DNA of 64,000 bases, taken from positions 18,906-82,905 of the IMG/VR virus record IMGVR_UViG_3300037478_000646; one strand, given 5' to 3'. This document shows, one piece after another, positions 1 through 64,000 of the stretch. Positions within the stretch are counted from its first letter, which is position 1. Each line of letters opens with the position of its first letter. The notes beneath the pieces are model-generated. The model was not told where the DNA came from. It worked only from the letters and a program-made list of their open reading frames with translations, and ran no database searches. A program made the translations under genes and the position numbers. The stretch comes from a virus. Its lineage: Duplodnaviria > Caudoviricetes.

Positions 1-190
1 GCATCCGGCACATCAGCGCAAGACGTTCCCTTGACGGCCAAGCCGTCATCCTGCCCGGCTTCATATGTTCGATGATAGCGAGCGCGATCAGCTTGACCGG
101 AACTGGCACGTCCAGCGCCCATATCGTTCGCCGTAGATCGATATAGGATTGCGGGCCAGCAACCTCGTCAGGAAGGACTTTCTTCAGCAT
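1..190 (-). CDS. Helix-turn-helix replication initiator-like protein (N-terminal part; truncated by window edge)
   Basis: Not in the ORF track. ATG at 190 overlaps the upstream TGA and reads MLKKVLPDEVAGPQSYIDLRRTIWALDVPVPVKLIALAIIEHMKPGRMTAWPSRERLALMCRM; the WPSxxxLA motif is typical of phage HTH replication proteins. Confidence 0.6.
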   Translation of the reverse strand, partial: MLKKVLPDEVAGPQSYIDLRRTIWALDVPVPVKLIALAIIEHMKPGRMTAWPSRERLALMCRM

Positions 191-540
191 CACGCCACCC
201 CCCGCAGGTCATCCACATTCGGCACAGGCATGGCCGAAGAAAATGACGGCGGAGGATCGAAGTCCGAAGGATCCGGCCGGAACAGTCTGGCGATTCGGCC
301 CGTGTCAATCACAAGCCAGCCACGAATCCGGTAATTTTGCGGGATTTCCACAAGTGATAAATGTGCTTGTGGAGAACAAGCAGGTGAGCTATACAGTTTC
401 ATAGAACGAAATCCTTTGCGGTTTAAAGAGCGCAACCCTTGTAACCCTTTGCGATTCGTTGGACGCCGAATGCAACGAGGATCCGCCACAGATCCGAATT
501 GCCAGATTTTCTCAAGGCCGCTGCCATACGGCCCCATCAA
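190..540 (-). CDS. Hypothetical protein (start may be at 402)
   Basis: Stop overlaps the next start (TGATG at 192-188). Confidence 0.4.
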   Translation of the reverse strand: MMGPYGSGLEKIWQFGSVADPRCIRRPTNRKGLQGLRSLNRKGFRSMKLYSSPACSPQAHLSLVEIPQNYRIRGWLVIDTGRIARLFRPDPSDFDPPPSFSSAMPVPNVDDLRGVA

Positions 541-597
541 TTACCCAACCAGAAACACGGATTGGCAGGGCTGCAGAGCAGCCCTCCAACCATCTTC

Positions 598-1851
598 TTA
601 TGCCGCCTTGGCGGCTTCAGCCTTCAGCCGCAAACCCCACAACGCCGCCTCACTGGTCCGCTTCATGGCGATCTTCAGCCTGCATACGGACTTGCCCAGC
701 TGGCTGACGTTCACGCCTTCGATCGGCTCAGGCAGGGATTTGCAGAACGCAATATAATCAGCATGCAGAACATGCGCCGCACCGCCATTTCGATCCACGT
801 CAACCCGATCCATGCGCGACTTGATCCACATGAGTGTAACCTTGTCGATCTCGATATTTCCGATCAGTTTTCTGGGCACGACAGCCAGCTGCAGCCTATG
901 CACCTTTTCAGGCCGGACCGACTCGAGAATCTGCGGAGCATTAGGTTCCGTCTCTTTTATCGAAATTTCAAGCGGTTCTTCAGATATTTTTTCTGCTTGT
1001 TCTACCGGCTTGATTTCAATGGGAATTACCCGAGCTTGCTGCCGCGTTGCCGCGCCATAGCCCTGGCAGAACGACCAGAAACCGAATGTCGCCACGGCCT
1101 CGATCATCAGCGCGAAGAAAACCCCATAGCCGGTCGAGATCGTGCGCTTTTCATAACCGGTGGCATAGGCGAGCATTTCATCGCGCGGACTCTCCGATGA
1201 TACTTTCGGCGTGTCCCGCAGCTCATTGCGCTTCGCTGCCAGACTTTCGTCGAGCTTGACGATCTCAGCAGCGTTCGCCTCTTCCACCTTGAGCGCGCGC
1301 CAGGTGCGGCAATGCTGGATCGAATCGGTCAGCGTAGCGTTTCGGCACTGCTCCGTCTGTCCGAACAGATAATGCTGCTCCATACCGATCCGATCGGCCT
1401 CGACCGCGGCGAGCGGCCTGGCTTCCGGAATCCATTTCCGACGCTCTTCAAGCCGGCTGATTTCATCTGTCAGCTTCTCCCAGGTAAGCACATCCTTGCC
1501 GCGCAGATCCGTCGCCGCACTGTTGCTGATGGCCGCGAAACCGAGCGCAGAGCTCAGAGACCAGATGACGCTGACGCCCAGCGCGATCACGAGCGCCAGA
1601 CTTGCCCGGCGCATTCCCGCCTGCCATGCGGCAACGAGCGCGAACGGCGTGCACGTCTTCAGGATATCGAACGCGATCGACGCGGACGAATAGACCTGTG
1701 CCGTTGAGATCTGGAAAAAGAATAAGCTGAACGCGTCATCCGTCCCGAGCGAGAGCCCGAAACGTATATTTGCCGTTGCCGAAACGCCCCATGCAACCGC
1801 GGCAGCCAGCATGGCCGGCATGAACCACAGCCCGTGCCAAACATATCGCAT
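598..1851 (-). CDS. Multi-pass membrane protein with coiled-coil region
   Basis: 417 aa; several hydrophobic segments in the N-terminal part, a coiled-coil middle and a further TM segment. Confidence 0.7.
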   Translation of the reverse strand: MRYVWHGLWFMPAMLAAAVAWGVSATANIRFGLSLGTDDAFSLFFFQISTAQVYSSASIAFDILKTCTPFALVAAWQAGMRRASLALVIALGVSVIWSLSSALGFAAISNSAATDLRGKDVLTWEKLTDEISRLEERRKWIPEARPLAAVEADRIGMEQHYLFGQTEQCRNATLTDSIQHCRTWRALKVEEANAAEIVKLDESLAAKRNELRDTPKVSSESPRDEMLAYATGYEKRTISTGYGVFFALMIEAVATFGFWSFCQGYGAATRQQARVIPIEIKPVEQAEKISEEPLEISIKETEPNAPQILESVRPEKVHRLQLAVVPRKLIGNIEIDKVTLMWIKSRMDRVDVDRNGGAAHVLHADYIAFCKSLPEPIEGVNVSQLGKSVCRLKIAMKRTSEAALWGLRLKAEAAKAA

Positions 1852-1958
1852 TTACAATCCCCGAGTTCTTCTGTACTTTTTGCATTGCGATGAGGATCTG
1901 CGATATTCCGCCCGGCCGCTGCCAGCAGCCGGGCATTATTTTTACCGAATGATCAGGC

Positions 1959-2624
1959 TTATTGTCGCCAATTCAGTCGAACCATTCCGCGAAACGCTTC
2001 AGAGTCGTCGAGAAAAGGAGTCAGGTTAACGCTGGATCCATCGACATCAACGTTGTCCAGCCACAGATAGTCTAGGCCGACGCCCAGCGATGCGTTGGCG
2101 CCGATCATGTAATCGATGCCGCCGCCGAACACCAGCGAATCCGCGTCGACGTCAACGCTGCTAGATCCATTGCTGGCTTCCCAGAATGCTCGTTCATACC
2201 CGACACGGCCAAAGATCAGCGCCCGGTCAAGAGCAACACCAGCCTTGAGCCCGCCATTGACATAATAATTCTGTTTCAGGACATCAAATTTCGTTCCGCC
2301 GACACCGATCTCGGTATTCACATTGCTCCAGCCGCCCTCGACATAAGGACCGAACCGAATTGCACCGGATGAGAACAGATATTCGCCATTAATGCCGCCG
2401 ATCACACCGTCAGAACTAATGCCGTCGAAACTGAACGCCGGACTGGCATCGATATCGATCGCAGAGAACTGGCCACCGGCCTGAACGCCGACAGACAGCC
2501 CCTGAAAATAACCATGTCCAGGCACATCAGCCGTCTGCTCAAGCCGCTTGTCGTAAACATCCGCACCAAATGCCGACGCGATCATCGTGATCGCGAACAT
2601 TGCTGCTGTCAGAATTCGTTTCAT
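1959..2624 (-). CDS. Outer-membrane beta-barrel protein (Omp25/RopB-like)
   Basis: Signal peptide MKRILTAAMFAITMIASAFGAD; alternating Gly/aromatic beta strands (GVIGGINGEY, GGGIDY, GLDYLW). Confidence 0.75.
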   Translation of the reverse strand: MKRILTAAMFAITMIASAFGADVYDKRLEQTADVPGHGYFQGLSVGVQAGGQFSAIDIDASPAFSFDGISSDGVIGGINGEYLFSSGAIRFGPYVEGGWSNVNTEIGVGGTKFDVLKQNYYVNGGLKAGVALDRALIFGRVGYERAFWEASNGSSSVDVDADSLVFGGGIDYMIGANASLGVGLDYLWLDNVDVDGSSVNLTPFLDDSEAFRGMVRLNWRQ

Positions 2625-2688
2625 GTTAGTCCCTCATTCCGTTACGGGCTTGCCTTCATGACACCATCGCCCCCATTGGTGCCGGCCT

Positions 2689-3090
2689 TTATGCGGCGCC
2701 TGGCGGATGCGCCTCTCTGTGATGATACTCACAGTAAGGCGCACCAGTCTTCCGCTTGGCGCCGCAAAAACGAAACGGCGAGCCGAGTGTGACAGGCCAT
2801 TTGCATGCCCGCCTGTTATCGGCCATCTCTTCGAATGAAATCCCCTTGCCGAATTCCGGCTCCGGCATCCTGACCTGTTCGAATCGCGGTCGCGGCGATC
2901 GCAATCTGGGCGGCAGATCCAGCCGCTTGCGATACCCCGTGATGGCTGATTTGGTCTTGCCGAAGATTGCGCCGATATCCTTCGCGCGCATGCCGCTTTC
3001 CCACAATTCGCGAAAGCGTTCTTCAGAAAATGGCTCCTGCTCGATAGTCTCGGACATAACGCCTCGTGAATGAATTGATCCTGCAGGCAC
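2689..3090 (-). CDS. gcrA: GcrA-family cell-cycle regulator
   Basis: N-terminal HTH (LWESGMRAKDIGAIFGKTKSAITGYRKRLDL); C-terminal CKWP...FRFCG...PYCEYH motif. Confidence 0.85.
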   Translation of the reverse strand: MPAGSIHSRGVMSETIEQEPFSEERFRELWESGMRAKDIGAIFGKTKSAITGYRKRLDLPPRLRSPRPRFEQVRMPEPEFGKGISFEEMADNRRACKWPVTLGSPFRFCGAKRKTGAPYCEYHHREAHPPGAA

Positions 3091-3127
3091 ATGCCCGCTT
3101 CAACGCAACAGAGACGCAGTACAATAC

Positions 3128-3460
3128 TCAGGATACGACCGGCAAACGCGGATACAGATCCCTCTGCTCCAGTTTAATGCCCAGATCGGCCGCGATACGC
3201 AACAGCTCCGGATGCCGACGAGCAGGAATCAGCCCGCCCGTTCCCGGTGTTCGCCCGCCATCGGCGCTATCGGCAGAATACATCCAGCGCAGGATGCGCG
3301 ATGGACTGCAGCCCATCCGTTCGGCAAGGACATATTCACCGTTGACCCAGCGCTTCTTATCCGGATCATAGCGCTTGAACTTGTTGACGACACTTTTTGC
3401 CGGATCCAGGCGCTCGCGCCGCGAACGCCGTTGCCGCTCAAACTCGGTACAATCAGACAT
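3128..3460 (-). CDS. Cro-like HTH transcriptional regulator
   Basis: LAERMGCSPSRILRW helix-turn-helix followed by GTGGLIP; first gene of the leftward operon. Confidence 0.65.
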   Translation of the reverse strand: MSDCTEFERQRRSRRERLDPAKSVVNKFKRYDPDKKRWVNGEYVLAERMGCSPSRILRWMYSADSADGGRTPGTGGLIPARRHPELLRIAADLGIKLEQRDLYPRLPVVS

Positions 3461-3470
3461 GATCTTTATC

Positions 3471-3487
3471 TATTCGCAATTCGAATT
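3471..3487. promoter_or_regulatory. Palindromic operator 1 (TATTCG-CAATT-CGAATT)
   Basis: Inverted repeat in the divergent intergenic region; motif recurs at five other intergenic sites. Confidence 0.7.
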
Positions 3488-3543
3488 TCTCACAAGGGGG
3501 CATTCTGCCTATCTATGTGGCCAAATTATCACGAGTTAGGTTT

Positions 3544-3560
3544 AATTCGCAAAACGAATT
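3544..3560. promoter_or_regulatory. Palindromic operator 2 (AATTCG-CAAAA-CGAATT)
   Basis: Perfect 6-bp arms with a 5-bp spacer. Confidence 0.75.
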
Positions 3561-3577
3561 TTTGCACTTGTCAGCAA

Positions 3578-3594
3578 AATTCGAATCTGGAATA
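3578..3594. promoter_or_regulatory. Palindromic operator 3 (AATTCG-AATCT-GGAATA)
   Basis: Degenerate copy of the same motif. Confidence 0.5.
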
Positions 3595-3686
3595 AAGACC
3601 GTCCAAGCAATGCGTACCGGGACGGCAGCCCCATCGCTGGTATTTTTCATGAGGCGCCGTTCCGGAATCAAACGACGGGTAAGGAC

Positions 3687-4124
3687 TTGTCGCGGGCCGG
3701 AACCATGAATGCAGCGCCGATCAGGAAAATGACTTTCCATGCACTGCCGCGCTCGGAAGCGCAGAAGCGGCAGCGGCAGATCGTTCGCAGCGTTTCGATG
3801 GATACAATATATCGCGTCCAGTATCGGAGCATTCACGGCGATATCATTCATTTCATCATCTTCACCGTTACGGCCTGCTTTCTGGCGGCACTATTTTTCC
3901 TGATCTGCCTTCTGAGTGTGCTCGGCTATCTCAGCCGAGCACAAAGCGCCCTTGTATATGCCGGCGCGATTTCCGGCATTCTCGCGGCCATGATCATGGC
4001 CGCGATCATCACGGCAGGATTTAACATGATGCGCCGCCTCGATCCGGCCTTGCAGTGCTGGGCAAAGGAAAAGGCATTTCGCGAAAAAATGCCGTGGGCA
4101 CTTTCAGAACAGGAGAAAAGATGA
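3687..4124 (+). CDS. Hypothetical membrane protein (start possibly 3705)
   Basis: Two long hydrophobic segments; first rightward ORF; stop overlaps next start. Confidence 0.5.
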   Translation: MSRAGTMNAAPIRKMTFHALPRSEAQKRQRQIVRSVSMDTIYRVQYRSIHGDIIHFIIFTVTACFLAALFFLICLLSVLGYLSRAQSALVYAGAISGILAAMIMAAIITAGFNMMRRLDPALQCWAKEKAFREKMPWALSEQEKR

Positions 4125-4339
4125 AGCCGCCAACCTATGAATTCGATGTCACTGTGACTGTGCGCCGACGCGTGCATGTTTCTGGACCGACGAATAAGGA
4201 AACTGCTCGCGGCGTTCTCAAATCGGCAATTCAAGGGATTGGCCTCGGCCCGTTCAACAAATACGGCAACGACCGGCACCCCATCGAAACTCTTTTGAGC
4301 AATGATTTCGAACTTGTTGATGTTGGAGAAGAATCATGA
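4121..4339 (+). CDS. Hypothetical protein
   Basis: ATG at 4121 behind GGAG, ATGA-coupled on both sides. Confidence 0.55.
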   Translation: MKPPTYEFDVTVTVRRRVHVSGPTNKETARGVLKSAIQGIGLGPFNKYGNDRHPIETLLSNDFELVDVGEES

Positions 4340-4917
4340 AGCCGCCAAACGGATCATTTGCGCACGTCGTCACGCAAGAGGCCGAACACGTCCGGCGCCT
4401 GTTCGCCGAGCTGAAAGCGCTGCTTGCTGAGAATGAAGACGACGAGCAGCTGCAGAGCGATCTTGTCGAGAGCGAGACAGGTCTTGTCGAAGCCGTCGAT
4501 CAGGTGCTGCTCAAGCTGGGCGCAGATCTCATGGCAATGCAGGCGATAGACATGCACATCGACGGCCTGAAAGATCGCAAAAGCCGGATCGAGCAGCGCA
4601 CCGACAAGATCAAGAGGCTGCTGGAAAGCACGTACAAGGCAACCGGCATGACCAAGCCGCTGCATTGCCCGCTGGCGACCGTCAGTCTGCGCGCGCAGCA
4701 GGACGAGATCGAGATCATGGACGAAGCCGGAATTCCGGCTGTGCTCTGGAGGCAACCACCACCGCCAGAAAAGAAGATCGACAAGGTTGAACTCAGAAAA
4801 GCGCTTGAACTGGAGCGCACTTTGCTCGAGACTGATCAAGTTCTTACATTGGAACAGGCCATTCCAGGAGCCCGTCTCATAGCACGAGACAAAGCACTTT
4901 CATTGCGCTGGAAGTGA
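4336..4917 (+). CDS. Siphovirus Gp157-family protein
   Basis: Coiled-coil N-terminus, then EIEIMDEAGIP...KKIDKVELRKAL...IPGARL. Confidence 0.75.
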   Translation: MKPPNGSFAHVVTQEAEHVRRLFAELKALLAENEDDEQLQSDLVESETGLVEAVDQVLLKLGADLMAMQAIDMHIDGLKDRKSRIEQRTDKIKRLLESTYKATGMTKPLHCPLATVSLRAQQDEIEIMDEAGIPAVLWRQPPPPEKKIDKVELRKALELERTLLETDQVLTLEQAIPGARLIARDKALSLRWK

Positions 4918-4977
4918 GAAGACTGCAACTGCACTTGATCTGCAACTGAAACTGCAACCGAACGGAGATGAAACGAG

Positions 4978-5508
4978 ATGACGTCGATCAATTCACTGTT
5001 CCCGGCCAATTATCTGAAGGCCGATGACTTTCCGCAGCCGCGCGTGCTGACCATTAATCGCCTCGAAATGCAGGAGATCAATGATAATGGCAGTAAGTCG
5101 AGCAAGCCGATCCTGATTTTCAATGAAATGGGCGATAAAGGACTTGTTTTGAACAAGACCAACGCTGCCAGGATCTCAGAATTTCTTGGCGAAAACGTTG
5201 AAGCATGGCCGCGCATGGCGGTCGAGCTCTATCAGGAAATGGTGGATTTCCAGGGCAAGCGTGTGCCCGCGGTGCGCGTGCGTCGGCCGCAGATGCCCCA
5301 GCAGCAGGCTTACCAGCCGCCGCAGGGCGGTTATCAGCAGCCGCCGCAGCAGGGCTACCAGCAGCCCGCTCCGGCTCAGTACTACAATGGGCAGGGCCAA
5401 GCCGCGCCGCCACCGCAACAGCAATATCCGCAGCAGGGACAGCAGCCGAAACAACCTGCTCCGGGACAGCCATTGGATGACAAAATCCCTTTTGACTTAG
5501 CCGTCTAG
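4978..5508 (+). CDS. Phage single-stranded DNA-binding protein
   Basis: YLKADD...LVLNKTN core, long Gln/Pro linker, acidic DDKIPF tail. Confidence 0.7.
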   Translation: MTSINSLFPANYLKADDFPQPRVLTINRLEMQEINDNGSKSSKPILIFNEMGDKGLVLNKTNAARISEFLGENVEAWPRMAVELYQEMVDFQGKRVPAVRVRRPQMPQQQAYQPPQGGYQQPPQQGYQQPAPAQYYNGQGQAAPPPQQQYPQQGQQPKQPAPGQPLDDKIPFDLAV

Positions 5509-5526
5509 TCTGCTAGACTGGACGGC

Positions 5527-6000
5527 ATGGATCAGAAGTATTGTAGAGAGTGTAAACTGCTCAAGTCGCTTGATCAGTTTTATAAACACAAGATGATGGC
5601 CGATGGTCATCTGAATAAATGCAAGGATTGCGTCAAGTTAAGGGTTAAAGCCCACAGAGAAAAAAACATTGACGCAATCCGAGCTTATGATCGTGAACGT
5701 GCAAAAGAGCCAAAGCGAAGGGCTAATGCAGCAGAAGTTGGCAAAAGGTGGATAAAAAATAATCCCAATAAACCGAGGGAGTATCGCCTTAAGCATGTTG
5801 AAAAATATAGAGCCAGAAGTGCTGTATCAAATGCTATCCGTGATGGAAGACTTATACGAGAACCTTGTGGAATTTGCGGATCGAACAAGCGTGTTCATGG
5901 ACATCATGAAGATTACTCGAAACCGTTAATGGTTAAATGGCGATGTCCTAAATGTCACGCAAAAGAACATGAAGAAGATTTCATGAGGAGACGGAAATAA
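5527..6000 (+). CDS. Zn-finger HNH-type endonuclease
   Basis: CRECK...CKDC zinc finger; CGICG...HGHHEDYSKPL...CPKCH; AT-richer than neighbours. Confidence 0.7.
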   Translation: MDQKYCRECKLLKSLDQFYKHKMMADGHLNKCKDCVKLRVKAHREKNIDAIRAYDRERAKEPKRRANAAEVGKRWIKNNPNKPREYRLKHVEKYRARSAVSNAIRDGRLIREPCGICGSNKRVHGHHEDYSKPLMVKWRCPKCHAKEHEEDFMRRRK

Positions 6001-6003
6001 GAA

Positions 6004-6531
6004 ATGCCGCAGGCGGACCATAGCGGGGATGGCGAAGCGGCCGAGAGTGCGGACGTTGATGAGCGTCCGCCTCTCACTCACTGCCCAATCTGCGACGCCC
6101 CGCTGAACATGAAGGAAACGGACCGCAGCTGGCAACAGCTCAAGCGGTATCATGCCGAGGTGCGCGCGTGGTTCAATTACTGGCCGGACAAGGATCGATG
6201 GCATTTCCACGATCTGACGAACTTCCGCAAGCGGCTGCAAATGGCGGCCGGACACCGGAAACTTTCCTCGCGGATACCGATTGCGAATCCCGAGACCGGC
6301 GAGATTCTGGATGCCGAGTTTCTGACGGTCATGCTCAGGGCAGCCTTTGGCGCGGCCGGCGCGCACGCCCAGGCGGAACCGAATGGGGATTACATTGACA
6401 TATATGTCCCCAAATCCGTTGCGTTGCACCGCATGAGCTCGGTCAAGTTCAGCCTGATGTACGACCGGTGCCGGGAGATTTTTGAACAGGAAACCGGGCT
6501 TAAGGCTGATCAGGTTTTCAAGGAAGATTAA
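6004..6531 (+). CDS. NinB/DUF1367-like recombination-associated protein
   Basis: RSWQQLKRYH...FRKRLQMAAGH...PKSVALHRMS..F pattern; located next to SSB. Confidence 0.45.
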   Translation: MPQADHSGDGEAAESADVDERPPLTHCPICDAPLNMKETDRSWQQLKRYHAEVRAWFNYWPDKDRWHFHDLTNFRKRLQMAAGHRKLSSRIPIANPETGEILDAEFLTVMLRAAFGAAGAHAQAEPNGDYIDIYVPKSVALHRMSSVKFSLMYDRCREIFEQETGLKADQVFKED

Positions 6532-6545
6532 CAGAGGGCAAATCA

Positions 6546-6911
6546 GTGGGGAAAAGCAACAACGTCAACCGTCTCGTTGGAGATCTAATCAGGCTGCACC
6601 GCGTCACGCGCAACTGGAGCCATGTCGATCTTGCGAAGCATTGCGGCCTGTCCGTAACCGTTATCGATCAGATTGAAGGCGCGGACCCGGCTGCGACGCT
6701 TGCGGACATCGAGATCGTTGCAAATGCGTTCGGCATTCCGCTTGCCAATCTTGTCCAGGGCGGCGCCGGTTGCCGGGAGTGCGGCGAGCCGATCGAGATT
6801 ACGCAGCGCAGCGCGCTGTGCTCTTCCTGCCAGGCCAGGGCGAGGATAGCGCTGCGCAGGTTTGTGCTTGGACTTGAAGAAGCGACCACATCAGAGGGAG
6901 CAGTCAGTTGA
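6546..6911 (+). CDS. XRE-family HTH regulator with C-terminal CxxC...CxxC
   Basis: IRLHRVTRNWSHVDLAKHCGLSVTVIDQIEG; CRECG...CSSC; GTG start. Confidence 0.75.
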   Translation: MGKSNNVNRLVGDLIRLHRVTRNWSHVDLAKHCGLSVTVIDQIEGADPAATLADIEIVANAFGIPLANLVQGGAGCRECGEPIEITQRSALCSSCQARARIALRRFVLGLEEATTSEGAVS

Positions 6912-7849
6912 AAGCAAAAACAATCAAACAGGTGATCCGCAAAAAGATCGATGCCTGGCTGGAAACCATTGATGATGAAGATCTGCGCAAACAGGTTTCG
7001 GAAAATATCATCATTACCGGCGGATGCATCGCGTCCATGTTGCTCAATGAGCCGGTCAACGATTTCGATATCTATTTCCGTAATCACGATACGACGCGTA
7101 AGGTTGCAGATTATTATGTTAAACGATTTCAGCCGAAGTCTCGCAAGGGCATTCCATGCAAGATCTATGTCGATGATCAGGACGGACGAGTTCGGATCAT
7201 CATTAAATCTGCTGGCATAGCAAGCGAAGACGGAGCCGAAAAAGACTATAAATATTTTGAATCACAGCCCGAAGGTGAGGCTACGGAATACGTCAATGAG
7301 GTGATGCGCGATCCTGCTGACATCGAAGATGTGCATGAGGAAACCGAACAGGCTGCGCTCGAAACGGAAGACGACGGTAAGCCACAGTTCCGCCCGGTCT
7401 TCATGTCCACGAACGCCATTACGCTCAGCCACCGCATTCAGATCGTGTTGCGTTTTTATGGTGAGCCGGATGTGATCCATGAAAACTACGACTTTGCACA
7501 TTGCACGAGTTATTGGTCGAGCTGGGACAGCAATCTTGTACTTCGACTCGAAGCCCTAGAAGCTTTACTTACCAAGGAACTACGTTATATCGGCAGCAAA
7601 TACCCGATCTGCTCGCTGATTCGACTTCGCAAGTTCATCAAGCGCGGCTTCACGATCAACGCTGGGCAGGTTTTGAAAATGGCCATGCAAGTCAGTGAAC
7701 TTGATCTGACAGATCCGAACGTTCTCGAAGATCAGCTTACTGGTGTCGACGTTGCCTATTTCAGAGAAGTGATTGAAAGGGTGCGCGAGAAAGACCCGAA
7801 CAAGGTCAATTCGGCTTATCTCGTTGAGATCATAAATAGGATGTTCTGA
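6908..7849 (+). CDS. Phage nucleotidyltransferase (class II / CCA-polyA polymerase head-like)
   Basis: IIITGGCIAS...VNDFDIYF (GG...DxD catalytic signature); C-terminal RLRKFIKRGF. Confidence 0.7.
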   Translation: MKAKTIKQVIRKKIDAWLETIDDEDLRKQVSENIIITGGCIASMLLNEPVNDFDIYFRNHDTTRKVADYYVKRFQPKSRKGIPCKIYVDDQDGRVRIIIKSAGIASEDGAEKDYKYFESQPEGEATEYVNEVMRDPADIEDVHEETEQAALETEDDGKPQFRPVFMSTNAITLSHRIQIVLRFYGEPDVIHENYDFAHCTSYWSSWDSNLVLRLEALEALLTKELRYIGSKYPICSLIRLRKFIKRGFTINAGQVLKMAMQVSELDLTDPNVLEDQLTGVDVAYFREVIERVREKDPNKVNSAYLVEIINRMF

Positions 7850-7877
7850 TAGAAGATCAGCCCAGAAAGGATATTCA

Positions 7878-8207
7878 ATGTCCCGTCCCATTACCGACAT
7901 CATGCGCGATATTGCCCGCGGGCATTTCGTCGAGCAGGCAACTGAGGAACTGCAGAAGATCGTTCTGGCCGTTCTGGAAGAGAACAAGACCGGCACGCTG
8001 ACACTGAAGATCAAGGTCAGCAAGAATGATGAAAACCAGGTTTTCTACGATGCCGAGATCGACGGCAAGATGCCGAAGCAGACACTGGCGCGCACCATGT
8101 TCTTCGTCGACAGCGAGGGTAATTCCGTGCGCCGCGATCCCCGGCAGACGGATATGTTCACGAAGAAGGCCGAGGATCAGGCTGAAGACGAGACTGTAAC
8201 TGCATAA
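7878..8207 (+). CDS. Conserved phage protein, usual upstream partner of DUF2303
   Basis: KTGTLTLKIKV...FFVDSEGNSVRRDPRQTDM. Confidence 0.7.
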   Translation: MSRPITDIMRDIARGHFVEQATEELQKIVLAVLEENKTGTLTLKIKVSKNDENQVFYDAEIDGKMPKQTLARTMFFVDSEGNSVRRDPRQTDMFTKKAEDQAEDETVTA

Positions 8208-8232
8208 TTCAATTATTCAGAGGGAAACGATC

Positions 8233-9066
8233 ATGTCTGAAATCAACAGCGATGCCGTCGAGACAATGCGCGAGCTGGTGCAGAATGCACAGGAGCCGCG
8301 GGATCACCCGGCTGGCGGGAAATATCTTGTTCTGCCCGAGGGGCAGGACGTTCATATTCTGTCGCCGCTTGAAGCGCCGCTGCCGGAAACCATCCGCGAG
8401 AAGGTCATGCTTTCACAGCCTGAATCCTTCATTGGCTATGTGAACGATTACAAGGGCGAGCTGACGCGCGTTTTTGCTGATGAGAAGGAACACGAGATCC
8501 GCGCCTTCATCGATTACCACGATCCGGACGGAGAACATGAGCGTCTGGGCCATCGCGTCATATACAAGGCCGAGTATTCCGATCAGTTCAAGCGCTGGTC
8601 GCAGCTTAACAATACCTGGACAGGACAGCGCGATCTGGCTGAATTCCTTGAAGAAGCCCTGCTCGATATCGTCGATCCCGATCACGCCACGATTCTGGAA
8701 ATCGTAAACTCGCTGACCATCTCGCGCAAGCAGGAGTTCAAGTCGGATCAAAACCTGAGCAACGGTAATGTCCAGCTTACCTATGAAATCGTCGATACGA
8801 CCAAGAGCAGCAAAGGCGAAATCGAGATTCCGAAAAAGATCGAGTTGGAAATCCCGGTCTTCAAGGGCGGACCGCTGGCGCGCTTCATGTGCTTCTTCCG
8901 GTACAATCTGAATGATGACGGGCTGCGCTTCATGATCAAGATCGCTCAGTATGACGATCTTGTGACCAAGGCATTCCAGACGATTACCGATGGCATTCAT
9001 GCCGCCATTGAAATTCCGATCCTGTATGGACGACCGCAGGGCGCTCTGAACCTTAGCGGCTACTGA
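8233..9066 (+). CDS. DUF2303 (YfdQ)-family protein
   Basis: SFIGYVN...AFIDYH...QRDLAEFLEE...EIPVFKGG. Confidence 0.8.
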   Translation: MSEINSDAVETMRELVQNAQEPRDHPAGGKYLVLPEGQDVHILSPLEAPLPETIREKVMLSQPESFIGYVNDYKGELTRVFADEKEHEIRAFIDYHDPDGEHERLGHRVIYKAEYSDQFKRWSQLNNTWTGQRDLAEFLEEALLDIVDPDHATILEIVNSLTISRKQEFKSDQNLSNGNVQLTYEIVDTTKSSKGEIEIPKKIELEIPVFKGGPLARFMCFFRYNLNDDGLRFMIKIAQYDDLVTKAFQTITDGIHAAIEIPILYGRPQGALNLSGY

Positions 9067-9069
9067 TCC

Positions 9070-9534
9070 ATGTCCCGTGCCATCCGGCGCCAGAACATGT
9101 CAGAAGAGCTCGCTGCAGCTCTTCTGGCGATCCGCCTCGAAGACGGCAGCTGGCTGATCGACAATGAATATCTGCGCACGAAGGGGACACCGAAGGAGAT
9201 CCGCGGATATGTGCACTGCGACCATACCCGCCGCGTTGCCGAGGACGGCACGAACGAGCCGCAGAATCTCTGGTTCAGGCGAATACCGGATCACTTGCGG
9301 AAAACCTATGAGATCGACATTCCCGAAATTGCCAAGGGAAAACGATTCGGAAAGAAGTATCTGGAATTCCAGCGGCGTGTGCTGGCCAAGAACGATCCCG
9401 ACGCCCACCAGCCTCCGGAGTGCAAGAAACGCAGCAAGCGTTTGCCGGGCGGGCGCGGCAGCGACGTGAAGATCAAGATCGGCGGCGGCGCCGTGAACCG
9501 AAAAACAGGAGAGCCCATTGGGCGGAGACGATGA
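9070..9534 (+). CDS. Degenerate HNH-like protein
   Basis: CDHTRRVAEDGTNEPQNL resembles the DH...GxNxxxNL core; basic tail. Confidence 0.5.
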   Translation: MSRAIRRQNMSEELAAALLAIRLEDGSWLIDNEYLRTKGTPKEIRGYVHCDHTRRVAEDGTNEPQNLWFRRIPDHLRKTYEIDIPEIAKGKRFGKKYLEFQRRVLAKNDPDAHQPPECKKRSKRLPGGRGSDVKIKIGGGAVNRKTGEPIGRRR

Positions 9535-16650: not shown

Positions 16651-16992
16651 TCAGGGCCCATTGATCACTTCCCCAACTTCGCTCAGGGAGTACCCGGTTG
16701 CCAGCATGCCCGCCGCGAACAGAACTCTCAGCATGGACGGAGATACCAGGAACGCTATGAGGCCCGACATGGATGAAGCGCCCGGCGCCGACTTTCGATA
16801 GGTTTCCAGCGTTGCTTCTACTGCGTCCAGGCGCGACAATATCCCGTACCTGTAATGGCGCGTTTCCTGCTGATGCAGTTTCAGATTGGCGTCGAGGCTC
16901 GCCAGACCGGTCGCCGTATGCTTGTCGAGCTCGGCCAGCCGCGTTTCGATGCCCATTAATGCCCGGTATATCTGGTGCTCGGTAAGGACCAT
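16651..16992 (-). CDS. Holin-like or lysis-module membrane protein
   Basis: Coiled-coil N-terminus and hydrophobic C-terminal segment; last gene of the lysis module; a competing frame (16553-17029) exists. Confidence 0.4.
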   Translation of the reverse strand: MVLTEHQIYRALMGIETRLAELDKHTATGLASLDANLKLHQQETRHYRYGILSRLDAVEATLETYRKSAPGASSMSGLIAFLVSPSMLRVLFAAGMLATGYSLSEVGEVINGP

Positions 16993-17072
16993 ACGTGTGC
17001 CGCTCCACAGAAGAATCGCTAACAGCCATGAAATTCAACCCCTCCAATTTTCATACTTGCGCAGTTCCCGTC

Positions 17073-17089
17073 TATTCGCTAAACGAATT
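17073..17089. promoter_or_regulatory. Operator copy TATTCG-CTAAA-CGAATT overlapping a minus-strand TATAAT (17092-17087)
   Basis: Matches the 3544 operator; intergenic. Confidence 0.7.
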
Positions 17090-17198
17090 ATAGAAGGGCC
17101 GACTGATCGGTGCTCATCGACTCACCCGAAGCTTCTTGCCGGTGAGTATGGTTTTCATTTTTCGCATAACGGGGACCACCCTTCACTGATTTTCCGGA

Positions 17199-17573
17199 TC
17201 AAGATCCGACCAGCACCACGAACGTCATCCAGCCCGATATGATCGCCGTGATAAGGCTTGCCGACAGGAGTAGCCACGCGCCGGCGCCGACAGCGATCAA
17301 CGCCGGCGATGCGACAGCGACGGCGATCGTCAGCAGATGCATCGCCCCCTGCAGGCCATCAGCACGCGCTCGCTGGGCATTGCGGATCTTGCGCATGCCA
17401 GTGATGACGTTGCTCTGCCCCTTGATTTCCATGACCGCCACGCGCAGGTCAGCACGGTTGGCGGACGCCTTCAGATCACGCTCGACATCGGATCCGATCG
17501 ACAGCGCCGCCGCGAGGAATCCGATATAGATGGCAATGAAGAGCTTGAGCCTGTCTCTCATGATGTCCGGCAC
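17199..17573 (-). CDS. Membrane protein (2-3 TM), possible holin
   Basis: Hydrophobic N- and C-terminal segments; follows the spanins. Confidence 0.55.
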   Translation of the reverse strand: MPDIMRDRLKLFIAIYIGFLAAALSIGSDVERDLKASANRADLRVAVMEIKGQSNVITGMRKIRNAQRARADGLQGAMHLLTIAVAVASPALIAVGAGAWLLLSASLITAIISGWMTFVVLVGS

Positions 17574-17809
17574 CGTTCATAAGCCGAGATCGCCCGGCTC
17601 AGCGCTTTGTTCTTCTGATGCCCTTGCACGATCAGCCGGCCGGCGACTTCCGGCCCAGTCCGCCCCTTGACGATGGGCGCGCGGCTGGCTTCAGCGACGA
17701 TATCGCGCGGCATTTCCGGGCATTTGAGTGACGTCTCAATGCTGGCCGGCGAGCTGCCGCAGCCGGCCAAGCTCGGCATCAGACAGCACACAAGAAGAAT
17801 TTTCCACAT
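17558..17809 (-). CDS. o-spanin (Rz1-like lipoprotein)
   Basis: MWKILLVCCLMPSLAGC lipobox from ATG 17809; overlaps the 3' end of the i-spanin. Confidence 0.75.
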   Translation of the reverse strand: MWKILLVCCLMPSLAGCGSSPASIETSLKCPEMPRDIVAEASRAPIVKGRTGPEVAGRLIVQGHQKNKALSRAISAYERCRTS

Positions 17810-18050
17810 TGATGTAGCTTTCAAGTGTTTCGTTGAGCCGATCGATTTCCGCCCGATCGGCATCGGACTGTGCGGCATCGGCACGGATGATCTCATCCTT
17901 GACTTTCGCCGCCTGCCGCAGGGCATCGACCTCAGCCCGGTAAGGAGCCGCTGCATCATAGCGGATCCACCCCACGGCAATGATGCCGGCAAGGATCAGG
18001 AAAAGGTATTTTCCAATCCCGCCCGTTATGAATGACCAGATTGCAATCAT
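17736..18050 (-). CDS. i-spanin (Rz-like)
   Basis: N-terminal TM, coiled coil, C-terminal Cys (SSCVLSDAELGRLRQ); downstream of the endolysin. Confidence 0.75.
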   Translation of the reverse strand: MIAIWSFITGGIGKYLFLILAGIIAVGWIRYDAAAPYRAEVDALRQAAKVKDEIIRADAAQSDADRAEIDRLNETLESYINVENSSCVLSDAELGRLRQLAGQH

Positions 18051-19258
18051 CGGCTCGCATTCGCTCCCGTCTGATGATCATCGAGACGCGCGGACTGAAC
18101 GCTCTTGAACTGGCGATAGAGCAGATAGGCGACGAGAATGACGATCAGATACCAATGCTGCTGGAAAAAGCTCAGCGCATCCGTGAAGCCCATGGTGAGC
18201 GTCTTCAGCGTAGTGATCTCCTTCAGCAGATCGCCGGCGCCCGTGAGCGCGTCTACGCCCTGGCTGACGGCGTAGATCACCGTGCTGGCGCCGACAGTCG
18301 CAATGGTCTTGACGCCCTTGTCTGCCGCCGTGACGATGCGAGAGCCCTGTTCGCGCAGATCATCAAGCGTTTCATCCGCACGTTCGCCGGCCGGCATCGG
18401 CGCAGCTGCTTCCGCGTTCAACGCCGCCCGCGTGACAGGGCCGATGATGCCATCTGTCTGGAGACCATTTTCAGCCTGAAACGCCAGCACGGCCGCGCGC
18501 GTGCGCGATCCGAAGATGCCGTCGGAGCGGCCGGCCTGATAGCCGAGCGCCTTGAGCCGGTCCTGAAAGATCCGCACCAGTTCGCCGCGATCGCCGACAC
18601 GCAGATAATCGTCGACCGTTCGGCCGCTGACACCGATCACATCACATGCGCGCGAATACCAGTTCTGACGGCTTGCCCAGCCGATCGGATCCAGCTTCGA
18701 GAACGCATTGCCGCGATTGATGCCGTTGCAGACCGCCTTGAACCCGGATTCGCCGCGGTCGCAATAATCGACGAACTGCGAAAATTCCCAGCATGCGGCC
18801 TTCAGCGAAATATCGGCATTCTCGATCAGGATCGGATTGTTGCCGAGATCGACACCGATCGCTTCGCCCGCCTTCCGATAATTGTACTTGCCGGTAAGCT
18901 GGATCATGCCGCCGCCGCGATAGTCCCAGCCATCATCATCGCTGGTGCCGTCGTCTTCATTGCCGAGACGATGGCCATAGGCGGCATTGGCGGATTTGCG
19001 GGCATTGCCGACGTTCGGCCGGATTCGTGCGGCCAGGCTCTTGGAGAAGATCTTCAGGTTGCTGTCCGACCAGCGCGTGTTTTCGCGCACGATCGTCAGA
19101 CCGCCTGTCTCATGGCAGATCGTACCCAGAAACGCAGCCATGCGCAGCGGCGTATTGATGCCGGCCGCGTCCAGGACCGGTTTGCCGTTTACGAGGGCGT
19201 CAATATAATCGGACCGCGCATGAGGGCACAGCCGACGAACGATGTCTTCGGTTAGCAT
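18047..19258 (-). CDS. Endolysin: GH19 catalytic domain, peptidoglycan-binding domain, C-terminal TM helices
   Basis: FLGTICHETGG and YRGGGMIQLTGKYNY (GH19); LRVGDRGELV..FQDRLKALGY...DGIFG..T..AV.AFQ (PG_binding_1); start 19258 behind GGGG. Confidence 0.9.
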   Translation of the reverse strand: MLTEDIVRRLCPHARSDYIDALVNGKPVLDAAGINTPLRMAAFLGTICHETGGLTIVRENTRWSDSNLKIFSKSLAARIRPNVGNARKSANAAYGHRLGNEDDGTSDDDGWDYRGGGMIQLTGKYNYRKAGEAIGVDLGNNPILIENADISLKAACWEFSQFVDYCDRGESGFKAVCNGINRGNAFSKLDPIGWASRQNWYSRACDVIGVSGRTVDDYLRVGDRGELVRIFQDRLKALGYQAGRSDGIFGSRTRAAVLAFQAENGLQTDGIIGPVTRAALNAEAAAPMPAGERADETLDDLREQGSRIVTAADKGVKTIATVGASTVIYAVSQGVDALTGAGDLLKEITTLKTLTMGFTDALSFFQQHWYLIVILVAYLLYRQFKSVQSARLDDHQTGANASR

Positions 19259-19277
19259 GAATTCCCCTTTCGAGCAT

Positions 19278-19301
19278 AAAAAAACCGCCTCGCAGGCGGT
19301 T
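19278..19301 (-). terminator. Rho-independent terminator after the giant virion gene
   Basis: Minus strand AACCGCCT-GCG-AGGCGGTT followed by a T-run. Confidence 0.75.
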
Positions 19302-19324
19302 GACAAATTCAGATTGTCGGCAGG

Positions 19325-22300
19325 CTATAGAAGTTCAGGCACGTACAAATCGCTGAGCTCGGCATTCTCGCCGTCCTCAAGCAGGCGGCGCTTGATCTCC
19401 GGCCAGTCCCGGCGCACGTCTTCATAGCTCGGCAGCTTGGCCTTGCGCATTCGCTCCATGAACATTTCGTGGATGACCGGCACGGCTGCTTCCAGCTCAT
19501 CGAGAACCGGCTGTGTTTCGAGCGGCTTCTTCTGCGCCCAGCCTTCGACCTGTGCGGCGATCAGCGCGTTGCGCGCCTCGCGCATCTGGATGTTGGCCAG
19601 GATTTCCATCGCGGTGCGGCGCTCGCGCGGCCGGACCGTAATGCGCTCGTCATCCTCATCTTCGAGCCGGTTCAGATTAAGCGTCTTGCGCAGCTCGTTG
19701 GCGATCGAGACGACTTCCTCGGCGCGGATCAGCGGATGCAGATCGCGGTATTTGGCGTTGCGCCGTCCAGTCTGCGTTGCATGCAGGATGGCATAAGCCT
19801 TCTGATCATCGTCCAGCGATTTCAGATACTCGGACGCGGCCAGCGGATCGCGCGCCTTGTTAATATAGTATTTGTACCCGTTCGCCGCCGTCGCGAACTT
19901 GCCGGTGTTGCGCCCGATCAGTTCCCAGAAGTGACCGACCGATTGCGCACCGCGCGGCGCTTCCAGGCTGAACCGGCGTCCGATGATCGCATCGAAGACA
20001 TCTTTCGTTGCCGTGCCGGGATCGATGTAATTGCCGGTCAGCGCGTCCGTGCCTTGCAGGAAAGCCCGCCCGTAGGACGCCCCGAATCCGGTGATGAAAT
20101 GATCGATATGAGCCGGCGAGACATTGATCTGCCGGCCGAGCATTTTCCCGAATTCGGAGGCATAGGCGTTGAACTGCAGATGCGGCGGCAGCGCGCGCAG
20201 ATGATCCGCCACGATCTGGCGTTCGGTGAACGAGTCGTAATTGAACGCCAGTTCGATCGGCACTTTGATGCCCGGCACGTCAGTTGGCGGCAGGACGATA
20301 TGTTGCAATCCGTCAACGAACCGCTCCATTGCAAGCGGATCATCCTTCAACGTATATTCGAGCGTGCGTTCCATAAGATTCGAGAAGAACGCCAGTTCGA
20401 ACGGCTTAGGAATGCGATACCATTCGCCATCGACCTTGAAGATCCAGTGCGTCGCGCGCATGTAGCTCGAAAATTCTTCATATTCCTCATCATCCTGATG
20501 CAACACCCAGATCGCCGCACCGATCAGGCCAACTGCAGCCACCTTGGCCCAGACCTTTGCCGCCAGCGGCAACTGGCGCCGCTCAGCAATGCTGAGCGGC
20601 TGGCCTCTCCGGCTCTTGATATAGGGCGAGATCGCATCGCGGATGATCCTGTCGTTGTTCACCTTACCGCGTAGGCCGCGAATGCCGCGGTCAAGCCCTT
20701 GCAGCGCGGCGTTGAAGAACGGAATGATCCGGCGCATGGCCAGCATCTTCGAACCGTGACGGCCGAAATCGATATAGTCCCGCGCCGCATAAGCTGCCTC
20801 GATCGCCGCTTCGTGCTTTGACAGACCGTCCCTTTGCGCGCGGTCATAGGCTTTCCTGAAAACGCCCAGGCGCGTGCCGGTTTCCGTGAATTCTGTTATG
20901 CGCAGGATGTTGGTGACCGGCGCATCGCGGAAATAGATGCCGCGGCGCTTGCGCAGATCGAGCACTTCCTGCTTGATGCGGGCATTGTGCAGCGTGGCCG
21001 TGTTGGCCCCGCCCATGATGCCGCCGACGCTCGAATAGATCCGGCCGATATCGCTGGCAGTCTTGTCATCATAGATACCGCGAATGCCGGACACGAACGG
21101 CGTGAACTCATCAGCAAGTATCCAGGCCGAAACCTGATCACGGATAAAGTTGGCAAAGATGAAATCCGGCGAGGCCGTGATCGCCGTGCGCAGGATCGTA
21201 GCCGGCAGTGCCAGCATCGAGACATACCACGGCGTTATTTCCTGCCCGAGCGCCAGGATCGCATTCAGCATGTCCTTGCCGAACTGCTGATCCGCCAGCC
21301 GGATCGGAACGCGCTTGCCATCTTCCCACAGATAGACGATTGCCTCGCCCTTCTCGGAAACTTCGCCCGCGCGCCAGATCGTCGTGATCGCATCTTCGCC
21401 GATCAGCCCGTCAACCGCCTGCACCATGATCTGCAGATCGGCCGGGTCCACGCCGGCTTCCTTCGCCGCCAGTTGCAGCGCTTCCTGCACATTGACGCGC
21501 GTGCCCTGCATTTCATGGGACGGAATCCGCTCGGCGAATGAGCCGCCATCCGGGCCGGCCGCCGTCGCCAGCGCATCGAGCGCCTTGATCGCATCGTTGC
21601 GCGCGATGATCATGGATGTGTCGTATGTGTCCTGCACGATGGATTCGAGCGGACTGATCACATCGCGCTGCGAGCCGCGGAACCGGCGCAATATGCCCTG
21701 CTTGTCTGGCCGGGCCGGAACGCCGCTGTGAACCTGGCCGAGATCGGCGCGGTCGCGCAGCACCGGCACGTAATCCGGCCGCCCGAGCAGCGTGTCGTAA
21801 ATTTCCTGACTGATCAGCCCGGCCGCGAGCTTCTTGGCCAGCATGTTGTTCTGGAACTCGTACAGCATCTGCGCGGCCTGCTGGAACCCGGGATAGGCGC
21901 GTTCAAGCTCGGCGATATTCTGGAGATGCTCGGACTTCTTCACCTTGTCCGGCAGGGCGTCCAGCTCGCCATTAAAATACCGGTCCCATTCGCGCACGAA
22001 GCGGCGCGAGGCCAGATAGCTGTCGAACCGGTCCTTGGCCTCGCTCTGCCATTGCGACCGGCTCTCGCCGCCGAACGCCGTCACCAGCGCTTCATGGAAG
22101 GACGGCCCGGCCGGATCGAGTTCGTGATAGGGCCGCACGCCATGCTGCAGATCCATGTGGCCGGACGCATAGCCGTCGCGCGCGAGGCGCATCAGCTTGT
22201 ACGGATCATTGACGGCCTTGATCGTCAGCCGGGCATCGTTCGGCAGATTGAGGTTCTTGCGCGCAACGGCCAGTAGGCCCTCGACCGTCTGCTTGATCGG

Positions 22301-25300
22301 ATGCAGATCGTCGATGGTCCATGTGTAGAGCCGTTCCACAAAGGCGTCGATCGTGTTCCAGACCTGATTGTCTTCGATGATGCGCCGGAACTTGGCCATC
22401 TGCCCGCCCGCCCGCGAAACGATATTGCTGACGATGACGCCCGCCGACGGAGCGGCAAGCCACTGCTGATAACCGGTCCGGATTTCGGTCAGCGTCTTCA
22501 TCGTGCGCGGATCGTTCTGGCGCAGGAAAGCTTCGAACGCCTGCTCGAACCGTAGCGCCGTGCGCGTGCTTGCCGCCGGATTGGTGACATAGCGGCGGAA
22601 CCATTCCGCAAAGCCCTCAGAGAGCGCGTCAGGGCCGGGAGAGGCCAGCGGCGTCAGCTCCGCAGCGTGCTGCTGCTTGATGGCGTCCAGCGCGCCCTTG
22701 TGCCGCCCTTCAAGCGCATGCCCGCCCTCATGGGCCAGCGTGTCGAGCTCGTTCAGGACGCGCAGCCGGATAACGCCGGAGACGGTGTTGTAATGCCCGC
22801 CAAGCCGCCGCCCGGCTGCCGCGGCCTGACGCTTCAGCGCCGAGCTTAACCGGCCCTGTCTGACCGTCAGGCCGAGACCGAGATTGAAGCGGCGCACCAT
22901 CGTTGCGAGACTTTGGCCGGGCCGGTCAAGGCCGGGCTGCGCCACGCGCGCCGGGCTGTCCGCCATCCGGCCCGCCGTTTCCAGCATCGGCTTGGTGACG
23001 TTCTCGATTTCTTCGACCAGCGCGCCGAACGGTCCGTCCCGGTCGCCGATCCTGCCGCTTGCCAGATCGGCGAAGACATCCTCGGCCGCGGCCCAGCCGC
23101 GCTGCATCAGCGCATTGCGGATGCGCTCATAGAACAGCCGGATGCGCTCGAACAGGCGCTCGACGATCGTGCCGGGCTGCTGCTGTTCGCCGCGCATGTA
23201 GCGCTGGAACGCCATGGCGATGGCTTCCTCGATGATGTTCTCATCGGTGGCGGGCTTGCCGTACACGCGCTGATAGTCGCGGATCTCCGGCACGTCGAGC
23301 CAGCCCTGCGTTCTTGCCGCCGCCTTCAGCACATTCCACTCACCGGGCGTGAACAGGCCCATCGTGCGCAGCGCGTGCAGCGATTCATGATACGCTGTAC
23401 CGATCGGGTCGAGCGCATTGCGAGCGATGACCATCAGGAGCTTTTCGCGGTCGAAATAGCCCTCGATGATAGGCTGGCGCTCATTCGGATCACGGCGGAT
23501 CGTCAGCGGCTGGCCTTCGAGCAGCGAAGTGCGCATGGCGTCGGTGATGCGGAGGAAGGAATTGACTTCAAATGCTCCAGCATGCTTTTCGCGTTGAGCT
23601 TCAGCAACCATTTCGGCATGAAGACGATCTTGCTCATTCCGAAGACCTTCAAGACGCGTCATTGCATCATCAAAGCCAGCCTCGCGTCGAGCCATCGGGC
23701 GAAGTTCCAATTCTTGCAGAGGTTCCATTTCGGCAAGCAAAGTATTCCACCGATCCAATAGTTCTTGGCTTGGTGTAGCTGGCCTCACCTGATCCTGTGA
23801 ACGCTCCATAAGACGCACTTCTTCTACCCTCCCTCCCCATTTCTTCGTATATTTTTTCAGGAAGCTACCGATCTTCTGATCGTACTGGACGGAGAGAGCT
23901 TCGGCATCGCCGCCGACGGCCTTGGCAATCTGATCGCTCCGCGCCCATGATACGGCGTCATAGCCGTTTTCAGAGGCGTAGAGCAGAGCGCGCTTTAGAG
24001 CCAGTTCGAGCCACAGGTCGCCTTTGAAGGGGGCGTCGGGCATCGGTAGCAGACGAGTTTGGATCAGGTTATCACGAACCATCGTCCGACTCATGCCCCT
24101 TTCCAAGGTCGTAGCGGCGGCTTCAAGCGCTGGACGAGCGGCGATCACGTCTGCATCAGATGCATTCGTCTCTATGTGGTCGCGAATGCGCGCTGCAATA
24201 TCTGTCGGAAGTTTAGCGCCTTCATCGGACTGGTCATAGATTTTCGTTGCGATTTCTACTACATTCTGACCTGATTTGGCATAGCCTTCTCTTCGCCCGC
24301 GCTGATGCCCGGTCGCCTGGATTTCATTGATAAAGAAAATCCGCTCGCCATTCGGGCCGATCCTGTCATCAGCCCTGAAATGCACGAGCACCGGCCCGCC
24401 GAAATGTGGCTCGCTGTATTCCCAGCCGGGCAGGAGGATTTTAAATTCGCGGTAGTTGGTTCCGCCGGGGACTTTGTAGCCGGAGAATTTCGTCGACATT
24501 TCGTCGGCACCGGATCGCTTCGCATATGCGCCAGCAGCGAAATGTTCAGCCTGCGATAGGCTTTGCGCCGAATTAACTAAATTCCAATCACCATCATAAA
24601 CATCAAAGAAGGTAAAATCATCGCCAAGACCGTCTGGTGTCACGCCCTCAACAATATGATAGGTGTCTTCGGGAAAGCTGGCTTCCCATGCTCGCCCTGT
24701 CGGTATTGAAATTCCATCCGGAAGATTGCTTTCGATGCCGCTAATATCGCTGAGTTCGCGCATAGCCGGTGGCTGCGCAGACGCTTCGCCACCAAGAACC
24801 TTCTCATCCAGCACCACCTGATGCGCTCTCATGAACGCCAGCACTTCATTTTTCGTGAACCGGTCAAGCTGGATCTGATCCGATGCGAACCCGGCCTCGA
24901 TGGCCACGGTCACATAATCGTTCTCATCGGCAAAATCGTAATCCTGCTCGACCTGTGCAACCGTGCTCAGGCTTTCATCAGCCAGATAAGTCTTGGCGGC
25001 GACGATCACGCGGTCTTCATAGGTTGGCTCTGTCAGCCATTCCCGCAGCCCCATCCAGTCCAGCTCGTCCTTGCGCACGCCGGGAGCCTTGGAGATCATC
25101 GACCAGAATTGCTCGCCTGTGCCGCGCTCCTGCTTCAGCTGCTCGGCAGCGCGGATGGCTGGTGAATAGAAGCCGCGCAGGGAAAGCATCTGATTGATAG
25201 CACCCTGCCGTTCCTCGGCAGATACAGGCTCGCCGTTCTTTTTCGTGATCTTGACGAGGCTGTCGTCGAAAATTACGATGTTACGAGTGCCGTCTCCGGT

Positions 25301-28300
25301 GTCGCGTGAGCCTTGATCAAGGTAGCGTATGCCACTTATTCCTTGACTTTTCAGTAGTTTTGATACATCTTCTCTATTATCAAGATGACCCAGAAGTTCT
25401 CCGACATGGTCGAACTCACTTGCCCTCAATGCGGCACTAAGTTTTTCAGACACGCGTTCTATGTTGCTTTGCACACTCGCATGTTCTGCAGCGGCATCTG
25501 CTATGGCAACTATCGCCGAAGCGGATCTTTCGATGCGAAGGGGTACAGAGTCACTTCCATCGACGGCAAAAAGGTCAAGGAACACAGACTCATCATGGAG
25601 GCTGCCCTCGGGCGCAAGCTTCTTCCCAGCGAGAATGTCCACCACATCAACGGGAATAAGACCGACAACAGACTGTCTAATCTCAGGCTCATTGAGCACA
25701 GAGCGCATAGCCTTGACCATAATCCGACGCGATGGAGTATCGAGACCGCCGTATCCCTCCTTGCGGAAGGCTGGTCGCAACGCAAGGTCGCCAAGCGTCT
25801 CGGCGTCAGTCGCCAGTGCATGGTCCAATCTTTGAGAAGACGCGGCTTTTTGTAAAGCAGCCTTCACCTTCTCGCTCTGCTTCGATAGCGGCAAATCCCA
25901 ATCCAGCAACTGCTCTGGCTCAACGTCGATCTCGACTTCGTAGAGAGCGCCCTGTGTGCCGACATCGAATATCCCATCATCGATTGCGTCGATAATCCGG
26001 TACGCATCGTTTATATCGGAATAGGGATTGTCAGCGCCTTGCTCGGCATATTGCGCCAGCCCTTGACGGGCGGCTTTCAGATCCGAGAGATTGCGGCCAA
26101 CAATTTGCGTGATCGCATGATTTCTCGGCTGGAACGGATACCCGTTGATCGTCATCGTCTGCGCAGAAAGGTTGTCGCGATACGTCCCCGCAACCATCTC
26201 ATTCTCGGCAAAGTACAATCCGTGCCCGAATGCCTGCGCACCTTCGCCGGTCCCGATCCGGTCCATTGAGAACCGATCAAAATCATGCGGCGAGCCGTGA
26301 AAGCCGCGGATCGAGAGCATTGTCGGCACGCTGAAAAACCCGCGGCGGCGCGGCGACAGCGTTTCCATGAACGATGGCCCGCCGCCCGTATCAGGCAGCT
26401 CGATCCATTTATTGCGGCGGAAGAAGTCCGCAAACCGCTCCGTCTGGACGTTCTCGACATACAGCGCTTCCAGACCATCGGCGATGGCGATGTCCCGTGA
26501 TGCTTCCAGCATTCTCCGGAACGCCCCGCGCCCGGTCTGCTCGACCTCGACAGATGCAATATCCAGCGTGTTGAGCATCACATTGCTATGCGGCGAGGGA
26601 TGCACGGCGCGGCGCACATAGACGCGGAACCCTTCGCCGTTGATCCAGGCGTTGCGACGGCCGCTTTTCAGGAAGTCCGTCAGCTGTGTCTGCCAGTCGG
26701 CAAGCCCCTGCGGCGTCAGCGAAAGCTGTTCGCCGTTGATGCCGAGCCCGCCGAATATGGCGTCCTGAATGGACTTGTACCGCACATAGGATTCCGCCAG
26801 CACGGTTTCCTCATACAGCGCCGGATCGGCGTTGCGGATAGCCTGGAACGTCTGTTCGTCAAATGGGCGGACATCGTTCTGCAAATAGGCAACGCCATGT
26901 GATTCCATGTCGGATGCTATCCAGTCGGCCGTGTCGGCTTCGATCTTGCCGTCTTCGCCCAGGCGCAGGATCAGGCCCTGCATGCGCTCGATCAGCCGAA
27001 GCACGTCATCCATGGTGTAGGTCTTGCCGTCATAGGCGTCGATCAGCTTTTCCGGATCGAGCCGGACCGCATCATAGCCGGGCTTTGCGGCAACTTCCGG
27101 GTGCTGCTCGATGATGCCGTCGAGCAGTTTGATGACCGTCTCCGTTGCATCGGCCATCCTGACATAGCCGCGCGCCTGGCCTTCCAGATTACGCGGGCTG
27201 TCCGGTGCGCGGCGACGTAGATCAAGATGGGCTTCGGCTGCCTCGCGGAACTCCATGACCTTGGGAACCAGCGCGGACCGCAGAGCTTCTGCGCCATATT
27301 CCTGAATTTTCTTGATGATGTCGGTTTCGGTGTATTCGAGCGACACATGCACATTGCTGCGATGTCCGGGAATATCAGAAATGCTCACGCCAAGGTAGCG
27401 CGTAACCGGCATGCTGCCCAAAGTTTGCACAGTCATGTCTGGCCAGTCTTTCATGCCGGCGCGCACGGCGCTGCGGATCACATCAAGATGCTTCGGCCGC
27501 AGTCCGACAACCTGCCGCGGGTCCCATTGCTGCGACCGGTCGATATCCTCCATTTCCGGCGGATAGGACTGCCGCCGAGCTTCGGGCGACAGGGTGCGCC
27601 ATTTCTCGGCCAGCCGCGCCTCGGCTTCCCCGGCGATGCGCTCGTAAGCGTCCCGCTCAGTGTTCGTGACCGCAAATCCGGAGATGCCCTTGTCGATGAA
27701 GTTTTTCTGCTCGGTCAGGGCGTCACGGATCTTTTCCAGTTCGCCAACGATGTTACTGCCCGGCCTGGCATTGGCGATCTGGTGATTGATCTCGAACAGC
27801 GCCGCTTCGAGCCGGACCGTGTAAATTGCCTCGTTGCCGCCCGGCGCGAACCCTTCATAGTCCTGAATGAAATGCTGGATCTCGTGAACAAGCGTGTCGA
27901 ACAGCGCATTGATGTCATCGGTGGCATTGACCTTGATGCCCATCCGCGAAGCCGACCCGCTCGGGCCGCCGAACTCGGCCTGCTGGATGCTGACCGGCAG
28001 ATTTTCCATGAACGGATAGGCGGCAAAGAGTTGCGGCGCGCGCAGCAGCTCGCCCAGCGTGCCGTTGAACGAGTAATAGGATTCGGTCCCCTCGCCGAAC
28101 ACGGCGCGCACGGTCCTGTAGCGCAGCCCGTTCTTGCGGTTGCGGAGCAGGCCCTTCATGCGCTGCAATTCGGCTTCGCTCAGATTGGTTCTGCCGCCCT
28201 CGGCAAAGAATTCCTCCATGGCCGCGACCCGGCGCTCCGGATCGCCCCGGCCCTCCATCATGAAACGATGGAACAGGAACCCGAATTCCGTCTCGCTGCC

Positions 28301-31300
28301 CGGATCGTCCTGAAGCATTTTCAGGCGATACTGGTTGCTGTCGAGCGCGAACCGCCATTCGCCGTCAAAGCCGCGGAACCAGCCGGTCTGCTCCCATACA
28401 TTGACGGGATCAGCTCCCTGCTCGATCATGGCCTGCGCCTGATCAAGCGCGGTCGTATCGGCGATTGCCGCCTGCTTGCCGGCGAAGTTGAAAACGATAT
28501 TCGGATCGTTCGGATCGAAGGTGCCGCGGTTGCCGATGGCGGATTTGATCTGGGTGGGCTTGAACGCTCCATAAGTTACTTCTCCACCCTCGATCATTTT
28601 GATGCCGTCAAAATCGAGAATGGAAAAGATCTCATCGATTGCGGCCGTACCGTCCTGCCCGAAACGCATTTCGGGCTCGTACCAGAAATCATGACGGCCA
28701 TAATGCGGTCCGCTTTCTTCACGGCGGCGCGCTTTATGGATAATATCGACCAGATCATTGATGCGCGCCATTTCGGCTTCAGGCATCACGCGGCCTTGCC
28801 CGGCTGCCTGCTCGACCATGGCGTCAACCATTTGCCTGACCGTCACCGTACGCGGCAATCCCATGTCGGCATCAAATGGGCGTTCGATCTTCATGTAAAG
28901 AGGGAGAATATTACCGCCGCCGTCCCTGTCATAATTGCGCATGGCGGCATAGTCGGCAGGCAGTTCGATCCCGGTGCTAGCCCATGTAATGCCCTGAAAA
29001 ATCCTGATGTCTTCAGCCGTCCCATGATAGACGATCAGCGGCCGCCCATTCTCGTCAACCACCACGGAATCCCCGAACCAGCGCTTGAACGCTTCGGACT
29101 GCGTGATCGGCGTCACACCTTCGGCATTCAGCAGGATGTTCGGCGCGATCTGCGTCAGCGTAATCCGGTCCTGTATCTGCACCTGCACGCGCTTGCCGGC
29201 CTGTCCCAGAACCTGGGATGTCGCGCGCTGTATGGCATCGTCAAGCTCGTTGACGATCGTTTCGTCCGTCAGCGGCTCCTGCTCCTGCATGAAGGCTGAT
29301 GACCGCCCGGCTGACGCCCGTGCGCGCGCCCAGCCGTCGTACAGGCTGCTGAACCTCTGCTGCACTGCCTGTGCGGCCCTGGCTCGCGAACGACGATCCG
29401 CGGAGGGCAGGCCGCCCATGAAGTCCACCGCTACATTGATCGCTTCGCGAGCGGGCAGGCGCTGCAATTCGGCGACGATCTCACGGCTTTCCGCCAGCCA
29501 TGCATTCATATCGCCATTACGATCGCCGCGATGGAACAGCGCATTCAGATTGTCGGCAATGATCTCGGCTTCCGGCGACAGGCTTTCCACCGGCTCGACA
29601 ATTGTCTGCGGGGCGGGTGCGGCGGCTTGCTGCTGCGCGGCAACGATCTTGCTGGCGATCTGGTGCTTGTTGTCCCGCGACTTGACCTGCACGCCGCGCT
29701 CGCGCGCCAGATTGGCCAGGTCCGGCTTCTTCATGCGCATCAGCGAGCTGACGGTTTCCGTCTGTGCGGCTGGCGCTGCGGCAGCAGTCGGTGCGGCTGT
29801 ACTGGCTTGCGACGCTGGCGCGGCAGTTGGCTGACTGACCGGCAGACGCCCACCGCGCAGCATGGCTTTGGCCTGTGCGATCTGCTCCGGCGATGCTTGT
29901 CCGAATTCTGTTGGCGCGATATAATCATCGCCATACCGGCTTTGCTCGAAAATCGACCTGGTCGAACCGTCCGGCTTGAAGCGCTCTTTGAAATCGTTGA
30001 GAATATTTTCCTTCGTACCGGCTGTCGAAATGCCGGTCTGGCGCGCGACTTCCTTCAATTCTGTCATGTTCAGCGCCGGCAGCGCATCATAGGCAACGGG
30101 AAGCGTATTGCGGATCTGTGATGTCTGACGCGCCGGCCGGGCCGCTGCTTCACGCTTCTGCCGTTTCGGCATCGCCGCCAGCAGCTCATCCAGTCCGCCG
30201 ATCAGATCCGGCGCCTGTTCGCTGACGATCTCGCGGAGCCGCGCTGTCTGTTCGTCGGTCAGGCCGCGTTTGGCCATCATGGATGCGACCTCGGCGATAT
30301 TGTCGCCGCGCAGCGTCATTTCCTCGATGACGTCAAGCGTATCTTCGCCGGTCCGCACGCGTTCGATGATCTCGGCGCGATGATCGCGCGGCATGCGCAG
30401 ATACAGATCGCGAAATCCCGTATCGCCATATTCCTGATCGGCCGCTTCGATGTCCGGCAGCACCATGATCTGCTCATCATGCGCCAGATTGGTTTCGTAA
30501 ACGCGCTGATCCTCGGCTTCAAACGCAGCCGTGTCCTGTTCCTGCTGGTCCGCTGGCACGATCCGTTCGCCGGAGATCGCGCGCTGCACCAGATCGAAGA
30601 CGTCTTCAGGCGTCGTCACAGCAGGCTGGTCCGGCCCGCTCTCTTCCAGATAGCCGGCTTCAACCAGCTGCTCGCGCATCTGATCGGCGCTCAGTCCTTT
30701 CTGATTGATCAGCCCCGGATAGCGATCGGCGTCCAGCCCGGCCAGTTCGCCGGATGGTTTCAAGCCGCCTTTGGATCGAACGAATTGGAGAACGTCCGCG
30801 CCGCGCTGCTTCCGGCTTTCGGCGTAGGTCGGAGCCTGCACGATCTCTTCCGGCGCGGCGGCTTGCTGATCCGCGCCCAGCCGCTCTTCCATGGCCGTCG
30901 TGCGGATTGGCTGCATCCGGAAGAACTCGGCGAATGGATCGAGATCTTCCTTGGTTTCCTGCACGACCTGATCGCGCGTGCGCGGGCGGGTAAACTCCTG
31001 GCTGACGCCGCCGACCGTGCCGAACCCCGTGCCGCCGACCATGCCGGCCATGGCGGCTTCGCCGATCCGCTCGCGCTGCGCGACAATGCCGTCCTTGGCG
31101 TTGCGCATGATCTCGACGAAAGACTGCTCGCCCTGCGCCGCCGACGTGCTGGCGATAATGATCGTTTCTTGCAACGCTTCCGTAATGCCCTCACGGGTTG
31201 CGCCCTTGGCCATCTCGGCCCCGACGCGGCGGATCATGTATTTCGCCATCTCGCGCTTGGCGTTGCCGGTCAGCTTCTGCATGATCGAGACGGGGACCAG

Positions 31301-32383
31301 CGCATCGAGCGCGCCGACCATCGAACCTGCGATGTAGGAATATTTTTCCAGCATCTTCGGATCGGTGACGCCGACGGCTTCCAGCTCGTTGCGCACCTCG
31401 CCGATGCCCATGCTCATCGCGGCGAGCCCCGCGCCGGGAATGCCGCCGATCGCGCCGCCGGCAATGATGCCCGTCGTCGATCCGCCCGCCTCGCCAAGCT
31501 TGGCCCAGAAATAGTCCATGAAGTCGTTGAAGGATTCAACGTCGCCGAACTGGTTGACCCGCGGCGGCGCGACCTTGGCGCGTTCCAGCTCGGACAGGTA
31601 CTGGACGAATTCACCGATCCGGCCCAGCGTTTCGGATTCGCTGGTCTCGCCATACTGGCGCAGCGCGCCGCCAAGCATCGACGTCGCGCCCAGCGTGCCC
31701 TGTGTGAAGCCCTTCGAGATCTCGGTCAGCCCCTTGCTGCGCTCGGCGATCTGCTCCTTGTTCTGCGTCTTCTCGGCTTCGATGAACGCGCCCAGCTCCT
31801 GCGAATAGCCGTTCTGCACCTTCTGGCCGCGGGCATAGAGTTCACGGATCGTGTCATCTTCGCTGACGACGGTGATCGCGTCACGGCTGTCCTCATCGGA
31901 TTTCTGCTGTGCATCGCGCTGCTTCAGGCGCTCGAATAGCCCCTGAAACATCATGTCGCCGGTCAGGTCGTCGACAAGCGTTTTTGTGCGCGGCGCGGAA
32001 CCCGAGCCGGCCGGCGCGGTTTCTGCATGCTGGTCGTACTGGTCGAAATAGTTCACGCCCTGCGATTCAAGCAGGTTTTCAGGCTGCTGCGGCGTGCGCG
32101 CGCTGATATCTTCTGGATAGGGCGTAAAGCTGCCGTCGCCCTGCGGATCGAGCGCCCATGGATAGTTCGGATCTTTCACGTCGCCGTCGCGGAACCGCAG
32201 TTCGCCTGTCTGCATCTGCTTGCGATAGTCCAGATCGTCCGGATTTTCCGTCGGTCCCCAGTTCTCGAAGTTCTTGCGCAAATTTCGGCTCTTGTCGATC
32301 GGAGGCTGGATAATGCGACGGCGCTGTTCTTCCGGCGTCAGCTCGGGATCGTCTTCGATTTTCAGATTGGGGAATGTTGGCAT
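19325..32383 (-). CDS. Giant polyvalent internal virion/ejection protein (4352 aa)
   Basis: SAP/Rho-N-like repeats; ART-like domains (FKRWFGDS..PLIVYHGT; GFHGSPHDF..GHGLYFAE); LPD23-like WEQTGWFRG; zincin motifs HEIQH, HESLH, HEGGH; GNAT-like segment; LPD38-like C-terminus; last of three ejection genes. Confidence 0.9.
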   Translation of the reverse strand: MPTFPNLKIEDDPELTPEEQRRRIIQPPIDKSRNLRKNFENWGPTENPDDLDYRKQMQTGELRFRDGDVKDPNYPWALDPQGDGSFTPYPEDISARTPQQPENLLESQGVNYFDQYDQHAETAPAGSGSAPRTKTLVDDLTGDMMFQGLFERLKQRDAQQKSDEDSRDAITVVSEDDTIRELYARGQKVQNGYSQELGAFIEAEKTQNKEQIAERSKGLTEISKGFTQGTLGATSMLGGALRQYGETSESETLGRIGEFVQYLSELERAKVAPPRVNQFGDVESFNDFMDYFWAKLGEAGGSTTGIIAGGAIGGIPGAGLAAMSMGIGEVRNELEAVGVTDPKMLEKYSYIAGSMVGALDALVPVSIMQKLTGNAKREMAKYMIRRVGAEMAKGATREGITEALQETIIIASTSAAQGEQSFVEIMRNAKDGIVAQRERIGEAAMAGMVGGTGFGTVGGVSQEFTRPRTRDQVVQETKEDLDPFAEFFRMQPIRTTAMEERLGADQQAAAPEEIVQAPTYAESRKQRGADVLQFVRSKGGLKPSGELAGLDADRYPGLINQKGLSADQMREQLVEAGYLEESGPDQPAVTTPEDVFDLVQRAISGERIVPADQQEQDTAAFEAEDQRVYETNLAHDEQIMVLPDIEAADQEYGDTGFRDLYLRMPRDHRAEIIERVRTGEDTLDVIEEMTLRGDNIAEVASMMAKRGLTDEQTARLREIVSEQAPDLIGGLDELLAAMPKRQKREAAARPARQTSQIRNTLPVAYDALPALNMTELKEVARQTGISTAGTKENILNDFKERFKPDGSTRSIFEQSRYGDDYIAPTEFGQASPEQIAQAKAMLRGGRLPVSQPTAAPASQASTAAPTAAAAPAAQTETVSSLMRMKKPDLANLARERGVQVKSRDNKHQIASKIVAAQQQAAAPAPQTIVEPVESLSPEAEIIADNLNALFHRGDRNGDMNAWLAESREIVAELQRLPAREAINVAVDFMGGLPSADRRSRARAAQAVQQRFSSLYDGWARARASAGRSSAFMQEQEPLTDETIVNELDDAIQRATSQVLGQAGKRVQVQIQDRITLTQIAPNILLNAEGVTPITQSEAFKRWFGDSVVVDENGRPLIVYHGTAEDIRIFQGITWASTGIELPADYAAMRNYDRDGGGNILPLYMKIERPFDADMGLPRTVTVRQMVDAMVEQAAGQGRVMPEAEMARINDLVDIIHKARRREESGPHYGRHDFWYEPEMRFGQDGTAAIDEIFSILDFDGIKMIEGGEVTYGAFKPTQIKSAIGNRGTFDPNDPNIVFNFAGKQAAIADTTALDQAQAMIEQGADPVNVWEQTGWFRGFDGEWRFALDSNQYRLKMLQDDPGSETEFGFLFHRFMMEGRGDPERRVAAMEEFFAEGGRTNLSEAELQRMKGLLRNRKNGLRYRTVRAVFGEGTESYYSFNGTLGELLRAPQLFAAYPFMENLPVSIQQAEFGGPSGSASRMGIKVNATDDINALFDTLVHEIQHFIQDYEGFAPGGNEAIYTVRLEAALFEINHQIANARPGSNIVGELEKIRDALTEQKNFIDKGISGFAVTNTERDAYERIAGEAEARLAEKWRTLSPEARRQSYPPEMEDIDRSQQWDPRQVVGLRPKHLDVIRSAVRAGMKDWPDMTVQTLGSMPVTRYLGVSISDIPGHRSNVHVSLEYTETDIIKKIQEYGAEALRSALVPKVMEFREAAEAHLDLRRRAPDSPRNLEGQARGYVRMADATETVIKLLDGIIEQHPEVAAKPGYDAVRLDPEKLIDAYDGKTYTMDDVLRLIERMQGLILRLGEDGKIEADTADWIASDMESHGVAYLQNDVRPFDEQTFQAIRNADPALYEETVLAESYVRYKSIQDAIFGGLGINGEQLSLTPQGLADWQTQLTDFLKSGRRNAWINGEGFRVYVRRAVHPSPHSNVMLNTLDIASVEVEQTGRGAFRRMLEASRDIAIADGLEALYVENVQTERFADFFRRNKWIELPDTGGGPSFMETLSPRRRGFFSVPTMLSIRGFHGSPHDFDRFSMDRIGTGEGAQAFGHGLYFAENEMVAGTYRDNLSAQTMTINGYPFQPRNHAITQIVGRNLSDLKAARQGLAQYAEQGADNPYSDINDAYRIIDAIDDGIFDVGTQGALYEVEIDVEPEQLLDWDLPLSKQSEKVKAALQKAASSQRLDHALATDAETLGDLALRPAFRKEGYGGLDTPSRRIMVKAMRSVLNEPEIRQSVVGLIPVDVVDILAGKKLAPEGSLHDESVFLDLFAVDGSDSVPLRIERSASAIVAIADAAAEHASVQSNIERVSEKLSAALRASEFDHVGELLGHLDNREDVSKLLKSQGISGIRYLDQGSRDTGDGTRNIVIFDDSLVKITKKNGEPVSAEERQGAINQMLSLRGFYSPAIRAAEQLKQERGTGEQFWSMISKAPGVRKDELDWMGLREWLTEPTYEDRVIVAAKTYLADESLSTVAQVEQDYDFADENDYVTVAIEAGFASDQIQLDRFTKNEVLAFMRAHQVVLDEKVLGGEASAQPPAMRELSDISGIESNLPDGISIPTGRAWEASFPEDTYHIVEGVTPDGLGDDFTFFDVYDGDWNLVNSAQSLSQAEHFAAGAYAKRSGADEMSTKFSGYKVPGGTNYREFKILLPGWEYSEPHFGGPVLVHFRADDRIGPNGERIFFINEIQATGHQRGRREGYAKSGQNVVEIATKIYDQSDEGAKLPTDIAARIRDHIETNASDADVIAARPALEAAATTLERGMSRTMVRDNLIQTRLLPMPDAPFKGDLWLELALKRALLYASENGYDAVSWARSDQIAKAVGGDAEALSVQYDQKIGSFLKKYTKKWGGRVEEVRLMERSQDQVRPATPSQELLDRWNTLLAEMEPLQELELRPMARREAGFDDAMTRLEGLRNEQDRLHAEMVAEAQREKHAGAFEVNSFLRITDAMRTSLLEGQPLTIRRDPNERQPIIEGYFDREKLLMVIARNALDPIGTAYHESLHALRTMGLFTPGEWNVLKAAARTQGWLDVPEIRDYQRVYGKPATDENIIEEAIAMAFQRYMRGEQQQPGTIVERLFERIRLFYERIRNALMQRGWAAAEDVFADLASGRIGDRDGPFGALVEEIENVTKPMLETAGRMADSPARVAQPGLDRPGQSLATMVRRFNLGLGLTVRQGRLSSALKRQAAAAGRRLGGHYNTVSGVIRLRVLNELDTLAHEGGHALEGRHKGALDAIKQQHAAELTPLASPGPDALSEGFAEWFRRYVTNPAASTRTALRFEQAFEAFLRQNDPRTMKTLTEIRTGYQQWLAAPSAGVIVSNIVSRAGGQMAKFRRIIEDNQVWNTIDAFVERLYTWTIDDLHPIKQTVEGLLAVARKNLNLPNDARLTIKAVNDPYKLMRLARDGYASGHMDLQHGVRPYHELDPAGPSFHEALVTAFGGESRSQWQSEAKDRFDSYLASRRFVREWDRYFNGELDALPDKVKKSEHLQNIAELERAYPGFQQAAQMLYEFQNNMLAKKLAAGLISQEIYDTLLGRPDYVPVLRDRADLGQVHSGVPARPDKQGILRRFRGSQRDVISPLESIVQDTYDTSMIIARNDAIKALDALATAAGPDGGSFAERIPSHEMQGTRVNVQEALQLAAKEAGVDPADLQIMVQAVDGLIGEDAITTIWRAGEVSEKGEAIVYLWEDGKRVPIRLADQQFGKDMLNAILALGQEITPWYVSMLALPATILRTAITASPDFIFANFIRDQVSAWILADEFTPFVSGIRGIYDDKTASDIGRIYSSVGGIMGGANTATLHNARIKQEVLDLRKRRGIYFRDAPVTNILRITEFTETGTRLGVFRKAYDRAQRDGLSKHEAAIEAAYAARDYIDFGRHGSKMLAMRRIIPFFNAALQGLDRGIRGLRGKVNNDRIIRDAISPYIKSRRGQPLSIAERRQLPLAAKVWAKVAAVGLIGAAIWVLHQDDEEYEEFSSYMRATHWIFKVDGEWYRIPKPFELAFFSNLMERTLEYTLKDDPLAMERFVDGLQHIVLPPTDVPGIKVPIELAFNYDSFTERQIVADHLRALPPHLQFNAYASEFGKMLGRQINVSPAHIDHFITGFGASYGRAFLQGTDALTGNYIDPGTATKDVFDAIIGRRFSLEAPRGAQSVGHFWELIGRNTGKFATAANGYKYYINKARDPLAASEYLKSLDDDQKAYAILHATQTGRRNAKYRDLHPLIRAEEVVSIANELRKTLNLNRLEDEDDERITVRPRERRTAMEILANIQMREARNALIAAQVEGWAQKKPLETQPVLDELEAAVPVIHEMFMERMRKAKLPSYEDVRRDWPEIKRRLLEDGENAELSDLYVPELL
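25385..25855 (+). CDS. HNH homing endonuclease nested antisense within the giant ORF
   Basis: CPQCG..F...FCSGICY zinc finger; GYRV...[35 protein letters not shown] HNH core; C-terminal HTH [16 protein letters not shown]. Confidence 0.85.
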   Translation: [156 protein letters not shown]

Positions 32384-32388
32384 ATGGG

Positions 32389-34743
32389 TCAGTTTCCTGT
32401 CAGAAATTCTGCGGCAGGCAGGCCATATTTGGCCTCGAATTCACGGGCGAGAGATGGATTGTTTCGCAACGCCATGATGGCTTCGGGCGGGGGCATGACC
32501 GTGGCTGGAGCCATGCCGTAATTGGCGAATGGATCGAGTGCGGCCGATGGGGATGGCGGGGCATTTGTCAAGCCAAGCTGCGTGAACGGATCGGCGAACG
32601 GCATCATGCTTCGCTGCACAAGCAGCGCCGACGTCGCTTCTTCCGCCGCGCGCACGTCGACCGGGCTGAGCGTGCGGCCGCTCAGCGTTTTCCGGATGAT
32701 GCCGGATGTCACTTCGGAGATGTCCCGATCCTTGATCGCGAGATCGACGATCGAGACCGCAACGGAGCGGGCATAGGGACCGAAATCGCGATCAACGTCT
32801 GTCAGCATCTGCCGGACCGCTTCCGTCAGCTCCGTGCCGCGGTCGAGTCCCTTGAGCGGCGCGGCCCGCACGCGCGCCTCATCCTTGGTAATCGGCGTGC
32901 GTAGGCCCTTGGGGATGTCGATTGCGGCCTGAGCGTCCAATCTGGCGCGGGCAAGTCGCTGCCAGCTTTCCGGGCTGGCGTTGTCTTCCTCGATGCCTTG
33001 CAGCGCAACCTGCACGTCGGGCAGATCGGCGACGGCCGCGGCCGGATCTTCATCGCGCAGCTTGCGCAGCTCCCTGACGTGCTTGTTCAGCTTGTCGTAG
33101 ATCTTGACGCGCTCGGCATAGAGGTCTTCGCTCGGGTCCGGCTCGTTGGCAGCAATGCGCTCTGTCAGCCCGGTATCGGGCAGCGCCTCGATGCCGTTCA
33201 TCGCGTTGAACTCGACATGAGCCACACGGCGCTTGAGCAGGTGATCGTTGATCTGGTTCGGGGTCAGCACGCGCGCGGCGGTTTCCAGATCGGGATTGCC
33301 GCTCTGGCCGGTCAGCCGGATACGCTCGACATCGCCGTCGAGATCGGACTTGATCTCGGACCGCGCGGCCTGCAGATAAGAATTCCGGCTGCGCTCGGCC
33401 GCGACCTTCAGCTCTTCCCGCAGGGATGGCGGCAGTTCGGCATAGCGCCCGCCCGTTCGTGCGGAGAACCGGCCGAGCTTGTCTTCCCAGACATCCATGA
33501 ATTCGGCGCTGGTGACGTTCTCGACAATGCCGAATCGATCTTTGACGTCATCGGGAATGTTGTTCCGGATCGCCGCCTTGGCATAGGCTTCGCCGTCGGC
33601 ATAGCCGCGCTTGCGCGCCGCGGCATCAGTGTAATATTGCCGGATGTTTTCCCAGGCCACCTTGCCGGGATTGGCGATATGCGCGGCATAGCCGGCCTCG
33701 CCCTGCTGATGGATCAGGTAAAGATCGCGCAGCGTCGGCGCCTGGCCGTATTTCTGTTCGTATTCGGCCGCCTCGGCGCTCAGCTTGCGCGCGGCCGCCA
33801 TGGCATTGTCGACCGGATCGAAGATATCACCGCCCTTCGGGCCATACTTCTTGAATTCCTCTTCCGACAGCTGATACAGCCCGTGATACGAGCCCTTGCC
33901 CTTTGCCGATGTCAGCTTCGGATCGCCGGAGCTCTCAACGCGCGCAAAGACCTGCATCCATGTCGCGTTGATGCCGGTCTCGGCGACGGCCGCATCGATT
34001 GCGCCCTGCACGTCTTCGGGAAAGGCCATGTCGAACCCGGCGCCTGGCTTTTCGATTTCCTTCAGATAGCCGTCCGGATCGATTTTCGCCCGCGTGCGCG
34101 CCTCGCCCTCGATAGCGCCTTGCCGGTAGCGTTCGCGCAGCGCGCGCGCGGCGTTCGGCGCGACGATGCCAGAGCGCTCGCCAAGCGTGATGATATTGTC
34201 AATGGACTGCAGCGCCCGGTCGCGCTCGTCCTGCGTGGCGTCCGGATCCTCGTAAAAATCCTTGTAGCGATCGAGCTTGTCCTGCAGCTCGGTGACAGCC
34301 ACGCTCTTGCGATGCCTGTCGCTCCGCTCGATCACCTGCGAGCGCGCCGAATCGGACTGGTTAAGCGCCTTCAGTCGCCACAGCTCACGCTTTTTCGGAT
34401 CGCTGATGCCGGATGCCGTGCTATCTGTCAGCGCGCCGGCATCGCCGCCGAAACGATCGCCATGCGTGGCATAGTCAGGATCATTATCATATTTGCGGTT
34501 GAGGCTGCGCAGTCCGGTATCGAGATCCAGCTCGGCCTTGGCCAGCTCCAGCGCATCGCGCTCCCTTTTCTCCTGCTCTTCACGTGCCGCGAGAACGTCG
34601 CCCGTGCCGATGATGGCTCCGGCCAAATTCTGAACGCCCTTGAAGCGCGCACTGGCGTCGACATCTCCGGCAGACAGGCGTGGACGCCCCGAGCGCAGGC
34701 TGGCGGGAGAACTCAGATTGTCACGTGTAGGAAATTTTGGCAT
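32389..34743 (-). CDS. Internal virion protein with a lytic transglycosylase domain
   Basis: FARVESSG...GLYQL...FDPVDNAMAAARKL...YLIHQQG. Confidence 0.8.
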   Translation of the reverse strand: MPKFPTRDNLSSPASLRSGRPRLSAGDVDASARFKGVQNLAGAIIGTGDVLAAREEQEKRERDALELAKAELDLDTGLRSLNRKYDNDPDYATHGDRFGGDAGALTDSTASGISDPKKRELWRLKALNQSDSARSQVIERSDRHRKSVAVTELQDKLDRYKDFYEDPDATQDERDRALQSIDNIITLGERSGIVAPNAARALRERYRQGAIEGEARTRAKIDPDGYLKEIEKPGAGFDMAFPEDVQGAIDAAVAETGINATWMQVFARVESSGDPKLTSAKGKGSYHGLYQLSEEEFKKYGPKGGDIFDPVDNAMAAARKLSAEAAEYEQKYGQAPTLRDLYLIHQQGEAGYAAHIANPGKVAWENIRQYYTDAAARKRGYADGEAYAKAAIRNNIPDDVKDRFGIVENVTSAEFMDVWEDKLGRFSARTGGRYAELPPSLREELKVAAERSRNSYLQAARSEIKSDLDGDVERIRLTGQSGNPDLETAARVLTPNQINDHLLKRRVAHVEFNAMNGIEALPDTGLTERIAANEPDPSEDLYAERVKIYDKLNKHVRELRKLRDEDPAAAVADLPDVQVALQGIEEDNASPESWQRLARARLDAQAAIDIPKGLRTPITKDEARVRAAPLKGLDRGTELTEAVRQMLTDVDRDFGPYARSVAVSIVDLAIKDRDISEVTSGIIRKTLSGRTLSPVDVRAAEEATSALLVQRSMMPFADPFTQLGLTNAPPSPSAALDPFANYGMAPATVMPPPEAIMALRNNPSLAREFEAKYGLPAAEFLTGN

Positions 34744-35201
34744 TAACCGTATCCATACGCCTTATTGAACCCGCTCACGCCTGTAGCGATCGCGTCGAAG
34801 ATGGAACCAGATTTGGCCTGTTTGCCGCGGAACCGTGACGCCGCCGCCTTGTCGTCGTAGCCTGCCTTGCGACTCTTGCCGCCATACAGCGAAGTCTGGG
34901 CCAGGTACTCGCCGCGCTCGGCCGTATCTTCAAGGATGTCGACGACCGTCGGATTGGTCACGCCCGCGCCGGACCCGGCTGCAATAGCAATTGCGCGCGA
35001 TTGCGCCAACTGCGATTCGCGGCGCTTCTCCTGTGCCTCGCGCTGGGATGCGGCAAGCTCTTCCTTGCCCTGCGCTTCCTCGTTCCGCGCCTGCATGTTG
35101 AGCGCGGCCTCTTCATACCGGCCCTGCTGGATTCGGCTGATGACGCTGAGACCGGTTCCGGCTATTGCCAAGATAGGTACTATTCCTGCCATCTCTTCCA
35201 C
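34743..35201 (-). CDS. Small internal virion (ejection) protein
   Basis: Gly/Ala-rich N-terminus, Gln/Ala helical body; T7 gp14-like position. Confidence 0.7.
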   Translation of the reverse strand: MEEMAGIVPILAIAGTGLSVISRIQQGRYEEAALNMQARNEEAQGKEELAASQREAQEKRRESQLAQSRAIAIAAGSGAGVTNPTVVDILEDTAERGEYLAQTSLYGGKSRKAGYDDKAAASRFRGKQAKSGSIFDAIATGVSGFNKAYGYG

Positions 35202-35620
35202 ACCCTCAATTTCGTGCCAGTCCTGTAGGGATTTGCCGCCAGCTCATCTGTCGGCTCGAATTTCAGAATACGCATGATGCGCGCGGCTTCCGGGAACCGG
35301 TCATCGTGATGCGCATAGAGGTCACCGTCGAACGTGCGCAGATAGGCATCGATCGCCTTGATGATCCGTGCACCGAACACGCGCGCTTCCGGCTTGACGT
35401 CGAAAAACGCCAGCCAGCGGCCGATCTCCGCATCGAAGATCGATCCGAATGTCGAGGGATCCCGCCAGACGCCGGCGATCGCAACAACCCGGCCATCCGC
35501 CTCGCCATAAAAGGCATCACGGATTTCGCGGCGCCAATAGCTCCGCTCGCCATAGAACTGTCCGAAGATTTCCTTGTCGGCCGGCCCTATGTGCAGCCGC
35601 AGATCATTGCGGATTAGCAT
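35180..35620 (-). CDS. GNAT-like virion-associated protein (T7 gp13-like position)
   Basis: ADGRVVAIAGV...AARIMRILKFE; between nozzle and ejection genes. Confidence 0.55.
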   Translation of the reverse strand: MLIRNDLRLHIGPADKEIFGQFYGERSYWRREIRDAFYGEADGRVVAIAGVWRDPSTFGSIFDAEIGRWLAFFDVKPEARVFGARIIKAIDAYLRTFDGDLYAHHDDRFPEAARIMRILKFEPTDELAANPYRTGTKLRVWKRWQE

Positions 35621-38441
35621 CGACTTCCATGATCAGCCCGGAAAGCCCGGCCGCATAGCCAGGCTCGACCTGCAGGCAGACACGGCTGTCCGGACTCCAG
35701 CTGCCGGCGAAGTCGTTCAGCGTCTCTTCATAAGTGGCCGCGAATGCATTCAGCGGATCGATCCGCGAGAAATCCGACTTGGTTTGCGGCAGAGGGAACA
35801 GATCGTCGAATGACGGGCCCACCTTGATGCCGCGCAGATCCGTGTCCAGAAACGCCATGCCGACGCGCTGCACCGTCTTGGGCTGCGTCAGCGCCGTTCC
35901 GTTCGGAATGCCGAAGGCCAGCTTGGCGGATTTGTACTGGCCATAATAGGGGCGGCCGATGACCAGCGTGCCGGACATGGCATTGGTCAGCGAGATTGCG
36001 CCGGAGCTGACCGTATAGGTCGTGCCGTCCGGACCATAAGCGCCGCCGACAACCTGGCCGATGACGATGACGGCGCAGCCCTCCAGGTGATCCAGCCCGG
36101 TGATCGTCTGTCCGGCCGTGCTGGTCCCGGTTGCCGTAATGAAGCTGTCCGCCAGATACGGTCCGGCCGAGCGCGTGACCTTGCGCGTCGTCGTGTTAAA
36201 GGTACGCTGGATCACTTCGCGATGATGACGGAGCTTTTCGATATAGAAATAACCGGTATCGCCGCCGCCCTCGCCATCGCTCAGCGTGCGCTGGACGACA
36301 AAATACACGTCATCTTCGATCTGACCGGGCAACACGGTCACGGAGATGATCCGATCCGCGGCGACGGTTTCTTCAAGATTGGTGATATGGCCGCTGATCA
36401 TGCGGATCCAGCCGGCCACCTTCTCTTTGGGCTCGTAGATCAGGATGCAGCATACGCCGTCGTCGCGCACAGCCCAGACATAGGTTTCCGGCTGCCGCTG
36501 CACGGCCAGCTCGACAAAGCCGTCGTCATATGTGCCGGGCGCCGAGGACTCATAGAGCTGCTCATGCAGGCGCAGCAGGGACGAGGCGACATAATCCTGT
36601 ACCTCGACGTCATAATAGATCTCGCAAATGTCCTGGCCGGACAATTGCAGGAAGATGCCGCGCGTATCGACGCGGATCGGCGTTGCATTGAACGCGCCAT
36701 AGGTCGATGCGGCCTTGAGCGTCAGCGCGGTCGGAGTCAATGGCTCATCGAAGTTCGACGAGCGCGCCGAGGCTTCCGCGCCCTCCAGGCCGAGAATGAG
36801 CCGCTGTAGGGCCAGAAGCCACTGGATATCGGAAAACGTGCCGTCAATGGCGACGTTGCGCTGGATCGAGCCGCTATCGCCTTCAGTGTCCGTCGTGAAG
36901 GAATAGAACGAATCCGAGACCGACCCCCAGAACCGATCGTCACGGGCAAAGAACAATCGGCCGTCGAACTGCGCAATGGCCGTCGGGAAGCCGCGCAGAG
37001 GACTCCATTCGTCTTCAAGCCAGTCTGCCGTTGCGGCAACGTCCCTGAAATCGCTGAGCACTTCGGCGCTGACACTGGTCGCGCTCGAAAAGGCCGTCAC
37101 CCGGCAGATGCCGGTGCCGCCATCCTGATCATACTGGATATTGATGACGGCCACACCCGACGTATAGGCGTTCATGATCACGCGATAATAGACGATCGCA
37201 TTGTCATCATCTTCATCGATGCTGGTTGTGGTGTTCGTCGTGATGTCAGATCCGATGTCCTCGAACCCGGAAAACTCGCTGTCGAACGAGCGCTGGATAC
37301 GCAACGTACCGGACCACGTGCCTGATGTGATCACATCAAAATTACGGTCACTGTTGCCGGAATCTGGCTTGATCCCGACAACGCGAATGGTCTTCGTGTA
37401 CTCGCCCGCCGCCGCCAGGCGATAGGTGGCATTGACATTCTCATGCGTGAGCTTGAACAGCGCGCCGACATGCGATGAACTGAAGAAGCTGGCGGAAGCC
37501 GAGAGAGTGATATTGCCCTGTGTGGCTGATGGCGTCAGCTTGACATCGGCCGTCCGCGCCAGCGTGAACGGCCCATTGTTGGAATAGTAATCCACTACGG
37601 ACCAGGACCGCAGATCAGTCGTGCTGCTGCCGCGCCGCTCGATCTTGAATTGCCGGCTGCCGCGCATGGCGCAGAACACAACGTCCAGCGATTGCGAGTA
37701 CCGGATCGAGCGCAGGGTATCGAGATCCCAATCCGCATCGATTTCCATGACGCCGGCCGATTCAACCAGGCAGGAATTCACGACCACCTCATTGGGCGAT
37801 TGGGATTTGAACCAGACATGATAGGTTCCGGTTGGTGTGAACGCCAGCGAGTGAAAGCCCTCGCCAAGCGTCGTTTCCCTGATATAGCTGTCGCTGCCGG
37901 CGCTTGATCCGCAACGGAACAGCACTTCACCGCGCGTGACCTGAATGCGCAGTGCATGTTCCGTGCCCGCCGAAGACGTCGTGACCGCCTGCCGAATTAT
38001 GACCGAGCCGCCTTGAGCTGGTGCGTTGAGCGCAACGCCGGCGCCGAACGTCGCCGAGGCCCCGCCAACCTCTGTTACGGTCCAGCCGGTCGCCGAGGAC
38101 ATGTCGCCATTGGTAAGGGCGCTTGTGACTGCCGGACGCGTGACAGGCTCGTCGTCGACATAGACCCGCATCATGCCGTCGCCGCCACTATTCGTGCCAA
38201 GCTCCAGCAGTGCACGCGCATCAATCGAGCGCGCAAAGGGAATGAGCCGCGAGCGCGTGGAAATCGTGGCGCCGAGATATTGCGTGCCGGGCCGCATGAT
38301 CGCCTTGCCGATCACATACGGGAACAGGTTGATCTGCTCTTCCGCCGAGAGCTGGATCCGCTCCTTGTCGACCCGGTTCAGTGCGGCCGGAGAAACCTCA
38401 CCGGCATTGAACAGATGCGTCAGGACATCGACTTGCGGCAT
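35604..38441 (-). CDS. Tail tubular protein B / nozzle
   Basis: FNAGEVSP...KAIMRPGT N-terminus; GFPTAIAQFDGRLFF; 945 aa beta-rich. Confidence 0.85.
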   Translation of the reverse strand: MPQVDVLTHLFNAGEVSPAALNRVDKERIQLSAEEQINLFPYVIGKAIMRPGTQYLGATISTRSRLIPFARSIDARALLELGTNSGGDGMMRVYVDDEPVTRPAVTSALTNGDMSSATGWTVTEVGGASATFGAGVALNAPAQGGSVIIRQAVTTSSAGTEHALRIQVTRGEVLFRCGSSAGSDSYIRETTLGEGFHSLAFTPTGTYHVWFKSQSPNEVVVNSCLVESAGVMEIDADWDLDTLRSIRYSQSLDVVFCAMRGSRQFKIERRGSSTTDLRSWSVVDYYSNNGPFTLARTADVKLTPSATQGNITLSASASFFSSSHVGALFKLTHENVNATYRLAAAGEYTKTIRVVGIKPDSGNSDRNFDVITSGTWSGTLRIQRSFDSEFSGFEDIGSDITTNTTTSIDEDDDNAIVYYRVIMNAYTSGVAVINIQYDQDGGTGICRVTAFSSATSVSAEVLSDFRDVAATADWLEDEWSPLRGFPTAIAQFDGRLFFARDDRFWGSVSDSFYSFTTDTEGDSGSIQRNVAIDGTFSDIQWLLALQRLILGLEGAEASARSSNFDEPLTPTALTLKAASTYGAFNATPIRVDTRGIFLQLSGQDICEIYYDVEVQDYVASSLLRLHEQLYESSAPGTYDDGFVELAVQRQPETYVWAVRDDGVCCILIYEPKEKVAGWIRMISGHITNLEETVAADRIISVTVLPGQIEDDVYFVVQRTLSDGEGGGDTGYFYIEKLRHHREVIQRTFNTTTRKVTRSAGPYLADSFITATGTSTAGQTITGLDHLEGCAVIVIGQVVGGAYGPDGTTYTVSSGAISLTNAMSGTLVIGRPYYGQYKSAKLAFGIPNGTALTQPKTVQRVGMAFLDTDLRGIKVGPSFDDLFPLPQTKSDFSRIDPLNAFAATYEETLNDFAGSWSPDSRVCLQVEPGYAAGLSGLIMEVDANPQ

Positions 38442-38442
38442 G

Positions 38443-40194
38443 TCAGGCCCCCAGCCTTTCGACCATCAGCCCACGCGCCGTCAGTTCGGCGGCGGACGTG
38501 CTCCCCGTAGCCTGCCCCGTAACCTTGATTTCCAGCGTCGACCCCATCGTCTGCGTCGTATTGATCGCGGCCGTGATCGGATGCGTCGATCCTTGCGTGA
38601 ACAGGCCGCTGGCGCGCTGTGCCGCAGAACTGACGCGCGTGACCAGCGCTTCTGCGCGCCACGCCACATCGTTCATGACCAGATTGCTGCTATCGAGAAC
38701 CACTTGCGACCCGAAATACAGCCGCACACGCTTGCCGATTGTCGTTGCCGCGGCGACGCCCCATGCCTGAATGCGCACGGCATGCCCGGAGCTCGCAAGC
38801 TGTCCGGCCGGCAGGTTATGGCTGAGCAGATCATCTTCGCCGCCCGTTGAAGACGCCGTGGCCCCGTCACTCGGATAGACCGTTGCCCGCGACGCCGCCC
38901 GCGTCACGTTAAGGACGCGCCAGTTGCCGGAGCCCTCATGCTGCACGATGGCGCGGTCGCCGGCGAACATCTGAATGCTCTGCCCGCCAGGGATGATCAG
39001 CGATGTGCCGTTGTGCGTCAGCAGCAGCGATGAAGCAAAGCGCAGAAACTTCTTTGCGCCCGTCGGTGCGCTCGATCCGAATGACGTGATCGCCGTCGTG
39101 CCGGTGATCGAGATGGAATCCTGCCGCAGCGAGCCCAGGTTCGTCGTGGCCGCGGATGCCAGCGTCGTATCGCCAGAGACATTCGGATGCATGTCAGCCC
39201 GGAAATAGCCGATCACCCGCCACGTCTGGTCCGAATCGCGCCGCAGCAGCAGGATGTCATTAGCCAGCGTCGTGATCGCAATCCCGTCCGGTAGCCCGGT
39301 TCCGGCGCCGGTAATCCCGGCGATGCTGAGGCCGGCACTTTCGAAGCGGATGCACTTAATCGCGCCGATAGGCGTATTGGCGCCGCTGCCGAAACTGTTG
39401 ATCGTCGTCGTGCCGGTGATCTTATAGCACTGCTCGAATGTCTCGATCGTGCTGTTCTGATCCAGCTCCACCGTGCTTGCAGAAGCGATCGTGCGCTCCT
39501 GCGCAATGAGCGGATGACCGTCCTTGCGGAAATAGCCGATAACGCGAATGGCGCCGGCAACCGAGCGAATGATCATGATGTCGCCAGGGCGAGTCGTGAT
39601 CAAGCCGGTATCGGTATTACCGCCGCCCGGCAAATAATTTATCGAAGCAGCAAGCACCAGGCTGCTTTCGAAATGGAGAATTCTTGTGCGGTTGGTCGCC
39701 AGCGTAATCGAGTTGATCTGCGTCGTGCCGGTAACGGTAACGAAATCGCCGTCAACATTATTAAGGTTGACCGTGCCGGCCGAAGCAACAGTATTGTTCG
39801 CCGTGAACTTGTCGAGCAGCCACTGCCGGAAAGTCAGCGCGTCCACGCCAACGTCAGGCGGATCGTCCGACACAACCTCATAGGCATGCCCGCCGTTGAG
39901 AGTGCCGCCCTCGGCGACCCAGACCGGCGTGCCCTTGACCAGATCGGTGTTGCCGTCAAAATCCCTTGTGCGTGTCCAGGCCGACGATGCCTGCTCATAA
40001 ATGCCGTTCTGCTCGGAAGCCGTCTGATCCTTGACCAGCACACGCTTGTTTGCGCTGGTCGATGAAAAGCTGACTCCGTCGATCGTCATGAAGCCGCTGA
40101 GCGTTGGAATATCACCGGTCGAAGCGGCTGCGACCGGTTTCTTTGATCCGAACGTCGCGCGCGCGCCATCGAGCCGGTTGGTCGAGTCAACCAT
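38443..40194 (-). CDS. Tail fibre/spike protein with three internal repeats
   Basis: RVLVKDQT..EQNGIY N-terminal adaptor; repeats TxASA.TV.L...ITGTT.I.SF...GD.......W.RVIGYFR. Confidence 0.7.
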   Translation of the reverse strand: MVDSTNRLDGARATFGSKKPVAAASTGDIPTLSGFMTIDGVSFSSTSANKRVLVKDQTASEQNGIYEQASSAWTRTRDFDGNTDLVKGTPVWVAEGGTLNGGHAYEVVSDDPPDVGVDALTFRQWLLDKFTANNTVASAGTVNLNNVDGDFVTVTGTTQINSITLATNRTRILHFESSLVLAASINYLPGGGNTDTGLITTRPGDIMIIRSVAGAIRVIGYFRKDGHPLIAQERTIASASTVELDQNSTIETFEQCYKITGTTTINSFGSGANTPIGAIKCIRFESAGLSIAGITGAGTGLPDGIAITTLANDILLLRRDSDQTWRVIGYFRADMHPNVSGDTTLASAATTNLGSLRQDSISITGTTAITSFGSSAPTGAKKFLRFASSLLLTHNGTSLIIPGGQSIQMFAGDRAIVQHEGSGNWRVLNVTRAASRATVYPSDGATASSTGGEDDLLSHNLPAGQLASSGHAVRIQAWGVAAATTIGKRVRLYFGSQVVLDSSNLVMNDVAWRAEALVTRVSSAAQRASGLFTQGSTHPITAAINTTQTMGSTLEIKVTGQATGSTSAAELTARGLMVERLGA

Positions 40195-40222
40195 GGCCAG
40201 AATCCTTTGTTATCTCGAAAAA

Positions 40223-40861
40223 TCAGCTGTTGGGCGAGCGGCGCTGAGCGTTCAGGCCGCCATACGCACCGCGCCGCGCCGTCACGAGCAAGCTACGCTC
40301 GAACCGGGACGGCGCCTGATTGAAGGCGTCACGCGCCTTCGCCGTTCTGAGTTTCTTGTCGGCTTCATTGCGAAGCTCCTTTCGCTCATTCATGCTGAGC
40401 GAGCCGATGCTGCCGGATCCGCGAGCCGCCAGCTCGAGAGCAAAGGCACGCGCAAACGAGCCAGGCCATTTGCCGACATCACGGCCATAAGCCTGATCGT
40501 TCGACACATAGCCAAGATAGAGCGGATCGATCTCGGCCATGATGTAATCGTTCTCAAGCGAATAATTCTTGAGCGTATTCTGCAGCCATTCATCATCAGA
40601 AATCGCGATCGTTTTCACATAATCGTCGGGATATTCATAGGCGTAGCTCCAGCCGAAAACGGCCGTTGCCGTGTCGGACGGCTGCAGTTCTTCAACGCGC
40701 ATGGCGAAATTCCACAGCCCGGCCTCCAGCAGGTATTCTTCTACCGAAGGCCAGAGCAAATCGAGCCCGCGCCGCTCTGGCCGATCATCGCTCAGTGTCG
40801 CGATCGGCCGCGTCTTGAGCTCGAAAAGCGTATCGTTGTAAATCCGCAGCTTGTCCGCCAT
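40223..40861 (-). CDS. Tail tubular protein A / adaptor
   Basis: LWNFA...FGWSYAYEYPDDYV...WPGSFARAFALELA. Confidence 0.85.
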   Translation of the reverse strand: MADKLRIYNDTLFELKTRPIATLSDDRPERRGLDLLWPSVEEYLLEAGLWNFAMRVEELQPSDTATAVFGWSYAYEYPDDYVKTIAISDDEWLQNTLKNYSLENDYIMAEIDPLYLGYVSNDQAYGRDVGKWPGSFARAFALELAARGSGSIGSLSMNERKELRNEADKKLRTAKARDAFNQAPSRFERSLLVTARRGAYGGLNAQRRSPNS

Positions 40862-40886
40862 GGTGCCCGCCTATCTGATATGCCGT

Positions 40887-41459
40887 TCAGGCCGCGACCG
40901 GCTCGGAAACTTGCGTACCAGTACCCTCGCCGCCAGTCTTGTCGCCGCCAGAACCTTCAGGAATGAACATGTTCATCTCATTGAGGTATTTGTCCAGCTC
41001 GGCCTCGGCCTCGGCTTTTTCCATGCCGCGCTTGACTTCCTTGCCGTCAATCCCGATCAGGCGCCATTTGGTCTTCGGCGTATGATCGATGCGGATCATA
41101 TGCTTGCCGCTGATCTTGTTGACCGGAACCGGCTGCGGCTCCTTGGCCTTGGCCATCGCCGCCTGGCGCGCAGCCTCGGCAATGTCAATACCCCTCGGCA
41201 AACGCCCGCCGCGCAGCTCGACCGTCACCCCACCGCGACTGACATGCGAGACGGTCACATCGACATCGAACGATCTGTCGCTGGCGATCAGGCGGATGAT
41301 GTCATTGATCTTCAGCTTGCCCTTGTGATGCGCCCAGAACAGCGGATTGAAAATATCATCGAATTCCACGCCGGGCGGCAATGTCTCGACATAAGACGTA
41401 ATCTTGTAATCCGCGCAATCGGCACGGGTAAGCGCCTTGGCCGGCAGATATTTTGTCAT
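40887..41459 (-). CDS. Hypothetical protein
   Basis: In the morphogenesis operon with GGTT/AGG-type RBS context. Confidence 0.65.
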   Translation of the reverse strand: MTKYLPAKALTRADCADYKITSYVETLPPGVEFDDIFNPLFWAHHKGKLKINDIIRLIASDRSFDVDVTVSHVSRGGVTVELRGGRLPRGIDIAEAARQAAMAKAKEPQPVPVNKISGKHMIRIDHTPKTKWRLIGIDGKEVKRGMEKAEAEAELDKYLNEMNMFIPEGSGGDKTGGEGTGTQVSEPVAA

Positions 41460-41478
41460 GAGAACCCCTGTTTGATTT

Positions 41479-41509
41479 AAAAAAGACGGGCGGGGATTGT
41501 CCCCGCCCG
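41479..41509 (-). terminator. Rho-independent terminator after the capsid genes
   Basis: 10-bp stem CGGGCGGGGA-TTG-TCCCCGCCCG; T-run follows on the minus strand. Confidence 0.8.
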
Positions 41510-41515
41510 CATCCG

Positions 41516-41818
41516 TTACGAAGACGAACTGCCGATGACAGTCGCCGAAGCGCCATTCGTGCTGACGGAAGACACCATCAGAGAATGAAACGCTTGAGGC
41601 ACGCCAGCCGTGGAGAGGCGGGCATAATTAATGACGTCCAAAGGACGCATGCCGCGTTTGTCTCCATCAGAAAAATATCCAGTGGCGATCACCGTCGCAA
41701 GCGCGTCAGTGTTCTGATACCCATAGATATTCATCGAGTGGAGGGTCGAGCTGACATTCGGCCCGCCTGCAACGCCAGGCGTCAACAGGTAGGCGCCATT
41801 CGATGTCGAGTACGCCAT
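41516..41818 (-). CDS. Capsid cement/decoration-like protein
   Basis: Small beta-rich protein right after the capsid gene; TDALATVIATGYFSDG. Confidence 0.55.
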   Translation of the reverse strand: MAYSTSNGAYLLTPGVAGGPNVSSTLHSMNIYGYQNTDALATVIATGYFSDGDKRGMRPLDVINYARLSTAGVPQAFHSLMVSSVSTNGASATVIGSSSS

Positions 41819-41833
41819 GATTATCGATCCTCC

Positions 41834-42673
41834 TTAACTGCCCACATACTCGCTGCCATCGTGATTCATCACGACAACGCCAGTATTCTGCAGCAGCGCC
41901 GCATTGTGGTAGATGGTTGCGCGAGACCAGCTGATATCCTGCTTCTCATCGTAACCGGCGCGCGCATCCATCTCTTTCGAGTTGGCAGCGTGACCGATCG
42001 AGTTGCGATGCAGCATATAGCATTTCTCGGCGTTGGTTCCCTTGGCCGGAAGGTTCGGATGAACCATCCAGTTCACGCTCGCCCAATTCCGCATTCTGCG
42101 GGTGCGCCCGGTGAATGCCTTCACGTCCACGTAATCCGCAGACGAGAACTCAGGGATCTGCATCAGGTATGCCTCGAAAGCAGGCGAGATGATGCCGAAC
42201 ATGCTGTCGGCTTCCCAGATCGGGACTTCCGCATTGCCAAGAATGGTGCGCGCCTTCATGACCAGATCCAGGTTGGCCTTGACAGCCGTTCCGGTATCCA
42301 CAGTCGCCGTGTCCAGCTCTTCCAGAATCACCTGATCGATGTCCTGGTTGATGATGGTCACAGACGCCTTCTGCATGATCTTGCGCTGATCGCCCTGCGA
42401 AGCGAAAATATTGAAATTGGTTCGCTCGAAAGGCCCGTGCGTTTCCTTGAGCGTGCAAGTGAACTGCTCGTTGGAAACGGTATAGAACGGAATGAGACCG
42501 TTGACCCCACGTGTTACGGCCGTGGCGCTGCCGGCACCAGAAACAAGGAACGTAGCAATGTTGCCCTTGATCATGGTTTCCTGCACGCAACAGACGCGGA
42601 GCATGGAATAATCCTGCTCGAACAGGTCGACGGTTTCCTCCCGGTACATTGTCATGAATGCCAAATCGGTCAT
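41834..42673 (-). CDS. Major capsid protein
   Basis: Follows scaffold, precedes terminator; YREETVDLFEQ...ARGVNGLIP-like TRGVNGLIP; 279 aa, strong GGAGG RBS. Confidence 0.8.
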   Translation of the reverse strand: MTDLAFMTMYREETVDLFEQDYSMLRVCCVQETMIKGNIATFLVSGAGSATAVTRGVNGLIPFYTVSNEQFTCTLKETHGPFERTNFNIFASQGDQRKIMQKASVTIINQDIDQVILEELDTATVDTGTAVKANLDLVMKARTILGNAEVPIWEADSMFGIISPAFEAYLMQIPEFSSADYVDVKAFTGRTRRMRNWASVNWMVHPNLPAKGTNAEKCYMLHRNSIGHAANSKEMDARAGYDEKQDISWSRATIYHNAALLQNTGVVVMNHDGSEYVGS

Positions 42674-42949
42674 TTCATGTACCTCCAGAAGAATTGTCAG
42701 ATTGAAGTTCGAGCCGCTGGAAAAGGGTGGCCGGATCGATCAGCCAGGCGCAGGGTATCCCGATCTGACGATCAGGGGCTGCAGAGGCTTGAATGTTCCG
42801 GAGCTATCCATAGGCAGTGAATGCCGGGGCATCGGGGCTGCAAAGGCAGGGTGTCCGAGCCAGTTCGGCTACGTCACAAAGTGACAAACGTTCGCCGCAT
42901 CGAACATTTTCAGATGTGCGGCACGACGAACAATGAATGACGTGGAAAA

Positions 42950-44212
42950 TTACTTGCGATACCGGTTTTCCCGGCGTTCTTCTTCCTGCTTAATTTCCAA
43001 CAGACGATCAGCAGGGCTCTTTCCGGTCTTCGAATCAACGCGGTAATAGGCGTCATTATCTTCCTTGCGCAGCTTCTCGATCTCAGCCTTCTCATTGTTG
43101 AGGCTGACTTTCTGATCCGGTGTGACATAACCGCCATCGCCGTAGATCGAGCGGGCCATCTCGCCCATGCCTTCCATGAACTGCGGCATGTTGCTGAACA
43201 AACGCCAGCGCTTCGTCTCAGGATCGTAAAAACGTGCGCTGGTCAGAATGCGCCGGCCTTCCTCGCCAAAGGCATCATCCATCAAACGTGAGATAATTTT
43301 CATCTGCGGCTTGAACTCGGATACGCCAACCTGTAAGCGAACATGATCCTCGACAGCTTCGCGATCCGCAGCATCGCCAGAGGCCATGGTTTCTTCCATC
43401 GCCTCTTCTTCCTGCTTGGACTGGCGCACATGCCAGCTTACAAGTTCGTTTACGGCCGGCTGGGACAGGCCAAGACCGAAAGCCGTTTCCCGGAACTCAC
43501 CAAGCAGCCCGTCGTCATCCTTCTTCCATTCATGACCGGGCACATTCGGAATCGTATATTCATCGGCGGCCGCAGGCAGACCCAGCTCCTTACGCCGCTC
43601 GGCCTTCTCTTCATCAGGGGCGTCGACCGGGAACAATTCCTTGTGCGCACCCTCGGAAAGCTTCTGCTTCGCCGCCAGCCCGGCAATGATCGCCTCTTCC
43701 GGCGATTTCATGCGCTTGAGCTGATTCATGATGGCCGTGCGCTGCTTCTTCAGCTTCGAGGCCGTCATCGTCTCTTCAAGCTTGGCCGTGATCTTGTCGA
43801 CAATCGCCAGCCGCCAATCGTCATCGCCAGACTTTTCATCCTTCTTGTCATCAGTGTCTGCATCATCGCCATCGCCCGATGCATCATCAGCTTTCTTGCC
43901 GGACGGTTTCTTGTCGTCGACCGACGCATCATCATCGCCGTCATCAGCATCAAACACCGATCCGCCGATTGGTTTCTTGCTCTTCTTGCCATCATCGGCA
44001 GCAGCCTTGCCGCCCTTCTGATCATCAGCCGGATCAGCCCTGCCCTTGTCTGCAAGCGGCGCGTCAGCAGGCTTGCCGCCGCTCTCGTCAGCGCCCTTGT
44101 CGTTTGCCGACGCATTGCCGCCATCGGTATCGCTGTTGTCAGCATCAGCATCGCTTGTATCGATCGTGGCGAGATCGTCAGCCGTGATTGGCGTCTTGTC
44201 TTCGGGTGGCAT
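42950..44212 (-). CDS. Scaffolding protein
   Basis: Very acidic low-complexity N-terminus; DWR..., RKELGLP....EY, helical C-terminus. Confidence 0.75.
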   Translation of the reverse strand: MPPEDKTPITADDLATIDTSDADADNSDTDGGNASANDKGADESGGKPADAPLADKGRADPADDQKGGKAAADDGKKSKKPIGGSVFDADDGDDDASVDDKKPSGKKADDASGDGDDADTDDKKDEKSGDDDWRLAIVDKITAKLEETMTASKLKKQRTAIMNQLKRMKSPEEAIIAGLAAKQKLSEGAHKELFPVDAPDEEKAERRKELGLPAAADEYTIPNVPGHEWKKDDDGLLGEFRETAFGLGLSQPAVNELVSWHVRQSKQEEEAMEETMASGDAADREAVEDHVRLQVGVSEFKPQMKIISRLMDDAFGEEGRRILTSARFYDPETKRWRLFSNMPQFMEGMGEMARSIYGDGGYVTPDQKVSLNNEKAEIEKLRKEDNDAYYRVDSKTGKSPADRLLEIKQEEERRENRYRK

Positions 44213-44400
44213 TATTTCGCGCCTCCCGCCGCCTTATCGAGACCTTCCTTCATCTTCCTGGCCTTGGCCTGCATGGCCTTCTTACGCGCCGGATCGGTCA
44301 TGATCTTGTTGTACTGGACCACAGTGCTGACATCCATTTCGGCCTGCCATTCTTTTTCATCAACCGACATGCGCGGCTTTACAGATGCTGCCATCGTCAA
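44212..44400 (-). CDS. Small hypothetical protein
   Basis: Coupled to both neighbours. Confidence 0.55.
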   Translation of the reverse strand: MTMAASVKPRMSVDEKEWQAEMDVSTVVQYNKIMTDPARKKAMQAKARKMKEGLDKAAGGAK

Positions 44401-44756
44401 TTCCCCTTTTCCTTTGATTTGAAATGCGGATGCTTGAACCGAGATTCAGGCTGCGGCTTCAGCATCACTTCGGGCCGGAGCAGCTTGCGGATCATCATGC
44501 CGACAAAACGCCTGCCCTCGGCGAACACCGTCTCGCGCTCGCCGCCCTCGTCATCCGGGCGAAAGGACAGATCGGAAAACTCATCGGTACCGCCCGAGAC
44601 GTACATCAAATAGCGCCAGAACAGTTGCTGCTGCCCCTTGTTGGCCGTGCCCTCATGAACGGCCCGGACCGCATAGATGACGGTCTCGTCATACCAGGGC
44701 GGCAGCCAAGGGCGCTCCCGCGGATACCACGGGAGTGGTTCTTTCCATTTCGACAT
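44397..44756 (-). CDS. Bbp19-like head-module protein
   Basis: DLSFRP....ERETVFAEGRRFVGMMI. Confidence 0.7.
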   Translation of the reverse strand: MSKWKEPLPWYPRERPWLPPWYDETVIYAVRAVHEGTANKGQQQLFWRYLMYVSGGTDEFSDLSFRPDDEGGERETVFAEGRRFVGMMIRKLLRPEVMLKPQPESRFKHPHFKSKEKGN

Positions 44757-44781
44757 GATTTCCCCGAAATTATGCGTGAAA

Positions 44782-45555
44782 TTATGCGGCGAGCGCCAGA
44801 ATGGCGAGCAGCGCCTCTTCCTCTTCGGCCGCAGCAAGCTCTTCCGGATCCTGAAGATTGATAATCTTGCTATAATCGATCCGCTCCGGCGCTTCCCGTT
44901 TCGGCTTGGCCTCTTCCGGCCATTTGCCGACCTTGATGACCTTGATCTGGCGCGGCTTACGCTGGCGTACGCGCGTCTTGTGCGGCTTGTGCCAGGCACT
45001 GGCCTCGGCGCGCATACCGGAGCCGCCGATCGCAAGCGGCTGACGATCCGGAACGTCAAAATCACCAACAGCATCGGCACTGGCGCTGCCCTCAGACAGA
45101 CCGGCGCCATCAGCCAGGCTCTCGCCAACGGCCACAGGATCAGCCTGTCCCTGTGACAAGGCATCCCCATCGGCAAATATTTCAATCGCACCGACCGCTT
45201 CAGGATTGGCAGAGCCCTCACTCAGGCCAGCACCATCTGCAAAGCTTTCACCAGACGCTTCAGGATTGGCAGAGCCTGATGACAGCGCGTCGCCATCTTG
45301 GAAATTCGCCGTAGCTCCGACTGCCTCTGGATTGGCGCGGCCTTCCGTTAGCGCATCGGCATCATGAAGGGCAGAGCCGACAGCCTCTGGAACGGCCGAT
45401 CCGGATGCCAGGCCAGCCCCGTCAGCAAAACTCTCACCGACCGCCTCCGGAGCGGCCCGCCCCTGCGAAAGGGCATCAGCATCCTCTGCCCCGCCGCCTG
45501 CATCCGCCTGTTGCTGCGCACCCCCAGGAAGTAGCGGCTGATAAAGCCAGCTCAT
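44782..45555 (-). CDS. Hypothetical protein with ~19-21 aa tandem repeats
   Basis: About seven repeats of DG(A/D)xL(S/A)xG(R/S)AxPEAVGESFA. Confidence 0.65.
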   Translation of the reverse strand: MSWLYQPLLPGGAQQQADAGGGAEDADALSQGRAAPEAVGESFADGAGLASGSAVPEAVGSALHDADALTEGRANPEAVGATANFQDGDALSSGSANPEASGESFADGAGLSEGSANPEAVGAIEIFADGDALSQGQADPVAVGESLADGAGLSEGSASADAVGDFDVPDRQPLAIGGSGMRAEASAWHKPHKTRVRQRKPRQIKVIKVGKWPEEAKPKREAPERIDYSKIINLQDPEELAAAEEEEALLAILALAA

Positions 45556-45921
45556 CTATCCGACCGATGCAATCCGGAACGGAATGACGCGATTCACCGC
45601 ACCCGTCGTGGCTTTGGTCAGCGTCATGTCCCACCCCACACCTAGAATCAGCGATGGCCCGGCCCAGACCGGTGACGCCTGCGCATTAGCGAAATGAGCG
45701 TTGTACATCTCGCGTTGTGTCCCGCCAGACGTCGACACGGTTTCGTAGGCGCGGAATATAAAATCATCACCGCTCGTCAACGCATTGAGATCGAGAAACG
45801 GCTGAAATATTCCGGCCGATGTGCTACTGCCAACGCCCGTCGACGAATTCTGCGTCATTGAATGTTCGGCCGTCGAGATCGTCGATGCGGCGCCGCTGAA
45901 AGCTGAAATGTTTATGGTCAT
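45556..45921 (-). CDS. Putative virion protein
   Basis: Ser/Thr/Gly-rich beta protein in the structural operon. Confidence 0.6.
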   Translation of the reverse strand: MTINISAFSGAASTISTAEHSMTQNSSTGVGSSTSAGIFQPFLDLNALTSGDDFIFRAYETVSTSGGTQREMYNAHFANAQASPVWAGPSLILGVGWDMTLTKATTGAVNRVIPFRIASVG

Positions 45922-45922
45922 G

Positions 45923-46780
45923 TCAGTACACCAAATAAGCCGCTAGTGAGACCGAAGGAGCTGCGGTTGGACCAGATCCCGTCCCGCGAACCTGAAGCTG
46001 CGTGCCAGATGGAATATTCTTGTATCCAAAAGCTGTCCCGAACTTTTGCACTGTTTCAGCCGACCCACCCTGAAACACCAATACTGGTCCTATACGATTA
46101 CCGCCAATGCCGAATTCAATATAATAGCCATGATCGGTAAATACGCCTGACGGCTGACCTTGCGTTGCCCAGACAACTGCCTTTGCATTTCTTGTTATAG
46201 GCGATCCAAAGTTTGTCCAGCTCGAATAACTGCCAGAATTACCTGGCGTATGCGATGTTCCATGGCTATTGGCGGCGTCAATTCCTATCGATTCAACGCC
46301 TTGACCAGCCCACCACATGCCCGGATTGGCGGGCCTGCCATATGCATGAACGGCTACATGTGCAGGCAATGCACTGGCGACAACATCTCTTATTCTTGCG
46401 CCAATGGCGGCTCCGGATGGAATTCGTAAAGGAAAAAGATAATACTGAGCCGCCGACTGTCCTGCCGTATGACGGGAATTCCCGCAAAGAAGATCAGTAA
46501 TTAACGGCGATGTAAGCCAGCTTGTCCCGCCTGACGGATCAATCAGAATATCAAGCAGAGCAGATGATTCACCTGTTGTCCATGGGCGGTTTATTATAAT
46601 CTCAAGTAATTCAACATCATAATCGAACGTCATGAGACTAACATCAGAACCATCCGTGTTTGCTGTTGCACTAGATGTAACAGCTGTTCCCGGAGATGCA
46701 GTTCCTGGTTGCGTTGGCGTGGCCGAAAGATTGTTCGAATACGCCTGCCAATCCGGCCCATCCGGAATAATCAGCCCCAT
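45923..46780 (-). CDS. Putative virion protein
   Basis: Ser/Thr/Gly-rich; AT-richer than flanks. Confidence 0.6.
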   Translation of the reverse strand: MGLIIPDGPDWQAYSNNLSATPTQPGTASPGTAVTSSATANTDGSDVSLMTFDYDVELLEIIINRPWTTGESSALLDILIDPSGGTSWLTSPLITDLLCGNSRHTAGQSAAQYYLFPLRIPSGAAIGARIRDVVASALPAHVAVHAYGRPANPGMWWAGQGVESIGIDAANSHGTSHTPGNSGSYSSWTNFGSPITRNAKAVVWATQGQPSGVFTDHGYYIEFGIGGNRIGPVLVFQGGSAETVQKFGTAFGYKNIPSGTQLQVRGTGSGPTAAPSVSLAAYLVY

Positions 46781-46784
46781 AGAA

Positions 46785-47234
46785 TCAATCCTCCCGGAAT
46801 GAGCTCGCCGTCGTCAGGCGCGGCGTCACATTCTGGGCAAAACTGATGTTCGGCGTCACTGTCCCCTTGTAGAACAACTTGCCGGCCGTTGACCCAGAGG
46901 ACAGCCCGAGAGCAAAATGCGAAATCGTGCCGGTCGACGTCGATGTGTTCTGCGGAAAGGTGATAGCCGATCGCGGCGCGGCCGAGGCGCCGGCCGTACC
47001 GCCTGTTGTCACGGCAAAGCCATCCGTCGAACGCGTCACGGCGATGCGCGTGTAACCAGTATACCCGACTTCATTTGTCCCCTGCGTTCCCGCTTCACCC
47101 GGATCCGCTGAATGCAAGCTTGCCCAGATATCGACGGCCGCTGACGACGATGCATTGTCTGCGATCTGAGAAATCGGCGCTGCGTTCAGCAACAGCCGCA
47201 GCAGATCCTGCTCGTAAGTATTGCCCTTCGACAT
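46785..47234 (-). CDS. Small tail-fibre-family structural protein
   Basis: LHSADPGEAG...EVGYTGYTRIAV...ITFP...GTISHFAL. Confidence 0.65.
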   Translation of the reverse strand: MSKGNTYEQDLLRLLLNAAPISQIADNASSSAAVDIWASLHSADPGEAGTQGTNEVGYTGYTRIAVTRSTDGFAVTTGGTAGASAAPRSAITFPQNTSTSTGTISHFALGLSSGSTAGKLFYKGTVTPNISFAQNVTPRLTTASSFRED

Positions 47235-49258
47235 TATGCCGCGTCCCTTTCACGTTTCTTGCCAGCCACAGCCGAGCGCGCGCCCGTAATCTTGCCGGAC
47301 TTGTCCTTTACCAATTCAATCTCGCGCGGCTGCGTCAGGGCTTCCATGGCTGTAGCCAAACTGGTTTCCATGCGCCGGAACATGCCGCGCAGCTCACGCA
47401 TCTGCTCTTCGGTCATTTCCTGATTCCCCATGTCCATTCCGCCAAGCTGTGACGGATCAAATGGAACGACATTATTGCCGGTCGTCCCACCAGCCGCCGC
47501 CATGTCAATCGGAGACTGTCCTTCCGCCGGAACGGGCTGACCCGCACCACCCGCTTGACCCGCACCGCCAGGCGGCGCAATCATGCCAAGTTCCTGCCCG
47601 GCCTTGCCGACCTGCTCGGCCACGCCCGCCACAGCGCCAACATCCATGACAGTCTTTTCGAGCTGCTGGACCTGCTGACCATGCTCGGCATCGGCCTTGC
47701 GCTGCTCTTCCTGAATCTGCCAGCCCGTCGGAACGCCGATATTGCTGATAGCCTCGGCAGTGGCGCGGTCCAGATCAATCGGCATGCTAGACAGCCCAAG
47801 CTCCCTCGCCTGGCCAATAACGCCGAGGCTTTCCAGAAACCGCTCGACCACAAGGCGCTGCTCGTTTTCCTGAATTGGCGTCTCGAATGTCCAGGTGAAA
47901 TCAACGCCTTCCATCTCGTCAGGCATGTCCATGAAGTCGACCTGCTTCATGTCCACCAGCGTCTCATAGGACAGATCGAGCAGCTTGACATTGTAATCGG
48001 ACTGCATCGGACCAATCAGCGGCAGCAGTGCGCGCGAGTGCTCTTCAAGCCGCCGCGCCGTCTCATAAGCCGTCATCTGCTTGCCGGCTTCCGGCAGCGT
48101 CAGCTTGTCGATAAAGAACGCCCTGGACAGCATCTCGCGCAGATCCTGCCGCATCTCAAAACCAACGCGCATATCCGGATCGAGATTGAGCGGAGCCAGC
48201 ACATCGCTAAGCTTGCCGTCCCCCTCAATATCAACCCAGGAAATCCCGCCCGCCTCGATGCTGGGACCGCCAATCACGGACTCCTGCCGGGCAATGAGCG
48301 GCGGCGAGATGCCCTTCTCGCCGGCTTCAAGGATGATCTGCGAAAGCATCTGCGCCATGCGCGCATCAGGCAGCGCCGTCATGGCGGCCGGCGAGAACGC
48401 ATATTGCGTGCCCATCAGCCGGGCCCAGCGCGGCACCGCATAGTCAAAGCGGCGGATATAATCCGTCTGGATCAACTGCTCATTCGACTTGTCGATGTAG
48501 CAGCGCACGAATTCCAGCTTCTGCCCCTTGGGAAGCTTGCCCTGCTCCGGCGCATCAGACTTGCGCCCAGCCGAGAAGCCCTCATATTCCTCGCGCGGCA
48601 TCGTGATAATCGCGACGTCGAACTCTTCATTGGGCGCTTTCAGAGCCGCCTTGAGCACGCTCTGATGCAGATTGCCACGCGCGCCAAAGCGCTTCTTCAT
48701 CACGCGCGCCGACATCTTGGCACGGCGCTGCAAATGATCGACCTCGCCCAGCTCGTTCTCCAGCCAGACGCAATCCTTGACATGAAAATTCTGAAAGAAC
48801 AGATGATCGCGCGTCTGCGGCGCTTCGCCAACCGAGATTACCGCCTGGCCGGTGATGGCGTAAAACCGGTCCGCCTCGCTGGTCGACGCCTTGAACCTGG
48901 TCTTGGGCTTGTAAACGCCGCGATGCACATCCCGGCGCTGCATTTCAAGAAAACGGCGAACCCGCGGCCTAGCATCGACATCGGCATCACCGGTCGAGGC
49001 GCGGAACCACTGCTTGCCGTCCGGGCGCATATGCGCGCCGATGGCGTTGCTTAAATCGCGCGCCAGGATGATCGGGAATGCATCCATAACATCGGCCGCA
49101 AAGTCATAACCGAGCGGCAACGTCGTCGTGAATTCCGCGAGATCCGGCGCGAACTGCTCGGCCAAGTCCTGATTCAGAGAGTCAAGATTTGCCTTTTTCC
49201 CGAACAGGGATTCATGCAGACCGAGCAGTTCATTCGTCTGCGAGGATTTCGCGGCCAA
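47234..49258 (-). CDS. Portal (head-to-tail connector) protein
   Basis: YAFSPAAMTALPD...PPLI...QMTAYETARRLEE...GP; 674 aa downstream of terL. Confidence 0.9.
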   Translation of the reverse strand: MAAKSSQTNELLGLHESLFGKKANLDSLNQDLAEQFAPDLAEFTTTLPLGYDFAADVMDAFPIILARDLSNAIGAHMRPDGKQWFRASTGDADVDARPRVRRFLEMQRRDVHRGVYKPKTRFKASTSEADRFYAITGQAVISVGEAPQTRDHLFFQNFHVKDCVWLENELGEVDHLQRRAKMSARVMKKRFGARGNLHQSVLKAALKAPNEEFDVAIITMPREEYEGFSAGRKSDAPEQGKLPKGQKLEFVRCYIDKSNEQLIQTDYIRRFDYAVPRWARLMGTQYAFSPAAMTALPDARMAQMLSQIILEAGEKGISPPLIARQESVIGGPSIEAGGISWVDIEGDGKLSDVLAPLNLDPDMRVGFEMRQDLREMLSRAFFIDKLTLPEAGKQMTAYETARRLEEHSRALLPLIGPMQSDYNVKLLDLSYETLVDMKQVDFMDMPDEMEGVDFTWTFETPIQENEQRLVVERFLESLGVIGQARELGLSSMPIDLDRATAEAISNIGVPTGWQIQEEQRKADAEHGQQVQQLEKTVMDVGAVAGVAEQVGKAGQELGMIAPPGGAGQAGGAGQPVPAEGQSPIDMAAAGGTTGNNVVPFDPSQLGGMDMGNQEMTEEQMRELRGMFRRMETSLATAMEALTQPREIELVKDKSGKITGARSAVAGKKRERDAA

Positions 49259-49261
49259 TGA

Positions 49262-49447
49262 TTACGTCCCCAGCGAGCTATCGCCGCCCGTCAAGTCCGT
49301 CGACTGACGGCCCTCGCGCGCCAGCAGTTCCTGACGGCGACGCCGCGCCGCATCGCGTGATGCATCATCCCCCTCCACAGGCATCCGGACCGGATCCTTC
49401 TGTGGAGGCAGCTTCGGTTTCGAGAGTAGGCCACCGGGTGCTATCAT
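49262..49447 (-). CDS. Small basic protein preceding the portal gene
   Basis: PKLPP...RRRQELLAREGRQST.LTG. Confidence 0.6.
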   Translation of the reverse strand: MIAPGGLLSKPKLPPQKDPVRMPVEGDDASRDAARRRRQELLAREGRQSTDLTGGDSSLGT

Positions 49448-49737
49448 GATTCATTCTCCTTTATGATCGGTTCAAGATCGTAAGCTTCTATTTCATAAGG
49501 ATTTTTCCAGTACCCATAGCGGACCAGCCACCACAGATACCGGACCGCGAACAGCCACGGCCCGTCCCGCTCGATCTGCTGGATATGCACGAGCTCATGC
49601 ATCAGCAGCCCCTCATGCCGGCCATATTCCGGCAGCACATAAATCCGTCGCCATGGCAGGGTGATTGCAGCAAAGCCAGACCGGCGCAGCAACCAGGCTG
49701 TTATTCCGCGCGCATCACGAATGATCGGATCAGGCAT
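49444..49737 (-). CDS. Small zincin-motif protein (DUF4157-like)
   Basis: HELVHIQQ...NPYEIEAY. Confidence 0.65.
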   Translation of the reverse strand: MPDPIIRDARGITAWLLRRSGFAAITLPWRRIYVLPEYGRHEGLLMHELVHIQQIERDGPWLFAVRYLWWLVRYGYWKNPYEIEAYDLEPIIKENES

Positions 49738-51334
49738 TGGTCTTCTTGTGCCTGCGCGCCAGCGGCCCGCCGCGCGTCGTGGCGCGGGCTGGAAGACTGC
49801 TAGGGCGGCGCTCGCCCCGGCGCTGCGTCACGCCGCGCATGATGGCTTCCTGCCCCTCGGAGAGCGCCATGATCACGGCGTCCCCCTTGTTGGTAGACCG
49901 GCCCAGCCGCTCCTTGATGTCTTCCTTCTTCTCGATCTGAATGCCCCGCAGGCCGACGGTAAAGGTCGGCGCGGTCAGGTCTGAGCGCAGCTCGGGATCA
50001 TGCGGAAGAGCGACAATCGATCCGCCCGGCTGATCCGGATCCAGCGCCTCACGGAATCGCCACATCGCTTCAGCGCGCTTGTTGGCAAAGCGCAGCGCCC
50101 GGTCGCGCGTACGGCCATAGCCGGCATTCGCACCGTTAAACGACGTGTAGGGAATATCATTGTCCTTGAACCGCTCGATCGTTGCGCCGCCATAGCCGCC
50201 GCCGACGTCGATGACGATTGCCGCATTGTCGCGGCGACGTGCCGAAATGAACGTGAACGATGTAATGCCATCGGCTGCGCCAGGACCTTCCAGCGTTTCG
50301 ACCGGCCCGTACCATGCATCATGGCGCACGGCCAGCGCGGCCGGGTCTGCCCCGCCACCGGATGCATCATAGCCGCACGCCGTCATCGGCACGCCGCGCC
50401 CGCCATCCGGCGTCCAGCGCTGTTCGGCAGCCAGAACCCATTCCAGCGGGATGACCTGATTTTCCTGATCCTGCCGCGCGGCCATGAAATTGCCGTCGCG
50501 CATGGCCGAACGAAGCGGTTCAGGAAAGGCATCCAATTTTGCCTGATAACCCGTGTTGATCAGATATGGATTATCCTTCAATGCAGCAGGAATAAATGTT
50601 CGCGACAACGGAATTACAGGTTGTCCGTTTCGCTCAATCGGTTCCGGCCCATCGACCTCGTAATCCTTGCCGCCATCAACGATGTACCAGCGTAATTCTC
50701 CAGATTTGGCTGGATTCGGATGTGTCACATCTAGCCATGGCCGGAACATGCCAATAATCCAGTCACCGGATGCCGAAATTGGCGGATTGGATGCAAAAAC
50801 TGTTCGGCAGCGCTGACCGGGTTTAGTCGAACGCACCCACCCCATCAGGAACCTGACCTGTGACTCAAGGAATTGAGTTACTTCATCAATAGCCAAAAGA
50901 TCATGGGCCTGACCCTGCCAGCTTTCCTCACTTCCGGGATTGGCTGCTGCACCAAAATTAATCAGCCGATCATCTGCTGTTCGTAATTTTTGCGGAATTG
51001 ATCCATTGAAACCGTTCCGCGTTCCGTTTAATCTTATGGCCTCTTCCAAAATATCATTAAGATCTGTATAGCGGCGGCGCATTATTAAACTGCGATGATG
51101 CGCTGTTAGAGCAAGTCCAAGTAACAGCGAAGTTTTCCCGCCACCTGCTTGACCACCATACAGCATCCAGTCAGCAAGACTGAAATAAGCCTGTGTCTGC
51201 GGACCGATATTTGAAATCCATATCTGATTGCCGATGGCTTCCCTTGCCAGTCCGGACAGCCGGTCATACTCCCCAGGTGGGAGATTGCCGAAGCTCTGAA
51301 TCAGACCGTTGACGATCTCGTCGACCGACGGCAT
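49730..51334 (-). CDS. terL: Terminase large subunit
   Basis: YGGQAGGGKT Walker A; LLAIDEVTQF Walker B; ASNPP; GYDASGGGAD nuclease; NKGDAVIMA. Confidence 0.95.
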   Translation of the reverse strand: MPSVDEIVNGLIQSFGNLPPGEYDRLSGLAREAIGNQIWISNIGPQTQAYFSLADWMLYGGQAGGGKTSLLLGLALTAHHRSLIMRRRYTDLNDILEEAIRLNGTRNGFNGSIPQKLRTADDRLINFGAAANPGSEESWQGQAHDLLAIDEVTQFLESQVRFLMGWVRSTKPGQRCRTVFASNPPISASGDWIIGMFRPWLDVTHPNPAKSGELRWYIVDGGKDYEVDGPEPIERNGQPVIPLSRTFIPAALKDNPYLINTGYQAKLDAFPEPLRSAMRDGNFMAARQDQENQVIPLEWVLAAEQRWTPDGGRGVPMTACGYDASGGGADPAALAVRHDAWYGPVETLEGPGAADGITSFTFISARRRDNAAIVIDVGGGYGGATIERFKDNDIPYTSFNGANAGYGRTRDRALRFANKRAEAMWRFREALDPDQPGGSIVALPHDPELRSDLTAPTFTVGLRGIQIEKKEDIKERLGRSTNKGDAVIMALSEGQEAIMRGVTQRRGERRPSSLPARATTRGGPLARRHKKTNA

Positions 51335-52281
51335 CAGGCCGGCTCGTGCTCCACAAGCCGCTCAACCGGATATTCCGGTGGCCAGACCATATCGGTCGAG
51401 CGCCCGTTGGCACCTGAAGAGGGACGCACCACGACGGCCGAACTGCTCAAGATTTCCTGCGCTGCCGCCGTAACGCGCTCACCGACATCCGTCTGCACAG
51501 GCATCGCTGCCTTCTGCGCACCTTCATCCGGATGCCGGAAACTGGTTTGCGGCTCGAAATCGCGCAGCGACGGATTGGTATAGGCCAGATCGATCGCGGC
51601 CTGCTCGGCAATCCACGTTTTCATCTGGTACTTGTTGTCATCGAGCGCGCCGGCCAGATGATCCATCTCGCGCTGCTTCTGCTGCATGACTGCCGCGGCC
51701 GTATGATAGCGCTGTGTCAGCTCACGATCGCGCGCACGGAGCTTGACGTACATCGGGTTGCATTCGCTGAGACCATAAAGCGGCGGCGGGCGCAGCAGGT
51801 CCGACTCATGCGGCGCAATGACGGCAATGCCGCGCCGGCGTGCTTCATGAATGAAGAATTGACAGCCGCCACGCTGGCCTTCCCATTCCTCCTGCGCCGA
51901 CATATCAACGCCCCAGAACCCGATCGCGTCAGCCTTGCCGACCGTGATCGCCAGAGCCGCCATCCAGGCAAGGCTGGACGTGAAGAACCACGGCCCGAAT
52001 TCGCGCAGCATGTCATCGGCCGGATACATGACGGCGCCCGGAATGTCCGGCTGCACGTCGAACATCTGAACGGGCACGCTCAGCCCCTTCAGAAAATTGA
52101 TATAGTCCGTAGAAAACCAGGGCTCTTTCGGCTCCCACCGATGCAGCTCGAAGAACATGTCGCACCGCTTCAGGTGCGGATACGAGCCAGGCGAGCAAGC
52201 CCAGATTTCCCACGATGAATCATCAAAAGGCGCCATCGCCACTGACGACGGCGCGCTCCCGATCAAAGCGATCTTTTTCAC
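51334..52281 (-). CDS. Sialyltransferase-like glycosyltransferase (GT42 CstII / MptE-Maf fold)
   Basis: MKKIALIGSAPSS resembles the CstII start MKKVIIAGNGPS; AIGFWGVDM resembles IYLxGxD; stop overlaps the terL start. Confidence 0.6.
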   Translation of the reverse strand: MKKIALIGSAPSSVAMAPFDDSSWEIWACSPGSYPHLKRCDMFFELHRWEPKEPWFSTDYINFLKGLSVPVQMFDVQPDIPGAVMYPADDMLREFGPWFFTSSLAWMAALAITVGKADAIGFWGVDMSAQEEWEGQRGGCQFFIHEARRRGIAVIAPHESDLLRPPPLYGLSECNPMYVKLRARDRELTQRYHTAAAVMQQKQREMDHLAGALDDNKYQMKTWIAEQAAIDLAYTNPSLRDFEPQTSFRHPDEGAQKAAMPVQTDVGERVTAAAQEILSSSAVVVRPSSGANGRSTDMVWPPEYPVERLVEHEPA

Positions 52282-52329
52282 GCGTTTTCCATTACGTTAG
52301 AGTTGAAACCAATGCGCTAGAAGTCGAAA

Positions 52330-52776
52330 TCAGGTGGAAGTCGTAAACTCGATAATGTCGGAACCCGTAGTGGCAACCACATGAGTGAGCACAGACACAA
52401 ATGCGGTCGTGATATATTCAAGATCAACAGCCACGCCGCGCGTCGTCAGCGAGCATACACTGTGCGTTGACTGGCCGTTTACCAGGAAGTTGCCCGCCGT
52501 CAGCTTGACATATTGCGGAGCCGCACCCGTCGAAATCGAAATGATGCGCTTCGTGATACCGACCAGATCAGCCGCGGGCGGCGGCAGCTCGAATACGGCC
52601 GATGATGGCGCATTCAGCAGACTTGTGCCGCCAGGATGAAGCGTGCTGGCCGCTGTGAGTGTTTCATGACCGTTACGACGCCCGACCGCGCCGGTCAGGT
52701 TTTCGTAATCGTCCAGGCCGAAGCGCCGCCCGTGAATGGACGTGCGCATGTATTTTGAATGACCGTCGATTGCCAT
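52330..52776 (-). CDS. Hypothetical (possibly virion) protein
   Basis: ATG 52776 behind AAGGA; RTSIHGRRFGLD; beta-rich. Confidence 0.6.
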   Translation of the reverse strand: MAIDGHSKYMRTSIHGRRFGLDDYENLTGAVGRRNGHETLTAASTLHPGGTSLLNAPSSAVFELPPPAADLVGITKRIISISTGAAPQYVKLTAGNFLVNGQSTHSVCSLTTRGVAVDLEYITTAFVSVLTHVVATTGSDIIEFTTST

Positions 52777-53001
52777 TTTAGGTATCCTTATCTGTTGCTG
52801 AATTGCTATGGATAATGGTGCGCGTGCCGAACGGGGATTATCCGGCACGCGCGTTTCACCGCCGCAATCGAAGGGGGCGGACGGAGAACTGGAGATGTCA
52901 GGAAATGGAAATCAAACCGCTTGAGCCAATCAGCGCCGATACGCTGCAACTGCTCAAGACGATCGATGAATCATATAAGGAAGCACTGGTGCTGACCGGA
53001 G

Positions 53002-53754
53002 TCACACAGCTTCATGAAGCCTTACAGGAACGCCTCGCCCGGCCAGATAGCGCGCCGCATCCGTCTGCGTCTGATCAAGAAAGCTCCACATAGCCGAGGC
53101 TGCGACGCCATGCGCGCCAACCTGGAATGCATCATACATGTGATCGTATGTCCCGGCCCCACCACAGGCAATGACGGGTATGCTGACAGATGATGCGACA
53201 CGCTCGATCAGTGCAAGGTCATAGCCCTGCATTGTCCCGTCACGCTCGACACAGTTGAGCAGGATCTCTCCAGCGCCGAGCGCGGCCATAAGCTGCACAT
53301 AAACAAGTGGTCGCGCACCTTCCGCGCCACTGCCGCACCGATCGACAACCCAGCCATTCCGGACATCGATGGAAGCCACGATCGCCTGGCTGCCGAACTT
53401 CTGCGCAGCGCGCTCGATAAAGTACGGATCCTGAAACGCCCGCGTGCAGATCGCCACCTTGTCAGCGCCGTTCTGCAGCGCCAGCCGGATATGCTCCAGC
53501 GTGCGGATGCCGCCGCCGATGCAGATCGGCGTCATGCAGGAGGCTGTCAGATCCGCCAGCAATTCCCAATTCGGCTCACGGGACTTCGGCGTTGCCTCGA
53601 TGTCGAGCAGAAAGATTTCATCGGATTGCCGCCGCTCATGAATCATGACCTGCTGACGGACAAATCCGATGTTGCGATCGGCCTTGAACTGCCTGGCCTT
53701 CACCGCCTGCCAGCCGCGGAACAGGACAACCGGGATGATGCGTTTTTTTAACAC
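53002..53754 (-). CDS. hisF: HisF-like cyclase subunit (WbuZ/HisF2 type associated with sugar amidotransferase)
   Basis: MLKKRIIPVVL...DEIFLLDI...IGGGIRT...GADKV...GAGEILLNCVERDGTMQGYD...IPVIACGGAG. Confidence 0.9.
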   Translation of the reverse strand: MLKKRIIPVVLFRGWQAVKARQFKADRNIGFVRQQVMIHERRQSDEIFLLDIEATPKSREPNWELLADLTASCMTPICIGGGIRTLEHIRLALQNGADKVAICTRAFQDPYFIERAAQKFGSQAIVASIDVRNGWVVDRCGSGAEGARPLVYVQLMAALGAGEILLNCVERDGTMQGYDLALIERVASSVSIPVIACGGAGTYDHMYDAFQVGAHGVAASAMWSFLDQTQTDAARYLAGRGVPVRLHEAV

Positions 53755-54008
53755 TATGCCCGCCCTTGCCGTGCCCGGACTTCAGGCGTATCCGCCATCC
53801 TGCTCACTTCGTCAAACCGAAGTGGTCGACGATAATGTACCGCAATGGCCTGCATACCGAATTGACCTGACATATCTTCAGCAATCCAAGGCTCATCTGT
53901 GCCGACGCCCCTCATGATCCGATCACGAAGCGCCTCAGCCTTTCTCCATTTTGTCGGACTCCAACGGAGCACCGGAACTGGTGAGCCATCAGCATTATGA
54001 TAGACCAA
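53754..54008 (-). CDS. Hypothetical protein
   Basis: Stop overlaps the hisF start. Confidence 0.5.
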   Translation of the reverse strand: MVYHNADGSPVPVLRWSPTKWRKAEALRDRIMRGVGTDEPWIAEDMSGQFGMQAIAVHYRRPLRFDEVSRMADTPEVRARQGRA

Positions 54009-54474
54009 ACTAAGCTGCCAAAGTGGGCGGCCACCAGCATAACGAGATCATTCCATCCCGATATTACATGTCAAACCGGCACTGATCTTTCGTTCTGGAT
54101 ACCAGAAAAACCTTTGATCAATCTGACGTTCCGGATCAAAAACCGGAGCAGCCAGAGCAATCTGAACCTGCTGAATGCTTCTTGAAAACATAATTACATC
54201 CCCAAATAAAACCCGAAGCGGATCCGGACAGGTCACTGCAGCATCAAGGATAACCGCTCTCCGTCCGGTCGCTTCGGGGCGCTGTTCAGGCAGGGCTCTC
54301 ACCTTCACCTGGGCAAGAGTCATGATGACCACTCCCGCAGCTCTCCCGTGGAATTCAAAATGCGGCTCAAGGTGCCTCGCTTCTACTAATGACAGCCCTC
54401 GAAACGGCCAGAGCTCGAGCCTTCCTTAAGAGCCGCCTCGTCCCTGTCATGCGTGCGACGACTCTGACTAACCT

Positions 54475-54547
54475 TGGTTGCGGGCGCCGGTACTGCCCCG
54501 GCCAATGAAGGCTTATGAGACCCTCCTGAGCACTATGCCCGCCCGCG
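54475..54547 (-). tRNA. Degenerate tRNA-Met(CAU)-like element with initiator-type C1.A72
   Basis: Minus strand CGCGGGC...AGGGT-CTCATAA-GCCTT-CATTG-GCCGG-GGCAGTA-CCGGC-GCCCGCA-A-CCA; 73 nt; shortened D arm; non-canonical T loop. Confidence 0.6.
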
Positions 54548-54573
54548 AAATCTCTATGCTGCCTTGACGAAAC

Positions 54574-54915
54574 TCATATCTCTGACGGCATCCTGCTGTT
54601 GTTTTTGATCCATTGCCATATTTTCTGCCCGCCTGGCAATGTGAACCAAATCCAAGCCACAACGCCCCAAATCACCACAAGGCAGCCAAGTGAGATATAG
54701 AAAATCATTTCATATTCATTCACGGACAAAACGATTATAAGGGTGAGCACTACTGAATACACGACAAGATCAACACGAGCATTATCCGCTCCAAGCCTAT
54801 CGAAGCTCTTCTCGGTCTCAACATACCATTGCCACATATCATCACTGCATTCATCACGATAAATAGGCCGTCGTGTCCAGCCAAAGTACATGTCCGGCTT
54901 TCTGTCATTGCTCAT
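54574..54915 (-). CDS. Two-TM membrane protein (AT-rich accessory)
   Basis: Two hydrophobic helices; ATGA-coupled to the upstream gene. Confidence 0.55.
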   Translation of the reverse strand: MSNDRKPDMYFGWTRRPIYRDECSDDMWQWYVETEKSFDRLGADNARVDLVVYSVVLTLIIVLSVNEYEMIFYISLGCLVVIWGVVAWIWFTLPGGQKIWQWIKNNSRMPSEI

Positions 54916-55841
54916 GATAATGATTCCACAAAAGCTTGTGCCGTATTATCGCTGCGAATAAATTCGCGCATGGCCTTGACCACATCACCATCATGAACAA
55001 CCAGCGAAGGCTGACCATCAACACCGGGCGTTCTATACTGAAGCCCTTCAAATACTCGCGTTTCCGCCTCGCGCAACGCAAAATAGGAAGTGAGATATCC
55101 CAGATAACTCTGACTGCTTCTTGCGTCCACATCGTCATCCGAGACCGGCAAATCAAGAAAATACCGCATATTGACCAATGGCGGCAATTCAGGATTCTCA
55201 CGGCGCTGCTTCATGTAATCGATCATCAGCATGCGCGCACCATGTAAATTCTTCTGCTCGACCAGCGTCAGCAACAGCATGAGCCCGGTCCGCACATAAC
55301 CGCGGCCTCGCCTGAACTTCGCCGCATCGTCCCAATATTGACGCATCAGGCCAACACCACTTTGCGTCAGGGCAAAATCCTTACCGGCTCCGCTCGTGAT
55401 CAGCGCTGGTTTCGCTGCCTCGCGCTCGACCAACACATTACCGGCCACAGCAAACCGCTCCACCGTTGTCTCGGCTTTGAACGCTCTGCTTTCCGGACCG
55501 CCCGGCCCGGCATTTTCCATTGCCTTGATCAGCTCCCATGCCGCGGCGCGCAGCACATCGAACTTTTTCGAGATTGTCTGATTGATTTTAATGTAAAAAA
55601 TAAAGCCATAGGAAATCAAGAAAAGAAGTATCAGGCTGATCAATATCCACTTAAATGATGAAAGGTAGTCCCCGACAAGATTGCCAGGATTGGATACTGC
55701 GCTTGGGAAAAGCACAAGGCCATTATTGCCCTGCCTTTCATTCAACAAATTTGCAGTAATACTAATTAATATCACAAGAACAATAGCTTGCAACAAGATC
55801 GATATTAAATAAGATGTTGCGCTGCGTTCCTTCTTCTCCAT
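54912..55841 (-). CDS. Accessory protein with two N-terminal TM helices and a soluble C-terminal domain
   Basis: AT-rich 5' part; AAGGA RBS. Confidence 0.65.
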   Translation of the reverse strand: MEKKERSATSYLISILLQAIVLVILISITANLLNERQGNNGLVLFPSAVSNPGNLVGDYLSSFKWILISLILLFLISYGFIFYIKINQTISKKFDVLRAAAWELIKAMENAGPGGPESRAFKAETTVERFAVAGNVLVEREAAKPALITSGAGKDFALTQSGVGLMRQYWDDAAKFRRGRGYVRTGLMLLLTLVEQKNLHGARMLMIDYMKQRRENPELPPLVNMRYFLDLPVSDDDVDARSSQSYLGYLTSYFALREAETRVFEGLQYRTPGVDGQPSLVVHDGDVVKAMREFIRSDNTAQAFVESLS

Positions 55842-55880
55842 CTGATCGCATCCTTATTCCATCGAGAACACAATCTGATT

Positions 55881-55897
55881 AATTCGTTTTGCGAATA
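55881..55897. promoter_or_regulatory. Operator copy (reverse complement TATTCG-CAAAA-CGAATT) directly after a minus-strand TTGACT
   Basis: Matches the 3544 operator; intergenic. Confidence 0.7.
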
Positions 55898-55910
55898 AAA
55901 GTCAAGACAA

Positions 55911-57032
55911 TCATGCTGCCTTGCGCAGCGTCAGCATATCGCTGTCCGCATCATATTTGAGCAGCTCCCAATTCGTGAACTGGTCAAGCGCCGTCACGAA
56001 TTCTTCCGACCCCAACCCGATACGCGAGCGCATCTGGTACAGATCAACGCCGTTGCTGTGCCAGGGCAGCATGCCGTCATGCAGCATGACGTGCTCGAGT
56101 GCTTCATCGCGCGAGACCAGACCGTTCCGGATATCCACGCTGATCTGCGCCGTCACCCGGCCATAGCCGAATTTTCGATACATCTGATGATCGTGCACAA
56201 TCGTCTGCGCATTGTCCAGATTCTCGAATTCCCACCATGCATGTTCATGCGAGCGCTCGATACGCATGCCATGCGCCGCCGCGATCCTTGCATTTTCCCG
56301 ACTGTCCCACCGAAAATACTGCCCTAAAAATAACGCAGTTATCCCGTCCAGTTTGTCTTCAGGTGGAAGCTCGTAATCCTTCATGTCGGCAGATGTAATG
56401 TCATCCCCGCTGTTGCTGATGCCGACAAAATCACGAGCCCGCCAGCCGAGAAAGCCGCCATATTCAGACACCCACCGAGATGTCATCTGGCGTGCTTCCT
56501 CGGCGCCGGGAGGGCCCCCATATTCAAATTGCGGCGACTCACCATAAATGATCACCGGTATGCCCAGCGCCGCCGCCATGCGGAACGGCACGGTAAAAAT
56601 CGAGGCATGCTCCGGCCAGGATATATCCCCGCAGCACTCCATGCCGAGCCGGTTCAGCTTTGCCCGCACCCGCGCATCCGGCGAGACCTCGATCGTCGTC
56701 GCCAAGCGCTTCAGATTATCAATATTCTGCCGGCCGATCTCCGTCAGATGACAGGTTGTCGCCGTCACGATCAGCGGCCGCACGCCAAGCTGCAGCATCT
56801 TGACCACCTGCGCATGCGAGTCCTTGCCGCCGCTGCTGGCCACGATCACGTCATAGCCGCTATCATTCTTCGGCAGGGCCTCGATGATCCGGTGAAATTC
56901 TTCGGCCCGCACCGACCAGTCGATCTCATCCTTGCGCTTGTGATTCACGCAGGCCGAACATTCGCCGTGCTCGTTAAAATGCAGATCCGGCTTCGTAACA
57001 GGGTAAAGACATGTGATACAGCGACGCAGCAT
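55911..57032 (-). CDS. N-acetyl sugar amidotransferase (WbuX/PseA family)
   Basis: RCITCLYP.TKPDLHFNEHGECSAC; YDVIVASSGGKDS PP-loop; YRKFGYGR. Confidence 0.9.
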   Translation of the reverse strand: MLRRCITCLYPVTKPDLHFNEHGECSACVNHKRKDEIDWSVRAEEFHRIIEALPKNDSGYDVIVASSGGKDSHAQVVKMLQLGVRPLIVTATTCHLTEIGRQNIDNLKRLATTIEVSPDARVRAKLNRLGMECCGDISWPEHASIFTVPFRMAAALGIPVIIYGESPQFEYGGPPGAEEARQMTSRWVSEYGGFLGWRARDFVGISNSGDDITSADMKDYELPPEDKLDGITALFLGQYFRWDSRENARIAAAHGMRIERSHEHAWWEFENLDNAQTIVHDHQMYRKFGYGRVTAQISVDIRNGLVSRDEALEHVMLHDGMLPWHSNGVDLYQMRSRIGLGSEEFVTALDQFTNWELLKYDADSDMLTLRKAA

Positions 57033-57361
57033 CAGTAACTTCCCCGACGATCAAAACGTTCAATAATTTCAGACTGAATGCCGGGACCATTCATGTCCAT
57101 GCGCGGCTTGCCATCAGGCGTGACGTGTACGATCTTCTCCACGATCACCTTCGGGATAATGGCATGCCCGCCGAGACCCGGCACGACATGAACCGGCAGG
57201 CCGGCATATTTGAGCTTGTAGCCGCCTGGTTTCTGATAGTGGACTTCCTGCATCGAGAACGTCATATGATGACGTATCGCCTCGCTGTCCATAAGCTCCA
57301 TGAAATCCTGAGCACCCATCACCATACAGTAATCATTCACGTCATGACCGCGCTTGAACAC
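57032..57361 (-). CDS. Hypothetical protein
   Basis: Coupled to the amidotransferase start. Confidence 0.5.
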   Translation of the reverse strand: MFKRGHDVNDYCMVMGAQDFMELMDSEAIRHHMTFSMQEVHYQKPGGYKLKYAGLPVHVVPGLGGHAIIPKVIVEKIVHVTPDGKPRMDMNGPGIQSEIIERFDRRGSY

Positions 57362-57412
57362 TTCATCAATGCCGGCTATGAACCGCTCGGTAATCTCCTT
57401 CTGATGCGCCGG

Positions 57413-57613
57413 CTAATAAGTGTAAACCGTTTCCGTGTACCAGTATTGTTCGACAGCGCGCAGCTTATGCAGTAGACGCCAGCACCATGATGCCAGCTTG
57501 CCCCGCCACCATGACAGCCCCGACCGGCGCATGATGTAACCTTCAGGGCGACGAACAATATCGCTCGCCTTCAGGTTCATGATGGCAATTCTCTGATTAA
57601 CCTTGATCATCAA
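57413..57613 (-). CDS. Hypothetical protein
   Basis: ATGA overlap with the methylase stop. Confidence 0.4.
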   Translation of the reverse strand: MMIKVNQRIAIMNLKASDIVRRPEGYIMRRSGLSWWRGKLASWCWRLLHKLRAVEQYWYTETVYTY

Positions 57614-58281
57614 TCATCATCCCCGATTTCAGGCTCATCATCCGTCATGACCCGCTCAAACAAAAACCAGGTCAGATTATCCTGCCCGGCCTCGGGATCT
57701 TTCGCCCAGGCAAAGCCGGACCCGAGGAACTTCAGATCAGGATAAGCCGCCCACAACCCTGCCGCATAATCGTCACGATAGCAAATGCCGGACTGGTCGC
57801 GGTAGAAGATCATTTCCCGTTGTGGCGCAAAGTACTCACAGATCAGGATGCACTTACACGTCGCCTCGTAAAGTGCCTTGTATGCAGCAAGTAGATCATC
57901 TTCATCGAGATGAATCAGTACGCCCTTGGTAAAGACCAGATCATATGTGTCCCAGGCTGGCTCATCAAGAAACGACTGCTCATGCACGGTAAATCCATGC
58001 TCGCGCATGACCGCGCAGGCCCCGGCATTGATCTCGACACCGGCCAGATCGCCCTCATCGCCTTCCTCAAAACCAACAACTTCGGCCCATGCCTGCAGAT
58101 TCAGACCAGTACCGGATCCGAACTCCAGCACATTATCGATAAAACCCGGCATGACATCAGTATAAATATGATCGAAAAACGCCGTGTTCCGCTCGATGAT
58201 CTTGTCCCGCTCGTCCTCGTGCCGGGCATGATACTGGTCGCCGAATTCCCCGCGCCAGAGATCTTCAAGTCGCTGATTCAT
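57610..58281 (-). CDS. Pseudaminic-acid-biosynthesis-associated SAM methyltransferase
   Basis: WRGEFGDQY; VLEFGSGTGLNL; YDLVFTKGVLIH; ICEYFAP. Confidence 0.85.
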   Translation of the reverse strand: MNQRLEDLWRGEFGDQYHARHEDERDKIIERNTAFFDHIYTDVMPGFIDNVLEFGSGTGLNLQAWAEVVGFEEGDEGDLAGVEINAGACAVMREHGFTVHEQSFLDEPAWDTYDLVFTKGVLIHLDEDDLLAAYKALYEATCKCILICEYFAPQREMIFYRDQSGICYRDDYAAGLWAAYPDLKFLGSGFAWAKDPEAGQDNLTWFLFERVMTDDEPEIGDDD

Positions 58282-59090
58282 ATCGCTATCCCCTTAGCTT
58301 CATCAATCGTGAAATCGATCGCAGACGGATCAAACTCGCGCGCAATACTTTCGCTCGGAAAGTACCCGCGCGGATTGGCCAGGATCGTCGTTTGCCCGAC
58401 CCGATACCGCTCCGCACGATGCGTATGACCATGGATCCAGACCGCGATCTGCGAATTCGCCTCGATCAGCCCGTGCTGATTCGAGCAATAGGCGTCATCA
58501 AGCCTGGCATCAATGAACCGTTCGCTCCCGCGCGCGCTCAGCAATGATGGCGCATGATGGGTAAACACCACACAGCACCCGTGCTTCGGCAGTTCGTCAC
58601 GCAACCATGCAACGGCCTGATCATGCAATTGCGCAGCATCGGCCGGCCGGAACTCACGCGTGCCCTTGTCCTTCTTGATATGCACGAAATCATTCATCGA
58701 GTTACGGATCATGACCTCCGCAGATGGATCACGGGCCCCGCACGGCGCCCAGAGCGGCGAGCCCAGAAACGCCACGCCGTCAATGACCTCGACCTCATTG
58801 TTCAGCAGCCGGGCATGCGGCGCATATTCCGACAGGAAAGCCCTGACCGCCTCATCCTGATCATCGATGCAGAAGCCATAGGATTCATGATTGCCGGTCG
58901 TAACCAGCACATGCTTGTACTTGCCCAGCTCGACATCGCAGAAACGCCGATACCAGTCATGCTGCTTATCCGTATTCCACATATGCCGCACGCACCAGAT
59001 GTCGCCGGCTAGGATTAGAACGTCACCGCCCGGCAGATCGCCGAGCCCGTGAAATTCGAGGTGCAGATCGGACATTGCCGATACCTTCAT
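58278..59090 (-). CDS. Calcineurin-like metallophosphoesterase
   Basis: SDLHLE, LAGDI, GNHE, THHAP, WIHGHTH. Confidence 0.9.
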   Translation of the reverse strand: MKVSAMSDLHLEFHGLGDLPGGDVLILAGDIWCVRHMWNTDKQHDWYRRFCDVELGKYKHVLVTTGNHESYGFCIDDQDEAVRAFLSEYAPHARLLNNEVEVIDGVAFLGSPLWAPCGARDPSAEVMIRNSMNDFVHIKKDKGTREFRPADAAQLHDQAVAWLRDELPKHGCCVVFTHHAPSLLSARGSERFIDARLDDAYCSNQHGLIEANSQIAVWIHGHTHRAERYRVGQTTILANPRGYFPSESIAREFDPSAIDFTIDEAKGIAI

Positions 59091-59941
59091 GACGTGACCT
59101 TCATGCTGGCGTATGTATCATCCTCCACATCCGGCCGCCGCGTCATCCGCCATGCTGCACGCACATCCTGAACCAGCGCGGCCAGCTCATACGGCATCAT
59201 CGAGAAATCCTTGTCGAGGCAATCATCACCAGGCATCATCAGATGCTTCTCGATGATGCACGCCCCGCGCGCGACGGCGGCGATCGCCGCGATCCAGCCG
59301 CGCGTATGATCGGAAAAGCCGACATGGGAAAACTCAATTTCCAACATCGTAATACGTCCAAGGTTGACCATCGAGGCCGGGCATGGGTATTCCGAGACGC
59401 AATGCAGCACAGCCAATTGATCAGCAAGATCAGCTTCAAGCCTATGCAGCCGTATAATTTCACTGAAATCGCTCATCCCCGTCGACACGATCAGCGGCTT
59501 GCCGGTCTCTTCCAGCCGCTGTAGCAATGCTGCATCGCTCATGTTGAATGACGCCACCTTGTAGGCTGGCCAGTCCGCAATCTTTTCCAGCTCATCCACC
59601 AAATGCGGATGAAACACCGAGGCAAAGATCTGAATGCCGCACGCATCCGCCACCCGCTTCAGCCCGGCAAACCAATCGATCGGCGTCCACGCCTTCTGAT
59701 ACAGCTCGCCCAGCAGCATGCCCGCCCATGGCCCGTCCTGAACGATCACATCCGAACCGCCGCGCTGCTGCGCAATCAGCTCCGGATCGAACGCCTGCAG
59801 CTTGACCGCATCTGCGCCGGCCCTATAAGCAGCCGTGATCAGGTCACAAGCCCGATCATAATTGCCCATGTGATTGCCGGAAATTTCCGCAATCACATAA
59901 GGCGGCTGATCACGACCGATCTGACGATTACCGATCCTCAT
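59087..59941 (-). CDS. pseI: Nonulosonic acid synthase (PseI/NeuB family), no C-terminal SAF domain evident
   Basis: VIAEISGNHMG; GADAVKLQ; YKVASF; LIVSTGM; LHCVSEYP; GFSDHT; IIEKH. Confidence 0.9.
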   Translation of the reverse strand: MRIGNRQIGRDQPPYVIAEISGNHMGNYDRACDLITAAYRAGADAVKLQAFDPELIAQQRGGSDVIVQDGPWAGMLLGELYQKAWTPIDWFAGLKRVADACGIQIFASVFHPHLVDELEKIADWPAYKVASFNMSDAALLQRLEETGKPLIVSTGMSDFSEIIRLHRLEADLADQLAVLHCVSEYPCPASMVNLGRITMLEIEFSHVGFSDHTRGWIAAIAAVARGACIIEKHLMMPGDDCLDKDFSMMPYELAALVQDVRAAWRMTRRPDVEDDTYASMKVTS

Positions 59942-59950
59942 GCGATCCCC

Positions 59951-60532
59951 TCAACTGCTCGCATACGACATCCCCATTTTCACCAGCGGCGTATCGACAG
60001 CAAATGTGTGCTGGAGCAGACGATAACCACCAACCTGCAATTGCTCGATCCGCTGATGATCACCTGGAGAAACATGCAATAAATCTGTCTGGAATCTGGG
60101 ATCAGATGGATAACGCTCAAATGTATGCTCGACCAGATGAAAGCCCAGATCGTTGAACATCTTCAGCGAGGACTGGTTGAACGGCGCAATGTTGGCAAAC
60201 AGCCGCTCGCCCGGATGCCAGGCCAGCAGCTCCAACACAGCAGCTCGGCCATATCTCTTGCCGTGATGCTTGCGAAAAACATGAATGCCAATCTCATTCT
60301 GCTTGCTCAGATAGATCGCGCCGACAACAGTATCCTCGTTCGTCACGATGAAATGCCAGCTTTTGTACGGCTTACCATCAATAAATGCGACATGCTCATC
60401 CCATGACGGCATCGCCCTGTGCGAGATATTCACCTCCGGCTCACGCTCCTGCAGCAATTGCCAGAGCAGCTCATAAGCGCCAGAGCACTCATAAATGTCC
60501 AGGAACGTGACGTCAGGCAAATCATCAGCCAT
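59951..60532 (-). CDS. GNAT N-acetyltransferase (PseH-like)
   Basis: VGAIYLSKQNEIGIHVFRKHHGKRYG; ANIAPFNQSSLKMFNDLGF; start 60532. Confidence 0.75.
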   Translation of the reverse strand: MADDLPDVTFLDIYECSGAYELLWQLLQEREPEVNISHRAMPSWDEHVAFIDGKPYKSWHFIVTNEDTVVGAIYLSKQNEIGIHVFRKHHGKRYGRAAVLELLAWHPGERLFANIAPFNQSSLKMFNDLGFHLVEHTFERYPSDPRFQTDLLHVSPGDHQRIEQLQVGGYRLLQHTFAVDTPLVKMGMSYASS

Positions 60533-61199
60533 CCAACACCCCGTCATGCAGCAGGAAATGTGCATAAATGCGCCGGTAATCTTCAATCGTGTCCAGCGAG
60601 TAATTGTCCTGAAGACAAAAGCCGGGACGTTCTGACGAGACCTCGACCACCTCAAACCGTGATGTATCCCGCATGGACGGCGTGACATGCTCGACATCAG
60701 CCGGTCCCGGATCAATTCGGCGCAGCATATCACGCTTGAACACTTCACAATCCAGCCCGCGCGTAAACGTGCGTGGCTCGCCCACATTCGAGCAGTAATC
60801 GGCCCCGCTCTCATGAAACGCCGCTAGCACCCGCAAGCAGATGTCCGGATTGATCAGTGGACAATCCCCGGTAATGCGCATGATCGATCCAACGCTGTCC
60901 GGCAGATATTTCTCGACCTCGATGAACCGGGACAGAACATTCAGCTCCCCGCCCTGCACAACCGTCACGCCTATGCCCGCAATCTCGAAATGCGTGGCAA
61001 AGATCGACACGTCCTTGTCCGGTATGGCCAGATGCACACCCTCGACCAGATCATCCGAGCGCCACCACAACAAATCGGTCATGCGCCAGACGATTTCCTG
61101 AATGACCGTCCGGCCCGTCGGCAGCGGCAGCAAGACCTTGGCCGGCAACCGTGACGAGCCAAGCCGGGCTTGAATAACAATGGCGGTTTTCGCTATCAT
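60525..61199 (-). CDS. Acylneuraminate cytidylyltransferase (PseF/SpsF family)
   Basis: IVIQARLGSSRLPAKVL; VLSRF; MRITGDCPL; EHVT; SLDTIEDY. Confidence 0.9.
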   Translation of the reverse strand: MIAKTAIVIQARLGSSRLPAKVLLPLPTGRTVIQEIVWRMTDLLWWRSDDLVEGVHLAIPDKDVSIFATHFEIAGIGVTVVQGGELNVLSRFIEVEKYLPDSVGSIMRITGDCPLINPDICLRVLAAFHESGADYCSNVGEPRTFTRGLDCEVFKRDMLRRIDPGPADVEHVTPSMRDTSRFEVVEVSSERPGFCLQDNYSLDTIEDYRRIYAHFLLHDGVLDG

Positions 61200-61209
61200 C
61201 GGATCAGAT

Positions 61210-61226
61210 AATTCACAAAACGAATT
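61210..61226. promoter_or_regulatory. Operator copy AATTCA-CAAAA-CGAATT
   Basis: One mismatch to the 3544 operator; 10 bp upstream of the cytidylyltransferase start. Confidence 0.65.
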
Positions 61227-61282
61227 TGACGCAAGCCAGAAAAGCTTTATCCACAGCCGTCAGTCCGGGAAAACTGGTCCCA

Positions 61283-61528
61283 TCACACCCTCGTCGACAT
61301 GTTCTCGATATAGCGATATCCCTGCCGGATGACCACGCGACCACCGCGCCGGCCGGATTCAAACTCGATCTGCGGCGCATCGAACTCCAGCACCGGCCGG
61401 CCATGATACGTCACCAGCGTGGCGCCGTTCATGAAATGACGCATGTGGATCGCATCCCTCTCATGCGCTTCAGGCAAGCCGGCTTGGATCAGATCTGTTC
61501 TCTTCTCGTGAATTCCCGTCATCGACAC
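61283..61528 (-). CDS. Hypothetical protein
   Basis: GAGGG RBS; in operon. Confidence 0.5.
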   Translation of the reverse strand: MSMTGIHEKRTDLIQAGLPEAHERDAIHMRHFMNGATLVTYHGRPVLEFDAPQIEFESGRRGGRVVIRQGYRYIENMSTRV

Positions 61529-61537
61529 ACCCTCACA

Positions 61538-62896
61538 TCATGCATGCAATGAATGCAACGCCCGGTACAGCGCCCGGTCATAAATGTCCGGCACACGCTC
61601 GAACCGGATATGCGAGCCGATCTCGGCCCGGTTCCAATGCGCATGATTCGGCCCGGACAACAGCCGCTTGAGCAGCCGCGGATCGATCGTCAGGCGGACA
61701 TAGGGCGAATGCACTTCATTCTGCGGTCCGCGATAGTAGCTGATGAAGTTCGGCAATGCGATATCTGCTCGCCAACCGTCAACCAGATCAATGATCAGCA
61801 CAGATTCCCACCTCAGCCCCAGCTTCTCAGCTTCGCCGAACATGCGAACCGTTGCCATTTCCAGCAAATCTTTCAGCTCGGCCGACGTCGGCATCGGATC
61901 ATCGTCGTAATCGAACCGGCGAGGCGCCAGGATCGTATGAATGTACCGCTCCCGCGCCGCCATATCAGGCTCGTCATAAGCCTGATCCTGCATGCCGTGA
62001 TCCAGATCGAATGTCGCGCCATGATTCAGGAGAACCGGACGCTCACCCAGCACGCGCAGGAACGCAGCAGCCTCATGCGCCTCCGGCACGCCGCGCCAGT
62101 CATTCAGATGCGCCAGGCGCCCGGCCAGCGTGTACTGTCCGGCGAACGGCATCACATACCGCGGCTGCAGCATCCGGCAAAAATCAGCAGCCTGCCCCAG
62201 AAACTGCTTGCGCTTGGCCAAGACCGCAAGATGCTTCTCCGCTTCGGACATCTCGAAACACTGCGGATACGGTCCGGCGCCGCTATAACCGGTCAGCAGG
62301 AAATCGATCTTGTGATACGTCGCCTTGACCTTCGGCAGCACATGACGCGCCAGCTCATACGGGCAATCGTTCACGTTGACCAGCACCTGCTCGCCATCCT
62401 GCAGCACGCACAGCGAATCGATCTGCGCAGACCCGCGCTTGCCCACCACCGCGTCACAGCCAAACGCCAGCCCGCATACGGCCGGATCGCAATTGTCTGC
62501 CGCGAAGATCTGCAGCGTCGGCACGGGATCGTCAGCCTTGGTCTTCGCCGTCGCGGACATGACCCGCGTTGCGCCATTCACCAGCTCGACCACCCGGAAG
62601 CCCATCTGCTCAATCCGATGCCGCAGCACCGGCTTGTCATAGCGGTGCATCAGGACCACGGCCGACCGCGGCAGGCGCTCCATGGTCTTGCGGCTGCAGT
62701 GATCAGGATGGATATGCGAGATGTAAATGTAATCAACGTCGACCAGATGCTGCGCATGCTCATCCCAGCTGAACGGCGGATAATGACACCATGAGCCATA
62801 ATACTCGCCATCCGTCAGCCATGGATCCATCAGGATGCGCACGCCGGATCGCGTCTCGACCAGGACCGTCGCGGATGCGAGATGCGTGATCTTCAT
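61538..62896 (-). CDS. Metallo-beta-lactamase-fold enzyme resembling CMP-Neu5Ac hydroxylase (no Rieske domain seen)
   Basis: ILMDPWL..GEYYGSWCHYP; YISHIHPDH; VNVNDC; YSGAGPYPQCF; PFAGQY. Confidence 0.75.
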   Translation of the reverse strand: MKITHLASATVLVETRSGVRILMDPWLTDGEYYGSWCHYPPFSWDEHAQHLVDVDYIYISHIHPDHCSRKTMERLPRSAVVLMHRYDKPVLRHRIEQMGFRVVELVNGATRVMSATAKTKADDPVPTLQIFAADNCDPAVCGLAFGCDAVVGKRGSAQIDSLCVLQDGEQVLVNVNDCPYELARHVLPKVKATYHKIDFLLTGYSGAGPYPQCFEMSEAEKHLAVLAKRKQFLGQAADFCRMLQPRYVMPFAGQYTLAGRLAHLNDWRGVPEAHEAAAFLRVLGERPVLLNHGATFDLDHGMQDQAYDEPDMAARERYIHTILAPRRFDYDDDPMPTSAELKDLLEMATVRMFGEAEKLGLRWESVLIIDLVDGWRADIALPNFISYYRGPQNEVHSPYVRLTIDPRLLKRLLSGPNHAHWNRAEIGSHIRFERVPDIYDRALYRALHSLHA

Positions 62897-63264
62897 GCTG
62901 GCATATCCACATCGAAAAAGCCCAGCATACCCTTGACCGGCCAGAATGGTACGATCAACGGCCTGTGCAGCAAAAATCCATAATGCCCGCCGAACCACGG
63001 ACTAGATGAATCAGTCACGCAATCGATCAGCTCGACACTGCCAATAATACCGCCACGCTCAAGATCTTCAAAAAATGGCGGACTGATACCGGTAATCATC
63101 TCGATATCTTCTGCAGCATCCTCATATTCACCACGCGTCATACCCTTGGCCGCATGCACCAGGAACTGTCCACGATAGTTCGTTGACCATCTCCGATTCT
63201 CAACATCCTTGCCGGCATGAATTATTGCCCAGGCCCAAGGCTGACGAATTGAAAGCGCCTTCAT
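62893..63264 (-). CDS. ASCH-domain protein
   Basis: MKALSIRQPWAWAII..GKDVENR.W....RG..LVHA. Confidence 0.9.
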   Translation of the reverse strand: MKALSIRQPWAWAIIHAGKDVENRRWSTNYRGQFLVHAAKGMTRGEYEDAAEDIEMITGISPPFFEDLERGGIIGSVELIDCVTDSSSPWFGGHYGFLLHRPLIVPFWPVKGMLGFFDVDMPA

Positions 63265-63476
63265 GACTTCCCCTTGATCCGCTCGAACCGTGATGAACTG
63301 ATGCCGATCGAAAAATGACAGCGTTCGCCGGCCGCATTGATCATCGTCACCCAGCCGGGCGCCGGCCGCGTGATCACCGTCAGGATCTCGCCAACCTCGG
63401 CAAAACCGCCAACCGGACTGACAACCATCAGATCCGTGCCGAACTCAGCTCTGACCAGATCCACAGGCATCAGCAT
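63261..63476 (-). CDS. Hypothetical protein
   Basis: ATGA-coupled to the ASCH gene. Confidence 0.45.
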   Translation of the reverse strand: MLMPVDLVRAEFGTDLMVVSPVGGFAEVGEILTVITRPAPGWVTMINAAGERCHFSIGISSSRFERIKGKS

Positions 63477-63675
63477 ACTCAGGGCTTGGATTGCGCCAGA
63501 CAAACAGCATGTGCATGTTACCATGATCTATGCGCAGCCATGCATCGTTCTCGGCGAGATCAATTCCGTTCTGATGATCCAGCCCGAGCTCGCGCGCAAT
63601 GCTCAAAGCGATCTTGAATTCGGCCTCGTTCACATAATTTCTAAATCGATCAGACATCCTCAGTAAACTCGTCAT
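63445..63675 (-). CDS. Hypothetical protein
   Basis: In-operon ORF. Confidence 0.4.
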   Translation of the reverse strand: MTSLLRMSDRFRNYVNEAEFKIALSIARELGLDHQNGIDLAENDAWLRIDHGNMHMLFVWRNPSPEYADACGSGQS

Positions 63676-64000
63676 ACATCAACTTGCGCCGTTCATCACT
63701 ATCCATTGATTCGAGTCTTTGCCTATATTCCAGGGCAGTCGCTGGATCACCAATAAGAAACGGATTACCCTGCACCACATGATCCGCAAACGCCGGCTGC
63801 TTGCTCAGATCCGGATAGTCCGGGTTCGGCAGATCCGGATTGTCCCGCCTGAAATCCGCCGAGCGCAGCTTCCACAGCAGCTGTGCGGCCGTGTCCGGCG
63901 ACATGTAGCAATGCCAGGCCGGAAACTGAAAGACATCCTCCGCGGCCGGCACGCCTTCGCCGCGGCCGTCAAACCGCGCGCGGCGCAGCCACGCGTCAGC
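63650..64000 (-). CDS. Hypothetical protein, 5' end beyond the window
   Basis: Frame remains open from 63952 to the window edge (ADAWLRRARFDGRGEGVPAAED...). Confidence 0.5.
   Translation of the reverse strand, partial: ADAWLRRARFDGRGEGVPAAEDVFQFPAWHCYMSPDTAAQLLWKLRSADFRRDNPDLPNPDYPDLSKQPAFADHVVQGNPFLIGDPATALEYRQRLESMDSDERRKLMYDEFTEDV

Follow-up and report, generated by a model that had tools for sequence, protein, structure and literature searches.

A probable mobile HNH endonuclease gene nested antisense and codon-aligned in a giant phage polyvalent protein gene

How can an intact nuclease gene lie wholly inside another coding gene, on the opposite strand, with no stop codon in either frame? 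This question is raised by a 64,000-nucleotide stretch of a Caudoviricetes virus (IMG/VR record IMGVR_UViG_3300037478_000646, positions 18,906 to 82,905; referred to here as the window), in which an HNH endonuclease ORF overlaps the minus-strand gene of a giant polyvalent protein along its entire length (Table 1). The giant gene sits in the structural/late module, with internal virion protein genes on one side and an endolysin gene on the other. To our knowledge, homing endonuclease genes have been thought to persist inside genes only via introns or inteins, and a sequence-only reading of the window had proposed that neither was involved here. The explanation that we consider well supported, and probable, is that a mobile, selfish-type HNH gene is involved, belonging to a clade that lives ambigrammatically inside the genes of giant phage polyvalent (internal virion or ejected) proteins.

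The HNH gene and its overlap with the giant gene

The plus-strand frame matches the Pfam family HNH_3 (PF13392) with an E value of 5.4e-12 (45.6 bits; cut-off, 24.8) and more than 20 PHROG HNH families, and a tblastn search with this frame matched 140 phage records. Six residues of the core, H67, H86, H87, N95, N99, and H108, which include the catalytic His/Asn/His of the beta-beta-alpha-metal motif, are invariant among 19 nested homologues. In the AlphaFold model, the N-terminal zinc ribbon comprises two strands and one helix, and the C-terminal domain comprises helices at residues 119 to 127, 132 to 139, and 143 to 152, which match Resolvase/Fis-type helix-turn-helix (HTH) structures with Z scores of about 6. 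The structure most similar to the model is that of the homing endonuclease I-HmuI (1u3e), with a modest Z score of 7.6 and an RMSD of 2.4 Å for 68 residues covering the core; Foldseek finds the same structure with a probability of 0.95. Sequence searches of the PDB with the window's HNH protein and with a profile (A1) found no HNH structure. Judged from its sequence, the ORF is an intact endonuclease composed of a zinc ribbon, an HNH_3 core, and an HTH, with predicted activity, and the zinc finger, HNH core, and HTH recognized in the sequence-only reading are borne out by the Pfam and PHROG matches and by the invariant residues. The true start is likely the second ATG, at 25406, which gives a protein of 149 residues, since its N terminus (MVELTC) fits the family pattern M-x(3-5)-C.

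Table 1. Features of the nested HNH gene and the surrounding giant gene (window coordinates)
Feature	Position	Strand	Description
Giant polyvalent protein gene	19325..32383	-	4352 aa; ART-PolyVal x2, LPD23, LPD38
Second ART-PolyVal domain, C-terminal half	25184..25384	-	residues ~2334-2400, ...VSKLLKSQGISGIRYLDQGSRDTGDGTRNIVIFDD; pLDDT 73-94
-10-like hexamer TATTAT	25375..25380	+	weak candidate promoter element, 25 nt upstream of ATG 25406
HNH endonuclease ORF	25385..25855	+	156 aa, stop inside coordinates; AlphaFold mean pLDDT 87.6
Passenger segment	25385..25855	-	host residues 2177-2333; antisense reading of HNH gene; pLDDT mostly 35-60
Cys4 zinc ribbon, N-terminal	25421..25504	+	C13, C16, C35, C39; all four Cys invariant in 19 nested homologues
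HNH core	25580..25708	+	residues 66-108 (EH..., VHHINGNKTDNRLSNL, ...H); Pfam HNH_3 spans 67-109
Three-helix HTH, C-terminal	25736..25840	+	residues 118-152; predicted DNA-binding; HTH_23, HTH_7 below cut-offs
Second ART-PolyVal domain, N-terminal half	25856..26326	-	residues ~2020-2176, end ...DWDLPLSKQSEKVKAA; pLDDT 81-95, one 10-residue block 74

The two ORFs are codon-aligned, with codon starts congruent to 2 mod 3 in both, and the overlap contains no stop in either frame; coordinates and translations agree with the earlier reading on both points. The minus-strand reading of the HNH gene, referred to here as the passenger, is bounded by PLSKQSEKV and VSKLLKSQGISGIRY and lies in the variable loop that separates the N- and C-terminal halves of the second ART-PolyVal domain, where it had been placed before. 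Both halves of this domain retain all of its invariant residues, and the TAA stop of the HNH gene is the antisense of a conserved leucine codon of the host gene. The passenger peptide has no match in Pfam (E ≤ 1) or PHROGs, and a Foldseek search with a model of the ART domain plus passenger returned nothing at E ≤ 0.001; its weaker matches were ART folds (tankyrase, diphtheria toxin) and a chain of a cyanophage pre-ejectosome (E, 0.03). The remaining antisense ORFs inside the giant gene (235 to 690 aa) match no Pfam family, consistent with the earlier description of them as motif-free, and such ORFs are what chance would produce in a GC-rich gene when the antisense frame is codon-aligned.

Signals upstream of the HNH gene were also inspected. 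The TATTAT hexamer is built from host codons, and no Shine-Dalgarno sequence was found ahead of the window copy. An extended -10 element (TGnTAnnnT) is present upstream of 10 of the 21 other nested copies and is absent at the window copy. A scan for sigma-70 promoters and terminators detected a single weak site, located roughly 100 nt upstream, with no excess over shuffled sequences, and did not report TATTAT.

Comparison with insert-free homologues

BLASTP alignments of homologous giant proteins stop at host residues 2174 to 2186 and restart at 2320 to 2344. The loop at this site is short and variable, about 18 to 45 aa in most ART-PolyVal domains versus about 157 aa in the window, and because most homologous domains have such a loop, the segment is an insertion. 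Insert-free alleles, which the sequence-only reading had proposed to seek by alignment, thus exist, and the insert is sporadic: most homologues are without it, and six others (P0035, P0126, P0131, P0134, P0137, and P0138) carry one at the same codon position, designated site A. Relative to the insert-free homologues, the net insertion is about 130 to 145 residues, less than 157 because host-like codons overlap both ends of the HNH ORF; the earlier figure of about 157 passenger residues therefore stands for the overlap and is too high for the net gain. The nearest insert-free allele (P0004) is only about 56% identical, and a megablast search with positions 24000 to 27200 against GenBank phages gave no match, so there is no close relative by which to date the insertion.

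The repeats flanking the insert are short and attributable to chance; neither a target-site duplication nor inverted repeats were found, and an invertible segment was rejected for lack of the latter. Rfam (E ≤ 1, positions 24800 to 26500, both strands) returned no family, and the insert is about as long as the coding sequence, which leaves no space for a ribozyme; group I and group II introns were rejected on these two grounds. An intein was rejected because no Hint or splicing-domain Pfam family matched at E ≤ 1 and the junctions (...KAA/LQK... and ...LLGH/LDN...) are devoid of intein residues. The proposal that an HNH gene resides in a coding gene without intron or intein, its passenger being read through, is supported by the insert-free homologues, by the lack of ribozyme, intein, and repeats, and by the clade-wide recurrence and the selection on the HNH frame described below.

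Recurrence of nested copies and selection in the HNH frame

An HNH-based scan of IMG/VR yielded 20 further nested copies on 18 contigs, all of them antisense and codon-aligned, within open host frames of mostly 1,000 to >2,800 aa; the host frame is kept open in all 22 copies. In this phase, TTA, CTA, and TCA would be the only codons of the HNH gene that stop the host frame, and none of the three occurs among the 16 to 37 leucine and serine codons of each nested gene. This holds even at a GC content of 0.39, at which 10 to 11 such codons are expected and the probability of finding none is about 1e-6; the joint probability across the nested copies is about 1e-53, a value that ignores shared ancestry. 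Free-standing relatives contain 1 to 15 of these codons. Free-standing L011 and L016 fall in the same clade as the nested copies, and two free-standing members within that clade have three such codons each. In the tree, the nested copies cluster together (SH-aLRT, 85), separate from a ShiLan-type clade (support, 97).

The nested genes occupy different host sites. At least two recurrent sites lie in ART-PolyVal domains, and further copies are found at several other sites, giving at least six site classes. L001 shares 70 to 76% DNA identity with L002 and L005 at host sites that differ, and the shared DNA of the 76%-identical copies extends from about 25 nt upstream of the ATG to a point beyond the HTH. 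Two nested copies are present in some genes, and a decayed HNH copy (L012, positions 5330 to 5761) lies in a host frame that is still intact. The sequence-only reading had suggested a wider search of large phage proteins for antisense HNH motifs; a search with a passenger profile recovered 459 protein clusters at E ≤ 1e-10, and the protein is 1,000 aa or longer in 124 of the best 150 hits. Antisense nesting is a widespread and almost undescribed way of life for a mobile gene inside another gene.

Selection was compared in both frames. Substitutions at HNH codon positions 1, 2, and 3 number 44, 12, and 63, and amino acid changes number 41 in the HNH protein versus 61 in the passenger; selection acts mainly in the HNH frame, and the outcome that the earlier reading had regarded as fatal to its proposal, a segment carried by all homologues with selection in the minus frame alone, is contradicted. 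The passenger has 1 invariant column, versus 14 in the HNH protein. Host-frame GC3 falls from 0.73 to 0.50 inside the insert, where the GC3 signature switches to the plus strand. The HNH frame is thus the selected one and, in the models, the folded one, whereas the passenger is predicted to be a low-confidence loop. With host codon usage, the probability that a codon-aligned antisense frame of 156 codons remains open in this 60% GC phage is 0.18 to 0.26, and with the codon usage of relatives it is 0.011 for the window copy. The open antisense frame of the single window copy is not very improbable alone; the case rests on the clade.

These observations are consistent with the following mechanism. 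The HNH gene would insert on the opposite strand of a polyvalent gene, codon on codon, and because it uses no TTA, CTA, or TCA, the ribosome would translate the host gene without interruption. The giant protein would gain a poorly structured excursion of about 140 to 157 residues in a surface loop of the second ART-PolyVal domain. Expression of the nuclease may be driven by a promoter of its own on the antisense strand, for which the evidence at the window copy is weak. During co-infection, it would cut insert-free alleles near the site, and the element would be copied in through recombinational repair (homing). Copies with a closed antisense frame would presumably be lost because the host protein is truncated.

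Alternative explanations and related systems

Chance alone, with an HNH gene inserted or assembled in a stop-poor phase of a GC-rich genome and the frame open without selection, would be compatible with the window copy at host codon usage and with the spurious antisense ORFs, as long as 690 aa, in the same phase of the same gene. However, the 20 further copies, an unbiased HNH-based sample, are all open, including the low-GC ones for which this is least expected, and free-standing relatives do contain stops in that phase; an assembly chimera is opposed by the same layout in independent assemblies from many metagenomes. The coincidence reading is contradicted at the level of the clade, and we regard it as the least probable of those considered. 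It is also highly improbable, if marginally less so, that unrecognized splicing, bypassing, or internal initiation removes the insert or effectively splits the host gene, so that no passenger-bearing protein is made. No positive support was found for this reading, which the authors who described the ShiLan domain likewise could not exclude for theirs (PMC11855218). The Rfam, junction, and Hint/intein searches speak against it, as does an insert that barely exceeds the coding sequence; moreover, an untranslated segment would leave the open frame unselected, yet 22 of 22 copies are open.

A different objection concerns not the layout but its purpose. The element may be domesticated, with the HNH protein, the passenger loop, or both now useful to the phage rather than purely selfish. 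Possible roles are the exclusion of co-infecting relatives or an action on host DNA for the nuclease and, for the passenger, that of a functional linker within the polyvalent protein. The catalytic residues are preserved across deep divergence, the layout is very widespread, and bulky hydrophobic residues are fewer in nested passengers than in antisense readings of free-standing genes (0.218 versus 0.277; p, 8e-4, with no correction for phylogeny), all of which favor such a role. Nevertheless, the sporadic distribution, with the majority of homologous domains insert-free, the many different sites, the genes with two copies, and the decay of the L012 copy within an intact host frame fit poorly with domestication, as do the nearly complete lack of invariant passenger columns and the low confidence of the passenger model. 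We consider domestication unlikely. The mobile, selfish-type HNH gene remains the preferred explanation. Whether its lineage is specialized for ambigrammatic antisense life, with its own short promoter, a ban on three codons, a loop-shaped passenger, and active homing to at least two ART-PolyVal hot spots, is a stronger proposition, for and against which we see the evidence as evenly balanced.

Free-standing homing genes are located intergenically or interrupt the host gene, leaving it as two ORFs, as in the "genes in pieces" of Aeh1 nrdA. Free-standing phage HNH homing endonucleases (I-HmuI-like proteins and the mob genes of T4 and Aeh1) resemble the window gene in core, sporadic distribution, and phage setting, but the host ORF of the window remains uninterrupted and would be translated across the element. 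Homing endonucleases borne by inteins or introns likewise colonize conserved coding sites repeatedly without destroying the gene; unlike them, the window gene lacks a splicing element, and the extra residues are expected to remain in the host product.

The sole published precedent that we found is the ShiLan domain, a hidden out-of-frame HNH in the mycobacteriophage DNA methylase gp65 (Arsenault, Gosselin and Gogarten 2025, PMC11855218). It is homologous to the window HNH protein (36% identity; E, 7e-15), and the two share an HNH within a phage coding gene without intron or intein, an unstopped host frame, zinc fingers, an undetectable ribosome binding site, and a host-frame product predicted to be a loop. 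However, the ShiLan HNH lies on the same strand as its methylase gene with a one-base (+1) offset, which we confirmed for L085, whereas the window HNH lies codon-aligned on the opposite strand of a giant polyvalent gene; PMC11855218 contains none of the terms antisense, reverse, complement, or opposite strand. The same phase is used by ambigrammatic narnaviruses (e.g., bioRxiv 10.1101/2020.12.18.423567), in which the reverse frame is reportedly kept open by excluding three sense codons. Those are RNA viruses with a genome-long reverse ORF, codon-aligned with the RdRp, whose product is unknown, whereas the present case is a DNA phage with a mobile gene of 150 codons from a known family, and the host gene itself takes the part of the "shadow" frame.

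Here, a single segment of roughly 470 bases encodes two proteins, one on each strand, and provides a natural and testable system in which to study long overlapping antisense genes, which standard annotation pipelines discard. The finding accounts for odd, unalignable insertions within giant phage proteins and suggests that passenger-tolerant loops could be mapped from nature, and it shows that gene callers overlook an entire class of genes for mobile nucleases. If the lineage is indeed specialized for antisense life, homing genes would have a third route into genes, beside introns and inteins, and the same-strand ShiLan elements would represent a sister strategy.

The nested HNH gene and its host protein

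The window is part of a complete virus record in IMG/VR, 82,905 bp long with direct repeats at its termini. The HNH gene lies wholly within the minus-strand ORF of a giant polyvalent protein. Codon starts of both ORFs are ≡ 2 mod 3, so that each HNH codon is opposite exactly one host codon, and there are zero stops in either frame over the overlap. The HNH protein matches Pfam HNH_3 over the gathering score (E 5.4e-12), more than 20 PHROG HNH families and, by tblastn, 140 phage records; HTH matches at its C terminus are sub-threshold in Pfam. Its AlphaFold model (mean pLDDT 87.6) consists of a zinc ribbon, a beta-beta-alpha core, and a three-helix HTH, with the homing endonuclease I-HmuI as top structural match (Z 7.6, RMSD 2.4 Å, 68 residues). 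Judged by homology and predicted structure, the plus frame encodes a bona fide HNH protein, as the sequence-only reading had proposed along with its zinc finger, its HTH, and its stop-free, codon-aligned nesting. Read in the minus frame, the same bases give zero family matches in Pfam and PHROG. The top GenBank phage match of the HNH protein (L086, Streptococcus phage Javan616) is located between two ORFs annotated "lysin"; these may be two parts of one lysin gene that a free-standing HNH gene has interrupted.

Coordinates of the ORFs and regions discussed
Feature	Sequence	Position	Strand	Remarks
HNH ORF	window	25385..25855	+	156 aa; single copy in the window
Second HNH ATG	window	25406	+	MVELTC...
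Giant polyvalent protein ORF	window	19325..32383	-	4,352 aa
Other antisense ORFs, 401-690 aa	window	19469-20674, 27227-29299, 30380-31939	+	in giant gene, all codon-aligned
Modeled ART plus passenger	window	25124-26356		
Decayed HNH copy	L012	5330-5761		internal stop, zinc finger absent
HNH gene, different clade	L034	3761-4378		
HNH gene, different clade	L048	1673-2242		
HNH gene	L086	1237-1863		

The host protein carries two ART-PolyVal domains, LPD23, and LPD38, and its gene sits in a structural module, with terminase, portal/adaptor, tail, and internal-virion-protein genes upstream and an endolysin gene downstream. For the model of the ART halves with the passenger (the host-frame reading of the HNH bases), the first Foldseek row is a pre-ejectosome chain of cyanophage A4 (9k3a_B, E 0.03), which hints weakly that the giant protein may be an ejection protein. 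Alignments of homologous giant proteins to the second ART-PolyVal domain extend to residues 2174 to 2186 and restart at residues 2320 to 2344, and in most of them the intervening loop has ~18 to 45 variable residues; insert-free homologues with a short loop therefore exist, and the proposed location in the variable loop of this domain holds. All 31 columns invariant in a 50-sequence alignment are kept on both sides of the insert, and the ART halves are mostly modeled with pLDDT values of ~75 to 95, the passenger mostly with 35 to 60. An insertion of ~157 residues had been suggested; the insertion stands, but the net gain is smaller, since the HNH ORF runs into host-like codons at both ends: its TAA stop lies antisense to a conserved host Leu codon, and its first ATG (25385) to a His codon that is host-like. 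Since the family pattern fits the second ATG, the net insertion is ~130 to 145 codons. The suggested invasion without intron or intein is likewise upheld, with zero Rfam families at E ≤ 1 on either strand at the insert, zero intein or other domains in the host-frame peptide, no intein residues at the junctions, and no flanking repeats found.

Chance and selection in the two frames

With the two genes antisense and codon-aligned, the host frame can be stopped only by the HNH codons TTA, CTA, and TCA; ambigrammatic narnaviruses use the same phase under the same three-codon ban, a likeness to the nested HNH genes. None of the 28 Leu and Ser codons of the window HNH gene is of this kind. Chance could produce this under the host's own GC-rich codon usage (P = 0.18 to 0.26), whereas the codon usage of free-standing relatives of equal GC predicts ~4.2 such codons (P = 0.011), so the window case alone is only suggestive. 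In this phase, the giant gene also contains spurious antisense ORFs as long as 690 aa; these have no Pfam match, in agreement with the sequence-only reading, and are expected where the host uses TTA, CTA, and TCA only ~30 times in 4,195 codons. The decisive evidence against chance is comparative, from sequence. Free-standing relatives have 1 to 15 stops in this phase, and nested copies at GC 0.39 have zero TTA/CTA/TCA codons versus 10 to 11 expected (P ~1e-6); the joint probability over nested copies is ~1e-53, a value that ignores shared ancestry.

Selection in the minus frame only is contradicted by the substitution pattern. Between the closest nested pairs, substitutions at HNH codon positions 1, 2, and 3 number 44, 12, and 63, with 41 amino acid changes in HNH versus 61 in the passenger. 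Fourteen columns are invariant in the HNH alignment, among them every zinc and catalytic residue, versus a single column in the passenger alignment, where conservation is confined to one block, the shadow of EHVHHINGNK. Host-frame GC3 falls from 0.73 over the giant gene to 0.50 within the insert, where HNH-frame GC3 is 0.68. Together, these features point to purifying selection on the HNH protein, and the host frame is evidently selected at least for staying open. Bulky hydrophobic residues make up 0.218 of nested passengers versus 0.277 of antisense readings of GC-matched free-standing relatives (uncorrected P = 8e-4), and a second layer of selection, on passenger composition, is possible.

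Recurrence, mobility, and expression signals

The window passenger peptide has BLASTP matches in 11 of 119 other giant proteins, and the DNA behind three of these encodes full-length, intact opposite-strand HNH genes, all three codon-aligned. An IMG/VR scan, blind to nesting because it was seeded with the HNH protein, gave 80 loci. With the three loci first found via the passenger included, there are 20 further nested copies in 18 contigs, codon-aligned, antisense, and with zero stops, mostly in open frames of 1,000 to >2,800 aa. The host ORFs checked are polyvalent proteins with ART-PolyVal, LPD38, LPD22, RadC, or InPase domains, and one (L020) has zero Pfam matches. Of the 22 copies classed as antisense, 21 group together in the maximum-likelihood tree (SH-aLRT 85) along with two free-standing genes (L011 and L016) that have three antisense-phase stops each; the exception is L064, a truncated hit in a short 247-aa antisense ORF. 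In order to estimate prevalence, a profile from 19 passenger peptides was searched against 1.84 billion cluster representatives. It matched 2,135 of them at E ≤ 0.001; the number is 459 at E ≤ 1e-10 and falls to 92 at E ≤ 1e-30. Proteins of ≥1,000 aa (median, 2,348 aa) account for 124 of the best 150 hits, and several contain more than one copy (two or three). By this measure, the antisense codon-aligned layout is widespread in giant phage proteins.

The HNH genes of L001, L002, and L005 share 70 to 76% DNA identity, with a sharp onset ~25 nt 5' of the ATG at TGGGTATGGTAYTT and an end after the HTH; L002 and L005 have common flanks, indicating the same host site, and L001 lies elsewhere. Insert positions fall into at least six classes, and two sites in ART-PolyVal recur. 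Site A, where the window's insert lies, follows PLSxQSExV(R/K)xxL and is also occupied in P0035, P0126, P0131, P0134, P0137, and P0138; site B is within the N-terminal half of the domain (nine proteins). Two genes (L003 and L012) hold two HNH copies each; one L012 copy is decayed, and its 2,299-aa host frame is still open. Such copies, sites, and decay are the pattern expected from a homing element's invasion and decay cycle, and we infer that the nested HNH proteins would cleave and home. In P0138, residues 140 to 262 comprise ART-PolyVal with the site A passenger and ~50 extra site B residues without an HNH-passenger match, possibly an insert of another kind.

Of the 22 nested copies (which are non-independent), 10 have an extended -10-like TGnTAnnnT within ~90 nt 5' of their zinc finger, versus 4.5% of background windows, and several copies have a Shine-Dalgarno sequence. 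The upstream region of the window copy has no Shine-Dalgarno sequence, only a TATTAT hexamer 25 nt 5' of its second ATG. The block TGGGTATGGTAYTT, conserved ~10 to 25 nt 5' of the HNH ATG in L001, L002, L003 (second copy), L005, and L012, marks where the mobile unit begins on its 5' side, would translate as WVWYF in the frame of the HNH gene, and resembles an extended -10 promoter; related blocks in other copies are GGGTATTTT, TGGTACAAT, and TGATATAAT.

Relation to other hidden HNH genes

Two HNH genes of a different clade (L034 and L048; GC 0.30 to 0.38) also lack TTA, CTA, and TCA codons altogether (P = 1e-6 to 1e-4). Each is overlain by a coextensive antisense ORF of 185 to 191 aa, which has its own ATG and either adjoins or overlaps the adjacent minus-strand genes at their stop and start codons; this ORF resembles a "shadow ORF" sustaining translation through an operon rather than an insert-bearing host protein.

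In mycobacteriophage DNA methylases, the ShiLan domain is an HNH hidden in a host ORF that stays open, with no splicing element (PMC11855218). This was the only study of such hidden HNH genes found, and searches for antisense or nested HNH genes, or for polyvalent proteins with homing endonucleases, returned nothing else; the text of the ShiLan study contains none of the terms antisense, reverse, complement, and opposite strand. The window HNH is homologous to the ShiLan HNH (36% identity), but the ShiLan element is read from its host's strand in a different frame, whereas the window gene is antisense and codon-aligned, and the two belong to separate clades (support of 97 for the ShiLan type). 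Same-strand hidden HNH genes in ShiLan (L085), Cylindrospermopsis phage Cr-LKS3 (L087; DNA methylase g59), L057, L061, and L081 form one clade, with host frames offset by +1 and open for >200 codons on each side; the ShiLan-type layout extends past mycobacteriophages to a cyanophage and uncultured phages. The nested-HNH interpretation is supported at the level reachable by comparative genomics, and on these comparisons the antisense codon-aligned layout is a new variant of the recently described hidden-HNH insertion.
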